Shown: in pieces, positions 1 to 64,000 of the stretch
How positions within the stretch are numbered: the first letter of the stretch is position 1
How the letters are laid out: every line of letters starts with the position of its first letter
Assembly: GCA_965215125.1 (NCBI GenBank)
Contig: OZ244052.1
Span: 416,001-480,000 of the forward strand
Direction of reading: 5' to 3'
DNA length: 64,000 bases
DNA from: an uncultured candidatus Porisulfidus sp.
Lineage (GTDB): Bacteria > Pseudomonadota > Gammaproteobacteria > Poriferisulfidales > Oxydemutatoraceae
Notes under the pieces: generated by a model
The model's database searches: none
What the model saw: only the letters and a program-made list of their open reading frames with translations
What the model was told of the DNA's origin: nothing
Program-made: the position numbers and the translations under genes

Positions 1-3000
1 TGCGGTAATCGTGCCGACCACATAACTGTCGGTGATGCTAAGAGTGGAATCTACATCGCCGACCAAACCGCCGGCAACTGCCGATCGACCGTTGACGGCA
101 AGATTACCGACAAAATAACTATTGCTAATTCGGGCACGCCCGCCACTCGTTCCACTAATAGTATTGACCAAACCGGCGACAGCGGCGACTCCTTCTATAT
201 TTCCTATCACATAACTATTGCTTATCGTACACCGCTTACACGATGCGGCAATGCCGGCAACCACACCCCCTTTAATATCCACACCCGACAATCCGATACC
301 GTCTATATAGGCAACACGACTATCGCTACCTATAACTACAAAAAGACCACCTCTGGACCTCACACTTAAATTGGCAATCGTTTTATTATTGCCTTTGAAT
401 GTGCCGGTAAAGGTTCCTGCTATAGGTTTCCAAGCACCCGCACCCGTCCATCGTCCCATATTCTCCTCGGCATTGCGATAACTACCGACATCGTTAAAAT
501 CCAAATCTCTTAACAATTCATAACCACGACATCCCGTACTCGGACAGCCCGATGTAATCTTGACCGACCCGACATTCGCTTTATAGCCGCTACCGTCCAA
601 CTGATAGCGGATCGCATTCAAATCTTCCAAATAATCGATATCGACGAGACCGTCGCCGTCTTCGTCTATGACCCTATGAGGCGCATAACTCAGATAAAGC
701 GTATATCTAACCGTCTGCGTGCTTTCTACTTCAATAATCACTTTTTTTACTTCGTCATTTTTCAACGAAATCAAAAAGTTCATATTGTTACTGTCTAGGG
801 TTTCTCTCACAGACCCTATAATGTTAATACGCGCAGTCGGTTCTATCGCAACCGGAGTCAAACGCACACTTGGATGGTCGCTGACCGCCGTACCGAAATA
901 AACGCCGCTTTGGTTGAGCCTCTCAATATCAAGCGGTGGAGAGAATGTAACATCATTTGCCGCCGTTAAATAACGCAAGCCGTAGCGAAAACCCGGCGAT
1001 ATTAAATTGCCACATTGCGACATTCCCGATAAATCACATTCAAAAACACTTTCGGTTGCAGTGGTATATTTAAGTATCGGGTATTGTTGCGGTGTTCCGA
1101 AATCCCAATCGCCGGTATCCCAATCTTTATAAATACTATTCGGCATCACAGGGGTTGCCGATCGAAGCTGTGTTGAGGTCTGCCCGATACCATTATTGCC
1201 TCCGGTTGCAATGGTGTCGGTATTCCAATAGCTTGCGACAGGTGTGCGGCCATCGTTGATACCGACTAAACTGCCTCTGGTGTTGCTACCACCGCCGAGT
1301 TCGCCGATCGCATAACTACTTTTTATAGAGCCAAGGTTATATCCAACCAACCCACCTGCGATAGCACCAACAACACTAACCGCCGCATAACCGTTAATAA
1401 TCCGTGCTTGCGAATCATTCCAACCGACCAAACCGCCGATAATAGTACTACCTTCTCCCGGCAGAACCTTACCGGTCGCATAACTATTGGCAATTAGACT
1501 CCGATTAAGACCCACCAAACCACCGAACCGCGAGCCGCCCGAACTCGGTATTACGATACTATCGGCATGACTATTGATAATCCTGCCATCGTTATCTCCG
1601 ATTAGACCACCGAGCGATGAAGTTCCTAACACCTCGACTATTGCATAACTGCCGATAACATCTCCGCCGTCGTTGTTTGCGACCAGACCACCGCCCACAC
1701 CCTCGATACTTTTTGATACAACACTGCCACTGACATAGCTATAGCCGACTTGTCCTCGGTGAGTGCCGATCAGTCCGGCAACTTTAGCTCCACCTTCTAC
1801 TTTCACATTCAACAAACCGATATTGCTTATCAGTGCATCGGATGTGCTAACTCCGAATAAACTTTGATTGTCAACATCGTCTCTATTGATCTGCAAACCC
1901 GATATCGTATAACCATTGCCGTCGAAGCGACCGGCAAAAGGCTCCGACTCGTTGCCCATGGGCACCCAACCCGTATCGGTGGCATCCTGGTAATCATCTA
2001 CCGTCCAAAAAATCCTATTCAACGGCTCCAGATAACTCTCGCTATCTGCAAAATCCAAGTCCCTAGTTAACTTATAAGAGCCCGTCGGTCGATCTCGTAT
2101 CGCATCTAAGTCTTCTAGGTAGTTAATCGGCATAATCCTATCGTCGGCAATACTTTGATAACCGATATACAGCGCATAGCGTACGGTTACAGTTCCTTGC
2201 ACTTCAATGTGAATACGTGTCATACCGGTTGGCTGTAAAGAAATTGCTTTACTCGTCTCGCCGCTTCGGATGCCGTCGTACGCGGTGTTGTCGTCGCCGA
2301 TATAGAAACGAATGTGCGCAGCCGGTTCTATCGCCGTCGGAATCAACCGTATCGTATTATCGGTACTGCGCAGACTACCGATATAAATACCGCTTCGGTT
2401 TTGTGCCTCTATATCAAACTTGGGAGATAGAACAACACCGTCCGCCGTCGCCAAACTGTGTAAACCGTAGCGTAAGCGAGGCGATATCAACTCGCCGCAT
2501 TGCGGCACTCCCGGCACACCGCAGGCATCACCGTCGGGTCCCGGTGCGTATTTGAGGATAGGATATTGCGCGCTGTTGCCGAAATCCCAATCGGCATCGT
2601 CCCATTCTTCGTATATCCCGATTGCCGCAGTAGGCAATTGCATTTGCCGCGTACTCTGACCGCTCCCGTGACGATTTTGTGCGCCACCAATCTCGACATT
2701 CCAGTAGCTTGCTCTAATGCTTCCTCCATTGATCGCAACCAAACCGCCGCCGCTTCCCTGCACCCTACCGACGGCATAACTGTTGCTAACCCTTGCTGCA
2801 GCTATTTGATTAACACCGACCAAGCCTGCTACATCACTGTTTCCGGAAACTTCGCCGTCTGCATAGCTATTCGTTATAGACCCTCGGTTGATACCGGTTA
2901 AACCGCCTACATGCGCATCCCCTCCCACATCACCACCGGCATAGCTATTGATTACCCGTGCATTGATAGCATTCCAACCTATAAGCCCTCCCACATTGTT

Positions 3001-6000
3001 TGATCGTCTCTCTGAAATCCGAACCGTTGCATGACTATTGATCACTACACCCTCATTGGTGCCGACTAAACCACCCAGATGGCTCGGAACCGAACTTTGC
3101 ATCGAAATATCCGAGCCGGCATAGCTATTGATGATTTTACCGTTGTTCACTCCGACAATGCCACCTACTAAACTATTCGCCGTAAACTCCCCGACCGCAT
3201 AACTGCCGACGATAGTACCGGCATTAATACCCACCAGACCGCCGATATACCGCCTCCCTTCTATCTTTACATTCAGCAAGCCTATATTTCTTATGCTAGC
3301 CGCAGATCCCAAAGCACCGAATAAACCTTGATAGTCGGCATCATCTCTATTTATCTGCACATTAAATATCGTATGACCATCACCGTTAAAAATGCCTGTG
3401 AAACGACCTGCAAGCGTGCCTATAGGCAACCAGCCGGTGTCCGCATCGTTGCCGTAATCGGCAACCGTCCATTTTGTTTTATTGATCGGGTCGCGGTAGC
3501 TCGCATCCGAGTTGAAATCCAAATCTCGCGCTAGTTTGTATTTGCCTTTCGGTTGATTGCGTATCGCATTCAAATCTTCCAAATAATAAATGTCGCTAAA
3601 ACCGTCATTCTCTACGACCTTCATCACCGATATCGGCTCGGATACGATGCGATGATCATAACCTTGATTGTCGCGATAATCCAACCATACGCGATAGCCG
3701 ATATTATCGATTTCCGACAACACCGTCGGTATCTGATAGCGTATTTGTATCGCATCTCCGATATCCTGCCATGTTGCCAAATCGGACGGTAGTTTGTACT
3801 GCCATTGATAACCGAAGCTGTTAATATCTGCACCACCGTCGGGATCTACAGATAAATCGGCTTCGCCGATATCCGCCACCGCTAAAGTGCCCTCGTGATA
3901 GGTCGGTGTCGCCAAGGTGCTTATGCTACCGCCGTTTGTTTTGACAACCGTCAGCGTCGTACTTCGGGTTACGATTGTCCGACCGGCACGCACTTCCACT
4001 TGCAACACAACGGGGGCCTCGTCGACATCTCGGGCTACAAAATCGTCGGGTATGTCTATATCCAGTTCGGCTTGCCGAGTATTTAAGCCTTTTAATAAAT
4101 CGGGTTGCAGCGGTGAGATTTGACTCCAACGATAACGCACTCGCCGCTGATCCGGTTCGGAGGTTGAAACACTCAACGCAATGCGCCGACCTTCGCTCAC
4201 CCTATGATCCGAACGATCGCTACTAATCATTGCTTGCAAGCCGGATCGACGTATCACCCAAATCCGATAGTGCCTCGCTATCGTAATTAAGGTCGGTTCG
4301 GGGGCTACATTCAAAATAATCGGTGTCATCTCGCCGTTATTCACCGAAGACAAACCGATTTTCTCGTCCTTAAGAATACTAATCGTCTGTGTGCTATTCG
4401 CTATCGTAGGGCTGAACCTTATCTCTGTTACATTATCGTCGCTTAAGTTCACACGATAATCGAAGGTCTGCGGATTAAACGCAGGAGATAAGCTCAACCC
4501 GTCTAATACAAGCAAACCCGAGAGCATGATGTGCTGACCCGACAATAGGTGTCCCTTTTCAGAACCCTCGCTATGTCTGAGTATCGGGTATTGTTCGCCG
4601 GTGCCGAACTCCCAATCGGCAACATCCCATCGCTCAAAGGTCTCGCCCGGTAGACCGGGAGCAGTCGGTGATTTTAGCTGCTCGGTAGTCCGTGGACTGC
4701 CACCGGCACTGAACGATATCCCGGCAGCCTCGCTATTCCAATAACTGTGTATTACACGCACCATGTCGGCATGCCTCGTTTGGTGTGCATAATTCCAGCC
4801 GATCAACCCTCCGGCATGCGCACCGCTTGCGACAACTTGCCCGTTTGCAAAACTGTCGGAAACGATGCCTTTATTACTGCCGACCAAACCACCGACTCTA
4901 TGCACACCGCCTACATAACCGCTTGAGTATGTATTGCTTATTCGACCGCCCTCGTTCCAACCGACCAAACCGCCCACATCGCTATCGCCATCTATGCGAC
5001 CCTGCGCAAAACTATTGGTGATTTCACTATTCCTGTTCCAACCGACCAGACCGCCCGTATAAAGATTACCCGAAACCGCACCGCTCGCCCGACTATCGGC
5101 AACTCCGCCGCTGCGGTCATTCGCACCGACCAAACCACCGCTATACGAACCGTCGCTTATTACTTTGCCTTCGGCATGGCTTGCACTAATCCGGGCATGG
5201 TTGAGACCGACCAAACCACCGACATAATCGCTCCCATTCGCAGTCCCGTCGGACCGACTGTCTGTCAGCATACCTCCGAAATTAAGACCGACCAAGCCAC
5301 CGACTTGGCTGACACCGAATACACTCGTATCGGCAACGCTATATCTGATATGTCCTTCGTTGTGACCCACCAGACCGCCGAGACTATGACTGCCACCCTC
5401 TACACGCTCGAGTATGACATCGCCGTTGAGTATCGTCCCGGCGTTGACACCGAACAACCCACCTACGGTGTTGCCTACACCGATTAGACGACCCCCTTCC
5501 ACACCGATATAAGAAACACCCCCGGCGTTATGACCGGCTAAACTACCGATGTACGAATTCCCTGTGATGTTTATTTGCGACAATACCAAATCGCTGATTT
5601 TGGCTAGTCTCGTCGTTGCCTTGAATAAACCGACATAATCCGACGGCCTGTCGATATAAAGATTGGCTATCGTATGACCATTGCCTTCAAACCTTGCGCT
5701 AAAGAAACTCAGCCGATCGCCTATAGGCAACCAACCTAAACCACTCGTCCATGCTGCTTTGTTGATGATGTTGCGGTAGTCATCGGAAACATTGAAGTCT
5801 AGATCCCTGCGCAACTCGTAGCCGTTGCAACCGCTTTGCGGACACCCCGCAGTGATCTTGACTGCGTCAAAACTTTCTTTATAGCCGGTGCCGTCAAGCT
5901 GATAACGAACTGCATTCAATGCGTCCAAGTCGCATAGCTCTATCAAGCCATCGTTGTCTTGATCTATATCGGTTAGGTAATTGCATCGGAAACCGTCTTG

Positions 6001-6078
6001 TGCCGATACAGGTGTGAACCCTATGACTAATGTATAGAGGGCATATAGAAACCAATTTGGTCTTCTTTTGTTTATCAT
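1..6078 (-). CDS. Giant secreted GLUG-repeat/cadherin-like protein, paralog 1 (5' part only; runs off the left edge; >2026 aa)
   Basis: Not in the ORF track. ATG at 6078 reads MINKRRPNWFLYALYTLVIGFTPVSA|QDGFRCNYLTDIDQDNDGLIELC. The same frame at bases 60..1 reads GDVDSTLSITDSYVVGTITA, matching the 6348..23624 protein at ~17740-17800. Long stretches are near-identical in DNA to 17740..23520. Confidence 0.9.
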   Translation of the reverse strand, partial: MINKRRPNWFLYALYTLVIGFTPVSAQDGFRCNYLTDIDQDNDGLIELCDLDALNAVRYQLDGTGYKESFDAVKITAGCPQSGCNGYELRRDLDFNVSDDYRNIINKAAWTSGLGWLPIGDRLSFFSARFEGNGHTIANLYIDRPSDYVGLFKATTRLAKISDLVLSQINITGNSYIGSLAGHNAGGVSYIGVEGGRLIGVGNTVGGLFGVNAGTILNGDVILERVEGGSHSLGGLVGHNEGHIRYSVADTSVFGVSQVGGLVGLNFGGMLTDSRSDGTANGSDYVGGLVGLNHARISASHAEGKVISDGSYSGGLVGANDRSGGVADSRASGAVSGNLYTGGLVGWNRNSEITNSFAQGRIDGDSDVGGLVGWNEGGRISNTYSSGYVGGVHRVGGLVGSNKGIVSDSFANGQVVASGAHAGGLIGWNYAHQTRHADMVRVIHSYWNSEAAGISFSAGGSPRTTEQLKSPTAPGLPGETFERWDVADWEFGTGEQYPILRHSEGSEKGHLLSGQHIMLSGLLVLDGLSLSPAFNPQTFDYRVNLSDDNVTEIRFSPTIANSTQTISILKDEKIGLSSVNNGEMTPIILNVAPEPTLITIARHYRIWVIRRSGLQAMISSDRSDHRVSEGRRIALSVSTSEPDQRRVRYRWSQISPLQPDLLKGLNTRQAELDIDIPDDFVARDVDEAPVVLQVEVRAGRTIVTRSTTLTVVKTNGGSISTLATPTYHEGTLAVADIGEADLSVDPDGGADINSFGYQWQYKLPSDLATWQDIGDAIQIRYQIPTVLSEIDNIGYRVWLDYRDNQGYDHRIVSEPISVMKVVENDGFSDIYYLEDLNAIRNQPKGKYKLARDLDFNSDASYRDPINKTKWTVADYGNDADTGWLPIGTLAGRFTGIFNGDGHTIFNVQINRDDADYQGLFGALGSAASIRNIGLLNVKIEGRRYIGGLVGINAGTIVGSYAVGEFTANSLVGGIVGVNNGKIINSYAGSDISMQSSVPSHLGGLVGTNEGVVINSHATVRISERRSNNVGGLIGWNAINARVINSYAGGDVGGDAHVGGLTGINRGSITNSYADGEVSGNSDVAGLVGVNQIAAARVSNSYAVGRVQGSGGGLVAINGGSIRASYWNVEIGGAQNRHGSGQSTRQMQLPTAAIGIYEEWDDADWDFGNSAQYPILKYAPGPDGDACGVPGVPQCGELISPRLRYGLHSLATADGVVLSPKFDIEAQNRSGIYIGSLRSTDNTIRLIPTAIEPAAHIRFYIGDDNTAYDGIRSGETSKAISLQPTGMTRIHIEVQGTVTVRYALYIGYQSIADDRIMPINYLEDLDAIRDRPTGSYKLTRDLDFADSESYLEPLNRIFWTVDDYQDATDTGWVPMGNESEPFAGRFDGNGYTISGLQINRDDVDNQSLFGVSTSDALISNIGLLNVKVEGGAKVAGLIGTHRGQVGYSYVSGSVVSKSIEGVGGGLVANNDGGDVIGSYAIVEVLGTSSLGGLIGDNDGRIINSHADSIVIPSSGGSRFGGLVGLNRSLIANSYATGKVLPGEGSTIIGGLVGWNDSQARIINGYAAVSVVGAIAGGLVGYNLGSIKSSYAIGELGGGSNTRGSLVGINDGRTPVASYWNTDTIATGGNNGIGQTSTQLRSATPVMPNSIYKDWDTGDWDFGTPQQYPILKYTTATESVFECDLSGMSQCGNLISPGFRYGLRYLTAANDVTFSPPLDIERLNQSGVYFGTAVSDHPSVRLTPVAIEPTARINIIGSVRETLDSNNMNFLISLKNDEVKKVIIEVESTQTVRYTLYLSYAPHRVIDEDGDGLVDIDYLEDLNAIRYQLDGSGYKANVGSVKITSGCPSTGCRGYELLRDLDFNDVGSYRNAEENMGRWTGAGAWKPIAGTFTGTFKGNNKTIANLSVRSRGGLFVVIGSDSRVAYIDGIGLSGVDIKGGVVAGIAASCKRCTISNSYVIGNIEGVAAVAGLVNTISGTSGGRARISNSYFVGNLAVNGRSAVAGGLVGDVDSTLSITDSYVVGTITA

Positions 6079-6347
6079 ATGAGGGGGAGGGAATTACTAA
6101 AAATTCCAGGATTAAGTTAGAGTCATTTTATTTCAAAATATTGTGTTTCCTTATATGGGTAGGTTTATGTTTTAATTTTAAGTGACGATTATAGCATAAT
6201 CTCCATGGAAATTTTCTAAAAATTCAATACCCCTAATTCTGAAATAAGGTATAAAATCCTTAGATTGTGGATAATTTACCTGCAAAACAATCAGCTAAAT
6301 CCTTATTTAATCGAAGAATTAATCGCCGGATAAAGGAGGGAAATAGG

Positions 6348-9300
6348 CTAGCGTAAAAGGCCTTCGGGAAATACTCTAATGTTTACGAAAATATCCGTTG
6401 ACCGAACCACTGAAGTTCTTAAAACACCCCTAGATCTCACGACATTATATATGAATTGCTGCGGTGCCGACATCGCCGGAGATGCTAATCCTCGATGCCT
6501 ATAACCCTGCTTATCGGTGTAATCAATCAATACACGATAGCGATTACCTATAATGCCTTCTACGGTATGGCTTTGATCGGTGGCACCATCAATATCCAAC
6601 CAGCTACCCAGCAGTTCCTTCTGCCATCGATAAGCTATCTCGGGGGTAGGATTTGTTCCATCCGAATCCGACGATAGATCTATGCCTGCTATGGTATACC
6701 TAAAACCATTCAGCGTAGGCGCAGGAACCGATATAACGCCGTTATTCTCTTTGACTATCGTTAACCGCACCGTTTCATCGACAACGCCTAAGCCATCGTC
6801 AACCGTCAAAACGATATCCACATCATTGATGCTTTGCATCTCACCGAGCAGATCACTCGGTATATTAAGCTCATACCTTAAATCGGCACGACCTACTACC
6901 GTGCCGGTGCTTCTTTGTATATCCGATAATAGGTTCGGAATCATACTTAGACTATAACTCAACTCGGCTCCTTCGGGATCCGCTATAGCGGCATTTAATG
7001 CAAAGGTTTCACCCTCTACGATTGAAGCAGGTGCGTTAATACTTATCCTCGGCAAACGATTATTATTTATCGTCAATTTATAGACAACGGGGGCTTCCAT
7101 TCCCGCCGCATTACTCGTCGCAACACGAATAACCGTGGAGGTAGGCTCGGAAGTATCGAGCGAGACGGAATAGTCGGTATCGTTCGTCGGCAGGACTCTG
7201 TCGTCGGCTATGATACTCGCATCGGGATTAGCGGCTATCGGGGTGACTCTCAGTTCGCTCGCATCGGCATGAACCGACACCGTATAAGTCGTAACCGCAG
7301 GATCAAAGTCGGGGGAGAAATACAAATGTCCCGCTCCTACATTTTGTTCCAACTTTAGAGCTCGCAAACCGATACGCTGGTGGAGTAACAATCTACCGCA
7401 ATCCGGCGACGGCGTCGAAGTGCCACAGGTGTTATCGTGGTATTTGAGTGCCGGATACTCATCGGCAGTGCCGAAATCCCATTGATCTGTATTCCAATCG
7501 TAATAGGCATCTCTGTTAATGGTACCCGCCGCAACCGGTGCCTTCAAATTGTCCGACGTAAAACCCCTATAGTTTAGGTTCGTTGCGATACTATTGGCAC
7601 TGCCTATCGGATTATCGGCATCCATCTTCCAATAACTTCGGATCGGGTTGGTGGATCCGCCGCCGATTAATCCGCCTATATCGCTGCCACTTGCCGTCAC
7701 ATTGCTCGCCGCATAACTATTACGGATATTGCCTGCGTGAAAACCGACCAAGCCACCTATATTTCTGACGATAAATCCGGTTACCATCACATTGCCGAGT
7801 GCATAACTGTTATCTATATTTCCCGTACCCAAACCGACTAAGCCACCTATATTTCCGACGATAAATCCGGTTACCGTCACATTGCTCGCTGCATAACTAT
7901 TACGGATATTTCCTTGACAAAAACCGACCAAACCACCTACATTATCTGCTCTTTTTGCCACCACATTAGCCATCGTATAACTGCGCTCAATATCAACCGA
8001 AGAATCAACGAAACCGATTAAACCGCCTATATTGAGAGAGAATCCGGCAACCGTGCCTCTCACATAACTGTCAACGATTCTCCCTCTCTCCATAAGACCG
8101 ATCAAGCCACCTACCTGCTGATTCCCCACAACGTATACATCGATTAGACCTACTCTTTTAATCTCGGCATTTGTCCCTTCGACAACACCGAACAGCCCGA
8201 TATAGTCCCTGTCTGCTCTATCTATCATCAAATTAGCAATCGTAAAACCGTTGCCGTCAAAAATACCGGTAAAAGGCTTGGTATGATCACCTATAGGTTG
8301 CCAAGCTGCAGCGGTCGTCCAAGCCACTTTATTAGCCGTTGAACTATAGCTTGCATCATCCAGAAAATCCAAATCCCTAACCAATTCATAGCCTCGACAC
8401 TTCTCTACACCGTTGACCAAAGGACAACCTGTAGTCATCATAATTGTCGTAGAACTCGCACGATAACCGCTGCCGTCCGGTTGATAACGAACCGCATTGA
8501 GATCCTCGAGGGTTTCAATCTCTATTAAACCATCGTTGTCTTTATCTACAAAGTTTACAATCGTTGCAAATCGTGGCGCGTCGTAGTGAATGTTCGTTCG
8601 GTAACCCTGTCCATCGGTATAACTTATAGAAAGTCTATATTGCGCATTGCGAGCATTTTCCAACGGCGTATAGCTTTTTCGAGTCGCACCGGGTATAGCG
8701 ACAAATCTACCGTTTTGTTCCAACGACCATAGATAACCGATATCGGTCAACGGCCCTCCGTCTATATCGTTTGACAAATCTTCTGCGGAGAGCGTGTTGC
8801 TACTTATCCATTTCACACTACTCTCGGCATTTCCATTATTTATTTTTCTCACCAGCAACGGTACTTCTCTACTTACGGTAGTTAGTGGATTATTGCTTTC
8901 GCTAAGTTCCAGTTTTAAGACGACCGTGCTATCGTCCTCGTCCGTTGCGACAAAATCGGTAGGCACCGTAAACTCTATGGTAGATGTAGTCTGTATCCCC
9001 GACAGTAAGGTTTTTCCCGATACTTGACTCCATCGGTAATCCAACCGCGAATTGCTCTGCCCGAAACTCTTTGAGGCATCGAAGCGGACGACATCCCCCT
9101 CACTTAAGCTAAGGATATTTCCTTTGATTAATTCGGTGGGAGTACTCCCGTTTACTATTTTGAGAATACCGGGCTGAGGTGAGTACTTTAAGCGCACCTG
9201 CACTTGATAGCTTGCACCCCTATTACTCCCCAGCAAAGTCTCAACTTTGAGTTTGAATGAGTCCTCTGCACTAATCTGCACGGTGCCGTCCGATTGTCCG

Positions 9301-12300
9301 GTCAAAGCAGAACCGTGGTCTTTACGAATTGTTATTACGGTACCTTCGCCGGCACCGGCAGCAATTTTTATAGCCACTGGTACTATCTCGGCATCAATCA
9401 TCGCTTCGTAGTTAAATCTACTCGGCATGAAATTCGGGGTCAAACGCACATCTCTTGAATTGGCGGATAAACTCAGACTATCCAATAACAGTGCATCGGG
9501 AATCTGACCGGACAATAAAGAATCACAACTCGGCAACGCCGTCCCAGGATTGGTGTCGCAACCCGGATTAGCTGTATCCAATCCGACTCCGTATTTGAGT
9601 GCCGGATATTGCTCTGCATTACCGAAGTGCCAATCATCGGTACTCCATCGATAATAAACGTCGGTTTCCGCTGTACCTGGTTTGAGTGCCGATATCAGTC
9701 GAATGGTAGCCCTGTCGGTACTATCATCACCTATATTAGTCGTTCCGCTATCCCAATAACTATTTATCGGGGCGGACCCTCGGGCAATTAAATTAGACAA
9801 TGTGCCGCCACCGGAAACTTCACCTAGAGTATAACTATTTTCAACCGTTGAATTATTATTAACACCGACTAAACCACCGGCAACTCTGTCGTTTGAGTTT
9901 ACGCAGGTGCCGAACCCGGTCTCTACATTACCGGTCGTATAGCTATTTTTGATTTCGCTCCTTTTCGGTAGCTCGTTTGAGTTGGTAGAAAACTGATTGC
10001 CCACCAAACCACCGACGATGCAAGGTCCTTTCACCTCACCGGTCGCATAGCTGTTATACACCTTGCCACCGTCTATATTCCTGCCGACCAAACCGCCCAC
10101 TCCGACCCGCTTCGTATTGGGTGATCCGGAATCTTCGGCAATCACATTGATCTTCGCATAACTATTGAGTATAAAACCTTTATTCCAGCCGACCATCCCG
10201 CCTATGAATCCTATACCGTTGCCGAAGCCGACATCACCTGTTATTATTTTATCGGTGTTTCCCGCTTCGACATCGCCGACCACATGACTATTCATGATGA
10301 CACCGCCGCGTTCTATTCTGCCGGCAATGCCACCTACATTTTTGATCCCGAACAGACCTTTGATCGTCGGATCTACAAGTCTAAAGTTCTTAACCCTTCC
10401 GACTGCTCCTATTATAGAAAATAAACCTATATTGCTTTGATAGCCGACGCTACGATTTATTTGCATATTGGATATCGTATAAACGTTGCCGTTAAATACG
10501 GCATTAAATACTCCACCGATAGGCTGCCAACCCAAATCGCTTGCATCCCTAAAATCGCTCACCGTCCAACTATTTTTGAGTAGCGACGGATTCGGTGTAC
10601 GATAGCTTGCATCGTCGGTAAAATCTAGATCATTCATCAACTCATAGCCTCGGCATTTCTCTGCACCATTGACCAACGGACAACCTGTGGTGATCTTATC
10701 CGCACTTTCAGTTGCTTTATAACCGGTGCCGTCCAACTGATAGCGTATCGCATCCAAATCTTCCAAATAACGAATCTCTATCAAACCATCGTTATCGTCG
10801 TCTATGTCTAAATAGTCTATAACTCTGGATGCCAGTTGTTCACGATGACCTTGATTGTCTTCGTAAGTAGCAAGTGCACGATATTGATAAGCACCTTCGT
10901 TGGGAATAGTATACGTAGACTCGCTCCCGACATTGATCCAATCTTCTGCATCGCTACGACGACGTTGCCATTGTATATGAGTTTCGGCAAGGCCACCGTC
11001 GCGGTCTACAAAATCGCTACCGTCCTCTCTTTCAAGTCGAACGACATAAGTATAGGGTTTATCGTTATCTTCAATTAAGCGAATACGATCGGCAGTATCG
11101 TTGTTCTGTTTAGAAACTATCAATGATATCGTCCTGCTTATATACACGCCGTCGATATCGATTTCCGCCGTTAACCGTATGACCCGGCTATCGTCTTGCT
11201 TGGATACTATATCGCCGGGTACCGTGAAATCCAGCACTACATTTCGTGCATCAACCGGCCATCGGTAGCGATAAGAATCTGCACTCAAACCGAAATCATA
11301 AGAAGCTATCAAATGAACATGCTCGCCTTCGGCTACCGACAACGATAGTAGCACGATTGTCGTTGTCGTTGCCGTCACTCGCCTGACCGTTAATTTGTGG
11401 TAGCGTACTAAGAAGTTATACGACAATTCGCCGGCATCGGGATTATGCGTGGTTATAGTAATTTCCGGTGTATGGCTACCGTCCAATACAAACGATGTAG
11501 GAATACTCGATGAACATATCAAGCCATTGCGACAAGCAATATCTATAGTCGTGCTTACCCGTGTCGATGTGGTATCGACTTGTACTTCGGTCATTCGAGC
11601 AGCCTCGGCGATAAGGTCGTAGTCAAAAATGAGAGGATGAAAAGACGGGAATAACTGGACATTGTTCGATAGGGTCAAACTTTGCAACAGACTTTTTCCT
11701 TCGGGAGCAAGCAACGGCACATCGGCAATTGCTTTCAGTTCGGGGTAGCGATTCGCATCTGCGAACTCCCATACATCGGCATCCCAGTTTTTATAAATAC
11801 TATTGATCGGCGAAGTCGGTGTGGACGATCGGAGTACTGCCGTGGTCGCAGAGGTGCCGGCGGCACCCGATGCGATACCGCTCGCCTCTATATCCCAATA
11901 ACTATCGTCAACTACCGCATCGTTGACGGCAACCAAGCCACCTACTGTAGATATCTCTCCGATGCCTATCGTTCTGCTTACTGCGTAGCTATTGATGATT
12001 TCGCTGGAACCTTGATTGATAGCAACTAAACCACCGATAGTTTCCCAACCGATTACCGACCCCACCGCATAGCTATTCTCAATGCGACTGCGATTGTCGT
12101 TTAGGGCAACCAAACCACCTGCCAATGCCACCGATAATCCGGCCGCTAGATTAGCCTTCACTTGTGTCTCGGCATACGACTCGGTAATCGAACCGGCAAC
12201 ATTCCTGCCGACCAAGCCACCCACCATTGCCGATGTGCCGTTGCCTCTTGTCGTCACAGAACCACTAACATAACTCCGGCGAATGTCGCCCGCTCGGTTA

Positions 12301-15300
12301 GTGCCGACCAGACCACCGACATGCGCACCTCCGACTATATCTACACCCGTCAAACCGATACCTTCTATTACGACATCGCTTTTGCTACCGTCTAGCACAC
12401 CGAACAGTCCGATATAGTCGCTATCCGGTCTATTCACTCTCAAATTAGAAATCGTATAGCCGTTGCCTTTGAATATTGCCGTGAACGGATGTAGCGAGGT
12501 GCCTATCGGCTGCCAGCCTGACCCGGTAGTCCAGGCGGTGTTCACGCTCCCTGCTCGGTAATGTGCCGGATTATCAAAGTCTAAATCTCGCAACAGCTCA
12601 TAGCCTTTGCAGCCGGTCATCGGACAACCTTTGGCACTTTCTATCAATACACCATCGGCGTTTTGATGCCTAAGACTTCTGCCGTCCAACGCATTGCGTA
12701 TCGCATCCAAGTCTTCCAGTGTTAGAATATCTATCAACCCATCTTTATCGGTATCCACATCCTCTTCAAAACCGGAAGAGAAATAATCGACTTCAAAGCG
12801 ATATCGGATGCGTCGCGCCCCCGAAACTTCAACACTAATCACGGTCGTCGCAGTGGAACGCAATACAATTGCCGAACTGCTGGTGCCGGTTTTGACCGTC
12901 TCGTCAAAACCATTATCACTAACGATGCGAATGGTTGCATCCTCATCCAATGCATTCGGTGTCAAATGTAACTGCTTTATGTTTACATCCAACTCTACGC
13001 CGATACGATAATACAATTTAGTCGTATCGAAGTTCGGAGATAGCGTCACAACTTCTGCAATCGTTAAACTTGTCAAACCATAAGACTGCAAGCCGGTGAG
13101 CGTGCTTTCGGTGTTGGTGGTATATTTAAGAATTGGATAACGATTTACATCGCCGAAATGCCAATCGCTATCGTCCCACCGGTAATACACCCTACCGGCA
13201 TCCGACGATTGACCGGTGCCCGATTGTAGTTGCACGGTAGTCTTGCCGACACCGCCGGCAGATTCATGTAGGTTGCTCGTAGCGATATCCCAATAGCTAT
13301 TTACCGCAATACCCCCGACATTGCTACCGATTAGCCCTCCCGTAGCAACCGTATACGAGGTGCATGCAGGCACACCGGTGCATACGATATCTGCCGTCGC
13401 ATAACTGTCGCGAACCGAACCACCGTTGTCACCGATCAAACCACCGATGAGTGCGACTCCTTCGACACCACCGCTTGCATAAGTGTTTGCAATAGAACCG
13501 AGGTTCAAGGCGGCCAAACCGCCGATGCCGGTGTCGCCCGATACACGACTCAAGCTATAGCTGTTTGTAATCACCCCGGTACTTTCGTTGCGAGCGACCA
13601 AACCACCGACTATACGACCTCCCGATACCGCACCGTAAGCATAACTATTAGAAATCCGGCCGACATTGTAGGCAACCAAACCCCCGACGGCATGTTCTCC
13701 GACCACCGTGCCATCGACAGAGCTGTTGTTTATAATCCCGGCATTATAGGCGGTCAGACTTCCGACACCGAAGCGACCTCCGACCTCTACATCCGCCAAA
13801 TTAACATTTCTGACTTGTGCACCGTCGGCTAATGCCGCAAACAAACCGACATTTTCGATATTGCTCCTATCGGTACGTAGATTTGAAATGGTACGATTTT
13901 TGCCGTCGAATATCCCGCTAAAACACCTATTACTAGGATGATTACATTCATCGGCATCACCGTTCAATGCAATATATCCTATCGGCTGCCAGTAGGCAAA
14001 ACGCATAGCGTCGCTAAGGTCTAGATCTTGCGCCAATTCATAACCTTCGCAACCGGTCTCGGGACATCCTTCGGTGATTTTCATATCGTCGCGACTCGCT
14101 TTATAACCGCTACCGTCCAGTTGATAGCGAATCGCATTTAGGTCCTCCGCACTGCGAACCTCTATCAAGCCGTTGTTATCTTCGTCTATATCATTGACGG
14201 TAATAAAAGGATGTTTGCTTACCTCAAAACGATAGATCGTCGTTTGCGTAGTCATAGATACCAGAGGATCCTCCACTGTCAGCGTCAGCAAAAAGTTATT
14301 GAGATTGTCTATTATTAGACTAAGCGTTTTACCACTTCGTAATTCTTGCCGTGGATTCGTTTCGCTATCGTCGTTGACTACAATAACTGCATTCGGGTTA
14401 AATGTATACGGAATAATACTAAATTCACGCGCATCGCTTTTTAATATCAACTCGTAATCGTATATCCCGGAATTAAAGTCGGGTCTTAATAGTAAAACCT
14501 GACCGGGTAGATTTGAGCGCGCTATATTGCTTAAGCCAATACGCTGATTTGGCAACCAAGTTCCACACACCGGCAGTGCGGTATCGGCATCTTCGGCTTC
14601 TAGGCACGCCGGGCGAGTAATTATATCGGTAGCACTGGTATACCTTAATACCGGATATTGACCGGACTCGGAATACCAATCGTTGCGATGCCATCGGCTA
14701 TAGATCCCTTCTCCGATCGCAGCTGTTTGGAGCTCTGTTGTCGTCTTGCCGATACCGTTGAAATTATTATTGTCATCTCTCACTGTACTTGTACCGACAT
14801 CCCAATAACTTTGAATAGCGGAAAAATTGATCCGAACACTACCTATTAATCCCTCACTACGACCCGATATTTTACCGATTGCATAGCTGCTGATAATGCT
14901 ATTACTTGCGCCACCGACCAACCCCCCTACAGACCGACTTCCGATAACCGCAACATCTGCATAACTATTCAAGATACTTATTTGTGATAAGCCTACTAAA
15001 CCCCCTACGAATTCGTTGCCGCTAACCGTACCCTTCGCATAACTATTGTAGATTCTTGAACCCGATTGGCTACCGCCGGCTAAACCACCGACAAAATTAG
15101 TCCCGGCGACCGTAGCATTTGTGTAGCTATTAACGATCACACCCGAATTCCTACCGGTCAATCCACCTACATAAGAAGCACCGCGGACATCACCGCCTAT
15201 TACATAGCTACTGACAATCTCACCGCGATTCTCGCCTACCAAAGCCCCGATATTAGATTGACCGTTAACATTAATATCCGCAGCGAGTAAGCCGATGTTC

Positions 15301-18300
15301 TCAATTCTCGCACCGTCCGCCGAAACACCGAATAAACCGATATCACCGGCAGGGATATCGTGTATCCTCAAATTTGATATCGTGTGTGCATTACCGTTTA
15401 ATAAACTGCCGAAAGGATTGCTACGGTTTCCTATCGGTTGCCACCCTGCACCGGTCGTCCACATCGAGTTGACCCTACCCACACGATAACTACCGGGATC
15501 GTTAAAGTCTAAGTCTCTGCTCAGTTTATAACCCTTGCATCGCCTCATGTTGTCTTCGGTGTCTATAGGGCAATCCTCCAAAACATTGGACAGACGCTCT
15601 ATAGGATTACGCATCAGGTTCAAGTCCTCTAGATAATCAATCGTTATCAAACCATCTACTACCTCAATATTGTGCAGTACCCTAATCGTGTAGAATGTCG
15701 ACATACTTTGATTTGCGGATCTCACCGTAATTACAATACCGTCTAAGTCGTCGCTTAGAGTGAACAATGAACTTTGCCCGCTACTTGTGGATGAGTGCAA
15801 GCTACCTGCATCTATGGTGATCGTATCGGTGTCGTAATAGGCAGTCGGTGTGATACGAAATGTGATGCCCGAATCGACGACTAGATCATAGTCGTATATC
15901 TCGGGATTAAATGACGGAGTCAAGTGTGCATTTTTTGAAAGCTCCATCCGAGTCAGCCCGGTACGCTGCCCGGGTAACAAGGTTCCGCAGGTCGGTAATT
16001 TCATATCCGCCGGTGATGTTTCGCACGCACGATTATCCTTATCATCGCCTGCCGCATAAAGCAAGGCCGGATATTGCTCTGCATTACCGAAGTGCCAATC
16101 GGCTCTGTCCCATCCGGTATAGATATCATCCGACGGCACACCGGCTTTAAGTGCCGCTGCAGTTTTATCGATGCCGACGAGTGAGTCGATCCCGGAGATA
16201 ACTGCACCTTTTCTATAGTAGCTATTATTAAATGTTCCTTCGCCGGAGCTTACCGCAACCAGACCTCCCACTCTACCATTATCGACCTGCACATCACCGG
16301 CTGCATAGCTATCGTTAACAATGGAACTCCCACTGCCGTTTGTTCCCACCAAACCTCCGGCGATACCGCTATTGACTCGCACATCGCCGCCGGCATAACT
16401 ATTAACAATGGAACCACCTTGAATCTCACCGACTAAGCCTCCCACAAAACCGGTTGTTGCTTCTATGTTGACATACGCATAACTATTGACGATTTTACCG
16501 AGCCTGTTTCTACCGACCAAACCACCGACGACATTGATTCCGCCTCCGCTATCTACGAGCTTGCCGTCTGCGTAGCTATTGATAATCGTGCCGGAGTTGA
16601 AGGCGGCTATACTACCGATAAGACTCTGCCCGGCAATATCTACATTCACCAAACCGAGATTCTCAACTCTGCCACCGGCTCCGATCGCTGCGAATAAACC
16701 CATATTGTCGGTATTATTTGCTTTTATGGTCAAATTAGAAATCGTGTAGCCGTTGCCTCTAAATAAACCGGTAAAAGGTTCACTCGGACTACCTATGGGT
16801 TGCCAACCAATCCCGGCAAGGTCTATATCGGCAGTCAGTTCATATCCTATACATCCGCTGGAACAATAGATTGCATCGGCAGTTTCGCTCTCTTGATAGG
16901 CATCGCCGTCCATACGGTGGCGGACGGCATTCAAATGTGTCGCATTGCTAATATCTATGAATCCGTCGTCGTCTTCGTCTATGCTTTGAACTACGATGTC
17001 GAGCCGATCGACGACGAATCGATATCGATACGAATGTCGCTTACCGTCTTTTACGACCAAACTAAAAACCGTATCGCCGGTGTCGTTCAACGGTATCGGT
17101 ACCGTCCATTCACCGCTATCGGTTTCTCCTATTGAGGTGCCATCCTTAAAAACTTCAATACTTGCTATTGCATTAAACGCAGTCGGTAACATGCGAATAG
17201 TACTCCGATCGGCATTGACCGATATACCGTAATCAAATGATGTAAATGCAAAAGGACCGGATAAACCTGCGCCTTCGGATAATTTTAGTTCTCGCAATAA
17301 GCTCCCTTGATGACGAAGCAAGGTGCCGCAATCAGCGGGACGATTCTGAGTGCTTGCCGCATCACAATATGCATCACTATCGGTAGAGTCGGCACGCAAA
17401 TTATACTTAACCGCCGGATATTGCTCATCGCTGCCGAAATCCCAGTTATCGCCACTCCAGCTTGTATAAATACCGGTTGCACTCGTCGGTGATTGAAGCA
17501 CAACGGTGCGTTTACTCTCTCCCAAAGTCACATTGGTTCTAGAAATATCTTTGTCCAAATAAATTGCCTTAGCAGTCGGTGCACGCTGATCGCTCGGATC
17601 TCTATTGCCACCGAATAAGCCTTGCGGCACATCGGCTTTGGTTGCCGAAACACTCGCATAGCTGTTGCCGATTTCAACAGCCGACGATGAACGCACCCCG
17701 ATCAAGCCGCCTATAAATCCGTCATCGTGTTTTCCGGCAATCTCGCCGACCACATAGCTGTCGGTGATAGTTAAATCGGAGTCTACATCGCCGACCAAAC
17801 CCCCGGCAACCGCCGATCGACCGTCGACGGCGAGATTACCGATAAAATAACTGTTGCTAATTCGGGCATGCCCATCGCTCGTTGCACTAATAGTATTGAC
17901 CAAACCGGCGGCAGCGGCGACTCCTTCTATATCTCCTATCACATAGCTATTGCTTATCGTACACCGCTTACACGATGCAGCAATTCCGGCAACCACATCC
18001 CCTTTAATATTCACACCCGTTAATCCGATACCGTCTATATAGGCAACACGACTATCGCTACCGATGGTTGCAAAAAGACCTCCGTTTGTTCCCACGCTTA
18101 AATTGGCAATCGTTTTATTATTGCCTTTGAGTATAGCGGTGAAAGGTCCTTGTATAGGAAACCAATTATTTATACCCGTCCATCGCCCCATATTCTCCTC
18201 GGCATTGCGATAGCTACCGACATCGTTAAAATCCAAATCTCTTAGCAATTCATAACCACGACATCCCTCTCTCGGACAGCCCAAAGTAATCTTATCCGAC

Positions 18301-21300
18301 CCGATATTCGCTCTATAGCCGCTACCGTCCAACTGATAGCGTATTGCATCCAAATCTTCCAAATAATTGATATCGACGAGACCGTCGCCGTCTGCATCGA
18401 TGAGCCTATGACCGGAGTAGCTCAGATAAAGCGTATATCCAACCGTCCGTGTGCCTTCTACTTCAATAATCACTTCTTTTACTTCGCCATTTTTCAACGA
18501 AATCGGCAAGCTCGTATCGTGACTGTCTAGGGTTTCTCGTATATCTCCTATAACATGAATATGCGCAGTTGATTCCATCGCAACCGGGATCAACCGTACA
18601 ATAGGACGATCATTGAGGATGGTAATAGAATAAACATTGTTTTGGTTGAGCTTTTCGATATCAACCGGTGTGAAAAATCTCGCGTTGCCCGCCGCACTTA
18701 GACTACGCAAACCGTAGCGTAATCCCGGCGATATTAGATCGCCGCATTGCGGCAACTCCGATAGACCACATGCGGCTTTGTCCGAACCCGGTGCATATTT
18801 AAGAGTCGGATATTGCTTATCGGTGCCGAAATCCCAATCGTCGGTATCCCAATCTTTATAAATGCTATTCGTCGGCATCGTAGGAGTTGACGATTGAAGC
18901 TGTGCCGAGGTCTGCCCCATCCCGTTGCGACTTCCGGCAGCAATCGTGTCGGTATTCCAGTAGCTTTCGATAATTGCATCACTGGCGTCACTGGCATTGA
19001 TCCCGACTAAACTGCCTCTGGTGTTGCTACCACCGCCGAGTTTGCCGATCGCATAACTATTTTTTATAGCACCGAGGTTATATCCAACCAGTCCGCCCGC
19101 TATAGCTCCAACAATACTCACCGTTGCATAACCGTTAATGATCTGTGCTTCCGAGCCATTCCAACCAACCAGACCTCCTTTAATAGAACTTCTTGTCAAA
19201 ATTTTTCCGCTTGCATAACTATTAGCAATTAGACTCCGATTACGACCCACCAACCCACCAAACCGCGAGCCTGCCAAACCCGGCGTTACGATACTATCGC
19301 CATGACTATTGATAATCCTACCGTTGTTATCTCCGACCAAACCACCGACCGATGAAAATCCGGAAACTTGACCCAGCGCATAACTGCCGATAATGTCTCC
19401 ATGCTCGTTACTTGCAACCAGACCGCCGGCCGTGCCCTCCATGCTTTTTGATACAACACTGCCACTAACATAGCTATTGACAACTCGTCCATGGTTGGTG
19501 CCTATTAGTCCGGCAACTTTAGCTCCACCTTCTATTTTTAGGTTCAACAAACCGATATTGCTTATGACGGCACTAGCTGTAGTAACACCGAATAAACTTT
19601 GATTGTCGGCATCATCTCTATTTATCTGCAAACCCGATATCGTATAACCATTGCCGTCGAAGCGACCGGCAAAAGGCTCCGACTCGTTGCCTATAGGCAC
19701 CCAACCTGCATCGCCGGCATCCTGGTAATTATCTACCGTCCAAAAAATCCTATTCAACGGATCCAGATAACTCTCACTGTCTTCAAAATCCAAGTCCCTA
19801 GCTAACTTATAAGAAGCCTGCGGCCGCCGATGTATCGCACGCAAGTCTTCCAGATAGTTGATCGGCGTAAACTCAGCAGTGTTTTGATAATCGATATACA
19901 GTGTATAACCCACCGTTACCGTTCCCTGCACTTCAATGTGAATACGCGTCATACCGATTGCACTCAAAGAGATTGCTTTACTCGTCTCGCCACTTCGGAT
20001 GCGGTCGTAGACAGTCTTATCGTCGCCGATGCGAAAATTGATCGGTGCCGTCGGTTCTATCGTCGTCGGAATTAACCGAATCGCATTGTCGGTACTGCGC
20101 AGACTGCCGATATAAATACCGCTTCGGTTTTGTGCCTCTATATCAAACTCGGGAGATAAAACAACACCGTCCGCCGTCGCCAAACTACGCAAACCATAGC
20201 GCAAGCGCGGCGATATCAACTCGCCGCATTGCGGCAATCCCGGCACACCGCAGGCATCGCCGTCGGGTCCCGGTGCATATTTGAGTATCGGATACTGCGC
20301 GCTGTTGCCGAAATCCCAATCGGCATCGTCCCATTCTTCGTATATCCCGATTGACGCAGTGGGTAATTGCATTTGTCGCGTACTCTGCCCACTCCCGTGA
20401 CCATTTTGTACACCTCCAATCTCGACATTCCAATAGCTTGCTCTAATGCTTCCTCCATTGATCGCAACCAAACCGCCGCCGCTTCCCTGCACCCTACCGA
20501 CGGCATAACTGTTGCTAACCATTGCCGCAGCTATTTGATTAGTACCGACCAAGCCACCGACACTACTATTTCCGGAAACTTCGCCGTCTGCATAGCTGTT
20601 AGTTATAGACCCTCTGTTGATACCAATTAAACCCCCTACGAACACATTCCCTCTCACATCACCATCGGCATAGCTATTGATGACACGCGAAGCAATACCA
20701 TTCAAGCCTACAAGTCCACCAACATTAGATGTTGCTAACACACTACCATTTGCGTAACTGTTGATAATCGTACCGAAGTTGCTTCCGGCGAGCCCACCGA
20801 TATATTGCCTCCCTTCTATCCTTACATTAGGCAAGCCTATATTTCTTATGCTAGCCGCAGATCCCAAAGCACCGAATAAACCTTGATAGTCGGCATCATC
20901 TCTATTTATCTGCAAATTAAATATCGTATGACCATCACCGTTAAAAATGCCTGTGAAACGATTTTTAGAAATACCTATAGGCAACCAGCCGGTGTCCGCA
21001 TCGTTGCCGTAATCGGCTACCGTCCATTGCGCTTTATTGATCGGGTCGCGGTAGCTCGCATCCGAGTTGAAATCCAAATCTCGCACTAATTTGTATTTGC
21101 CGTTTAGTTGATTGCGTATCGCATTCAAATCTTCTAAGTAGTAAATATCTCTAAAACCGTCATCCTCTACGACCTTCATCACCGATACCGGCTCGGATAC
21201 GATGCGATGATCATAACCTTGATTGTCGCGATAATCCAACCATACACGATAGCCGATGTTATTGATTTCCGATAACACCGTAGGTATCTGATAACGCATT

Positions 21301-23624
21301 TGTATCGCATCTCCGATATCCTGCCATAGCGTAGCCGACGGCAACTTGTACTGCCATTGATAACTAAAACTATTAGGATCGACGCCACCGTCGGGCTCCA
21401 TAGATGAATCGGCTTCGCTGATATCTGCAACCGTCAATATCCCCTCGCGATAGGTCGGAGCAGCTAAAACCTTTATACCACTGCCGTTTGTTTTGACTAT
21501 CGTCAGCGTCGTACTTCGGGTTACAATTGTCCGACCGGCACGCACTTCCACTTGCAACACAACGGGGGTCCGGTCGACATCTCGGGAAACAAAATCGTCG
21601 GGTATGTCTATATCCAGTTCGGCTTGCCGAGTGTTTAAGTCTTTTAATAAATCGGGTTGCGTCGGTGAGACTTGACTCCAGCGATAACGCACTCGCCGCT
21701 GATCCGGCTCGGAGGTTGAAACACTCAACGCAATGCGCCGACCTTCGCTCACCCTATAATCCGAACGATCGCTACTAATCGTTGCTTGTAAGTCGGATCG
21801 ACGTATCACCCAAATCCGATAGTGCCTCGCTATCGTAATTAAGGTCGGCTCGGGGGCTACATTCAAAATAATCGATACCGCCTCGCCGTTATTCACCGAA
21901 GACAAACCGATTTTCTCGTCCTTAAGAATACTAATCGTCTGCGTGCTATTCGCTATCGTAGGGCTGAACCTTATCTCTGTTACACTATCGTCGCTTAAGT
22001 TCACACGATAATCAAAGGTCTGCGGATTAAACGCAGGAGATAAGCTCAACCCGTCTAATACAAGCAAACCCGAGAGCATGATGTGCTGACCCGACAATAG
22101 GTGTCCCTTTTCAGAACCCTCGCTATGTCTGAGTATCGGGTATTGTTCGCCGGTGCCGAACTCCCAATCGGCAACATCCCATCGTTCAAAGGTCTCGCCC
22201 GGTAGACCGGGAGCAGTCGGTGATTTTAGCTGTGCAGTAGTTCGCAAACTACCGCCGGCACTGAACGATATCCCGGTAGCCTCGCTATTCCAATAACTGT
22301 GTATTACACGCACCATGTCGGCATGCCTTGTTTGGTGTGCATAATTCCATGCTATCAACCCCCCGGCATGCTCACCGCTTGCGACAACCCGACCGTTTGC
22401 AAAACTGTCGGAGACGATGCCTTGATTACTGCCGACCAAACCACCGACTCTATGCACACCGCCTACATAACCGCTTGAGTATGTATTGCTTATTTGACCG
22501 CCCTCGTTCCAACCGACCAAACCGCCCACATCGCTATCGCCGTCTATGCGACCCTGCGCAAAACTATTGGTGATTTCACTATTCCTGTTCCAACCGACCA
22601 GACCTCCCGTATAAAGATTGCCCGAAACCGCACCGCTTGCCCGACTATCGGCAACTCTACCGCTGCGGTTATTCGCACCGGCCAACCCACCGCTATACGA
22701 ACCATCGCTTATTACTTTGCCTTCGGCATGGCTTGCACTAATCCGAGCATGGTTGAGACCGACTAAACCGCCGATATAATCACGCCCTTTTGCAGTCCCG
22801 TCGGCACGACTGTTTGTCAGTGCACCTCGAGAGTTAAGACCGACTAAACCGCCGACTTGGTTGACACCGGATACACTCGTATCGGCAACGCTATACCTAA
22901 TATGCCCTTCGTTATGACCCACCAGACCGCCGAGACTATGACCGCCACCCTCTACACGCTCAAGTATGACATCGCCGTTGAGTATCGTCCCGGCATTGGC
23001 ACCGAACAAACCGCCGACAGTGTTGCCCACACCGATTAGACGACCCCCTTCCACACCGATATAAGAAACACCCCCGGCGTTATGACCGGCTAAACTACCG
23101 ATGTATGAATTCCCTGTGATGTTGATTTGCGACAATACCAAATCGCTGATTTTGGCCGGCTTAGTCGTTGCCTTGAATAAACCGACATAATCCGACGGCC
23201 TGTTGATGTAAAGGTTGGCTATCGTATGACCGTTGCCTTCAAACCTTGCGCTAAAGAAACTCAGCCGATCGCCTATAGGCAACCAACCTAAACCACTCGT
23301 CCATGCTTCTTTGTTGATGATGTTGCGGTAGTCATCGGAAACATTGAAGTCTAGATCGTCGCGCAACTCGTAGCCGTTGCAACCGCTTTGCGGACACCCC
23401 GCAGTGATCTTGACTGCGTCAAAACTTTCTCTATAGCCGGTGCCGTCAAGCTGATAGCGAACTGCGTTCAAGGCGTCCAAGTCGCATAGCTCTATCAAGC
23501 CATCGTTATCTTGATCTATATCGGTTGTATAATTACATTGAAGGTAACGTTGCGCAATAGCAATATCCGAAAAAATCGCCGCAAGCAGAAAAATGCCACT
23601 TACAGACGAGCTAAACAATCTCAT
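6348..23624 (-). CDS. Giant secreted surface protein/adhesin (5758 aa) with 10 GLUG beta-solenoid modules, cadherin-like beta-sandwich and Ig-like spacers, and DxDxDG Ca-binding-like loops
   Basis: Sec-type signal peptide (...AIA|QRY). Ten modules, each with LEDLxAIR / YxLxxDLDF / WxPIG / GNGxTIxNL / GGLVG repeats / WDFGxxxQYP. Cadherin-like LSPxFxPxxxDY segments follow the modules. Ends NIRVFPEGLLR*. Confidence 0.9.
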   Translation of the reverse strand: MRLFSSSVSGIFLLAAIFSDIAIAQRYLQCNYTTDIDQDNDGLIELCDLDALNAVRYQLDGTGYRESFDAVKITAGCPQSGCNGYELRDDLDFNVSDDYRNIINKEAWTSGLGWLPIGDRLSFFSARFEGNGHTIANLYINRPSDYVGLFKATTKPAKISDLVLSQINITGNSYIGSLAGHNAGGVSYIGVEGGRLIGVGNTVGGLFGANAGTILNGDVILERVEGGGHSLGGLVGHNEGHIRYSVADTSVSGVNQVGGLVGLNSRGALTNSRADGTAKGRDYIGGLVGLNHARISASHAEGKVISDGSYSGGLAGANNRSGRVADSRASGAVSGNLYTGGLVGWNRNSEITNSFAQGRIDGDSDVGGLVGWNEGGQISNTYSSGYVGGVHRVGGLVGSNQGIVSDSFANGRVVASGEHAGGLIAWNYAHQTRHADMVRVIHSYWNSEATGISFSAGGSLRTTAQLKSPTAPGLPGETFERWDVADWEFGTGEQYPILRHSEGSEKGHLLSGQHIMLSGLLVLDGLSLSPAFNPQTFDYRVNLSDDSVTEIRFSPTIANSTQTISILKDEKIGLSSVNNGEAVSIILNVAPEPTLITIARHYRIWVIRRSDLQATISSDRSDYRVSEGRRIALSVSTSEPDQRRVRYRWSQVSPTQPDLLKDLNTRQAELDIDIPDDFVSRDVDRTPVVLQVEVRAGRTIVTRSTTLTIVKTNGSGIKVLAAPTYREGILTVADISEADSSMEPDGGVDPNSFSYQWQYKLPSATLWQDIGDAIQMRYQIPTVLSEINNIGYRVWLDYRDNQGYDHRIVSEPVSVMKVVEDDGFRDIYYLEDLNAIRNQLNGKYKLVRDLDFNSDASYRDPINKAQWTVADYGNDADTGWLPIGISKNRFTGIFNGDGHTIFNLQINRDDADYQGLFGALGSAASIRNIGLPNVRIEGRQYIGGLAGSNFGTIINSYANGSVLATSNVGGLVGLNGIASRVINSYADGDVRGNVFVGGLIGINRGSITNSYADGEVSGNSSVGGLVGTNQIAAAMVSNSYAVGRVQGSGGGLVAINGGSIRASYWNVEIGGVQNGHGSGQSTRQMQLPTASIGIYEEWDDADWDFGNSAQYPILKYAPGPDGDACGVPGLPQCGELISPRLRYGLRSLATADGVVLSPEFDIEAQNRSGIYIGSLRSTDNAIRLIPTTIEPTAPINFRIGDDKTVYDRIRSGETSKAISLSAIGMTRIHIEVQGTVTVGYTLYIDYQNTAEFTPINYLEDLRAIHRRPQASYKLARDLDFEDSESYLDPLNRIFWTVDNYQDAGDAGWVPIGNESEPFAGRFDGNGYTISGLQINRDDADNQSLFGVTTASAVISNIGLLNLKIEGGAKVAGLIGTNHGRVVNSYVSGSVVSKSMEGTAGGLVASNEHGDIIGSYALGQVSGFSSVGGLVGDNNGRIINSHGDSIVTPGLAGSRFGGLVGRNRSLIANSYASGKILTRSSIKGGLVGWNGSEAQIINGYATVSIVGAIAGGLVGYNLGAIKNSYAIGKLGGGSNTRGSLVGINASDASDAIIESYWNTDTIAAGSRNGMGQTSAQLQSSTPTMPTNSIYKDWDTDDWDFGTDKQYPTLKYAPGSDKAACGLSELPQCGDLISPGLRYGLRSLSAAGNARFFTPVDIEKLNQNNVYSITILNDRPIVRLIPVAMESTAHIHVIGDIRETLDSHDTSLPISLKNGEVKEVIIEVEGTRTVGYTLYLSYSGHRLIDADGDGLVDINYLEDLDAIRYQLDGSGYRANIGSDKITLGCPREGCRGYELLRDLDFNDVGSYRNAEENMGRWTGINNWFPIQGPFTAILKGNNKTIANLSVGTNGGLFATIGSDSRVAYIDGIGLTGVNIKGDVVAGIAASCKRCTISNSYVIGDIEGVAAAAGLVNTISATSDGHARISNSYFIGNLAVDGRSAVAGGLVGDVDSDLTITDSYVVGEIAGKHDDGFIGGLIGVRSSSAVEIGNSYASVSATKADVPQGLFGGNRDPSDQRAPTAKAIYLDKDISRTNVTLGESKRTVVLQSPTSATGIYTSWSGDNWDFGSDEQYPAVKYNLRADSTDSDAYCDAASTQNRPADCGTLLRHQGSLLRELKLSEGAGLSGPFAFTSFDYGISVNADRSTIRMLPTAFNAIASIEVFKDGTSIGETDSGEWTVPIPLNDTGDTVFSLVVKDGKRHSYRYRFVVDRLDIVVQSIDEDDDGFIDISNATHLNAVRHRMDGDAYQESETADAIYCSSGCIGYELTADIDLAGIGWQPIGSPSEPFTGLFRGNGYTISNLTIKANNTDNMGLFAAIGAGGRVENLGLVNVDIAGQSLIGSIAAFNSGTIINSYADGKLVDSGGGINVVGGLVGRNRLGKIVNSYAYVNIEATTGFVGGLVGEIQGGSIVNSYAGGDVRVNSGIAGGLVGTNGSGSSIVNDSYAAGDVQVDNGRVGGLVAVSSGEGTFNNSYYRKGAVISGIDSLVGIDKTAAALKAGVPSDDIYTGWDRADWHFGNAEQYPALLYAAGDDKDNRACETSPADMKLPTCGTLLPGQRTGLTRMELSKNAHLTPSFNPEIYDYDLVVDSGITFRITPTAYYDTDTITIDAGSLHSSTSSGQSSLFTLSDDLDGIVITVRSANQSMSTFYTIRVLHNIEVVDGLITIDYLEDLNLMRNPIERLSNVLEDCPIDTEDNMRRCKGYKLSRDLDFNDPGSYRVGRVNSMWTTGAGWQPIGNRSNPFGSLLNGNAHTISNLRIHDIPAGDIGLFGVSADGARIENIGLLAADINVNGQSNIGALVGENRGEIVSSYVIGGDVRGASYVGGLTGRNSGVIVNSYTNATVAGTNFVGGLAGGSQSGSRIYNSYAKGTVSGNEFVGGLVGLSQISILNSYADVAVIGSRSVGGLVGGASNSIISSYAIGKISGRSEGLIGSVRINFSAIQSYWDVGTSTVRDDNNNFNGIGKTTTELQTAAIGEGIYSRWHRNDWYSESGQYPVLRYTSATDIITRPACLEAEDADTALPVCGTWLPNQRIGLSNIARSNLPGQVLLLRPDFNSGIYDYELILKSDAREFSIIPYTFNPNAVIVVNDDSETNPRQELRSGKTLSLIIDNLNNFLLTLTVEDPLVSMTTQTTIYRFEVSKHPFITVNDIDEDNNGLIEVRSAEDLNAIRYQLDGSGYKASRDDMKITEGCPETGCEGYELAQDLDLSDAMRFAYWQPIGYIALNGDADECNHPSNRCFSGIFDGKNRTISNLRTDRSNIENVGLFAALADGAQVRNVNLADVEVGGRFGVGSLTAYNAGIINNSSVDGTVVGEHAVGGLVAYNVGRISNSYAYGAVSGGRIVGGLVARNESTGVITNSYSLSRVSGDTGIGGLAALNLGSIANTYASGGVEGVALIGGLIGDNGGSVRDSYATADIVCTGVPACTSYTVATGGLIGSNVGGIAVNSYWDIATSNLHESAGGVGKTTVQLQSGTGQSSDAGRVYYRWDDSDWHFGDVNRYPILKYTTNTESTLTGLQSYGLTSLTIAEVVTLSPNFDTTKLYYRIGVELDVNIKQLHLTPNALDEDATIRIVSDNGFDETVKTGTSSSAIVLRSTATTVISVEVSGARRIRYRFEVDYFSSGFEEDVDTDKDGLIDILTLEDLDAIRNALDGRSLRHQNADGVLIESAKGCPMTGCKGYELLRDLDFDNPAHYRAGSVNTAWTTGSGWQPIGTSLHPFTAIFKGNGYTISNLRVNRPDSDYIGLFGVLDGSKSDVVIEGIGLTGVDIVGGAHVGGLVGTNRAGDIRRSYVSGSVTTRGNGTSAMVGGLVGRNVAGSITESYAETQVKANLAAGLSVALAGGLVALNDNRSRIENSYAVGSVIGWETIGGLVAINQGSSEIINSYAVSRTIGIGEISTVGGLVAVNDAVVDDSYWDIEASGIASGAAGTSATTAVLRSSTPTSPINSIYKNWDADVWEFADANRYPELKAIADVPLLAPEGKSLLQSLTLSNNVQLFPSFHPLIFDYDLIAEAARMTEVQVDTTSTRVSTTIDIACRNGLICSSSIPTSFVLDGSHTPEITITTHNPDAGELSYNFLVRYHKLTVRRVTATTTTIVLLSLSVAEGEHVHLIASYDFGLSADSYRYRWPVDARNVVLDFTVPGDIVSKQDDSRVIRLTAEIDIDGVYISRTISLIVSKQNNDTADRIRLIEDNDKPYTYVVRLEREDGSDFVDRDGGLAETHIQWQRRRSDAEDWINVGSESTYTIPNEGAYQYRALATYEDNQGHREQLASRVIDYLDIDDDNDGLIEIRYLEDLDAIRYQLDGTGYKATESADKITTGCPLVNGAEKCRGYELMNDLDFTDDASYRTPNPSLLKNSWTVSDFRDASDLGWQPIGGVFNAVFNGNVYTISNMQINRSVGYQSNIGLFSIIGAVGRVKNFRLVDPTIKGLFGIKNVGGIAGRIERGGVIMNSHVVGDVEAGNTDKIITGDVGFGNGIGFIGGMVGWNKGFILNSYAKINVIAEDSGSPNTKRVGVGGLVGRNIDGGKVYNSYATGEVKGPCIVGGLVGNQFSTNSNELPKRSEIKNSYTTGNVETGFGTCVNSNDRVAGGLVGVNNNSTVENSYTLGEVSGGGTLSNLIARGSAPINSYWDSGTTNIGDDSTDRATIRLISALKPGTAETDVYYRWSTDDWHFGNAEQYPALKYGVGLDTANPGCDTNPGTALPSCDSLLSGQIPDALLLDSLSLSANSRDVRLTPNFMPSRFNYEAMIDAEIVPVAIKIAAGAGEGTVITIRKDHGSALTGQSDGTVQISAEDSFKLKVETLLGSNRGASYQVQVRLKYSPQPGILKIVNGSTPTELIKGNILSLSEGDVVRFDASKSFGQSNSRLDYRWSQVSGKTLLSGIQTTSTIEFTVPTDFVATDEDDSTVVLKLELSESNNPLTTVSREVPLLVRKINNGNAESSVKWISSNTLSAEDLSNDIDGGPLTDIGYLWSLEQNGRFVAIPGATRKSYTPLENARNAQYRLSISYTDGQGYRTNIHYDAPRFATIVNFVDKDNDGLIEIETLEDLNAVRYQPDGSGYRASSTTIMMTTGCPLVNGVEKCRGYELVRDLDFLDDASYSSTANKVAWTTAAAWQPIGDHTKPFTGIFDGNGFTIANLMIDRADRDYIGLFGVVEGTNAEIKRVGLIDVYVVGNQQVGGLIGLMERGRIVDSYVRGTVAGFSLNIGGLIGFVDSSVDIERSYTMANVVAKRADNVGGLVGFCQGNIRNSYAASNVTVTGFIVGNIGGLVGLGTGNIDNSYALGNVMVTGFIVRNIGGLVGFHAGNIRNSYAASNVTASGSDIGGLIGGGSTNPIRSYWKMDADNPIGSANSIATNLNYRGFTSDNLKAPVAAGTINRDAYYDWNTDQWDFGTADEYPALKYHDNTCGTSTPSPDCGRLLLHQRIGLRALKLEQNVGAGHLYFSPDFDPAVTTYTVSVHADASELRVTPIAANPDASIIADDRVLPTNDTDYSVSLDTSEPTSTVIRVATSNAAGMEAPVVYKLTINNNRLPRISINAPASIVEGETFALNAAIADPEGAELSYSLSMIPNLLSDIQRSTGTVVGRADLRYELNIPSDLLGEMQSINDVDIVLTVDDGLGVVDETVRLTIVKENNGVISVPAPTLNGFRYTIAGIDLSSDSDGTNPTPEIAYRWQKELLGSWLDIDGATDQSHTVEGIIGNRYRVLIDYTDKQGYRHRGLASPAMSAPQQFIYNVVRSRGVLRTSVVRSTDIFVNIRVFPEGLLR
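7690..7940 (-). repeat. Intragenic 90-bp (30-aa) tandem GLUG repeat duplication
   Basis: aaaccgac(c/t)aagccacctatattt..gacgataaatccggttacc.tcacattg occurs at 7741 and 7831; GNIRNSYAASNVT occurs twice. Confidence 0.8.
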
Positions 23625-23656
23625 AGGGCAGCACCTCTATCTATATACCCCCTCTT

Positions 23657-23729
23657 ATAATATTCCTCCTCGCTACCTTAAAATATTTCTATATTCCCCC
23701 TTTTGTAATAATATTCCTCCTTGCTACCT
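23657..23729. repeat. 51-bp-period direct repeat in the leader of the giant gene
   Basis: ataatattcctcct(c/t)gctacct at 23657-23678 and 23708-23729; each copy contains AGGAGG on the coding (-) strand. Confidence 0.7.
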
Positions 23730-23932
23730 AATCTAATTAAAAACAATACTGCTTTAACTAATATGTTATTAGAAAAATGTATTTCTCAATAGATACTTTT
23801 AGCATATTTTGCTTGTAAATACAAAATTATATACATTGAAATATCGGAGTAGGCAACCCCAAACTCTTAGTCAAATTCGCAGGTACCGATAAGGCGGTGC
23901 TTATGGTAATCGGAGTAGCTAACTAAAACCTC

Positions 23933-24739
23933 TTAGTCGAATTCGGTATCTTTCCAATGGCGCACTGCGCCGAAAACCTCGGCTTCGGTATTTAAGGCTC
24001 GGCCGGCGTAGCGTTCTGCCGCTTTTATTACATCGGGTTGATCGAAGCGCAGAAAAGGATTGGTTTCACACTCGTAGGCTAATTGCGAGGGTACCGTATA
24101 TTTCTTTGCCTTGCGCAGTGCTTTTGCTTCTTGCTCGCGTGCCGATAAATTTGCGTTGTCGGGTTCCACCCACTTTGCGAACTCAATATTATCGAGCGTG
24201 TATTCATGCGCACAATAGATTTCGGTTATAGGCGGCAATGTTTTTACTTTACTTAGCGATGCGTGCATCTGTAGCGGCGTGCCTTCGAACAAACGTCCAC
24301 AACCGCACGCAAAGACCGTATCGCCACAAAATAACCGCGGCACCACGAAATTCGAGGCGTCAACATAGTATGCGATGTGCGTCGCTGTATGACCGGGCAC
24401 TTCCATTACCTCAAAAGAGGCTTGCAGAAAATCAAGCGTGAAACGAGACTGTTCGTGCACCACATGTCGGACCATCGGAATACGCGGATCCTCCGGACCG
24501 TAGACTTGTACTGCCGGATAATGCTCCATCAGCCGCTCGACACCGCCGATATGGTCGGCATGGTGGTGGGTAATCAAAATTGCAGACAATTCCAGTGCAT
24601 TCTTTTGAAGTACTTCTAGCACCGGTACGGCATCGCCGGGGTCTACGATTGCCGCATGGTTATCGCCGTCCCCCGTTAACAGCCATAGATAGTTATCTGC
24701 AAATGCCGGAATCGCCTGCACATGCCACATAACCGTCAT
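23933..24739 (-). CDS. gloB: Hydroxyacylglutathione hydrolase (glyoxalase II)
   Basis: THHHADHIGG metallo-beta-lactamase motif, PGHT, FCGDTxFxxGCGRLFEG, CAHEYT, ETNPFLR. Confidence 0.95.
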   Translation of the reverse strand: MTVMWHVQAIPAFADNYLWLLTGDGDNHAAIVDPGDAVPVLEVLQKNALELSAILITHHHADHIGGVERLMEHYPAVQVYGPEDPRIPMVRHVVHEQSRFTLDFLQASFEVMEVPGHTATHIAYYVDASNFVVPRLFCGDTVFACGCGRLFEGTPLQMHASLSKVKTLPPITEIYCAHEYTLDNIEFAKWVEPDNANLSAREQEAKALRKAKKYTVPSQLAYECETNPFLRFDQPDVIKAAERYAGRALNTEAEVFGAVRHWKDTEFD

Positions 24740-24760
24740 GCCTTCTCTAGAAAACCACTC

Positions 24761-24982
24761 TTAGGATCTTTCTATCTTAACCGGCCGTTCGGAAACAATT
24801 GTTGAAATAGCGTGCTTATATACTATTTGTGAACTGCCGTTTTTTAGCAAAATAATGAACGAGTCATAAGATTCTATTTTGCCTTGCAACTTAATGCCGT
24901 TTACCAAATAGATCGAAACAGAAGTTTCTTCTCTTCTAAGCGCGTTCAAGAAAGGTTCTTGTATATTTTCCGCTTTTGCCAT
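24761..24982 (-). CDS. hfq: RNA chaperone Hfq (short, no C-terminal tail)
   Basis: [39 protein letters not shown]. Confidence 0.97.
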
Positions 24983-25092
24983 TTATTTTTCCTCCATTGA
25001 TTGTAGTTTTTGTTCTAGCCTTTCATTGGGTGTTTTCAGCAACCAGAAATTCTATAGCAATACCATATTGTAACATAGCTTAGCGTTTAGGG

Positions 25093-25977
25093 CTAGGAAC
25101 ATTTAACGATTGCAATACCTCTTAAAAAACTTTTATCGTTGGTATTAAAACTTCGGTCGTCGGACAGTGTATTTTCTATAGTCCATACTTTGCCGGTGCC
25201 GGATGCCGTCCATTGTATAGAGGTCACCGGTCGCCCGGATGGATTCCCTATATTGGCGGACGTTATATAAATTTTCGGCGAAGTGCAATTGGGTTTAGTA
25301 ATCGTATCACCGGCGCGAACGAGTTCGATGTTTTCCACCGTTTTACCCAAGCTGTGCTTTCGGCTTAGCTCAAAATCATCTCCTTGTGCCTTAGCGATGC
25401 CGACGATATTATGCCCATCTAGGTTCATATCGCCGGTCATCGCATGCGAACCGTCGAGCTTATAATAATCGTTTAATAGTTGTTTGAACACGGTGATGTC
25501 CGCCGGCAACGTCCAGTTGGATGTCAGGCTTTGATTACCGTTTGCTAAAAGCGACGGACTATTGATACTCGGTGTTCTAGTTCCGATATAATACGCCCAT
25601 GTCTCTAAGCTCCGAGGCATCTCCATGCCAATCGTGAATATTTTGTCGGTGCAGCGCATCGTATAACGCACCGCGGGAAACGGTGAATTTTGATCGACGC
25701 TCAACTCTTGCATCGTAGTATCGGCAAGTGCACCCACGCATCGGTTCGCATAGTCCGGCCAAGAACCGGTTTGTGCATAAACCGTTTGCGCTTGATTACC
25801 GATTAGCGTAATCTCCTCGACCAGCGCATCCGAGAGCTTTTGGTTTAACTCGCTAATGTCGGCTTCCAACTTAAACGCCGCATAACTGGAAACCAAAATT
25901 GATAATATAGCAACCGTGATCAAAGTTTCTATCAGTGTAAAACCGCATTGCTTTTTTATCTTATCGTCATGCAACAT
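25093..25977 (-). CDS. PilV-like minor pilin / tip adhesin
   Basis: Class III signal G|FTLIE; YYKLDGSHAMTGDMNLDGHNI and KPNC..PKIY segments resemble type IVb PilV; ends in Cys (VKCS). Confidence 0.7.
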   Translation of the reverse strand: MLHDDKIKKQCGFTLIETLITVAILSILVSSYAAFKLEADISELNQKLSDALVEEITLIGNQAQTVYAQTGSWPDYANRCVGALADTTMQELSVDQNSPFPAVRYTMRCTDKIFTIGMEMPRSLETWAYYIGTRTPSINSPSLLANGNQSLTSNWTLPADITVFKQLLNDYYKLDGSHAMTGDMNLDGHNIVGIAKAQGDDFELSRKHSLGKTVENIELVRAGDTITKPNCTSPKIYITSANIGNPSGRPVTSIQWTASGTGKVWTIENTLSDDRSFNTNDKSFLRGIAIVKCS

Positions 25978-25992
25978 AATCCCTGCTATGCC

Positions 25993-26490
25993 TCAATTAA
26001 TTAAATAATCGTTTAACCTTAGGGCACGACTACGCTCGGCTCGTATCATTTTTGTTAACGAGATTTCGTCTTTACTCCCGCTCAGGCTTCGCCTCTGCAC
26101 AGGATAGCCGGCGGATGCGATTTCGTCGGCGACGAGAAACTTGACTTGTATATATTTCTCGGCAAAGCGTATCTTAAAGTCATCTCTTGCATGACCGGTG
26201 GTTATTTGTGCGATCCGATCGGCAAGCACCTCGCGATCGCTACCCCGTGTTGCCGCCTGTAGCTGTTCGATATTCAAATCGCCGGTAGAACGAAAGCCTC
26301 CGATGTGTAAATTACGCGCATACACCGATATACTCTCGGCTTTTCGGTAATGTTCCCGAAACTCTAATTCCGCCAGTTGTAAATCTACATCGCCCATCGT
26401 GTGGGCAATCGTAATACCGGCCAAAACGGCAAGCACAGCAACCACGAGCAACACTTCTATCAGTGTATATCCGAATATTCTCGTGATCAT
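25993..26490 (-). CDS. Minor pilin / pseudopilin
   Basis: Likely start at 26490 (ATGA overlap with the upstream stop), giving MITRIFG|YTLIEVLLVVAVLAVLAG, a prepilin cleavage motif. Confidence 0.75.
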   Translation of the reverse strand: MITRIFGYTLIEVLLVVAVLAVLAGITIAHTMGDVDLQLAELEFREHYRKAESISVYARNLHIGGFRSTGDLNIEQLQAATRGSDREVLADRIAQITTGHARDDFKIRFAEKYIQVKFLVADEIASAGYPVQRRSLSGSKDEISLTKMIRAERSRALRLNDYLIN

Positions 26491-27641
26491 AACCGCACAC
26501 CCTCCAAACCCGAAGCATAAATCGGCAATAGAATGCCGGATAAAATCAGCGCGATGGCAGTCATCGCAACGACCATTCCGATAATATAAAAAGTGCGCGA
26601 GATAGCCGTTGCAAGCTGCGCTCTCTCTATATCCAACATCTGCGCAATTTGCTCCAACAAATGTATTTTTTCCGAAACGCCGAGTACCGAAATGCCTGCA
26701 CAACACTCTTTCAAACTAGAAGAAAAATATCGGCTGCTTAGTAAATCGCCGAATGTCTCTCCTGCTTTCCTCTGCACCGAAATACGCATAGCAAGCGATG
26801 TTCCGATAGTGGTTGCGAGCAGCTGTTCATCGTGTTCTATGTTCAGACCGGCGCGTTCCAAAATCAGCCAAACCGAGACCAAACGAATGGAACGCAATGT
26901 CTTCAAATAAGTATCAAAAACGGATACCGGCCACAGGTGCCTCAAATAATCACCGTATCTAAACACCGCACCCGTTGCCAACACTATCACCAAAGGCAAA
27001 CTCCACAAGTAATCGTGAGCATAATCTCCCAAAGCACTCAATATCAGCCCGGCAAAATTACGTTGTTTTATAATACCGGCTTCAATAACCGAATCCAAAG
27101 CCCCCGAGGTGCCTGCCGATACACCCAACAAAATTACCGCCGACGCAACAAATAACAGCAAACCACCGACGATTCCTTTGCGCGCCTTTTTATTCATCTC
27201 CATTTCTTTTTGTAAATTAGAGACGGCTTGTTTTATAACCGAGGTGATTTCCCCGCTTTGTTCGCCGGCGCGTATCACCGCAACGACAATGGGATTAAAA
27301 CGCAGAGCTTCCAATCTTTCACTCAAGCTGTAATTAATATCCAACGCCGTCGGGTGCCTTTTACTCATTTTCCGAATCGGTGTATAAGTTCTAAACAACT
27401 GCGCCGATTGGTCGGGAATACCGGAAATATAATAAGGTAGTAATTTCATCAAAAAAATCATTTGAGCTTCCAGTGAAATCTTTGTAGCCAACCCGTCGTA
27501 GTCCAGACATCTCCGGGCTTTTACGATACCGCTTAGATCATAGCCGGCCGCAGTCAGCGCGCGCTCGAGGTTCAATCCCGGGACAACGATTTCCCGTAAA
27601 TTGCCGTTTCCTCTCACTCGTTGAATTCGCCAAGCAAACAT
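26487..27641 (-). CDS. Type IV pilus/T2SS inner-membrane platform protein (PilC/PilR/GspF family)
   Basis: VIRAGEQSGEI GspF motif, three hydrophobic segments, C-terminal LLPIY. Confidence 0.85.
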   Translation of the reverse strand: MFAWRIQRVRGNGNLREIVVPGLNLERALTAAGYDLSGIVKARRCLDYDGLATKISLEAQMIFLMKLLPYYISGIPDQSAQLFRTYTPIRKMSKRHPTALDINYSLSERLEALRFNPIVVAVIRAGEQSGEITSVIKQAVSNLQKEMEMNKKARKGIVGGLLLFVASAVILLGVSAGTSGALDSVIEAGIIKQRNFAGLILSALGDYAHDYLWSLPLVIVLATGAVFRYGDYLRHLWPVSVFDTYLKTLRSIRLVSVWLILERAGLNIEHDEQLLATTIGTSLAMRISVQRKAGETFGDLLSSRYFSSSLKECCAGISVLGVSEKIHLLEQIAQMLDIERAQLATAISRTFYIIGMVVAMTAIALILSGILLPIYASGLEGVRL

Positions 27642-27652
27642 CGCCTTTATTT

Positions 27653-28099
27653 CTACTGAACGGTGTACTCTACTTTCAGTACCTTACTCGTTATACCGGC
27701 GGTGACATTTTGCATCGCCGCTAAGGCGTTCATCAAGTCGGTGGCATCGAATGTAGTCTCCATCTCCAAAGTTAGTTTTTGTGCCGTAGGGGTAAACTTC
27801 AACTTATTACTCTTTTTGACACCCGGCCAATTCTCCATGAAAACAACGCTATTGGCGGATAGCTTAAAACCCGACACATCGCCGTTTTTCAAACGATGTT
27901 GGGTCAATTCGGTAGGCACTCTGGATATCAGTATCTGTTTTAATCCGGCCTCTTCCGCCGACGAAATTTTATCGCCCGGCGACAGTGCATAAATCGCACT
28001 GGCGGTTAATGCCGCCAAAACGGCAACGACGATAATGACTTCTATCAATGTAAAGCCGCTGTGCTTCGCTAAGCCTTGCAAACTAGACGTGTGTTTCAT
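27653..28099 (-). CDS. Major pilin / pseudopilin
   Basis: MKHTSSLQGLAKHSG|FTLIEVIIVVAVLAAL; AGGAGA RBS; 148 aa. Confidence 0.8.
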   Translation of the reverse strand: MKHTSSLQGLAKHSGFTLIEVIIVVAVLAALTASAIYALSPGDKISSAEEAGLKQILISRVPTELTQHRLKNGDVSGFKLSANSVVFMENWPGVKKSNKLKFTPTAQKLTLEMETTFDATDLMNALAAMQNVTAGITSKVLKVEYTVQ

Positions 28100-28111
28100 A
28101 ATAAATCTCCT

Positions 28112-29854
28112 TTAATGGTGGGTTGATTGTCCCGAGGAACTACACTCGGGCAGGCGTAAAAGGTTACTTTCATTCGGGTGCACCGAAGAATTCTTAGGCA
28201 CACCCCAAATATAACCAAAAATATCCGATAGGGCTTCCAGCGTAGTCATACCCCGAAACCATAACTGCAACGCATAATCTTCCAAGCACATATAATGCCT
28301 CTCTCTCTTGATATGCGCGCGCATCTCATAACCCGATGCCCCTTCGTTGAGTAATTTTTGTAACTCGGCATCGATCGGGATGACTTCCATAATCAAACAA
28401 CGGCCGCGATAACCGGCACGGCAATGCGAGCATCCCTCGGGATTTGCTACTCTGACTTTGTGCGCGGTATCCGAATGATGCGCTAGATGTTCGTAATAGT
28501 CCCGTGCCACAACCTCGGTCGAGCAATGCCGGCATACTTCGGCAACCAAACGCTGCGCCGAAACAAAACGCAACCACGATGCCAACTGAGTCTTTTCAAT
28601 ACCCAAATCGACCAAACGATCGATAACACCGAGCGCGTCTACGGTATGCAAAGTAGTCAATACACCGTGTCCGGTAAGCCCGGCACGCATCGCTTGGCGT
28701 GCGGTTCGGCTGTCTCTTATTTCTCCGACCAAAATCAAATCTACATCGGTGCGCATCATAGAGCGTATCCCCGATTCAAAATTCAAGCCATTGTTATATA
28801 CGCCGTCGTCGTTGCTAATCTGAGTTTGTTCTATGCCTTGTAAATTCTGCTCGACCGGGTCTTCCAAAGTTTGTATGGACTTATACGGATAGCGGCGATG
28901 GATCTCGTTCAATATGGTATAGATCGTCGTGGTTTTACCGGAGCCGGTAGGCCCGGTAAAAACACAAAGCCCGTCGGTCATCGCAGTAATTTTCTCCAGC
29001 AAACGAGCAACATGCTCAAACACTTTCAAGTCCGCTATCCTCGATGTATTAATGTGTCGGCTACCCAAAAACCGCAAAAAGAATGCCGGTCTATTCACAC
29101 CCCCCACAAAAATAGGACGCATCGAAACACGCACCTCGGTTACATGATGCGATACTTCCTGCATCTTAAAACAGCTGTCCAACAAACGATTGAAGGTTCC
29201 CGTCACTTGTTTACATTCGTTCAGGATGACATTGCACAAATGCTTATAAGAAACACCCTCGTCGTCTTTGTAGGTCCATTCGTGTAGCGGATGGAGCTTA
29301 CCGTCTATGCGTTGTTTGATTAACACACTGTTGCCGTCTATGGGTACGATTTGCAAATCACTCGCACCCGCTTGCACCGCATCTTCGAGCCACTTCATAA
29401 CAATCTTCTTGGCGGCAACACCGCGGGCACTTTCTTTATATTGTTCGGCGTTGCGTACACCGCTGCGTTCCGCGACCTGCAATACGCCGTAACCCTTCAA
29501 GGGCGTGTTCGCCAATACTTCGGAATTCAATAGCCCTCGGATTGCCGGAGAAATAAACGGGTTAGTCAAAAATAGCTTATGCTTCGCATACACCCAATCT
29601 CTTTGATCCTCGTCCTTACAGATAGGCACACCGTGATGTTCGGGTGAATAGACTTCTAAATCAAACACTGCGCCGAGTGCCTCGGCGAGCAAATCGGGAG
29701 ATAATTTTTCGCCGCCTAACTGCAATAGTCTTTCAATAATGTTATCGGGTTCCGGGCACCCGATATGATTAACCGTTGTCTGCTCCAACACACCGCTGCG
29801 ATTCAGATACTCGAGTACTTGTCTAAATTTGTACATCCTTTGTTGCTGCTTCAT
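28112..29854 (-). CDS. Pilus assembly ATPase (GspE/PilB/PilQ family)
   Basis: Walker A GPTGSGKTT, TLEDPVE Asp box, ILVGEIRD Walker B, TGHGVLTTLH His box, CxxC...CxxC zinc motif. Confidence 0.95.
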   Translation of the reverse strand: MKQQQRMYKFRQVLEYLNRSGVLEQTTVNHIGCPEPDNIIERLLQLGGEKLSPDLLAEALGAVFDLEVYSPEHHGVPICKDEDQRDWVYAKHKLFLTNPFISPAIRGLLNSEVLANTPLKGYGVLQVAERSGVRNAEQYKESARGVAAKKIVMKWLEDAVQAGASDLQIVPIDGNSVLIKQRIDGKLHPLHEWTYKDDEGVSYKHLCNVILNECKQVTGTFNRLLDSCFKMQEVSHHVTEVRVSMRPIFVGGVNRPAFFLRFLGSRHINTSRIADLKVFEHVARLLEKITAMTDGLCVFTGPTGSGKTTTIYTILNEIHRRYPYKSIQTLEDPVEQNLQGIEQTQISNDDGVYNNGLNFESGIRSMMRTDVDLILVGEIRDSRTARQAMRAGLTGHGVLTTLHTVDALGVIDRLVDLGIEKTQLASWLRFVSAQRLVAEVCRHCSTEVVARDYYEHLAHHSDTAHKVRVANPEGCSHCRAGYRGRCLIMEVIPIDAELQKLLNEGASGYEMRAHIKRERHYMCLEDYALQLWFRGMTTLEALSDIFGYIWGVPKNSSVHPNESNLLRLPECSSSGQSTHH

Positions 29855-30456
29855 CGCTCGGCTCCGGCAGTATTTTCTTTATGTGCATCGTCGGGGAGTA
29901 TCTCTCTGTGTATCTGATAACGCACTTCTATATCGGGCTGTTCCTTAGATCCGAGCAAAGCACTCTCGGCATCGATCTCCGTGACTTTCCAAAAATCCGT
30001 AACCGACTCTCCCGGAGCAAAATCTCCGATGCGGCCGTCTTCCAAACCGAATCGCGCCCGCCCGCCGACAATTCCGAGCAACCTCAAATCAGGCATAGCC
30101 ACACGGGCTGCACGCGTGGACGGCACCGTGTCATCGGAATGTCGCGCAGCGGGTGCTTGATTCAAATCTATCAAAAGCGATTCATAGGTGTCGCTGCCTT
30201 CCACATTGCATAAATAACCCTTGTCTCTACATTGCTTTTGTATATCGGCAATGTCGTGTAGCAACTGCATCAGTGCTTTTTTATTCTGTTCGGACTTGAT
30301 ACGCTTGTATAAAGTCATACGCTCGTTTATCTCTTCGGCTTGTGAAATCTGCTGCGTCAATTGCACCGACTCCGATGCGGCGATGCCGTCGTATACAATC
30401 ACACAAACCGCCAAAATTAGGTACTTTACCGAACCGTTCATTTTCATCAATTTCAT
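29851..30456 (-). CDS. Pilus accessory periplasmic protein (PilP-like)
   Basis: N-terminal signal/TM segment, coiled coil, C-terminal LLGIVGGRARF..PGE..WKVTEI beta domain; ATGA-coupled within the operon. Confidence 0.55.
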   Translation of the reverse strand: MKLMKMNGSVKYLILAVCVIVYDGIAASESVQLTQQISQAEEINERMTLYKRIKSEQNKKALMQLLHDIADIQKQCRDKGYLCNVEGSDTYESLLIDLNQAPAARHSDDTVPSTRAARVAMPDLRLLGIVGGRARFGLEDGRIGDFAPGESVTDFWKVTEIDAESALLGSKEQPDIEVRYQIHREILPDDAHKENTAGAER

Positions 30457-30896
30457 TTAATCGTTCCCAAGATATTTATCAATAAAACACCCTGCCGTCG
30501 GTCCAGCTGTATCTCCGAGACCTCGGCAGGCACCGTGCTTTGGATCAAACGCATCACCGGCAAAAGCAAATCGGGTGATGCAATCATAACCGCCCGCCAA
30601 GCATTTTCGGTTTCGTTTGCGATCTCTAAATCTTCGCTTGCGCGCCAGATTAACTCGGGGTAGCGAGCAATAATTTTCTGCACCGTCAGCCAATTCTCTT
30701 CTACGGGCATCAACATCCGTGCGCCTTTAAGCACTTGTATTTGATCCTCCAGTGTGCGCAGTTCATCTTCTAACGCACCGATACCGATATCGGAATCGCC
30801 ATCGTGAATCTGCTCGTGGTTAAGCATATAAGACGACACCGCCGCACATACATAAATGCACCCCGAAGCAACGACTATAATCGGGAGCTTGTTCAT
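30453..30896 (-). CDS. Pilus alignment-complex-like bitopic membrane protein (PilO/GspM-like)
   Basis: Probable start at 30896 (ATGA overlap), MNKLPIIVVASG; one TM segment plus coiled coil; assigned mainly from operon position. Confidence 0.5.
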   Translation of the reverse strand: MNKLPIIVVASGCIYVCAAVSSYMLNHEQIHDGDSDIGIGALEDELRTLEDQIQVLKGARMLMPVEENWLTVQKIIARYPELIWRASEDLEIANETENAWRAVMIASPDLLLPVMRLIQSTVPAEVSEIQLDRRQGVLLINILGTIK

Positions 30897-31750
30897 CGTT
30901 GCAAACCTAGTCGTACGCGTCCGGTCGGCAACCAACGTTCGGCGTAGCGAATGTTGTATCGTGTCAATATATGAATTGCGTCGTTATACGACCGGTAAGG
31001 TACCGATAATTGAATTGCATTAATTTCGGAGTTCGGTACTTCAATTCCTTCTACCCAACTCAAGTCTTCCAACAAAGTCAATAGCTCGTGTTGATCGGGT
31101 GCGGTAGCCAGCCTAGTCTTTTTTAGTTCGGACACCATTGCGCGTGCCTCTTCTATCTGCACCGTCAAAGCCTCGTGATGTGCCTCAAAGTGCCTTGCTT
31201 CTTTATTTATATACCACGAACCCGATACCGATCCGAGTATCAATGCCAGTATCGCAAGCGACACCGCCGCCAACACCGTCCGATTGTTTTTTTCTTGCGC
31301 TGCAATTTGCTCCGCCATCGTCATCGCCGGACGACTCGGCAAAGTAATCTCCTCGATTGTTATCTCGAGCCATCGTATCTGTGTCTGCTGTAGCTGCTCA
31401 CCCGCCGTAGCAACGGCACAACCGTCTACGACCTCGCCGGTCGTCGCAATTTTTTCATCCAAATCAATCGCAACATATTGTCCGATAGTGCCGTGCTTGT
31501 ATGCAGTGATGCCGGTTTCCGGTTGCCAATGATTAGACGCATATAGAGTTTGCCAATAACCGTAAACCGGCACACCGCGATACATAGCTTTCTTCGCCAC
31601 GAGCTCCTCTGCCAAGCAAAAGATATTAAAACCTTCCACCCGCTCCAACAACACCGTGCCGGAAACGGGCAACTCATGGCTCAACGAATCGGCAATGATC
31701 AAACACTTCTTGCCGTTTATTTCCAATAGACCGGGGGCGAATGTCGTCAT
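30893..31750 (-). CDS. Pilus accessory membrane protein (type IVb PilO / GspL-like)
   Basis: Cytoplasmic N-domain, single TM (TVLAAVSLAILALILG), periplasmic coiled coil; ATGA-coupled to the secretin gene. Confidence 0.5.
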   Translation of the reverse strand: MTTFAPGLLEINGKKCLIIADSLSHELPVSGTVLLERVEGFNIFCLAEELVAKKAMYRGVPVYGYWQTLYASNHWQPETGITAYKHGTIGQYVAIDLDEKIATTGEVVDGCAVATAGEQLQQTQIRWLEITIEEITLPSRPAMTMAEQIAAQEKNNRTVLAAVSLAILALILGSVSGSWYINKEARHFEAHHEALTVQIEEARAMVSELKKTRLATAPDQHELLTLLEDLSWVEGIEVPNSEINAIQLSVPYRSYNDAIHILTRYNIRYAERWLPTGRVRLGLQR

Positions 31751-33366
31751 ACCGATACCTCCCTGGGCAGTACCACGACAACCAACTCGCGCAACTGCCC
31801 ACTGTTATCTTTAGATGTAAATAATTCACCCAGCACTGTCTTGCCCAATCCCAAAGAGGCACTGACCCGGTCGCTGATTTGTTCGGTCGTCAGGCCGCCT
31901 ACCGGAACCGCACGCCCCGAACGGGTGATGGCTTTAGAACTCAAATTAGTCAACGATATACGCGGTGCTCTGGATATCGTGACACCGCCGGATACAATGT
32001 CCTCAAATCTTATCAACGACGACAACGCCGGGATAACCGTCAGTAAAATTTTATCGTCCGCCAACAGCTGCGGCATAACCGTCAATTCCAAACCGATCTG
32101 CGCTTGCTCCAAACTCGCCGATACGCGCTGCTGATTATTTGCATCACCCGGTATAATCTCTTGACCACCGGCGTACGAAAAAGTCTCAACCGAATTGATA
32201 CGCGCAACACCGCCGTTTGCGGCAATTAGATTGGTGCGATGCAATACTTGTATGTCTTGCTCTCTATCAAAATTATTAAGCAACACGTTAAAGTCGGTTC
32301 CGTTGACCGAGAAATCGGAATCGATAACCCAACCCCCGGCGGTTAAACCGATGCCCGCTTCGCTACCACCCGATAAACCTACGCGTTCCGAACCGTCGAG
32401 TGCCAAGAGATTAAACAATTTGACTTTGGCATCGTTATTCGCAACATCCAATATCAATACTTCCATCTGTACCAAGCGAGTAGACTTGTGTACCAACGGT
32501 GTCAACCATTCGCTCAAGCGATTGATCTCTTGCAACGGACCCGAAGCAATCAATAAGCCGGTTCTTTGATCGGCTTGCACCCACGACAACTCATCGATAA
32601 AATTGCTCCGGTCTTCCGCCTCAAAACCGTCGCTCGATGACTCAAAAACATCCTGCTCGCACAGACGTGTTTTCATGATGCAATTCGCTTGCTCTACCAA
32701 CACCTGCCACGGTGTTTTATCGCCGTACTCCATGCGACTGGAAATAGAAAGTTCGCTGTCAACCGAGTGTCCGATATCACCACCGTTGCCGTCGTTGTCG
32801 GTATTCGTCGCCGAGCCGAAATGAATTTGGTTGAGACCGGCGGAAGCAATCACCGCCAGATTCCAACGGCGGCTAACATACGCAGCGACTTCAACGATAT
32901 TATTCGCCGGGTTTAAGCTAATCTCATAATTACTCAGACCTTCCAAATAAGCAAGAAAATCGGCAACCCGCATCTCATTACCGGTCCTTATGCGGATTAT
33001 TCGATCTAGATCCACCGAGACATCCTTCGCTCGCACAACGACGGCAAACGGTAAAGTTGCATGAATCGCCTCGCGTAAACTCAGCCGTGCATTCGTAATA
33101 TTTACCGAACGCAGTAGTTGTGACGGAACCGCCGCTTCGTTAATTTTGAAGTACGCCTCGGGCGGCGGACTTTGATAATGCGTCGCTTCTAGGTTCTCTT
33201 TGCCGATACGACGCTCACCCGTATCTACGGACACACACCCGGCTAAAACCGACACGGCTATCAAATAAAACAAAAATCTCGGATATCGAGTTTCTGCATT
33301 GCAGTGTCGTTGTTCGGAAACGACGTCAATCGCTATTGATAAATTAGTTTGCACCTGCATATTCAT
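31747..33366 (-). CDS. Outer-membrane secretin, lipoprotein type (PilN/BfpB/MshL-like)
   Basis: Lipobox LAG|C; C-terminal secretin motifs (GLELTVMPQ, SGRAVPVGGL, LGELF, RELVVVVLPR). Confidence 0.88.
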   Translation of the reverse strand: MNMQVQTNLSIAIDVVSEQRHCNAETRYPRFLFYLIAVSVLAGCVSVDTGERRIGKENLEATHYQSPPPEAYFKINEAAVPSQLLRSVNITNARLSLREAIHATLPFAVVVRAKDVSVDLDRIIRIRTGNEMRVADFLAYLEGLSNYEISLNPANNIVEVAAYVSRRWNLAVIASAGLNQIHFGSATNTDNDGNGGDIGHSVDSELSISSRMEYGDKTPWQVLVEQANCIMKTRLCEQDVFESSSDGFEAEDRSNFIDELSWVQADQRTGLLIASGPLQEINRLSEWLTPLVHKSTRLVQMEVLILDVANNDAKVKLFNLLALDGSERVGLSGGSEAGIGLTAGGWVIDSDFSVNGTDFNVLLNNFDREQDIQVLHRTNLIAANGGVARINSVETFSYAGGQEIIPGDANNQQRVSASLEQAQIGLELTVMPQLLADDKILLTVIPALSSLIRFEDIVSGGVTISRAPRISLTNLSSKAITRSGRAVPVGGLTTEQISDRVSASLGLGKTVLGELFTSKDNSGQLRELVVVVLPREVSV

Positions 33367-33607
33367 TCCTCGTTAAGTCAATATGCCGATTTTGCCCGTA
33401 AATAAAGGTGATGAATCCGCTTTTGGATAAACGGTATTAAATATACGACGAATGACCATCTGACAGGGTGGTCGTGGCATGTCTGCTGTGCGGTGACAGA
33501 GAATTTGACAGAAGCGGTTTTTAACGGGATTTGACGGAATTTGGCGGTATTGCTTGCTTTCCGAGCGCGAAAGAAGTCGCGCGTGCTGTCACTGGCTCGC
33601 AACGGAG

Positions 33608-33620
33608 AATCAATGACTTA
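33608..33620 (+). promoter_or_regulatory. IHF-binding consensus in the prophage end
   Basis: AATCAATGACTTA is a perfect match to WATCAANNNNTTR. Confidence 0.55.
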
Positions 33621-33814
33621 CGAGCCGAACTCGCGCGCAATAAATCGGCGAATTTTGGGGTATTAAACCTGTTTTAACCTTTGTTTAATTAGCTTTCAAA
33701 GGATTATTGAATGTGTATTTAACATAACGTAACTCGCGCGCTAACTCGCGCGAACTCGCGCGTACGAAACTTTGTACAAAAACGGCACTTTTGTACAAGT
33801 AATGTCCTGCTATT

Positions 33815-34300
33815 TTAGGCTAACGGCAGGCTGATAAATCGGGCAATAATCTCCTCAATTTCACGGCGACCTTCGTTTGATAATCCGAGAAACGGACGCG
33901 GCGGAATATCTCCCCAAGGAATAGGACGACCGTGCTTATCACTACCAAAGCTACCTCTCCCTGCACCAAACTGCTGCGTGGCTGCGTAGATAGCATTAGT
34001 GCCTGCGATGGCATAATCTTTACCGAAGGCTGATGTGATACTGTTTGCGAGCCGACCTGTTTGTTGTAGCTTTTGCCCCGGCCAATAGCCGGATTTCTCG
34101 CGCTGTTTGATTGTTGTGTCCGACAACGGCACCCATGTCTCACCATCCGGTGCTTGTTCAGATTGAAAGGCTTCCTCAATATTATCTACTAACACGCCGG
34201 CGATCGCTTGCATTGCAGGTGATAGGTCGTCACCGCGACGCGCCAAAAAGTTTAATGATTGCAGTGCCTTCTTGTCTTTGATTTTGATGTCTATTTTCAT
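33815..34300 (-). CDS. Phage virion morphogenesis protein (Mu gpG/gp31-like)
   Basis: Likely start at 34300 (MKIDIKI, GGGAG RBS); PDGETWVPLS, LQQTGRLANSI, GTNAIYAATQQFG, IPPRPFLGLS motifs. Confidence 0.88.
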   Translation of the reverse strand: MKIDIKIKDKKALQSLNFLARRGDDLSPAMQAIAGVLVDNIEEAFQSEQAPDGETWVPLSDTTIKQREKSGYWPGQKLQQTGRLANSITSAFGKDYAIAGTNAIYAATQQFGAGRGSFGSDKHGRPIPWGDIPPRPFLGLSNEGRREIEEIIARFISLPLA

Positions 34301-34311
34301 TGTGGTATACT
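34284..34311 (+). promoter_or_regulatory. Predicted sigma70 promoter for the convergent small RNA
   Basis: TTGATG (34284-34289), 16-nt spacer, TATACT (34306-34311) with an extended TG; lies 4 nt before the start of the RNA stem. Confidence 0.55.
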
Positions 34312-34315
34312 CCCA

Positions 34316-34417
34316 GTGTGTGGCAAGCAAATGGCCGGATGAAATTAGGTTAGGCTTTAAGTTCATTCGGCTACGGCAAGCACCTAGCTGTTATGTGAGA
34401 TCCCGCTTGCCACGCAC
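34316..34417 (+). ncRNA. Predicted structured small RNA (~102 nt) convergent with the MuF nuclease gene
   Basis: 13-bp closing stem 34316-34328/34405-34417; 11-bp stem 34333-34343/34362-34372; 5-bp stem 34373-34377/34387-34391. All four imperfect pairs are G-U on the + strand. Confidence 0.6.
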
Positions 34418-34418
34418 C

Positions 34419-35759
34419 TTAATCATTTTTATAAAGTAAAGTTCCCTCTCGCTGATTGTCTGCATAGTTAGCATCTGCTGGTATAGCGTTCCAAAAAACA
34501 CTTGCATCTGTATTCTCTCGGGCAATTACTAGCATATTTTTTTCACCTCTAAATAATTTAATAAACCGGCGGCGAAAACTGCCATCAGTATATTCAGTCA
34601 ACCAAATTTCACTTGGGTTAGCCAATGTAGGGAGAATGAAGTTAGCATACCTTTCTCGGGCATCCGATCGTTTTCCAGATATATATTCTAATCCTTCCTC
34701 GCTGATAATAACTGGTTCTAGCGGTGTTTGAATGTTGCGAAAGTCGTTTTTTTTACCAAGCACAACCTCTGCAATTTGAGCATGAGCTAGAGTGGCTGAC
34801 TCTGCTCTAGGCAATAGCTTAGGAGCCTCTGCAAAAGCGAAGTCTGGAAGCTTTTTCACACTAGGTAATCCGTAGCTTGAATACTTTTTTTGACCGGGCT
34901 GTATTCTGGCGATACCTTTACCTCGACTACTAACCTGATCGGGTAATGCGCCGAGCTTATCCCACAAAGCCCACCTAGCACCGGGGTTATAATCAAAGCT
35001 CACATCAGGTGCCTCTATGAAGGTTTTGCCTAGCGCATCTCTACCTCGATACCTAACAGATAGTTGGGTTAGTGCTTCGCCTGTATATTTATCAACGCCG
35101 ACTTCTTGAGTGAAGGTCTCCAGATGTCCTTCACTCGTACCAACTTTCAATCCACGAGATTTAAGTTGTCGCTCGGTTAATGTCCGCACACGACACCTGC
35201 AATTCCAGCCGTTAGGTGGGTAGAAGGTATCCCAGAACGGATCGTCAAAACGGAAGACCTTACCGTGTAGCTTGCGGTGCGCCGGGCGAGTGCGAGAGTC
35301 CATCACGGCGAGGTATTGCCAGTATTGTCCTGCACCGATGCGCTGTGTTGCCAGTTCCACTTGTTGTTTGTATCTACCCGCACTATAAGCGGTGTTTAAG
35401 TTGGTTCTAAAGATGGTTTTGAGCCTATTCACGGAACCCAGTTGCACTAGTTCAGCGGTGCCGTCGGGAGCCTCTTTTACACGCTTGCCCCACCAACCGA
35501 GCTTCTGCAGTTTCGGCTGTAGTTCTTTCTTATAAGTATGGAAAGCGATACCTTCGGAGATTGCTTTATCGGTCTCATTACGGATAGCCCGCAATACTTC
35601 CATTTTGGTAGCTTTAGCAACCGTGAATGCTTTCGCATTAGCTTCGGCTAGCGACTCGTGCCAGTCCCATGTGATGCGATAGCCTTTGCTTCTAAAGTAT
35701 TCAATAGCATCACTCGGTTGGAGCTTAACCGCAAATCCGAGATCAACTGCTTCAGGCAT
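34419..35759 (-). CDS. MuF (Mu gp30/gpF) head morphogenesis protein with C-terminal PBECR2-like (BECR-fold) nuclease domain
   Basis: AFTVAK, RLKTIFRTN, DSRTRPAH, PPNGWNCRCRV MuF motifs; C-terminal RERYANFILPTLANPSEIW...RRRFIKLF...WNA...REGTLLY. Confidence 0.85.
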   Translation of the reverse strand: MPEAVDLGFAVKLQPSDAIEYFRSKGYRITWDWHESLAEANAKAFTVAKATKMEVLRAIRNETDKAISEGIAFHTYKKELQPKLQKLGWWGKRVKEAPDGTAELVQLGSVNRLKTIFRTNLNTAYSAGRYKQQVELATQRIGAGQYWQYLAVMDSRTRPAHRKLHGKVFRFDDPFWDTFYPPNGWNCRCRVRTLTERQLKSRGLKVGTSEGHLETFTQEVGVDKYTGEALTQLSVRYRGRDALGKTFIEAPDVSFDYNPGARWALWDKLGALPDQVSSRGKGIARIQPGQKKYSSYGLPSVKKLPDFAFAEAPKLLPRAESATLAHAQIAEVVLGKKNDFRNIQTPLEPVIISEEGLEYISGKRSDARERYANFILPTLANPSEIWLTEYTDGSFRRRFIKLFRGEKNMLVIARENTDASVFWNAIPADANYADNQREGTLLYKND

Positions 35760-36254
35760 TGAGCTGCCCCCAAGTATCTGCGGCGAATATGATTCTTGTC
35801 AATAAATCATGCAAACCCTCGCCATCCATGTCTTGATACCGCTCAGCGAGCAGACCTAAAATGTAATCGGGATTCTCGTCTATGGCATCAAGCAGAGGTT
35901 GCGCTAAAGATTCAGCTATCTGTTGCTGTGTATCATTATCTATGGATGATAGTACCGCCTCCAATGCTTCTTCCACATCGGCGGTCTCGGCAAAGTCCGA
36001 TGTTTGATTACCCGTCGGCGGCGCGAACGGTATTCCAACATCGTCTACTTCAATCTTATAAGTCTCTTCGACATGCTCTTTTGTCGGACGATAACCCATC
36101 TCAAATAGCACTTTATCTCGCTCCGCCTGTTCTTTGCCTGAGCTACGCTCAAATTGGCGACGCACCTTCGGCAAGGCAGCACCGGGATAATTCCATTCAA
36201 TCAGCCAACGCACGACCGAGCGCGTAAATGAGTCGTCCAACATCTGCTCTAGTA
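35752..36254 (-). pseudogene. Phage portal protein (Mu gp29/DUF935), C-terminal fragment
   Basis: SFTRSVVRWLIEWNYPGAALPKV..AERDKVLFEMG..LTRIIFAADTWG resembles the gp29 C-terminus. The 5' end is replaced by a repeat, and the track's start codon at 36267 lies inside that repeat. Confidence 0.75.
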
Positions 36255-36310
36255 CATTCCCCTCCACAGGAGGGGAATAACCACCCCGTCAGGCACAGCC
36301 TGCCACCCTA
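36255..36310 (+). repeat. Palindromic extragenic repeat family A (interrupted; continues at 37671-37683)
   Basis: cattcccctccacaggaggggaataaccaccccgtcaggcacagcctgccaccc matches 52709-52760. Confidence 0.85.
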
Positions 36311-36334
36311 AGGGCGGACAGATATATTAAACCG

Positions 36335-36555
36335 CAGCTTATTTGATATAAGATAAACGCTTAGGTAGATGCAGTGCCTAGGAAGTCGGAGGAGACACGC
36401 TGCAGGACGGACAAGGCATTAAAGCCTGGTTGCATGAAAAGCACTCCTCCGGCGTTATGACTATAGAGCTCGAAAGGCATCTTGGGACTTTAGATCTCGT
36501 ATTTATCTGTTTGAGCGGCGTAGTCATACTTTCCTAGACTTTGCTTGCTACCTAT
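36335..36555 (+). ncRNA. IS110 bridge RNA (target-binding and donor-binding loops)
   Basis: Target guides GGACGGACA (36405-13) and TTGCATG (36430-36) match the target GGGCGGA-CA-TGCAA. Donor guides AAGGCATC (36474-81) and TATCTG (36504-09) match the circle junction AAGGCAT-CA-GATA. Each loop is closed by stems. The RNA ends are approximate. Confidence 0.85.
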
Positions 36556-36594
36556 TATTTCATTAACTCAACAACCCATATGGAGAACATTATT

Positions 36595-37581
36595 ATGGAA
36601 AACAAACAACCCGTCACAATTGGCGTTGATGTCTCTAAAGAGACTTTAGAAACAGCTCTATTATTCACCGATAATAGTTTTGCCGAGCAGCAATTCAGTA
36701 ATGATGCCAAAGGCATTAAACAACTGTTATCTTGGGCTACCGAGCATGGTGCGCAACAGTGTCGCCTCTGCGTTGAGGCAACCGGCGGTTTTGAGCTAGA
36801 CCTGTGCATGGAAAGCTATGACCAACATCCCATCACGATTGTGCCACCTGTACAGGTCGCGAGCTACCGCAAAACGCTGGGTATGCGTAATAAAACCGAT
36901 GGCGTTGATGCGCAACTCATCGCACGCTTCGCATTTGCAGTCGGTGATATTCAAGACTGGGAACAGCCTACCGAAGCAGTATTCGCCTTGAGAGATACAC
37001 TGAAATGGCGCCGGCAATTAACCAAGTCCCATACGCAGTTAAGCAACTGTGCAAAGACGCTGCGCAGTATGCAGCTCAAAAAGAAGGCAGCTGCAGAACT
37101 CGCTCACCTCCAGAAGCAAATCCATGAGTGTGACGCCTTACTTTACGAAATCATCGCTGAAGACGAACAACTCACACAGCAGTATCAATTGCTCTGCTCT
37201 ATTACTGGAATCGGAACTCAAACCGCAGCCACCCTATGTGCAGCTTTTGATGATAATACGTTTCAACACCCAAAGCAACTTGCCGCCTATATCGGCATCA
37301 CTCCGATGCGCAAGCAATCCGGCAACTACGAGGCGAAGGCGCACATCTCTAAAATTGGCGATGCACACCTGCGCACCGCACTATTTATGGCGGCACTCTC
37401 GGCTCGGGTTCATAACCCAATCGTCCGTGCGTTCGCCGACCAGTTAAGCCGGCGGCGTCCGGATTTAACCAAAAAGCAGGTTATTGTTGCTTGCGCCCAT
37501 AAACTGACGCGTATCATTTACGGAATACTCAAGCACAAGAAACCGTTTGACCCGAATTATTGTTGCGTATCTGCGTCCTAA
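36595..37581 (+). CDS. IS110-family DEDD recombinase/transposase
   Basis: IGVDVSK, CVEATG and KTDGVDA supply the DEDD residues; SITGIG, LAAYIGITP, QSG (Tnp serine), KIGDAHLR, VACAHKL. GGAG RBS before ATG 36595. Confidence 0.95.
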   Translation: MENKQPVTIGVDVSKETLETALLFTDNSFAEQQFSNDAKGIKQLLSWATEHGAQQCRLCVEATGGFELDLCMESYDQHPITIVPPVQVASYRKTLGMRNKTDGVDAQLIARFAFAVGDIQDWEQPTEAVFALRDTLKWRRQLTKSHTQLSNCAKTLRSMQLKKKAAAELAHLQKQIHECDALLYEIIAEDEQLTQQYQLLCSITGIGTQTAATLCAAFDDNTFQHPKQLAAYIGITPMRKQSGNYEAKAHISKIGDAHLRTALFMAALSARVHNPIVRAFADQLSRRRPDLTKKQVIVACAHKLTRIIYGILKHKKPFDPNYCCVSAS

Positions 37582-37632
37582 ATTGATACTCAGAAGAGAA
37601 GATAGAAAAAGATAAAAAACGAATAAAATAAC

Positions 37633-37652
37633 TTGACTTTGAATAAGGCATC
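37633..37652 (+). promoter_or_regulatory. -35 half of the IS110 circle-junction promoter
   Basis: TTGACT at 37633-38; on circularisation it sits exactly 17 nt from TATATT at 36323-28. Confidence 0.85.
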
Positions 37653-37744
37653 ATGCAAGTCCGCCCCTACAAGGAGGGGAATAAACCGTTCCTACACATG
37701 GTTTGCATAATTGGGTGACACGTGGCGTTGTATAATAGCAACAC

Positions 37745-38926
37745 ATGGAACATCATGCCTCTACACTTATTATCCCCTTTTTGATATTCACCGGTGCGGC
37801 GGTGATGGCAACTTTTGCCTTATATGCAAGGCAGGCTATGTTGGTTGCTTATATCATTCTCGGGCTATTGCTGGGACCTGCGTTATTTAAGGTGGTGGAC
37901 GGCGGCGAGGAAGCAATGCACATCGCCTCGGATATAGGCATTGTTTTATTGCTTTTCTTGCTGGGCTTGGATCTGTCTCCTATTAAATTGATAAAAGTCG
38001 TGCGTGCAATCGCAACACCTACGCTGGCGAGTTGTGTCGTGTTTTCTTTACCCGGTATCGCAATCGGTTATATACTCGGTTTTGATGCCGTGTCTATAAT
38101 GATCTTGGCTATCGCAATGATGTTCTCCAGTACTATCATCGGGATTAAGCTATTGCCTACGACGGTGTTACACCATAAACCGACCGGCGAAATTATTATC
38201 AGTATATTGTTGTTGCAGGACTTGATTGCAATTCTGATCATACTTGGTCTAGGGCTGTTCTACAGCGGCGGCAGCGATTTTCATATATCGGTACCTTTTA
38301 TCAAGCTATTGCTACTCCCGGTCATGGTCGGTCTTGCCTATCTATTGCAAAAATATCTGCTCGTCGGACTTTTGATGCGCTTCGACAAAATCAAAGAATA
38401 TGTTTTCCTATTGATGATAGGTTGGTGTTTCGGCATCGCACAACTTACCGCATGGTTAGGCTTGTCGTACGAAATCGGCGCGTTCATCGCCGGCGTGTTA
38501 ATGGCTACTCACCCGATTGCAATCTATGTGGCGGACTCCTTAAAACCGTTGCGAGACTTTTTTATGGTTATTTTCTTCTTCACGCTGGGCAGTAGCATCG
38601 CACCGGGGTCGGTCGGCCGGATATGGGTACCTGCCTTGATATTAGCGGGCGTACTACTGATATTAAAACCGTTGGTCTTCGAGTGGTTACTCAGTCGCGC
38701 CGGTGAGGAAAAAACAAGAGCAAGAGAGGTCGGGTTTAGGCTGGGACAGGGCAGCGAATTCTCACTGTTAATCATTGCACTGGCGACGCAGCTCGGCATC
38801 GCCGAAAAACCTGCAATAGACTTGATTAAAACGACTATGCTGATAACGTTTATGGTGTCGCCCTACTTGATTATCGCAAAATACCCTACTCCGGTTGCGA
38901 TAGACGATCGCTTACGCCGCGACTAG
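37745..38926 (+). CDS. Cation:proton antiporter (CPA2/Kef-like, transmembrane domain only)
   Basis: AYIILGLLLGP, LLFLLGL, FSST, ILLLQDL, IGAFIAG, LRDFF, GQGSEFS; many TM helices. Confidence 0.88.
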   Translation: MEHHASTLIIPFLIFTGAAVMATFALYARQAMLVAYIILGLLLGPALFKVVDGGEEAMHIASDIGIVLLLFLLGLDLSPIKLIKVVRAIATPTLASCVVFSLPGIAIGYILGFDAVSIMILAIAMMFSSTIIGIKLLPTTVLHHKPTGEIIISILLLQDLIAILIILGLGLFYSGGSDFHISVPFIKLLLLPVMVGLAYLLQKYLLVGLLMRFDKIKEYVFLLMIGWCFGIAQLTAWLGLSYEIGAFIAGVLMATHPIAIYVADSLKPLRDFFMVIFFFTLGSSIAPGSVGRIWVPALILAGVLLILKPLVFEWLLSRAGEEKTRAREVGFRLGQGSEFSLLIIALATQLGIAEKPAIDLIKTTMLITFMVSPYLIIAKYPTPVAIDDRLRRD

Positions 38927-38927
38927 C

Positions 38928-39725
38928 TTAGCGTCGATGCTCCGATAAAAACGCTTTAACACGCAAACCGCTGTCCATCGCCGCATCCTCGTCGTAACGC
39001 AAGGTGTGCCCGTAATAAGTGCCACTCGCCGACGGCACATCAAAACTATGATATGCGGCGGGATAGACGACGATATCAAGGTTGTAATCGTTGGCTTCGG
39101 TAATCACCATTTGCCTGCAATAATCGGCAGGAGTCCAATCGTCGCGCTCGCCTATCAAAATCAAAGTGTCGCTCAACAACGAAGGTATACGATGATAGCA
39201 ATACGGGTAAAACGCAATCACCCCGCCGAGCCGACGAAATAACGGGCGCGGGTAATGGTGTATCGATAAAGCAGTTGTCCCCCCGTGCGACATGCCCATC
39301 AAAAAGATATTGTCGTGGTCAAACTCGTTTGAAGCGAAGATATAGTTTAGGATACTCTCAATATCCGCCAACCGTTCAAACGGAGAGATCTTGAGTGTAT
39401 CGTCGCAGATATTGCCGTCGCCACGCGGACCGAAACTATCGGCTTTGACTAAAGCATAACCCCAAGACCGCATCCGTTCAATCCACAAACGCTTGCGCGA
39501 CGCAACGATACCGCTGCAACCGTGCATATCTATCACTACCGGATACGGCGGGTCAATCAACGGACGGTAGACATTGACTTTAAGTTGTATCGGTTTTCTG
39601 TTTGCATCTATAGAGCTCAGATCTATGGCGGCAGAACCCGAAGCGGCACAGCCGCAAAGCAATACCGCCGATACGAGTAATGCAAATACGCATTGATATC
39701 GAGTCCTCAAAACCGACATCGTCAA
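38928..39725 (-). CDS. Dienelactone hydrolase-family alpha/beta hydrolase (possible lipoprotein)
   Basis: HGCSG, GMSHGG nucleophile elbow, GERDDWTP, YPAAYHSFD; LCG|C lipobox-like. Confidence 0.85.
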   Translation of the reverse strand: MTMSVLRTRYQCVFALLVSAVLLCGCAASGSAAIDLSSIDANRKPIQLKVNVYRPLIDPPYPVVIDMHGCSGIVASRKRLWIERMRSWGYALVKADSFGPRGDGNICDDTLKISPFERLADIESILNYIFASNEFDHDNIFLMGMSHGGTTALSIHHYPRPLFRRLGGVIAFYPYCYHRIPSLLSDTLILIGERDDWTPADYCRQMVITEANDYNLDIVVYPAAYHSFDVPSASGTYYGHTLRYDEDAAMDSGLRVKAFLSEHRR

Positions 39726-40594
39726 ACGGCAAATATTCGGGATCGGACGCGATAGATAAGTGCCAGCAAAAAACCGCTCAACAATCCGCCTATGTGTGCT
39801 GCATTCGCTACATAAATATCAACGAGGCTCAAAATCCCCGACATGCACAGCAACAACCAAAACAATAGAAAGGGTGCGATGCCGGGTGGCGGCGCGATGC
39901 CTTGCGATGAACCCTTTGTGTTGCGCGACTCCCAATATCCCCATAACCAACAATAACCGAATAATCCATAGACCACACCGGACAAGCCGCCGAATAAGAC
40001 GGACGGTTCGTAGATATACTGACACAGGTTGGAGATCATGCCGGTAGCAACGATAACGACGAGCAATCTAAGATGCGATTGCAGTCGTTCTATCCTTCGT
40101 CCGAACTCTATCAACCAAAGACCGTTGAACACCAGATGCAACAAACTGAAATGTAAAAATATCGGTGTTAGAATACGCCACCATTGGCCTCCGGTTATAC
40201 CGTCAATCGACGCAGTTGCATATAAAATATCCCGATCACCGACCCTGATGTCTTGAAAAACCAACCACGGCATCAGCGTGTTATTGCTCTCGGTGATTAG
40301 ATAAACCGATACCGCAAGTGTACTCGTTATCAGAACAACCGGATAATTTAAGATATTTTGCAAAGGCCTTAGGTGCGAAACACCGTCGGCTCGAGGCATA
40401 GGAGGCACCTCCAACTGTCCGTCGCACCATTGCTCAAACCATACACGAATTGTCTCGGGGTCGTGATGCGAGCGTAGAACTTGCCGCCCACCGTGCTCGA
40501 CGATCCGATGCGAGATACCTTGTGTAGATAAAAATCTGCTGAATGCAGATAAATCTCTTTCCAAGGAGACGGTTAATACATCGGTCCAATCCAT
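39722..40594 (-). CDS. glpG: Rhomboid intramembrane protease
   Basis: WWRILTPIFLHF, HLVFN, GLSGVVYG (Ser), ANAAHIGG (His). Confidence 0.9.
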   Translation of the reverse strand: MDWTDVLTVSLERDLSAFSRFLSTQGISHRIVEHGGRQVLRSHHDPETIRVWFEQWCDGQLEVPPMPRADGVSHLRPLQNILNYPVVLITSTLAVSVYLITESNNTLMPWLVFQDIRVGDRDILYATASIDGITGGQWWRILTPIFLHFSLLHLVFNGLWLIEFGRRIERLQSHLRLLVVIVATGMISNLCQYIYEPSVLFGGLSGVVYGLFGYCWLWGYWESRNTKGSSQGIAPPPGIAPFLLFWLLLCMSGILSLVDIYVANAAHIGGLLSGFLLALIYRVRSRIFAV

Positions 40595-40641
40595 TATCTT
40601 TATTTTAGTACCGAAGCATTGTGCGAATGCACGACATATAG

Positions 40642-40664
40642 GTGGGCTAACATACGCTCCCTAC
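40642..40664 (-). repeat. Degenerate GTAG-type REP
   Basis: ggtgggctaacatacgctccctac reads GTAG plus an imperfect hairpin on the - strand; overlaps the psd stop. Confidence 0.4.
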
Positions 40665-41530
40665 ATAATAGATGCCATTTCGCAGCCTACTTTGACCTCG
40701 GAACCGGGTTGGTACAGCGGGTTCCAGTTGAGGTTTTCATTATTAATCAATAGTACGACGGTTGAACCGATGTTGAAGCGTCCCATCTCCGCACCTTTAT
40801 CCAATTCAACGATCGGATGTGTAGCGGTGTCCTCATCGTAGCGATGATAGCTTAATGCCAAAGCACCGGGACTTACCAATCCGTGCCAAACCGTTTCTAT
40901 CGCCGAAACATTGACTGCACCGACCATCACGACGGCGGTGGGGCCGTGCTCGGTATCAAAAACAGAAATGACCCTTTCGTTTTTGGTGTAGAGGCGCGGT
41001 ATCACCCGAGTTGCATAGGGTGCTACGCTGAACAGACGGCCGGGTATGTGAATCATCGTCCTAAGCCTTCCTGCCAGCGGTGTATGCACGCGATGGTAAT
41101 GACGAGGACCTAAATAGATAGTGCAGAAAAAACCGCGCGCAAAGGCTTCACTCACCCTAGGGGTCAATAGTTCGCCAACACTATACTCTTGACTCTTGGC
41201 TTGCACTACATGCCCTGCCTCAATTTTTCCGATCTGAACCACGATGCCGTCGCACGGAGAGACAACGATATTAGAACCTTGATGGATCGGACGGATATCG
41301 GGTTTGAGTGCGCGTGTGAAAAATGCATTAAAACTGGGATAATCGTCTATATTGCCGATTTCGGCTTCGCTTAAATCAACCTTGAAAACACGTACGAACA
41401 GTTTTATTACATAACCGACACCGGGCATCTCTAAGCGGCTCAACGTCAGCGTCAAGCGCGAGACTAAATGGTGAGGAAAAAAATGAAACAGCCACCCTTT
41501 GGTGCGTTCCCATAAACTAACTTGTTCCAT
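40661..41530 (-). CDS. psd: Phosphatidylserine decarboxylase proenzyme
   Basis: FNAFFTRALK, SPCDG, YLGPRHYHRVH, NERV, GRFNIGST autocleavage motif. Confidence 0.93.
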   Translation of the reverse strand: MEQVSLWERTKGWLFHFFPHHLVSRLTLTLSRLEMPGVGYVIKLFVRVFKVDLSEAEIGNIDDYPSFNAFFTRALKPDIRPIHQGSNIVVSPCDGIVVQIGKIEAGHVVQAKSQEYSVGELLTPRVSEAFARGFFCTIYLGPRHYHRVHTPLAGRLRTMIHIPGRLFSVAPYATRVIPRLYTKNERVISVFDTEHGPTAVVMVGAVNVSAIETVWHGLVSPGALALSYHRYDEDTATHPIVELDKGAEMGRFNIGSTVVLLINNENLNWNPLYQPGSEVKVGCEMASIM

Positions 41531-41615
41531 ATACTAGATTAAAGAAAAATTAAAATTGACACTCTAATAATGTAGAATTATCCGCCTATACGGAGATTAA
41601 TTATATCAAACAACG

Positions 41616-43013
41616 ATGAATATAGAGATTACCATTGCATTATTTGCTGTTATCGCAGCGGCGGTGTTCGCATATTTATATAAGCAATCTAAATCGCAAG
41701 CAAACGCACAACGCACAAAGTTGAACGATGCAAACGAACAGATGGCAACCCTAAGGGCTGAAAACGCCGCTTTGCAAAACAGTAAGGAAGAAAAATCCGA
41801 ACGGTTGCTAAAAGCCGATGAGGATTGTAGCGCATTGCGTAAGCGGAATACGCAGCTTGAAATCGATAATCGCGAGCAGCATACCAAACTCAAAGCCGAG
41901 CGAGACAAACTGCAAATTTTAGAGGCTCAGTTTGAAAAGCAAAAGTTGCAACTCAAAGACGAGTTTAAGTCTTTATCGGAAGATATCTTGAAGCAACGAC
42001 AACAGTCACTGCACGAACAAAACAAAGAAGGCATAGGGGCATTGATTAAACCTTTGCAAGAACAAATCTGGCAATTTCAAAAGCGTGTGAACGATGTGCA
42101 TAGCGAGACGATCAAAGGCCATACCAGTCTAGAGAGCGAAATAAAGAAAGTAATGGAGGTTGGCTTAAAAATAGGCGAGGATGCCGACAATCTGAGTTCG
42201 GCACTCAAAGGCGACCCTCGCCAACGCGGGGCTTGGGGCGAGGCGCAGTTGGAACGCACTCTGGAGATGAGCGGTCTGGTTAAAGATACCCACTACCGCA
42301 AGCAGGCCGCTTTCAAGGATCGGGACGGCAAGCACAAAATGATAGATTATCTGGTTATGCTCCCCGACGACCACCACATCGTCATAGATAGCAAAGTCTC
42401 GTTACTCGCTTATGACCGGGCTGTTGCGGCGAAAGACGAAAGCACACAGGTTGTTGCAATGGATGAGCACATCAAAGCTATTAAAAAGCACATAGACGAT
42501 TTGGCGGCAAAAGATTACACCGATCTAATCGGAGTACACAGCCCTAATTATGTTCTAATGTTTATGCCCATAGAATCGGCTTATATAGAAGCACTCAAAT
42601 GGGACAGAGATTTATTCGGTTACGGCTACGGTAAAAATATCGTTTTGGTCTCTCATACGACACTGATACCGATACTGCGAGTCGTCGCCAATCTGTGGAT
42701 GCTCGAGCAAAGCAATCGGCAAGCACGAGAAATCGGCAACAACGCCGGCGATATCTATAACTCGGTATGCCTACTCGCCGAGCGTATACAAAAGCTCGGC
42801 GACACACTCAATACCGCAAGCAAACATTACAATGATGCGGTCACGACGATTTCCGGACGACAAGGAATACAAGGGAAAGTAGCGCGTTTCGCCCGCCTTT
42901 CAACCAGAGCAAACAAAAAAATGCCCGATTTAGAGCATCGCCATTTTGAATATAAGACTAATTCACTTAATATACAGCCTGCCGAGAAAAATCCCTCCGA
43001 AGGCAATAAATAA
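41616..43013 (+). CDS. rmuC: DNA recombination protein RmuC
   Basis: N-terminal TM plus coiled coil; RGAWGEAQLE, VIDSKVSL, VLMFMPIE, VSHTTL. Confidence 0.93.
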   Translation: MNIEITIALFAVIAAAVFAYLYKQSKSQANAQRTKLNDANEQMATLRAENAALQNSKEEKSERLLKADEDCSALRKRNTQLEIDNREQHTKLKAERDKLQILEAQFEKQKLQLKDEFKSLSEDILKQRQQSLHEQNKEGIGALIKPLQEQIWQFQKRVNDVHSETIKGHTSLESEIKKVMEVGLKIGEDADNLSSALKGDPRQRGAWGEAQLERTLEMSGLVKDTHYRKQAAFKDRDGKHKMIDYLVMLPDDHHIVIDSKVSLLAYDRAVAAKDESTQVVAMDEHIKAIKKHIDDLAAKDYTDLIGVHSPNYVLMFMPIESAYIEALKWDRDLFGYGYGKNIVLVSHTTLIPILRVVANLWMLEQSNRQAREIGNNAGDIYNSVCLLAERIQKLGDTLNTASKHYNDAVTTISGRQGIQGKVARFARLSTRANKKMPDLEHRHFEYKTNSLNIQPAEKNPSEGNK

Positions 43014-43111
43014 TTCACAAATGTGTTACAATGCCCTATACATTAATCAAATAATATAAACAATAACGATAATGTCATTAAACATAGATAGAATATACGA
43101 GGAATAGAACT

Positions 43112-43984
43112 ATGAAAACAAAAGTTACTAAGAAAAAATCCTCCTCTCTCTCTCAACCTCCCTCGAAAAAGAAGACCGCAAAGAAGAAATCTTCGGTGCC
43201 CAAAACCCGTACACCCCAAAAGAAGGTCGTTAAGAAAAAGACTCCGAATCGAAAAACCGGTACGCCCTCAAAGAAAGTCGTTAAGAAAAAAGCTCCGACT
43301 CGAAAAACCCGTACGCCCCCAAAGAAGGTCGTTAAGAAAAAGGCTCCGACTCGAAAAACCGGTACGCCCTCAAAGAAGGTCGTTAAGAAAAAAGCTCCGA
43401 CTCGAAAAACCCGTACGCCCCCAAAGAAGGTCGTTAAGAAAAAGGCTCCGACTCGAAAAACCGGTACGCCCCCAAAGAAGGTCGTTAAGAAAAAAACTCC
43501 GACTCGAAAAACCGGTACGCCTCAAAAGAAGGTCGTTAAGAAAAAGACTGCGGCTAGAAAAAGTAATCCCATACAGATCAGTGAGATTAAAAGGAAATCG
43601 CGCGGGTTGCAACGAAGCAAAAAGTATATGGATAGTCAACAGTTGGAGTACTTTCGCAATATCCTACTATCACGCAGAGAAGAATTGATAAGCGAAGCAG
43701 GTCGTATGGTAGATTATATGCAAACCGGTTCTAATACTTATGCCGATGCCATAGATCAAGCAAGTCAAGAGGAAGAGTTTACTCTACAATTGAAGGAACG
43801 CGATAGAGAAAGGAAGTTGCTACAAAAAATAGACGAAGCCCTCGCTAAAATAGATAAGCAAGAATACGGTTTTTGTGTCTCCTGCGGAGCCGAGATCGGC
43901 ATTAGTAGACTAGAGGCAAGGCCGACAACCGATCAATGCATAGATTGCAAAGAAATCGACGAACTCAGAGAGCGGCATTACTAG
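43112..43984 (+). CDS. dksA: RNA polymerase-binding factor DksA with Lys-rich N-terminal repeat extension
   Basis: YMDSQQLEYFR, DAIDQASQEEE, RDRERKLL, CVSCG...RLEARPT..CIDCK zinc finger. Confidence 0.93.
   Translation: MKTKVTKKKSSSLSQPPSKKKTAKKKSSVPKTRTPQKKVVKKKTPNRKTGTPSKKVVKKKAPTRKTRTPPKKVVKKKAPTRKTGTPSKKVVKKKAPTRKTRTPPKKVVKKKAPTRKTGTPPKKVVKKKTPTRKTGTPQKKVVKKKTAARKSNPIQISEIKRKSRGLQRSKKYMDSQQLEYFRNILLSRREELISEAGRMVDYMQTGSNTYADAIDQASQEEEFTLQLKERDRERKLLQKIDEALAKIDKQEYGFCVSCGAEIGISRLEARPTTDQCIDCKEIDELRERHY
43202..43548 (+). repeat. 51-bp coding tandem repeat (KKVVKKK(A/T)PTRKT(G/R)TPx), ~6.8 copies
   Basis: KKVVKKK units start at 43220, 43271, 43322, 43373, 43424, 43475 and 43526. Confidence 0.95.
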
Positions 43985-44011
43985 GCACTCGCTCGTTTAT
44001 AAAAGCCAACC

Positions 44012-44222
44012 GTGGGGCTGTTGAAAAAATACCGTTCTGCACAATCGCAACCGCTTGCACCCATTCCCCCCCTGTGGAGGGGTGGCCTATGCATTTTGCA
44101 ATGCATGCGTTTAGCAGTCATGATGAGGTTCTGCACAAAGTCACGCCGATTGACCTACCGGTTCAATCGGCGGTTCTATTGAGCCCGACGGGGTGGTCTT
44201 TCGTGTCTGTACAAACCCAACG
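44012..44222 (-). repeat. Composite repeat: family A with inserted module C, plus a GGGCTGTTGAAAAA end
   Basis: Reverse complement of 52590-52730; lies between the convergent dksA and nrdB genes. Confidence 0.8.
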
Positions 44223-44281
44223 CGCTATGCGAACACGGCGCGTTGGTATAGCAGATAAACGTTTGCGGTAGATCGGCGGTA

Positions 44282-45496
44282 TTACTCCCAGTTTAGCGCA
44301 CCACCGGTTTGGTATTCGGTCACTCTAGTCTCAAAAAAATTCTTTTCTTTCTTTAAGTCCAGCACTTCCGACATCCATGGGAAAGGGTTGACTACACCGG
44401 AAAATTGCTCCGGCAATCCGATTTGATTAAAACGGCGGTTAGCTATGAATTCTACGTATTGTCTAAATAAGCCGGCATTCATTCCTAGCATGCCTCGCGG
44501 CATCGTATCTTCGGCATAGAGCTTCTCGTAGTTGACACCGTCTATAATCAAGTCTATGATTTCTCGCTTAAACTCCTCGGTCCACAAATGAGGATTTTCA
44601 AGTTTGATTTGATTGATTACATCTATGCCGAAGTTCATATGCATCGATTCATCTCGTAATATATATTGAAATTGTTCCGAGACACCGGTCATCTTATTAC
44701 GCCGCCCCATAGATAAAATTTGGGCGAAACCGACATAAAAGAAAACACCTTCGAATACGACATAGAAAGCAATCAGGTCGCGCAATAGACGTTGGTCGTT
44801 TTCCATAGTGCCGGTCCTAAAGTTAGGGTCGCTGAGGCTTTGCGTGTAAGGCAATGCCCATTCCGATTTTTTAGCTACCGACGGAAGTTCTCTATACATA
44901 TTGAACACTTCGCCTTCGTCCAAAGATAAAGACTCGATACAATACTGATAGGCGTGAGTATGCAAAGCCTCTTCAAAAGCCTGACGCAATAAGTATTGGC
45001 GACATTCCGGATTGGTAATATGACGGTACACCGCCAATACTAGATTATTAGCGACTAAGGAATCGGCAGTAGAAAAAAATCCTAAATTGCGCTTGACCAC
45101 CATGCGCTCGTCTTCGGTCAAACCCTCGGCATCTTTCCATAGCTTTATATCCGCAGTCATATTAATTTCTTGCGGCATCCAATGGTTGCCGCATGCAGCG
45201 AGGTATTTATCCCACGCCCATTCGTATTTGAACGGTACCAGCTGATTGAGGTCGGCACGACAATTGATAATCTGCTTATCGTCTACTCTTATGCGGGATG
45301 CACCCATCTCTATAGATTCCAAGCCGGTAGTGCCACCCTGATCTATCTCCGGTTGCGATTCCGCGTTATCCGGTGCTAAATTTTCTGCGGTGGCCTTTGT
45401 AGACCTAAAACTATTCGTTGCCGATTCGGTAAAGGGGTCTTCCCAATCCGGTAAAAATTTACTCTGCTGCATAATACCTCCCTTTTTGTTTATCAA
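44282..45496 (-). CDS. nrdB: Ribonucleotide reductase class Ia beta subunit
   Basis: [47 protein letters not shown]; the start may be the ATG at 45472. Confidence 0.96.
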
Positions 45497-45502
45497 ATCA
45501 AT

Positions 45503-48418
45503 CTACTGACATACCTCGCAGTCCGCATCCAACACCGGACATGGCTGTTGACCGTTGTCCGAGATATCGACTGCATTCAACTTGCCGTCGACGGTCTCCA
45601 TCGTACTCTTTTCAACATGGGTTGCGCCGAGGGCTCGCAAATAATATGTCGTTTTTAATCCTTGTAGCCAAGCTAATTTATAAAGTGTGTCTAATTTCTT
45701 TCCCGAAGGTTCTGCCATATAGAGATTCAGCGATTCCGATTGATCTATCCATTTTTGACGTCGCGCAGCAGCCTCAACCAACCATCTAGGGTCCAGTTCA
45801 AACGCAGTCGCATAAATCGCTTTCAAATCGTCGGGAACACGCTCTATTTTTTGTATGCTGCCGTCGTAATACTTGAGGTCATTGACCATAACCTCATCCC
45901 ATAAACCCAGCTGTTTCAAATCTTTCACCAAGTACTCGTTGATTACCGTAAACTCACCCGATAGATTGGATTTCACATAGAGGTTTTGATAGGTCGGTTC
46001 TATGCTTTGAGAAACCGAACAGATATTGGAAATCGTTGCGGTCGGTGCGATCGCCATCGTATTAGAATTTCTCATGCCGTATTTTTTAACGCGTTTGCGT
46101 AGCGCATCCCAATCCATCGTCTTGGAGGTATCCATTTTCAAAAATCCGTCGCCGCCACGGCTCTTAGCGAGCAACTGTATAGAGTCTATAGGCAATATCC
46201 CTTGGCTCCACAACGAACCGTCGTAGGTCGAATAAACGCCTCTTTCCCTCGCCAGTTCAACCGATGCTTCAATCGCATAATAGCTGATCGCCTCCATAGA
46301 ACGATCGGCAAATTCAACCGCCTCCCGGTTCGCATAAGGGATACGCAATTTATAGAGTGCGTCTTGAAAACCCATCATACCCAAACCGACCGGACGGTGT
46401 CTCAGATTGGAGGCCCTCGCTTTTATAACACTGTAATAATTATATTCGATGACATTATCCAACATCCGCATCGCGGTATGTATGGTTTTGCGTAGCTTAT
46501 CGGTATCGAGTCCCCTGGCTCCCAAGTGCGCAACCAAATTGACCGAACCCAAGTTGCACACTGCAATCTCTTCGTCGCTGGTGTTGAGCGTAATCTCGGT
46601 ACATAAATTGGAAGAATGCACTGTGCCTTTGTGCTGTTGCGGTGAGCGTAAATTGCAAGGGTCTTTGAATGTCAACCACGGGTGACCGGTTTCATACAGC
46701 ATGCTCAACATTTTGCGCCACAAATCAACCGCTTTTATCCGCTTATAGCGTTTGATATCGCCCCGCTCGGCTGCAGATTCGTATTCTGCATAACGTTTTT
46801 CAAATTCTGTCCCGTACAGTTCGTGTAAATCGGGAACCTCGTCGGGTGAAAACAAAGTCCACATTTCATCGCTTTTGACGCGCTTCATAAAGAGATCGGG
46901 AATCCAATTCGCGGTATTCATATCGTGAGTACGCCGACGATCGTCGCCGGTATTTTTTCTAAGTTCCAAAAACTCCTCTATATCTAAATGCCAGGTCTCC
47001 AGATAAGCACAAACTGCGCCTTTACGTTTACCGCCTTGATTGACGGCAACCGCAGTATCGTTCGCTACTTTTAGAAAGGGTACGATACCTTGCGATTCGC
47101 CGTTAGTACTCTTGATGTAAGAACCCATCGCACGCACGCGCGACCAATCGTTGCCTAGACCGCCGGCAAACTTGGACAACATCGCGTTATCCTGTATCGC
47201 ACCGAATATACCCAGCAAGTCGTCGGAGACAGTCGTCAAATAACAAGACGACAACTGCGGGCAACGCGTGCCGGAATTAAATAAGGTCGGCGTAGAACTC
47301 ATAAAAGCAAAACTGGATAACAAGTTATAAAACTCTATAGCCCTATCCTCTCGGTCAATCTCGTTAATCGCCAACCCCATCGCAACACGCATAAAAAATG
47401 CTTGCGGCAACTCAAAACGCACTTTATAGGAGTGTATAAAATAGCGGTCATACAAGGTCTGCAAGCCCAAATAATTAAAACTCAGATCGTTCTCGGGCTT
47501 TAATGCAGCTGCCAATTTTTGCAAATCAAATTCGTTATGCAAACGCATATCGAGCAACTCAAGTTCACACGCACGCTTGATGTATCGGACAAAATAGTCC
47601 GGATACTGTTGCGCCATTTCACTAAAAGTTGCCTCGGTATATTGTTTATCCATAAACGATAATGCCTCGCAACGTAGCCTGTCCAACAATAGACGTGCGG
47701 CAACCTTAGCATACGCAGGTTCTTTTTCCACCATAGAACGCGCACTGAAAATCAGCGCATCGCTAAGATTTTTAACATTGATGCCGTTGAAGATATTATG
47801 ACGAGCCTCTTTTATAATCATCTCGCTATCCACATCGGCAATACCTTCGCATGCTTCTTTAGATATTTTAAGCACACGATTCCAATCCAACGGTTTACTT
47901 TCGTCGTCTCCGTACTTAACTAGAATTTCCTCGCTTTCGGTCTTTTTATCGGGTTGCTTCTCTAATTCTTGGGCGGTGCGTTCGCGAGCACGTTGTTCAC
48001 GATAAAGCACATAAGAGCGAGCAACCTTATAGTGACCGTTGCGCATCAAGGCTAATTCAACCTGATCCTGTATATCTTCTATATGAAAAGTGGAACCTGC
48101 CGTGCGTGAACGGGTCAAACCCTCTACGACTTGGTCGGTCAGGCCGGCAATCGTCTCCCGAACCCTAGGCGATGCTGCCGCAGCACTCCCTTCTACCGCA
48201 ATAAATGCTTTGCTCATCGCAACGTAGATCTTACTGTTATCAAATACGGTGACCTTACCGTTACGGCGTATCACTTTGAATTGTCCCGGTGCGGTGTTTG
48301 ATACCTCGGCAACATCGAGTCCGGATATATTTTGAGAGATATGAGAGGACGTAGTCGGTTGAGGGTGAACGCGGTCTATCGTTTGTGATTTACCACCGTT
48401 CTTATTTATTACATTCAT
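45503..48418 (-). CDS. nrdA: Ribonucleotide reductase class Ia alpha subunit with two ATP-cone domains
   Basis: VIRRNG ATP cone, STPTLFNSG, QLSSC, SSNLCTEI, AIAPTATIS, KTTYY, C-terminal CxxC. Confidence 0.97.
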   Translation of the reverse strand: MNVINKNGGKSQTIDRVHPQPTTSSHISQNISGLDVAEVSNTAPGQFKVIRRNGKVTVFDNSKIYVAMSKAFIAVEGSAAAASPRVRETIAGLTDQVVEGLTRSRTAGSTFHIEDIQDQVELALMRNGHYKVARSYVLYREQRARERTAQELEKQPDKKTESEEILVKYGDDESKPLDWNRVLKISKEACEGIADVDSEMIIKEARHNIFNGINVKNLSDALIFSARSMVEKEPAYAKVAARLLLDRLRCEALSFMDKQYTEATFSEMAQQYPDYFVRYIKRACELELLDMRLHNEFDLQKLAAALKPENDLSFNYLGLQTLYDRYFIHSYKVRFELPQAFFMRVAMGLAINEIDREDRAIEFYNLLSSFAFMSSTPTLFNSGTRCPQLSSCYLTTVSDDLLGIFGAIQDNAMLSKFAGGLGNDWSRVRAMGSYIKSTNGESQGIVPFLKVANDTAVAVNQGGKRKGAVCAYLETWHLDIEEFLELRKNTGDDRRRTHDMNTANWIPDLFMKRVKSDEMWTLFSPDEVPDLHELYGTEFEKRYAEYESAAERGDIKRYKRIKAVDLWRKMLSMLYETGHPWLTFKDPCNLRSPQQHKGTVHSSNLCTEITLNTSDEEIAVCNLGSVNLVAHLGARGLDTDKLRKTIHTAMRMLDNVIEYNYYSVIKARASNLRHRPVGLGMMGFQDALYKLRIPYANREAVEFADRSMEAISYYAIEASVELARERGVYSTYDGSLWSQGILPIDSIQLLAKSRGGDGFLKMDTSKTMDWDALRKRVKKYGMRNSNTMAIAPTATISNICSVSQSIEPTYQNLYVKSNLSGEFTVINEYLVKDLKQLGLWDEVMVNDLKYYDGSIQKIERVPDDLKAIYATAFELDPRWLVEAAARRQKWIDQSESLNLYMAEPSGKKLDTLYKLAWLQGLKTTYYLRALGATHVEKSTMETVDGKLNAVDISDNGQQPCPVLDADCEVCQ

Positions 48419-49074
48419 TCATTTAGACTAGTTGCTGTTAATCGGTTTTTTAATACCACCCGTCCGAAGTAACTTTCTTTTAAAATTCTTACTCTACAGA
48501 CCTTTAAAATTATAAAAATATATCTTTTTATTGTAATAAGTATATTAAATTAAAAAGAGCGACGCAAGAGGCATGCAAAGAATAAAGCACGCATTAGTTC
48601 TTAACTTAATCCGACGAACGAACTAAAAAATCCGATGAACAAATTTGTGTAGTTTTAGATATGTCGCTCAGAACAGTACCGCTAAACGACGGCTATAAAT
48701 GCCGACTAAAATTTAGTATATTCGGACCGCCGTACCGACTCTCACTGTTTCCGATTTAGGATAAGCCGTGTTCAAATATCCATAAACCGAATTAAAATAT
48801 TATCCTTAACTTCTGCAATTTGATTCGGCTATTAAGTCACCGTACGAGAGGCCTTATGGACCGGTGTGGATGCTAAATTCCAAACGATGCAACGATGAAA
48901 TTTCACATACACCGGTATTGATCATCTCTATACATTTATATATACAACAATGTCAAATATTCTAAAATTAACTCTCGGGCCTCCCCTTCGTAGAAGTATG
49001 CGCTTGGCAAATATGAAATCGGAAGAGAAATATGCGACTAGTCGGAACTGTAAAAATACTTATGTATTGCCACC

Positions 49075-49192
49075 TGTGGATAACTTTATGTATAAACCAA
49101 TTTTTATTATTATTTCAAACAGTTAATATAGGATAGGGCTGTGGATAAGTCATTGACTAAGCTGCACTAATCTGTGCATAAGCTGTGGATAA
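49075..49192. promoter_or_regulatory. DnaA-box cluster with an IHF-like site
   Basis: TGTGGATAA at 49075, 49140 and 49184; TGTGCATAA at 49173; TTTCAAACAGTTA at ~49113 inside an AT-rich stretch. Confidence 0.75.
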
Positions 49193-49468
49193 GTAACGTA
49201 TACAGCGAATTTGTCGCTTATTTCACCGATATAATTCGGCAATTCTGTAGCCCGGCGCAATAGGATCCTATACGCACAGATTGTCGCCAAAATTGAAACC
49301 TATGTATTATTCTATAAAAAACCTATATTTAGTTTGAATACATAGTTTATAGGCTTATAATAGGGATACGGTTTTTGGATGAACCTTTTGCTTTAATACC
49401 GGTGCTTCACTTGCAGATTAGGCAAATAGGCATACAATAGATACTTTTCCTCTATTAGCAAGGAGACT

Positions 49469-50737
49469 ATGAACAGATATTTATCTTTACGTATTATAAC
49501 GACATCGTTATTGATATTAGCAATCAGCGTTGGATTTTGGGGTAGCGGCATCTACTCCGCCAATGCCGAACAAGCGACTTTACCACTTAAAGAGTTGCGT
49601 ACATTCAGCGATGTCTACGGGCGCATCAAAACTTCTTATGTAGACGAAATAGACGATGCAACTTTAATTGAGGGAGCCATTGACGGGATGCTTGCGAAAC
49701 TCGACCCTTATTCGGTTTTTCTTAAAAAGAAATCGTACGAAGAACTCAAGGTCAACACAACCGGTAAATTCGGTGGTCTAGGCATAGAAGTTGATAAAGA
49801 AGGAGGTTTCGTTCATGTGATCGCGCCGATAGACGACACACCCGCAGAACGCGCAGGAATACAAGCAGGCGATTTAATATCGGAGATTAATAACAAATCG
49901 ACTAAAAGCCTGTCCTTGCAGGAGGCAGTAGAACAAATGCGCGGTGAAGTAGGCACCACGATTACTTTGACGATACTTCGCAAAAAAGAAAAAGAACCCG
50001 AGCAGAAAGAAACCCTATACAAAAAGTTATCTATCAGCTTGACGCGCGCGGTTATCAAGGTTCAAAACTCTCGCCATGTTCTACTCGAACCCGGTTTCGG
50101 TTATGTACGTATTTCTAAATTCCAGCAACGTACCAGTCAAGATCTGATGGAAAGCATCGAAGAACTAAACAAGGAAAACCAAAAACCGCTACAAGGATTG
50201 ATTGTAGATTTGCGCAATAATCCCGGCGGTATGCTCAACGAAGCGATCAATGTTGCAGACTTGTTTTTGCCCAATAAAACATCGGTAGTCTATACCAAAG
50301 GTAGGATTGAAGGTTCCACCATAGAATATAAAACATCCAGACCCGACCAAACCAACGGGCTAACCGTAATGTTACTAATCAACAAAGGTTCGGCTTCGGC
50401 TTCCGAAATTGTTGCCGGCGCGTTGCAAGATAACGATCGCGCAATGATCTTAGGCACGCAATCCTTCGGCAAAGGATCGGTGCAAACCGTACATCCTTTT
50501 GATGCGGAACATGCGCTCAAGCTGACCACCGCTAAGTACTACACGCCTTCCGGTATCTCAATACAAGATGTGGGCATCACACCGAATTTTGAGCACAAGT
50601 TTGAACAGCTCAGCGACGAAGAGGCGGAAGCACGCAATAAAATAAGCAGAAAAGACTTAAAAGCTCGCCTCGGCTACGACAGCCAAGTACAACAAGCAAT
50701 CAAAGAGCTGAAAAAGCTGGCACTAAAGCCGTCGTAG
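49469..50737 (+). CDS. ctpA: Carboxy-terminal processing protease (S41, PDZ)
   Basis: LDPYS, FGGLGI PDZ loop, DLRNNPGG, GSASASEIVAGALQD, SFGKGSVQ, TTAKYYTPSG. Confidence 0.92.
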   Translation: MNRYLSLRIITTSLLILAISVGFWGSGIYSANAEQATLPLKELRTFSDVYGRIKTSYVDEIDDATLIEGAIDGMLAKLDPYSVFLKKKSYEELKVNTTGKFGGLGIEVDKEGGFVHVIAPIDDTPAERAGIQAGDLISEINNKSTKSLSLQEAVEQMRGEVGTTITLTILRKKEKEPEQKETLYKKLSISLTRAVIKVQNSRHVLLEPGFGYVRISKFQQRTSQDLMESIEELNKENQKPLQGLIVDLRNNPGGMLNEAINVADLFLPNKTSVVYTKGRIEGSTIEYKTSRPDQTNGLTVMLLINKGSASASEIVAGALQDNDRAMILGTQSFGKGSVQTVHPFDAEHALKLTTAKYYTPSGISIQDVGITPNFEHKFEQLSDEEAEARNKISRKDLKARLGYDSQVQQAIKELKKLALKPS

Positions 50738-50750
50738 AAGAAGTAATACG

Positions 50751-51284
50751 ATGCCCGAAGTGCTTATCCCGTTGGCAACCGGCTACGAAGAAGTAGAAGC
50801 GGTTACATTAATAGACTTGTTGCGCCGTGCCGATATCAAAGTCACCACCGCCGCCTTGGACACCAAAGAAGTGTGTAGCTTACACGGCCTACACTTGGTT
50901 GCCGATACTACGCTCGACGAAGTTAAGGAATACAACTTTGATATGGTCGTGCTACCGGGCGGACAACCCGGTGCCGACAACCTCAATGCCGATCCTAGAA
51001 TCCACGAAATTCTAAAACGCCACCGTACAACGCAATGGATCGGTGCCATTTGCGCAGCCCCGAAGGTGCTGGTTGACGCGGGTGTTGTAGATCAATTAAA
51101 AATCACCGCTTACCCCGGCGTTTTAGAGGGGCAAAGTTCCCCAACCGAAGCGGTAGCATGCGACGACAAAGTGATTACCTCTCGCAGTCCCGGCACTGCG
51201 ATGGAATTTGCGCTGACAATCATAGAAAAACTAGTCGGCACCGAAAAGAGAAAAGCTGTAGAGAGCGACCTCATAACGGCATAA
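50751..51284 (+). CDS. yajL: DJ-1/PfpI family protein (YajL/ThiJ)
   Basis: GYEEVEA..DLLRRA, LPGG, AICAAP, TSRSPGTAMEFAL. Confidence 0.88.
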   Translation: MPEVLIPLATGYEEVEAVTLIDLLRRADIKVTTAALDTKEVCSLHGLHLVADTTLDEVKEYNFDMVVLPGGQPGADNLNADPRIHEILKRHRTTQWIGAICAAPKVLVDAGVVDQLKITAYPGVLEGQSSPTEAVACDDKVITSRSPGTAMEFALTIIEKLVGTEKRKAVESDLITA

Positions 51285-51496
51285 ACCGCCGATTGAACCT
51301 GCAGGTCAATTGGTATCACATTTTGCCAAACCGCAATGCAACCGACATATGTAGAGGCAGACCATTCCCCTCCTTCGGAGGGGTGGCAGGCGCGATAGAA
51401 CCACCACTTGTTGCAGTAGCACAAGTGGTGTCACTTTGTGCAGGACACTAACGCATATTGCAAAATGTAAAGCCTTTCTCTGGGGTGGTTGTCGTA
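51284..51496. repeat. Composite repeat cluster (partial module C, GTAG half-REP, family A with variant module C)
   Basis: ccgccgattga..tcaattgg; gtagaggcagac; cattcccctccttcggaggggtggcaggc; tagaacc..ttgcaaaatg; ggggtggtt. Confidence 0.75.
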
Positions 51497-51514
51497 ATTA
51501 GGTGGCGTAGAGGG

Positions 51515-52308
51515 TTAGGGAAGGAAGCCTTCCAGGAAGACTCTGAGCTGGGTTTGGATGGTGTACGGATCCACGGCAAAGGCAAAGATCTCTTCCCGGC
51601 TGATACCGTCTGCTCGGGTTGCGGTAATCCTCACTTGGTAGCGACCGGCTCGGGTCGGGGTGCCATAGAGCATTGCCCCTTCTATGCGAAAGCCGAGCTC
51701 GTCGTGCGCTAGTTCGTTTTGCATCTCGTCCAGTAGGACGATGCTATAGTTCAGTGGTGTCGGACTAGTTAAAATCTCCGACGCAGTGAAGCGGTAATTT
51801 GACCCGGCTTCGCCTCTGGGAATGGCGCGCTCCGTGACGGCAATACGGGCAATCTTTAGGTCGTTACTTACTAACGCACCGCTCAGGTTCGATACCGTTG
51901 CGGTCGTTGCTTCCACTTGGAATAAGTACTCGGCATCGGCAAGGTCGTCGCTTAAATCCAATATCAGTTCGGCATGGGTCGTCGTCGCACGCACCACATC
52001 TTCAATGCGCAGTCCCGGCGGGGCATTTCTTAATCTGAAATCGTCCGGGCTGAGTGCTTGCTTCCAATGCGCACCGGCTAAGGTTAACTGCAAACTAGTC
52101 TTACCTTTTAGGTACGATAGGTCGTCGCTTGCTAGTGCGTTCAGTTGCACTTCGTAGCCGCGTATCTTCAGCTTCCAGTTTCTTAGTGTGACCATCCCGC
52201 CTGCCGCATTCCTGGCGATGAGTCGTCGTCGATGTCTATGTCGGTAAAGGTTTGGGCGTATAGGTGCGTGCCGAGTAGCACGAATAGGATGGTTATATAG
52301 TTTTTCAT
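51515..52308 (-). pseudogene. Internally deleted, frameshifted member of the giant secreted-protein family
   Basis: AGGAGGT RBS and ATG 52308 give MKNYITILFVLLGTHLYA|QTFTDIDIDDD, then a frameshift (stop at 52183). A second frame gives an Ig-like domain (LYGTPTRAGRYQVRITAT) ending LRVFLEGFLP*. Confidence 0.75.
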
Positions 52309-52455
52309 AATTACCTCCTGATAATTAAGTTCTATTAATTTACTAACTCATCCGCCCCCTGGATAAATTTCTATCAGGATAAATGATCTTTAATTTTTAA
52401 TCAAGGGCTATTGCCCATGTTTGCACGATTATAGAAACTCTTATTGAGTGGCACA

Positions 52456-52822
52456 GGGTGGTGGGGTTTGTGCAGACACGAAGGGGCTATTGAAAAAGTG
52501 CGGACATCGCACAAATTCAAACGCTGTGCGCCAACAAATAATGGTTTCCGTAAATTGGATGAATGAATATATAAATCATGCAGATACGACACCACCACCC
52601 CGGTCAGGCTCAGTAGAACCGCCGATTGACCTACTGGTTCAATCGGCGTGACTTTGTTCAGAACCTCAACATGATTGCTAAACGCATACATTGCAAAATG
52701 CTTAGGCCACCCCTCCGAAGGAGGGGAATAACCACCCCGTCAGGCGTAGCCTGCCACCCCTCCGAAGGAGGGGAATTAGATTGTGCAGAACCACAATGTA
52801 ACCGACATGCGTAGGGGTGGAC
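52456..52822 (+). repeat. Composite repeat cluster with tandem family A units and module C
   Basis: Two cccctccgaaggagggg hairpins (~52710 and ~52757) joined by accaccccgtcaggcgtagcctgcca; module C at 52614-52704. Confidence 0.85.
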
Positions 52823-52824
52823 TA

Positions 52825-54210
52825 TCACGATGCGATTCGTAGATACGGAGCCAGTTTGTGTCGTGCAAGATAGAGTAATAACAAACTGGGAACGACCATC
52901 ACCGTTGTCAAAATAAAAAACTGCATCCAGTCGCCGTCTAAAAAATCGACGAGTTGTCCGCTGTGTGCCGATAGCGTAGTACGCGATAGGTTTCCCAGAG
53001 AGGCGAGTAGCGCATATTGGGTTGCCGTATAAACACGACCACACAGTTGCGATATAAAAGCGACAAAAGCAACCGTAGAAATCGCGGTGGTGAATTGATC
53101 GCCGATCACTGCCACCGCAAATAACCGCGTGTCCGGTCCTACCGTAGCGAGTAGAGCAAACAGCAGATTGGTGGCAGCCATAGCAATCCCGCAAATTATC
53201 AAGCCTTTGAACAAACCGAAACGCACGCTAAAAATGCTCCCTATTATAGAAAATGCGATGATGCTACCCCAACCGACTAATTTAGAATATGTAGCAATCT
53301 GAGTTTCGTCAAAGCCAACCTCGGAATAGAACAACAAAGACATGCGCCCCAAAAAGGCTTCCCCTATCTTAAACAGGAATATAAAACCCAGTATTAAAAT
53401 TGATAACTGCAAACCGTTGCGACCGAAAAAGTCTGCCAGAGGTTTCCACACCAGAGAGATAAACCACGCCGATAGTGCCGCCAAAGCGGGAACCATATAG
53501 CGTCGTTTGAGCCAATTCGAGTATAGTGCCGTACGGGTTTGTCTCTGTAGCTGCAATCGCTTGTTTGCCGATTTTTCCGGGATCAACATCAATCCGATAT
53601 TGCTCAGAACAATGATTACCGTCATCAATAAATAACTCAGGTTCCACGGTTCGGCAACCCCTATTTCTTTTAATGCGGCAACCCCGTAAAGCGCGAGTGC
53701 ACCACCGGCGTTATAGCCGGTGTACCATCCCGCCGTTGCCATCGCCGCACCGACCACAACCAAAGCCTGTTCGTTCTTGGCAACCAACTCTATGCGCAAT
53801 GCGTCTATCGCAACATCCTGGGTTGCGGCAGCGGTTGCAATCACTAAGGCGGTCGCTGCAACATACACTAGAGAGGTTTGCACCGATATAAAATACATCG
53901 CAACGGCTGCCGAGAAAATAATAATCTGCATCGTCGCTATCCACGCTTTGCGCTGACCTATGCGTTTGGATAAAAACGGAATACGAATCGTATCGACCAA
54001 AGGCGCCCACAAAAAATTGATTGCGAATACCGCAAACACATAACCGAACAAACCGATCGCACTACGGCTCAAGCCTTCGTCTTTCAACCACAAAGTCATC
54101 ATCGAACCGATCAGTACCCACGGGAAACCGCTGATCGTTCCGATTAGGAGTATTTGCAGTATGCGAATATCCTGATACGGTCTTAAATGATCGAGCCAAT
54201 TTTTTGACAT
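52825..54210 (-). CDS. ampG: Muropeptide permease (MFS)
   Basis: SGFPWVL, FLWAPLVD, GQRKAW, ATQDVAIDALRIE, TATQYALLASL. Confidence 0.92.
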   Translation of the reverse strand: MSKNWLDHLRPYQDIRILQILLIGTISGFPWVLIGSMMTLWLKDEGLSRSAIGLFGYVFAVFAINFLWAPLVDTIRIPFLSKRIGQRKAWIATMQIIIFSAAVAMYFISVQTSLVYVAATALVIATAAATQDVAIDALRIELVAKNEQALVVVGAAMATAGWYTGYNAGGALALYGVAALKEIGVAEPWNLSYLLMTVIIVLSNIGLMLIPEKSANKRLQLQRQTRTALYSNWLKRRYMVPALAALSAWFISLVWKPLADFFGRNGLQLSILILGFIFLFKIGEAFLGRMSLLFYSEVGFDETQIATYSKLVGWGSIIAFSIIGSIFSVRFGLFKGLIICGIAMAATNLLFALLATVGPDTRLFAVAVIGDQFTTAISTVAFVAFISQLCGRVYTATQYALLASLGNLSRTTLSAHSGQLVDFLDGDWMQFFILTTVMVVPSLLLLYLARHKLAPYLRIAS

Positions 54211-54240
54211 ATCATCTTGCGGTCGGAGGCTAATAAAAAA

Positions 54241-55029
54241 TCATACCGATGTGTTCGCGGAAATCCTTTGGTAATCGATGATTAACGGTGCATGGTCGGA
54301 AAACCGTTTGTCTTTATAGATGCGTGCCGCCTGCGGATGATAAGGTGCGCGCGCAGAGCTTAGTTGATAGTCAATACGCCATCCTACATTGTTTTCCCAC
54401 GCGCGTCCTCGATTAGACCACCAAGTATATTGATCGGGATCACGACACAGCACTCTGAATACATCGCAATAACCGACTTCGCCGAACAAGGTATCCAACC
54501 ATTGCCTCTCTTCGGGTAGAAAACCCGAGTTTTTTTTGTTGCCTCGCCAGTTTTTTAGATCTATTTCCTTATGTGCGATATTGATATCGCCGCAAATAAT
54601 ATAATGTCTGCGCCGTCGCTTCAAACGAATCAGATGCTCCATAAAGCTGTCCATAAAACGATATTTTGCCTGTTGACGCGCCTCGCCGGAAGACCCCGAC
54701 GGCGCGTAGACCGAAACCACCGATAAATTACCGAATTGCCCTTCTAGGTAGCGTCCTTCGTTATCGAACTCGGAATCGCCGTATGCCTTGATAATTTTAT
54801 CGGCTTTTCGTTTTGAATACAGTGCCACACCGCTATAGCCCTTTTTTTCGGCACTGTGGTAATAACAATGAAAACGATTCGGGAAAAACTTCTTGTCGTC
54901 GAGTTGCTCGGGCTGTATGCGCAGTTCCTGTAAGCATACAAAATCGGCATTCTGGCGGGCGAGCCAACGATAAAACCCTTTGCCGGCAGCCGAGCGTATG
55001 CCGTTGACATTGAGCGTGATAATCCGCAT
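54241..55029 (-). CDS. xth: Exodeoxyribonuclease III (Xth/ExoA family)
   Basis: NVNGIRSA, CLQE, KGYSGV, EGR, GDINIAH, YTWWS, GWRIDY, SDHAP. Confidence 0.9.
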   Translation of the reverse strand: MRIITLNVNGIRSAAGKGFYRWLARQNADFVCLQELRIQPEQLDDKKFFPNRFHCYYHSAEKKGYSGVALYSKRKADKIIKAYGDSEFDNEGRYLEGQFGNLSVVSVYAPSGSSGEARQQAKYRFMDSFMEHLIRLKRRRRHYIICGDINIAHKEIDLKNWRGNKKNSGFLPEERQWLDTLFGEVGYCDVFRVLCRDPDQYTWWSNRGRAWENNVGWRIDYQLSSARAPYHPQAARIYKDKRFSDHAPLIIDYQRISANTSV

Positions 55030-58000
55030 TATCGGATTCGCTTTCTAAGATAGTTCTTTAGATCTTCGGTTATCATGTACAGGCACGGCAGCACGGTGAG
55101 TATCAGCACCGTCGCAAAAACCAGCCCGAAACCCAAACTGATTGCCATCGGCGATAGAAATTTGGTTTGACCGGTGGCGAAGAAAATCAGCGGCGATACA
55201 CCCAAGAAGGTCGTAATCGTAGTCAATATGATCGGGCGCGCTCGCCGGTAGCACGCAGAAACCACCGCTTCCTCACAGCTATAGCCTTGCTCGCGACGTT
55301 TTTTGACCTGATTCAACATAATCAAAGAATCGTTGACGATAATCCCGCTGAGTGCGACCAATCCAACTACAGACACGAATTGCAAATTATAGCCGAGTAG
55401 CGCATGTCCAATAATCACACCGATGAAACCGAACGGTACGGTGAGCAAAATAAGTACCGGTTCTCGCAAAGTCCGGAATAGTACCAGCAGGATTAAAAAT
55501 ATTCCCATAACGGCAACTATACCGGCAACCCGAATGCCTCTGAACGAATCGTCGGCGCGTTTTTTCGCTCCTCTAAAGACCATATCGTATTCGGGAAGCT
55601 GTTCGTATAGCGGTCCGAATTGGCGTGCGATCTGGCCGTATACTTGAAACGGGGTAAGCTCCTCGCTGTCTACTTCGCCGGTAATCGTAACGATGCGACG
55701 ACCGTCGAGGCGGGTCAAGCGGTTAAAACTACGGTCTAGCTTGATCGTTGCCACTTCGTTGAGGTAGACCACTCTGCCGTCGGATAAAGTCAGCGGTAAC
55801 TGCATCAGACGATTGCTATCGTTGCGTATCTCTTCGTCGAAGATAACTCGTACCGGATAGCGTTCGTCACCCCAGTTGACATAGACCGCTTTCACACCCA
55901 AATAACCGGTGCGTAGTGCATCGGCAACTTGTTTTTGGGTAAGCCCCAAGCGTTGCCCGCGTTCGTTCAACTGATAGCGCACTTCCAGCTTGCCTCTATC
56001 CATATCGTGCTGCAGATCGTAGACACCGGCGATGCCGCGCAAATAATCTATCAATTCTTCCGCGCGATCTTCCAATCTCTCCAGGTCGGAACCGGCAATG
56101 CTAACCTCAATATCCGCCCCCGTCGGACCGGCTTCCGGACGCACTATAGAAAAACGCTTGACACCGGACATACTCGATACCCGTTCGCGTATTAACCCGA
56201 TAATCTCCTCCACATTGCGTTTGCGAGAACCCTGCTCGTCGAACTTGAAACTCACCAACGGCACGATAAAACGCTCGACAAAAGTTTGTGGTTCTTGCTT
56301 AGTCAGCGATACCACGAACTGACAGTAGTTGTCTCCGACTTTGGATTGCCTGCTACCACCGCGTCCACTCAATAACACGCCGATATTGCTCAGCATGGTT
56401 TTCAATTCGTATTCGTGTCCGTCGAACACCGCGTAGATCTCTTTTTCGGCGCGCGTCGCCAAAGCCTCGGTTTCTTCTATGCTGTAATTGCTGGGGGCTT
56501 CTATGTTGACGAAAAACTCGTCTACCTCGATGTGACCGAATAGTTGAAAAGGAATACGCGTTGTCAGAATAATAAGTGCCAACATCAATACACAGCTCGC
56601 CGCAACGAAAACAAAATATCTGTTATACAGGCCCCAGCGTAGATAGCGTTCGTAGGGTGCCAGTAACTTTTTCCAGTTCACGAAACCCTGCTTATCGTCC
56701 GCCGACGGTAACATACCCGCTCCCACCGCAGCGGCACCTACCGAAAGACTTTTGAGACGAGTTCGCGCTTTTAAGAATAAATTGGCATGCGAAGGCAACA
56801 CAAAAAAGGCTTCCAACAAAGAGCCCAGCAGCGCAGCACTGACTACAACCGGAATAACCTTGACGAACTCTCCCATCCTGCCGCCGATGGCAAGTAAAGG
56901 TAGAAAAGCAATGACGGTAGTCAAAGTCGCGGCAATGACCGGTGCGACAATCTCGCGCGTCCCGCGTAAAGCCGCCTGTCTAACCGGCATACCTTCCTCT
57001 ACATAGTGATGGATATTTTCGGTCACAATAATGGCATCGTCGACTATCATTCCCAACGCAATCAAAAAGGCGAACAAAGACACCATGTTGATAGTGAAAC
57101 CCAAATAATAAATGCTGACCACGGCGACCAAAAAAGAAATAGGAATGCCGAAAGCGGTAATCAACGCAACCCTGAAATTCAATAAAAAATAAAGCGATGC
57201 AAGCAATAACACCAGACCGATCAGTCCGGACGAGAAAACGGTCTTCAACCGGGTGTCTATATAAACCGAAAAATCGTTATGATAACCGACTTGTATTGCC
57301 GCCGGGAGCAGGGCCGGTATCTCTTCCTTTATCAACCTTCTAACTTCTTTTGCTATATCGTTCGTAGACGCTCTCACATCTTTGGTTATAACCAAGTTCA
57401 ATGACTGCAAACCCGAAAATCGCCCTTGCGTTTGGACAGTTTCAAGTGTCATTTCCACATCGGCAATATCGCCTACTCGTAATTGACCGCCGTCTCTATT
57501 GGTTCTGATAGCGATATCCTTAACCGCCTGCACATTATCGGCAACACTCATTCCGCGCAGTTGTATATCGCCCTCTAATGCCGACAAAGAACCGCCCGGA
57601 CGATCTCCTAGATTCGCCGCCAACGCATTGCGAATTTCTTCCAGAGAGACCTCTTTTGCGGCGATTTCATAGGGGTCTACAACCACCCAAACTTCGGTGT
57701 CGCGCTCGCCGGCGATATTTACCCCGCCGACCCCTTCGATTTTCTGTATCGCTTGCTTGACTATCTCGCTGGCACGGATGAGCTCGGCTTCGTCGACATC
57801 GCCGTAGACACTCACACTGATAACCGGAAAATTACTCTTACGACGAGAGATACGCGGCTTTTCTATATCGCCGGGCAGGTCTTCTATCGAGTCAACTTCT
57901 ATTTCCACATTGCGCACTACTTCCTCTACATCGACGCCCGGTTTGAGGTCCAAATAAATGCGGGAAATTCCCTCTAGACTTACAGACTGCAATTCGTCTA

Positions 58001-58223
58001 TCTCGCTGATATCGTCGACCTCGTCTTCTATCGGGATAGTCAGCTGACGCTCGACTTCAACCGGCGGTGCTCCTTCGTACTCGGTCTCTATAGAAATCGT
58101 ATCCGACTCGATTACCGGGAACATTTCCTGCGGCATCGCCCGCCACGACAAAATACCGACGACTACAATCGTCAGCAGTAGAAAATTAGTAATTATGGGA
58201 TTTTTAACAAAGTACTCAACCAT
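55029..58223 (-). CDS. RND efflux transporter (AcrB/AcrD/AcrF family)
   Basis: 1064 aa; GMIVDDAIIVTENI, LSGIIVNDSL, RARPIILTT; 12-TM RND layout. Confidence 0.93.
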   Translation of the reverse strand: MVEYFVKNPIITNFLLLTIVVVGILSWRAMPQEMFPVIESDTISIETEYEGAPPVEVERQLTIPIEDEVDDISEIDELQSVSLEGISRIYLDLKPGVDVEEVVRNVEIEVDSIEDLPGDIEKPRISRRKSNFPVISVSVYGDVDEAELIRASEIVKQAIQKIEGVGGVNIAGERDTEVWVVVDPYEIAAKEVSLEEIRNALAANLGDRPGGSLSALEGDIQLRGMSVADNVQAVKDIAIRTNRDGGQLRVGDIADVEMTLETVQTQGRFSGLQSLNLVITKDVRASTNDIAKEVRRLIKEEIPALLPAAIQVGYHNDFSVYIDTRLKTVFSSGLIGLVLLLASLYFLLNFRVALITAFGIPISFLVAVVSIYYLGFTINMVSLFAFLIALGMIVDDAIIVTENIHHYVEEGMPVRQAALRGTREIVAPVIAATLTTVIAFLPLLAIGGRMGEFVKVIPVVVSAALLGSLLEAFFVLPSHANLFLKARTRLKSLSVGAAAVGAGMLPSADDKQGFVNWKKLLAPYERYLRWGLYNRYFVFVAASCVLMLALIILTTRIPFQLFGHIEVDEFFVNIEAPSNYSIEETEALATRAEKEIYAVFDGHEYELKTMLSNIGVLLSGRGGSRQSKVGDNYCQFVVSLTKQEPQTFVERFIVPLVSFKFDEQGSRKRNVEEIIGLIRERVSSMSGVKRFSIVRPEAGPTGADIEVSIAGSDLERLEDRAEELIDYLRGIAGVYDLQHDMDRGKLEVRYQLNERGQRLGLTQKQVADALRTGYLGVKAVYVNWGDERYPVRVIFDEEIRNDSNRLMQLPLTLSDGRVVYLNEVATIKLDRSFNRLTRLDGRRIVTITGEVDSEELTPFQVYGQIARQFGPLYEQLPEYDMVFRGAKKRADDSFRGIRVAGIVAVMGIFLILLVLFRTLREPVLILLTVPFGFIGVIIGHALLGYNLQFVSVVGLVALSGIIVNDSLIMLNQVKKRREQGYSCEEAVVSACYRRARPIILTTITTFLGVSPLIFFATGQTKFLSPMAISLGFGLVFATVLILTVLPCLYMITEDLKNYLRKRIR

Positions 58224-58257
58224 AGCAATATCTATTCCATAAGATTATAAATGAGAA

Positions 58258-59118
58258 CTATTGTATACCCAAACTATGCGGTTTTGGATAGATTGCCTGC
58301 AAATCGTCGCACCGAATCTGGAATTCCCGCTCATTGCCACCGTCAAGACGATACGCAGTCAGGCAACCGCCCCAGACACATCCGGAATCGAGTGCGATAT
58401 AAGACTTCATTCGTCGATATCCGAGTGCCGCCCAGTGCCCGAATAACACCGTATAATCGGGGTCGCGCTCGTGCGCAAGCGTATACCACGGATACAGTCC
58501 GAGAGGATGTTCACCCGGCGAAGTCTTGGCTTGAAAATCCATACGCCCCCGAGCATCGCAAAAACGAATACCGGTCATTGCATTGACGGTGATCGCCGAA
58601 CGCTCGATACCTTGCAGATGGTCTTCCCACAACGCAGGGGTGTTTTTTTGGTCGAGTAGCTGCGCCAGAAAAATTTTTCGGTCGGGACTTTGTAATTGTC
58701 GGCAGACATGTTCCGCCAATTCTACCGCCAATGCTATATCCCATTGTGGTAACAAACCGGCATGGACGAGTATCAGTTTTCTTTGATGATCAACCCTCAA
58801 TAACGGTTGCCGTGCGACCCATTCCAATAAAAGGTCGGCATCGGGTGCATCGAGTACCGCATCGAGCGTGCTTTGCGATGCCTCTATTAAACCGTCTGCG
58901 AGTTTGAGCAAATGCAACTCGTGATTGCCGAGTACCCATTTTGCGTTATTTCCCAAGCTCCTGACAAAATTCAGCGTCTCTAAAGACTGCGGACCTCGGT
59001 TGACAATATCGCCGGCGAACCATAACTCGTCTTCGGCAGGGTCGTAGTTGATATGGTCGAGCAGACGGCATAACGCGTCATAACATCCCTGCACATCACC
59101 GATCGCGTATAAACTCAT
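58258..59118 (-). CDS. apaH: Symmetrical bis(5'-nucleosyl)-tetraphosphatase
   Basis: IGDVQGC, GDIVNRGP, LGNHE, HAG, FGHWAALG, LDSGCVWGG. Confidence 0.95.
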   Translation of the reverse strand: MSLYAIGDVQGCYDALCRLLDHINYDPAEDELWFAGDIVNRGPQSLETLNFVRSLGNNAKWVLGNHELHLLKLADGLIEASQSTLDAVLDAPDADLLLEWVARQPLLRVDHQRKLILVHAGLLPQWDIALAVELAEHVCRQLQSPDRKIFLAQLLDQKNTPALWEDHLQGIERSAITVNAMTGIRFCDARGRMDFQAKTSPGEHPLGLYPWYTLAHERDPDYTVLFGHWAALGYRRMKSYIALDSGCVWGGCLTAYRLDGGNEREFQIRCDDLQAIYPKPHSLGIQ

Positions 59119-59135
59119 CGGGTTTTAGTCTGTGT

Positions 59136-59300
59136 CATTCCCTTCCTCCGGCGTAGTGGCTTGTGGGGGCTGACGAGGTGGTTGTGGCATGGGGTTGTTG
59201 AAAAAGTATCCACGAACCTGAGGGGCGGTACATTCCCCTCCTTTGGAGGGGTGGCAGGCGTAGCCTGACGGGGTGGTTGTGGCATGTCTGCACAATGTAA
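59136..59300 (-). repeat. Composite repeat cluster (family A) between apaG and apaH
   Basis: cattcccctcctttggaggggtggcaggcgtagcctgacggggtggttgtggcatgtctgc; ggggttgttgaaaaag. Confidence 0.85.
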
Positions 59301-59331
59301 CGACGATCAACCTGCCGGCACACTCGGCGGT

Positions 59332-59709
59332 TCAATGTATGGTGCGCGGTGCCGACAGTAAAAATTCTTTTATTTCGGCCTCAAACTCCGAACCGTCTTC
59401 GGCGAGCATCTTATAGCTTCCGCGCATCGTTCCGAACGGTGTTTCCAATACCGTCCCGCTGGTATAAGAAAAACGAGTACCCGGATGTAAATAAGGCTGT
59501 TCTCCGACTACCCCTTCACCTTTAACTTCTTGCACTTTCTGGTTTGAATCGGTAATGACCCAATGCCTAGAAATCAACTGAGCCGAGATATCTCCTTTGT
59601 TTTCAATCGTCACCGTATATACGAAAACATATCGGTCTTCCGAAGAGTCGGATTGCTCTTCTAAGTACTGTGTTTCTACATTAATTTCTATGTCTTTACC
59701 GGGTGGCAT
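59332..59709 (-). CDS. apaG: ApaG protein
   Basis: YVFVYTVTIEN, QLISRHWVITD, GEGVVGEQP, YTSG, GTMRGSY. Confidence 0.95.
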   Translation of the reverse strand: MPPGKDIEINVETQYLEEQSDSSEDRYVFVYTVTIENKGDISAQLISRHWVITDSNQKVQEVKGEGVVGEQPYLHPGTRFSYTSGTVLETPFGTMRGSYKMLAEDGSEFEAEIKEFLLSAPRTIH

Positions 59710-59710
59710 A

Positions 59711-60490
59711 CTATTTCCTTCGTTTGTGTAGATATTCTAACATGTTTATAAATTGATCAATCTCTAAACTGTCGGCACGGCAATCGGGATCTATTCCTAA
59801 ATATTCCAATTCCTCTTTGGCAAATAGTTCGGACAACGCATTTGCTAAGGTTTTACGCCTACCGGCAAATGCAAGCTGCACAATGCTATCGAGTTCTTTT
59901 AAGGCTGATTGTGAAAGCCTGGGTTGTGGCTTAAAACGAACAAGGGTGGATACGACTTTGGGGGACGGCACAAAGGCTTGCGGCGAAACATCGAAAAGCG
60001 CGTCTATCTCAAAACAACATCTCGCTACGATCCCCAATCTACCGTATTGTTTATCGGTGGACGATGCAGTTAATCTTTGAACAACCTCGCGTTGCAACAT
60101 CAAGTGCATATCAATAATATAATCTTGAAACGAGGCAAGATGAAAAATCAATGCGGTCGATATATTGTACGGAAGATTACCGATAAAACGCGCCGGCTGT
60201 TTCTCTAAAAGTTCTGCAAAATCCACTTTGAGCGCATCGGCGCGATGTACTCGTAGTTTCGGATATCGCAGCGTTTTTAATTCTAAATCACCTGCCAGAT
60301 CGCGATCTATTTCAACCCCGTGTATCAGAGAGACTCTATCGTGCAAAGGATAGGTCAAAGCACCTTCACCGGGACCTATTTCCACAATCGTGTCGTCGGG
60401 CTCGGGGGAGATCGCAAAAACTATGCGAGAAATAATATTAGGGTTGCATAAGAAATGCTGCCCGAAACGTTTACGAGGATACCGTGCCAT
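59711..60490 (-). CDS. rsmA: 16S rRNA m6,2A1518/1519 dimethyltransferase
   Basis: RKRFGQHFL, VEIGPGEG, EIDRDL, GNLPYNIST, FVPSPKV. Confidence 0.96.
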   Translation of the reverse strand: MARYPRKRFGQHFLCNPNIISRIVFAISPEPDDTIVEIGPGEGALTYPLHDRVSLIHGVEIDRDLAGDLELKTLRYPKLRVHRADALKVDFAELLEKQPARFIGNLPYNISTALIFHLASFQDYIIDMHLMLQREVVQRLTASSTDKQYGRLGIVARCCFEIDALFDVSPQAFVPSPKVVSTLVRFKPQPRLSQSALKELDSIVQLAFAGRRKTLANALSELFAKEELEYLGIDPDCRADSLEIDQFINMLEYLHKRRK

Positions 60491-60557
60491 AATCCATTCA
60501 ATTTAGTCTGATTTATCAATGCAGGCTTTATTGTATAGGAAGAAAAAATTACATCCG

Positions 60558-60566
60558 TGCTATAAT
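60558..60566 (+). promoter_or_regulatory. Extended -10 promoter element of ssrA
   Basis: TGCTATAAT lies 11 nt upstream of the mature tmRNA 5' end. Confidence 0.6.
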
Positions 60567-60577
60567 TCTCGCTTTAC

Positions 60578-60935
60578 GGGGGCGATCTTGGTTTCGACGG
60601 ATATTATGAAACTTGAGGTGCATGTCGAGCAGGTAAGAAACTCGTTAAACTTTTTGCAGAAAATTAGTTGCCAATCAAGAAGACAACTACGCATTAGCGG
60701 CCTAAACAACCGGCTATGCCTCCTCTCTTGAGGTGCTTGTAACTTAAGCAGAGGGGTCGATCAACAAGCTCGCGTGCGAATAGACTCGAAGTTCAAGCGT
60801 TAAATCTTCATTCGGGGAAGCCGACTACTCAGCCTGTTCGCCGGCCGTAGACGGTGTGATTAAAGACGAACTAAACATGTAGTACCGAGAGCGGAATATA
60901 TGCGGACGCGGGTTCAATTCCCGCCGCCTCCACCA
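60578..60935 (+). ncRNA. ssrA: tmRNA; tag peptide (A)ANQEDNYALAA
   Basis: 5' GGGGGCG..GGTTTCGAC; 3' T-arm GCGGGTTCAATTCCCGC plus CGCCTCCACCA with the G-U pair at position 3; tag ORF at 60670-60705. Confidence 0.96.
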
Positions 60936-60957
60936 CCGAATAAACATTACCGGGTTG

Positions 60958-61014
60958 AGCTACCCCGTGGCTACGCCTGCCACCCCTCCGAAGGAAGGAA
61001 TGGTTCGTCCCTAC
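60958..61014 (+). repeat. Family A repeat plus GTAG half-REP downstream of ssrA
   Basis: accccgtggctacgcctgccacccctccgaaggaaggaatggttcgtccctac. Confidence 0.75.
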
Positions 61015-61859
61015 CGGTCGGGGGGTAGCGATAGTTGCATCAATACTGCCGAAAACTCTCGCCAAAGATCGCCCGGTGTACCGTTTCCTATTTGTTGTTC
61101 GTCGACACGGGTCACCGGTACTATATTGCGCGTCGAACTCGTCAGCCAAATCTCGTCGGCATGTAGCAAGTCGGCACGAGTTAGTGCTTTTTCTTTACAG
61201 TCGACTTTTAACCGAAAGGCTATTTCCATGACAACCTTGCGGGTAATCCCTCCCAATATCTTGTTATCGAGCGGCGGCGTCGATAAGCAACCCTCGGTCA
61301 CGATGAATAGGTTGCTCGAGGCACCCTCGGTCACATAACCTTCGTGTATCATAATCGCCTCGTGGCATCCTCGGCTTCGGGTTTGCATGCTTAGCATCAC
61401 ATTTGCCAATAAATTGGTAGATTTGATATCACAACGGGCCCACCGTATATCGTCGGTGGTCATAACACTTACACCGTGTTTGACCTTCTTTTCAAAAGCC
61501 GCCCTTGCCGGCATGGTCATTGCAAATACCGTAGGACGGATGTCGTCGTCGGGAACATGCAATCTAATCGGTGCCTGCCCTCTGCTGACTTGTAAGTAAA
61601 TGGAAAGTTCGGACAATCCACAACGGTTAATTAACTCGGAAAATATCGTTTTCCATTGTTCATCGGTCCGAGGATTATCTATACCTATATTTTGCAGGCT
61701 ACGATTGAGCCTACGCAGATGGTCGTCGCAACGAAAAACGGTACCGTGATATACCGGCAATACCTCGTACACACCGTCTCCGAAGAGGAACCCTCTATCC
61801 AAAGGGCTGATAGTACACGCTTCGGCTTGTTGATACTTTCCGTTGAGATAAGCTATCAC
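61011..61859 (-). CDS. dat: D-amino-acid aminotransferase (class IV PLP enzyme)
   Basis: DRGFLFGDGVYE, RWARCDIKSTNLL, TEGASSN, ILGGITR; typical position after dacA. Confidence 0.85.
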   Translation of the reverse strand: MIAYLNGKYQQAEACTISPLDRGFLFGDGVYEVLPVYHGTVFRCDDHLRRLNRSLQNIGIDNPRTDEQWKTIFSELINRCGLSELSIYLQVSRGQAPIRLHVPDDDIRPTVFAMTMPARAAFEKKVKHGVSVMTTDDIRWARCDIKSTNLLANVMLSMQTRSRGCHEAIMIHEGYVTEGASSNLFIVTEGCLSTPPLDNKILGGITRKVVMEIAFRLKVDCKEKALTRADLLHADEIWLTSSTRNIVPVTRVDEQQIGNGTPGDLWREFSAVLMQLSLPPDR

Positions 61860-63007
61860 TGAAATAGATGGATAACGCTATCCGATATACGTGCCCACAA
61901 ACTACCTTCGGCGATATGGTATAAAGAAACCAATGTGCTTTGTTGGATCGTCTTACCGTCGAAAAATACCGCAACCGAACCCAGTCTCTGACCTTTTTGA
62001 ACCGGTGCGATAATATCCTCATAAACCATGAGTTCGGTTTTGACATCGGTATTTTTAGTGCGCGGCAATGTGACATAGATGTCTGCAGGCACACCCAGTT
62101 CCAGTTGCTTTCGGTCACCTCCCCAAACCCGTACTTCGGTCAACGCTTTCTGCTTGTCGAATAACCTTGAAGTTTTATAAAAACGATAACCGTAGCGCAA
62201 TAATTCACTCGCTTCGTCAAAACGCTTTTGTCGACCGCTTCCCATAATCACCGCGATCAAACGCATGCCGTCTTGTTGAGAAGAAACAGCTACACAATAA
62301 CCGGCTTTCTCGGTATATCCTGTCTTCAAACCGTCGACATTCATATTGCGCCACAATAATAAATTGCGGTTGGGTTGTCGTATATCGTTGTAGGTATAAT
62401 CGGGTTCGGAATACATAGCATAGTGTTCGGGATAATCTCGTATCAGAGCTTGGCTTAAAACAGCGATATCGCGCGAGCTCATATAATGGTTATCATCGGA
62501 AAGTCCGGTGGAATTAGTAAAATGAGATTCACTCAAACCAAGCTCCTGCGCCTTTTTATTCATCAAATCGGCAAATACCTCTTCGCTGCCCGCCACGTGC
62601 TCCGCCAAAGCAACGCTGGCATCGTTACCGGATTGTATAACCACGCCGGAGAGTAAATCGTGAACCGAAATCAAACTGCCTACTTCTATAAACATTCTGG
62701 AGCCTCCTAAAGCACTTGCCGTTCTACTGATCTTAACTTGGTCGTCTATATTAATCAGGCCGTTTTCTATCGCTTGATATACGATATAGGCAGTCATTAG
62801 TTTGGTTATACTGGCGGGGTCTATCCTTTGATCCGCATTTTTTTCCGCTAAAACTTTATTGCTATGGAAATCCATCAATATATAATTACGCGCCGCTAAA
62901 ACGGGTGCTTTGGGCACCCATTCAACGGCGTACGAAAGCGATGATCCCAGTATGGCTACAAAAAATAGTAAAATCGGGCTTATATTTTGAATGAATAATT
63001 TTCTCAT
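61856..63007 (-). CDS. dacA: D-alanyl-D-alanine carboxypeptidase (PBP5/6)
   Basis: PASITK (SxxK), SGN, KTG motifs; PBP5 C-terminal domain. Confidence 0.92.
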   Translation of the reverse strand: MRKLFIQNISPILLFFVAILGSSLSYAVEWVPKAPVLAARNYILMDFHSNKVLAEKNADQRIDPASITKLMTAYIVYQAIENGLINIDDQVKISRTASALGGSRMFIEVGSLISVHDLLSGVVIQSGNDASVALAEHVAGSEEVFADLMNKKAQELGLSESHFTNSTGLSDDNHYMSSRDIAVLSQALIRDYPEHYAMYSEPDYTYNDIRQPNRNLLLWRNMNVDGLKTGYTEKAGYCVAVSSQQDGMRLIAVIMGSGRQKRFDEASELLRYGYRFYKTSRLFDKQKALTEVRVWGGDRKQLELGVPADIYVTLPRTKNTDVKTELMVYEDIIAPVQKGQRLGSVAVFFDGKTIQQSTLVSLYHIAEGSLWARISDSVIHLFQ

Positions 63008-63009
63008 CC

Positions 63010-63828
63010 TTAAAACTTATGAAACACTTGATAATCCATAAAACCGCTGCGGACCAGTAATTTACCGACCGCATCCAATTCCTGCCGGGTATTAAAAGGC
63101 CCCAGACGTACATAGTGGATGTCGGTTGTACCGCGATAACTCGTTCGTCCGAGACTAGGAACTAAATTCTGTTCTTTTAGCAAATGCATAACCCTGGATG
63201 CATTTTCTATCTCTTTATACGCACCTACTTGTATATAGCTGCGACGACGCTTGTTATCTAAGTTAGATACTTGGGTCTCGGGCTTAGAAACCGGCGCATC
63301 GATGACTTCTATGGTGACCGGTGCTAAGCCCACTTCGGTCATATCTATCTTTTTTGCTGCAGCGTAGGAAAGATCTACAATACGCCCTTCTACAAAGGGA
63401 CCGCGATCGTTGACCCTAACGGTTACACTCTTTCCGTTATTATGGTTCAAAACCTTTATGTACGAGGGCAACGGCAGGCTTTTATGCGCAGCCGTCATTT
63501 GATACATATCGTAGATTTCTTGATTAGCGGTTAAGCGGCCGTGAAATTTTTTTCCGTACCAAGAAGCCAATCCGGTTTCGCGATAACCTACAGCTACCGG
63601 TTTGACATAGTAACGCCGACCTTTGACCACATACGAATATTCACCGGTCTTCGGCGTTGTGTCGGGTACATACTTGAATTTCTTAAATTTCTTAGGCAAC
63701 GACATCGGAGTTTTCCATTGACCGACATCACTAATATTAGCAGCCGGAACAGTACACCCCGAGATAAGCATCAAGGCTATCGCAGTTATAACTATCGGAT
63801 AGAAACTGGAACGTGTTTTGCTGCGCAT
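63010..63828 (-). CDS. rlpA: Septal lytic transglycosylase lipoprotein RlpA (DPBB + SPOR)
   Basis: ISG|C lipobox, GLASWYG..FHGRLTA, TAAHKSLPL, VNDRGPF, IQVGAY SPOR domain; probable start at ATG 63828. Confidence 0.92.
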   Translation of the reverse strand: MRSKTRSSFYPIVITAIALMLISGCTVPAANISDVGQWKTPMSLPKKFKKFKYVPDTTPKTGEYSYVVKGRRYYVKPVAVGYRETGLASWYGKKFHGRLTANQEIYDMYQMTAAHKSLPLPSYIKVLNHNNGKSVTVRVNDRGPFVEGRIVDLSYAAAKKIDMTEVGLAPVTIEVIDAPVSKPETQVSNLDNKRRRSYIQVGAYKEIENASRVMHLLKEQNLVPSLGRTSYRGTTDIHYVRLGPFNTRQELDAVGKLLVRSGFMDYQVFHKF

Positions 63829-63847
63829 GGTTTTATCGAGCAGTAAT

Positions 63848-64000
63848 CTAATACTGTTGTTTAATAAGCTCACTCAGTTGATGAACTACCATTGCATAGC
63901 GATGGCTGTGGTTATATCTTGTAATGACATAAAAGTTATTATAACCCACCCAAACCTTAGGGACTAAACTTGCGTTTTCTTTTTCAAACTTAAACAGCGA
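63848..64000 (-). CDS. mltB: Lytic murein transglycosylase B, 3' end (runs off the right edge)
   Basis: Translates ...[34 protein letters not shown]; canonical mltB-rlpA-dacA order. Confidence 0.88.

What the first reader, a model, noticed from the sequence alone, without database searches (positions are those of the whole stretch)
34284..34800. Candidate nuclease-RNA module: a convergent, promoter-bearing ~102-nt structured RNA abuts the PBECR2-like domain of MuF, with no protein immunity gene
Seen: the 118 bp between the MuF stop (34419) and the gpG start (34300) fold into a multi-stem structure. The stems are GTGTGTGGCAAGC/GCTTGCCACGCAC, GGCCGGATGAA/TTCATTCGGCT and ACGGC/GCTGT. All four imperfect pairs are G-U on the + strand but would be A-C mismatches on the mRNA strand, which points to a + strand RNA. 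A TTGATG-16-TGgTATACT promoter sits 4 nt before the stem. The loop ACCTA (34382-86) could pair with TAGGT (34346-50) as a pseudoknot, and GTGAGATC resembles a T-loop. The fold ends 1 nt from the nuclease stop codon. Established: MuF proteins carry variable C-terminal toxin domains, often RNases, normally followed by an immunity ORF. Inference: the RNA could be an RNA antitoxin (type III-like), a decoy substrate or tRNA mimic, or an RNP partner of the BECR-fold domain. I know of no description of this pairing.
Basis: partly seen in the sequence, partly recalled or inferred. Interest (0 to 1): 0.82.

Follow-up and report, generated by a model that had tools for sequence, protein, structure and literature searches.

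The report
Antisense structured RNA beside phage nuclease
The gap after a phage head protein that carries an RNA-cutting domain holds a small folded RNA gene on the opposite strand, and related RNA genes (some shaped like tRNA) accompany this kind of domain in many bacteria, so the RNA may be the enzyme's antidote or partner.

Summary
Window 34301-34418 folds far better on the + strand (-47 kcal/mol, z -3.8) than on the mRNA strand (-35.5, z -1.4). Ten copies in 4 genomes of the genus keep the stems: 301 of 310 cells pair on the + strand and 259 of 310 on the mRNA strand. Nine of the ten keep the TATACT -10 box.

In 194 related loci, long MuF proteins (C-terminal PBECR domain) are usually followed by a spacer of 85-200 nt before gene G (91 loci; 11 abut G). 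Short MuF usually abuts G (21; 5 have such a spacer). These spacers carry antisense features:
- an extended -10 box in 23 of 70 representatives, against 3 of 70 on the sense strand;
- covarying stems;
- in the MuF_C class, a canonical tRNA T-arm (14 of 22; 0 sense).

RefSeq already labels the E. coli version "tRNA-OTHER". All 10 long MuFs of these two classes that abut G (phage Mu's type included) lack the predicted catalytic motif, and all 74 that keep the motif have a spacer.

The most likely role is an RNA antidote or decoy, or another partner, of the nuclease. This is unproven: no expression data were found. The window copy sits in a prophage remnant and has Tyr at the catalytic His position. 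I found no description in Rfam or in the papers searched.

The parts
34316..34417 (+). Core of the predicted small RNA (about 102 nt): closing stem P1, hairpins P2 and P3, and a 9-nt joining strand (34396-34404).
   Evidence: Fold. Consensus structure of 10 genus copies: 31 pairs, 97.1% of cells paired, 2 pairs with compensatory double changes. Covariance model R1 finds only these 10 places in 19 family genomes.
34316..34328 (+). P1 5' arm GTGTGTGGCAAGC. It pairs with 34405-34417.
   Evidence: A-U changes to G-C in 2 of 10 copies.
34405..34417 (+). P1 3' arm GCTTGCCACGCAC. It ends 1 nt before the MuF stop codon.
34333..34372 (+). P2 hairpin: 11-bp stem with an 18-nt loop, AUUAGGUUAGGCUUUAAG. 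The loop is invariant in 9 of 10 copies.
   Evidence: C-G changes to U-A in 2 copies; the G-U to A-U changes fit only the + strand.
34377..34395 (+). P3 in the genus consensus: a 6-bp stem with hexaloop CCUAGC (34383-34388), which is complementary to GUUAGG in the P2 loop (34349-34354).
   Evidence: The pairing is only possible, because the letters do not vary within the genus.
34284..34311 (+). Promoter-like site for the RNA: -35 TTGATG (34284-34289), 16-nt spacer, extended -10 TGgTATACT (34303-34311). It lies inside the start region of gene G.
   Evidence: The TATACT hexamer is kept in 9 of 10 genus copies, even where homology to G ends at the box (L011). Across families, TGnTAnnnT is found on the antisense strand in 23 of 70 representatives and on the sense strand in 3 of 70.
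34426..34430 (+). Run of 5 T, 8 nt after P1 and inside the last codons of MuF. It is a possible 3' end of the RNA but not a canonical terminator.
   Evidence: The terminator scan lists nothing here. Relatives often have a T run directly after P1.
34419..35759 (-). MuF head protein (446 aa) with a C-terminal PBECR2 domain (residues 344-444, about 34428-34730).
   Evidence: Pfam. AlphaFold model of the last 150 aa has pLDDT 92.9.
34683..34685 (-). Codon for Tyr359, at the position of the near-invariant helix His of PBECR2.
   Evidence: Alignment A1 marks H359 as nearly invariant. Alignment; coordinates. The role of His comes from Iyer 2017 (passage read).
33815..34300 (-). Mu G-like virion morphogenesis gene (161 aa).
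   Evidence: Pfam PF05069 at 3.5e-33. Start as in relatives.
35752..36267 (-). C-terminal fragment of a Mu-type portal gene. It marks the upstream edge of the prophage remnant.
   Evidence: Pfam PF06074, matching profile positions 270-336 only.

Best explanation
Window 34316-34417 (+) is a small structured RNA gene transcribed against the phage late operon from its own sigma-70 promoter.

It belongs to a widespread, sequence-diverse class of antisense RNA genes. These fill the slot between MuF proteins that carry a C-terminal PBECR (colicin-D-like RNase) domain and gene G.

The most likely role is an RNA antidote for that nuclease. The folded RNA would bind the PBECR domain as an uncleavable substrate look-alike. 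In the PBECR2 class it is a three-way junction; in the MuF_C class it is a tRNA-like cloverleaf with a degenerate anticodon arm. Binding would keep the nuclease harmless in the cell that makes virions, and in lysogens. The free nuclease would act only after injection into a new host.

Shown: the structure, the strand bias, the promoter conservation, and the association with nuclease-bearing MuF.
Inferred: transcription, binding and inhibition.

The window's own copy sits in a prophage remnant with Tyr at the catalytic His, so it may be a surviving 'orphan immunity' module rather than part of a working phage.
For: **1. Structure and strand in the genus**
- 10 copies in 4 of 5 genomes.
- 301 of 310 cells pair on the + strand and 259 of 310 on the mRNA strand.
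- 46 G-U cells against 4 A-C cells.
- The core is nearly invariant, while the flanking coding DNA is 73-80% identical.

**2. The slot**
- Long MuF: spacer of 85-200 nt in 91 loci, over 200 nt in 16, abutting G in 11.
- Short MuF: abutting in 21, 85-200 nt in 5, over 200 nt in 12 (194 loci).

**3. Antisense features across 70 non-redundant spacers**
- Extended -10 box: 23 antisense, 3 sense, about 7 expected by chance.
- ARAGORN at relaxed threshold: 15 antisense, 0 sense, 2 of 350 shuffles.
- T-arm: 14 antisense, 0 sense, 2 hits in 600 kb of control DNA.
- T-stem: 4 of 5 pairs have compensatory changes.

**4. Covariation in the largest PBECR2-type family**
- P2: 7 of 8 pairs have double changes.
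- P1: own arms pair at 9 or more of 10 positions in 18 of 23 RNAs; in cross-comparisons 64 of 494 do.

**5. RNA type follows nuclease type**
- T-arm in 14 of 22 MuF_C-class RNAs and 0 of 39 PBECR2-class RNAs.

**6. Co-loss with the catalytic motif**
- All 10 long MuFs of the two classes that abut G lack the motif.
- All 74 with the motif, where G was found, have a spacer.
- Phage Mu itself has F and G overlapping. Iyer 2017 calls its domain inactive (passage).
- Close pairs differ in both traits: L041 against L047, and L151/L152 against Mu.

**7. Orphan copies**
- The orphan copies in the genus keep the PBECR2 coding part plus the RNA (the most decayed, L012, only the RNA core), and most also keep the promoter. 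Their homology runs from window 34828-34974 to 34195-34302, apart from L011 (34657) and L012 (34414-34333).

**8. No alternative coding reading**
- No conserved ORF lies in the spacer. Indels of 1 and 2 nt break the only candidate frame.
Against: - No transcript is shown.
- MFE z-scores are unremarkable for most spacers: median -0.6; z below -2 in 10 of 70 antisense and 11 of 70 sense.
- The antisense strand is the more stable in only 40 of 70.
- In the second copy in this genome (L002) the mRNA strand folds better.
- The generic 'long closing helix' count does not separate spacers from control DNA.
- The loop-loop pairing seen by eye did not beat controls: 3 of 44 at p<=0.05, and own 4.78 nt against cross 4.55 nt.
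- With phylogeny taken into account, co-loss rests on 5 independent pairs. The motif goes the same way in 3-4, the other way in 0, and does not differ in 1-2. Sign test p = 0.125.
- 21 motif-lacking MuFs, by my crude patterns, still have the spacer.
- The window's nuclease has Tyr359 for His.
- Co-loss fits a cofactor, a substrate or an antisense silencer as well as an antidote.
Confidence: 0.5

Rival explanations
1. A cis-antisense regulator, like a type I antitoxin or lambda OOP RNA. The RNA would act by pairing with the late mRNA between F and G, over about 100 nt of perfect complementarity. This would trigger cleavage or block expression of the nuclease-bearing F and/or G, for example to silence leaky late transcripts in lysogens.
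For: - Convergent geometry and a separate promoter.
- The promoter overlaps the ribosome-binding region of G.
- Co-loss with the catalytic motif is expected if only an active nuclease needs silencing.
Against: - The RNA overlaps almost no coding sequence, and the spacer exists only to encode it.
- Pure antisense action does not explain conserved higher-order folds: a cloverleaf with D and T arms in 14 of 22 MuF_C-class RNAs.
- It does not explain the G-U bias that keeps the antisense strand folded.
- It does not explain why RNA type tracks nuclease type.
Confidence: 0.17
2. A cofactor, cargo or substrate of the nuclease rather than its inhibitor. The RNA would be bound by the PBECR domain and packed into the head with MuF. 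Alternatively it would be cut by the domain to make an active RNA or to time its release.
For: - The same association and co-loss data.
- Iyer 2017 predicts RNA binding for this domain family (passage).
- Two tandem copies of the tRNA-like gene in L201 and L207.
Against: - MuFs with the inactive domain, which Iyer 2017 predicts still binds RNA, have lost the RNA gene. This argues against a plain binding or packaging role.
- A sigma-70 promoter firing against the late operon fits a product needed before and independently of late genes.
Confidence: 0.15
3. In this window the element is only a decaying relic with no present function, whatever its ancestors did.
For: - The prophage is reduced to a portal fragment, MuF and G, next to an IS110 transposase.
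- Tyr359 replaces the catalytic His.
- Other copies in the genus are truncated, and one lacks the promoter (L012).
Against: - The RNA core is better conserved than the neighbouring coding DNA.
- Changes in the stems are compensatory or G-U.
- The -10 box is kept in 9 of 10 copies, even beyond the end of G homology.
- Of 70 representatives the window RNA has the lowest antisense folding z-score.
Confidence: 0.1
4. A sense-strand element of the late mRNA (terminator, processing hairpin or translational operator for G), or a dispersed repeat such as a REP or MITE.
For: - It is an imperfect palindrome in an intergenic gap.
- In L002 the mRNA strand folds better.
Against: - 46 G-U cells against 4 A-C cells favour the other strand.
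- T-arms and ARAGORN hits are never on the sense strand.
- No terminator-like site.
- All 10 copies in 19 family genomes lie next to PBECR2 coding DNA.
- The 26-nt core is found in 1 of 401 sampled genomes of the class.
- Mu and the short-MuF phages do without it.
Confidence: 0.05

Closest known systems
Type III toxin-antitoxin systems (ToxIN, CptIN, TenpIN). This comparison is recalled, not from a call.
   Same: A protein endoRNase would be neutralised by a structured RNA encoded right beside it. These systems are often carried on mobile elements.
   Different: - The RNA here is a single copy, not a tandem repeat array (no tandem repeat).
- It is convergent to the nuclease gene, with its own promoter, rather than upstream on the same strand.
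- The nuclease is a BECR-type domain fused to a virion protein.
- Inhibition and processing are untested.
Colicin D / ImmD and CDI toxin-immunity pairs (protein immunity that mimics the tRNA substrate). Recalled, apart from the Iyer 2017 link of PBECR to colicin D.
   Same: A colicin-D-like RNase would be held in check in the producer by a cognate partner encoded directly downstream of the toxin domain. Polymorphic toxin systems also show displaced 'orphan' toxin-end plus immunity modules, as seen in this genus.
   Different: The partner would be an RNA, in some lineages a real tRNA look-alike, not a protein. Structural similarity of the window domain to colicin D is weak: Z 4.1, rmsd 3.5, 84 residues aligned.
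MuF polymorphic toxins with downstream immunity ORFs (Jamet 2017, PMC5576092, passages read) and PBECR-MuF fusions (Iyer 2017, PMC5512222, passages read).
   Same: The same protein architecture and the same expectation that an immunity function follows the toxin domain.
   Different: In the passages read, both papers speak only of protein immunity or of none. Here the slot holds an RNA gene. One PBECR2 lineage (L097-L099) has an 84-aa ORF there instead.
tRNA genes and tRNA-like RNAs (Rfam RF00005; 'tRNA-OTHER' of NCBI annotation).
   Same: The MuF_C-class relatives have an acceptor stem, a D arm and a canonical T arm. One reaches Rfam's tRNA threshold (L068, 30 bits against 29). E. coli copies are annotated 'tRNA-OTHER' in all 8 rows listed, out of 231 of 5426 genomes with a match.
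   Different: - Anticodon arms are degenerate, with loops of odd size and 'anticodons' that differ from locus to locus.
- Acceptor stems are lengthened to 9-12 bp.
- The window's own RNA matches no tRNA model.
Convergent antisense RNAs of phages and prophages (lambda OOP; the txpA/RatA type of type I systems). Recalled.
   Same: A small RNA transcribed convergently at the 3' end of a potentially harmful gene, from a constitutive-looking promoter.
   Different: Very little overlap with coding sequence. Complex conserved folds. The toxin is not a small membrane peptide.

Membership tests
PBECR2 (Pfam PF18810), protein domain next to the RNA | Match to the family profile above the curated cut-off | tested here: met
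   78.1 bits against a cut-off of 27.1, residues 344-444.
PBECR2 (Pfam PF18810) | [quoted passage not shown] | tested here: not met
   The window has Tyr359. His is nearly invariant in alignment A1 and in most relatives. In the genus, 4 copies have Tyr (L001, L005, L002, L008) and 3 of those aligned have His (L006, L007, L010).
BECR fold (colicin D-like RNases) | Structural similarity of a confident model to solved BECR RNases | tested here: inconclusive
   Model pLDDT 92.9. Foldseek against PDB finds nothing at E<=0.001. With VIA-align the top rows include colicin D (5znm_B: Z 4.1, rmsd 3.5, 84 aligned; 1tfk_A: Z 3.6) and CDI toxins (7m5f_C: Z 3.8), but all Z are below 5.
tRNA / tRNA-like RNA (Rfam RF00005, ARAGORN) | Cloverleaf with a T arm (5-bp stem, TTCRANY loop) recognised by a tRNA model | tested here: not met
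   For the window RNA there is no Rfam match up to E 10, no ARAGORN hit on L001 and no T-arm. The feature is met by relatives of the MuF_C class: 14 of 22.
Type III toxin-antitoxin system | RNA antitoxin made of tandem direct repeats, upstream of and co-directional with the toxin gene | tested here: not met
   No tandem repeat in 34200-34500. The RNA is downstream of and convergent to the nuclease gene.
Type III toxin-antitoxin system | RNA binds and inhibits the endoRNase, which also processes it | not testable with these tools
   Needs expression, toxicity-rescue and binding assays.
Type I toxin-antitoxin / cis-antisense RNA | Antisense RNA overlapping the toxin mRNA; toxin is a small hydrophobic peptide | tested here: not met
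   The geometry is convergent, but overlap with the MuF coding region is at most the last few codons. The 'toxin' is a 446-aa virion protein.
Any described RNA family (Rfam 15) | Match at or above a family's gathering score | tested here: not met
   Window 33500-35500: nothing above gathering, best 19.3 bits for an unrelated snoRNA model. In 20 related loci the only match is tRNA in L068.
Dispersed intergenic repeat (REP/MITE-like) | Many copies in unrelated intergenic contexts | tested here: not met
   2 copies in the genome. 10 copies in 19 family genomes, all beside PBECR2 coding DNA.
Intrinsic terminator of the late operon | GC-rich hairpin followed directly by a T run on the mRNA strand | tested here: not met
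   No terminator-like site at 34300-34420 on either strand.

The most novel reading that the evidence does not exclude
Phages of the Mu type use RNA, not protein, as the immunity factor for a virion-delivered RNase. A family of fast-evolving tRNA-shaped or three-way-junction decoy RNAs would be made constitutively from the prophage. Each would be matched to its own PBECR nuclease, protecting the producer cell and lysogenic kin. Bacteria would keep orphan copies as protection against related phages. This would be a new class of RNA antitoxin and a new use of tRNA mimicry.
Probability: 0.35. Interest if true: 0.9.

Novelty: new variant of a known kind. Interest (0 to 1): 0.8.

Why it matters
MuF-PBECR fusions are among the commonest predicted injected effectors of phages. 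Nobody has explained how the producing cell survives them, because many have no immunity ORF.

A cognate RNA in the immunity slot would answer that question. It would add a structurally new kind of RNA antitoxin, and it would explain hundreds of 'tRNA-OTHER' calls in E. coli and other genomes.

It is directly testable in laboratory E. coli with ordinary toxin-rescue, Northern and pull-down experiments. Even if the RNA proves to be a regulator or cofactor, this is a large, undescribed class of structured phage RNAs with clear covariation.

Tried and rejected
- **RNA-seq support.** No RNA holder is listed for window 33800-35800. The 5 rows are all contigs of unknown kind. I did not lay reads.
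- **Binding of the 84-aa ORF of L097 to its PBECR2 domain.** Complex prediction gave no verdict.
- **tblastn of the PBECR2 part against the phage collection.** No match.
- **Core DNA motif outside the genus.** Found in 1 of 401 sampled genomes of the class, the window's own. By DNA search, 4 of 61 relatives.
- **MFE z-scores as a general signal.** Not useful.
- **Generic longest-closing-helix statistic.** 57 of 70 score 8 or more, but control regions after short MuF give 6.5-11.5, so I dropped it as evidence.
- **Loop-loop (kissing) pairing between P2 and P3.** By eye it is attractive in several families, with different complementary words in each. Two automated tests were at chance level, so I report it only as a possibility.
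- **Small-ORF reading of the spacer (MNLKPNLISS...).** It is in frame with G in the window. It is shifted by 1 nt in L002 and most other copies and by 2 nt in L011 and L012, and it has no ribosome-binding site. Rejected.
- **Structure search.** Foldseek found nothing and VIA-align gave weak matches only.
- **Earlier notes of this scan.** Nothing on this RNA.
- **Paper searches.** The four searches below found no description of the RNA:
  - 'PBECR'/'MuF';
  - 'MuF' + 'tRNA-like';
  - 'tRNA-like' + 'RNA antitoxin' + 'prophage';
  - 'Mu-like'/'tRNA-like'/'head morphogenesis'.
  
Those of Iyer 2017 and Jamet 2017 might list gene neighbourhoods that I could not see.
Full report
**What is at the site**

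On the minus strand the window encodes a 446-aa MuF head protein (34419-35759). It has Phage_Mu_F and a C-terminal PBECR2 domain. After a 118-nt gap comes a Mu G-type morphogenesis gene that starts at 34300. The + strand folds to -47.0 kcal/mol, z -3.77, with 0 of 200 shuffles as good. The mRNA strand gives -35.5, z -1.44. Rfam has no match.

The 'prophage' is only a remnant. It consists of a portal C-terminal fragment, MuF and G. An IS110 transposase lies on one side and type IV pilus/T2SS genes on the other.

**Copies in the genus**

The genome (2.22 Mb) has a second copy. In all, 10 copies occur in 4 of the 5 genomes of the genus, and none in 56 other relatives. A covariance model built from them finds the same 10 places and nothing else in 19 genomes of the family.

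Eight copies are fragments, and most share similar edges. Their homology to the window starts in the linker before the PBECR2 domain (window 34828-34974; later in L011 at 34657; L012 keeps only 34414-34333). It ends 0-105 nt into G (34195-34302). So what survives is 'PBECR2 coding part + RNA + promoter'.

- The 26-nt core of the P2 loop region is identical in 8 of 10 copies, with one change each in L009 and L012. The flanking coding DNA is 73-80% identical.
- On the + strand 301 of 310 stem cells pair; on the mRNA strand 259 of 310 do. There are 46 G-U cells against 4 A-C cells.
- Two pairs show compensatory double changes. Shuffle and slide controls are clearly lower: 97.1% of cells paired against 32-40% when slid.
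- The TATACT box is kept in 9 of 10 copies. In L011 it is kept although homology to G stops right at it.
- Against this, the copy L002 folds better on the mRNA strand.
The consensus P3 is a 6-bp stem with a hexaloop.

**The same slot in other bacteria**

I used an alignment of relatives to collect 194 loci from genomes, viral contigs and metagenomes.

| MuF type (G found) | Gap 85-200 nt | Gap >200 nt | Abuts G (<=15 nt) |
|---|---|---|---|
| Long, >=380 aa | 91 | 16 | 11 |
| Short, <=300 aa | 5 | 12 | 21 |

The five short-MuF gaps look like unrelated sequence, with no T-arm and no extended -10 box. The remaining loci had no G found downstream, a MuF frame that ran off the contig, or a MuF of intermediate length.

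The 92 spacers fall into 70 clusters at 90% identity and 49 families by BLAST, so the sequences are very diverse. Record titles place the carriers in several phyla.

**Which strand, and is it an RNA gene?**

Among the 70 representatives:

- TGnTAnnnT lies just upstream of the fold on the antisense strand in 23 and on the sense strand in 3. Shuffles give about 0.1 per locus. By eye, most of the rest have a TAnnnT box there.
- ARAGORN at 85% thresholds calls a tRNA-like gene in 15, always antisense. It in 350 shuffled sequences.
- A strict T-arm (5-bp stem, TTCRANY loop) is present in 14, always antisense. The rest of the loci give 2 hits in 600 kb.
- The T-stem covaries: 4 of 5 pairs have double changes.
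- The 'anticodons' differ from locus to locus and some loops have odd sizes, so these are not ordinary decoders.

In E. coli, 231 of 5426 complete genomes hold the L151-type region. The 8 rows shown all carry a feature 'tRNA-OTHER' between the minor head protein and the morphogenesis protein. In strain M3 this feature is 80 nt long, on the opposite strand, and 1 nt from the MuF stop.

In the largest PBECR2-type family (a shared GCGCGAAA junction; 15 representatives):

- P2 has 7 of 8 pairs with compensatory changes.
- The 10 nt before the junction pair with their own 3' end at 9 or more positions in 18 of 23 RNAs. In cross-comparisons 64 of 494 do.

Thermodynamics alone is weak:

- The antisense strand is more stable in 40 of 70 and the sense strand in 29 (Wilcoxon p 0.001; the rows are not independent).
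- Median z is -0.6, and about as many sense as antisense spacers fall below -2.
- A generic closing-helix count did not separate spacers from control DNA, so I do not use it.

**Link to the nuclease**

Pfam puts the long MuF C-termini into PBECR2, MuF_C, weak PBECR3-like matches, or nothing. Iyer 2017 (passages read) treats MuF_C as a PBECR domain. That paper calls the one in phage Mu inactive and 'probably RNA binding', and gives the active site as a His in the N-terminal helix plus a C-terminal Ser/Thr, as in colicin D.

- RNA type follows nuclease type. T-arm RNAs occur in 14 of 22 MuF_C-class representatives and 0 of 39 PBECR2-class ones.
- In phage Mu itself, F and G overlap with no spacer.
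- Long MuFs that abut G are of two kinds. One is the Mu type, lacking the two-His and NAYK-like motifs that all 21 RNA-bearing MuF_C-class proteins aligned keep. The other is PBECR2 lacking the His and RERYAN motifs.
- I then applied fixed patterns blind to spacer state. All 10 abutting proteins of the two classes lack the motif. All 74 with the motif, where G was found, have a spacer. 21 without the motif also have one.
- On a FastTree tree of the N-terminal domain (96 rows), the spacer state changes 7 times. Of 5 supported independent pairs, the motif goes the same way in 3-4, never the other way, and does not differ in 1-2. The sign test gives p 0.125, too few pairs for significance.
- One PBECR2 lineage (L097-L099, near-identical) has an 84-aa ORF directly after the stop instead of the RNA. 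It has no Pfam family.

**The window's own protein**

The last 150 residues give a confident model, pLDDT 92.9. Foldseek finds nothing in the PDB. VIA-align puts colicin D (Z 4.1 and 3.6) and several CDI toxins among its top rows, but at Z values too low to count. Residue 359 is Tyr where the family has His. The same holds in three other genus copies, while three aligned copies keep His.

**Reading**

The data establish a conserved, antisense, promoter-bearing structured RNA gene class. It is bound to the presence, and apparently to the catalytic integrity, of the PBECR domain of MuF. An RNA antidote that mimics the substrate fits best for four reasons:

- its position in the immunity slot;
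- its constitutive-looking promoter;
- the tRNA-like shape beside a colicin-D-like RNase;
- the survival of orphan modules.

An antisense silencer, a cofactor or cargo, or a substrate would also explain the co-loss, so I keep them as rivals. No step of the mechanism has been observed.

**Novelty**

Neither Rfam nor the paper searches describe it: 'PBECR'/'MuF', 'MuF' + 'tRNA-like', MuF + polymorphic toxin + immunity + prophage, 'tRNA-like' + 'RNA antitoxin' + 'prophage', and 'Mu-like'/'tRNA-like'/'head morphogenesis'. Jamet 2017 expects small immunity ORFs (passages). A 2026 preprint on BECR classification mentions MuF fusions with protein partners only (passages). Supplements were closed. Annotation pipelines already flag the tRNA-like subset as 'tRNA-OTHER'.

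Noticed in passing
L220 (E. coli strain M3 chromosome) 1735-1814, minus strand in the locus: RefSeq annotates an 80-nt 'tRNA-OTHER' on the opposite strand between the Mu-like minor head protein and the virion morphogenesis gene. 231 of 5426 complete E. coli genomes match this region. ARAGORN at default settings does not call it.
   Followed up: partly
L097, L098, L099: 2524-2778 (+): In one PBECR2 lineage an 84-aa ORF starts directly after the MuF stop, where other lineages have the RNA gene. A second inserted ORF follows before G. It has no Pfam family.
   Followed up: partly
L201 and L207, first 200 nt after the MuF stop: Two tandem copies of the antisense tRNA-like gene, each with its own T arm and a similar long acceptor stem.
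   Followed up: no
L006, L007, L009 (genus relatives), about 800-1000 in mRNA orientation: Orphan PBECR2 reading frames here begin with a shared foreign N-terminus (MNQKH.../MYQKH...), preceded by a shared repeat. The fragments therefore seem to have been joined to another repeated gene. L007 also holds a second, inverted partial PBECR2 copy.
   Followed up: no
window 1-24000: Very repetitive coding DNA on the minus strand: many families of 40-300-nt direct repeats. Two blocks about 17.7 kb apart are 84-90% identical (for example 3-302 and 17735-18034).
   Followed up: no
window 43117-43613: Tandem array with a 51-nt period, shown as 7 overlapping 191-nt rows 51 nt apart, inside ORF 43112-43984.
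   Followed up: no
window 36259-36308, 44063-44193, 51284-51446, 52599-52776, 59207-59278, 60969-61027: A dispersed palindromic repeat containing CCCCTCC-GAAGG-AGGGG-like hairpins, up to 131 nt at 87% between copies. One copy lies just upstream of the portal fragment.
   Followed up: no
window 36541-37581 (+): An IS110-family transposase directly beside the truncated portal gene. A similar transposase end lies next to the orphan copy L008.
   Followed up: no
window 34301-34366 (-): An ATG at 34366 would extend G by 22 codons (MNLKPNLISS...). In L002 the same ATG opens a 22-codon frame that ends on the G start (ATGA). The frame is not conserved and has no ribosome-binding site.
   Followed up: yes
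L175: 840-1409 (+): The C-terminal extension of this MuF gives only a weak Pfam row below the cut-off (ATLF, E 0.0034). It is followed by an 88-aa ORF rather than an RNA-type spacer.
   Followed up: no
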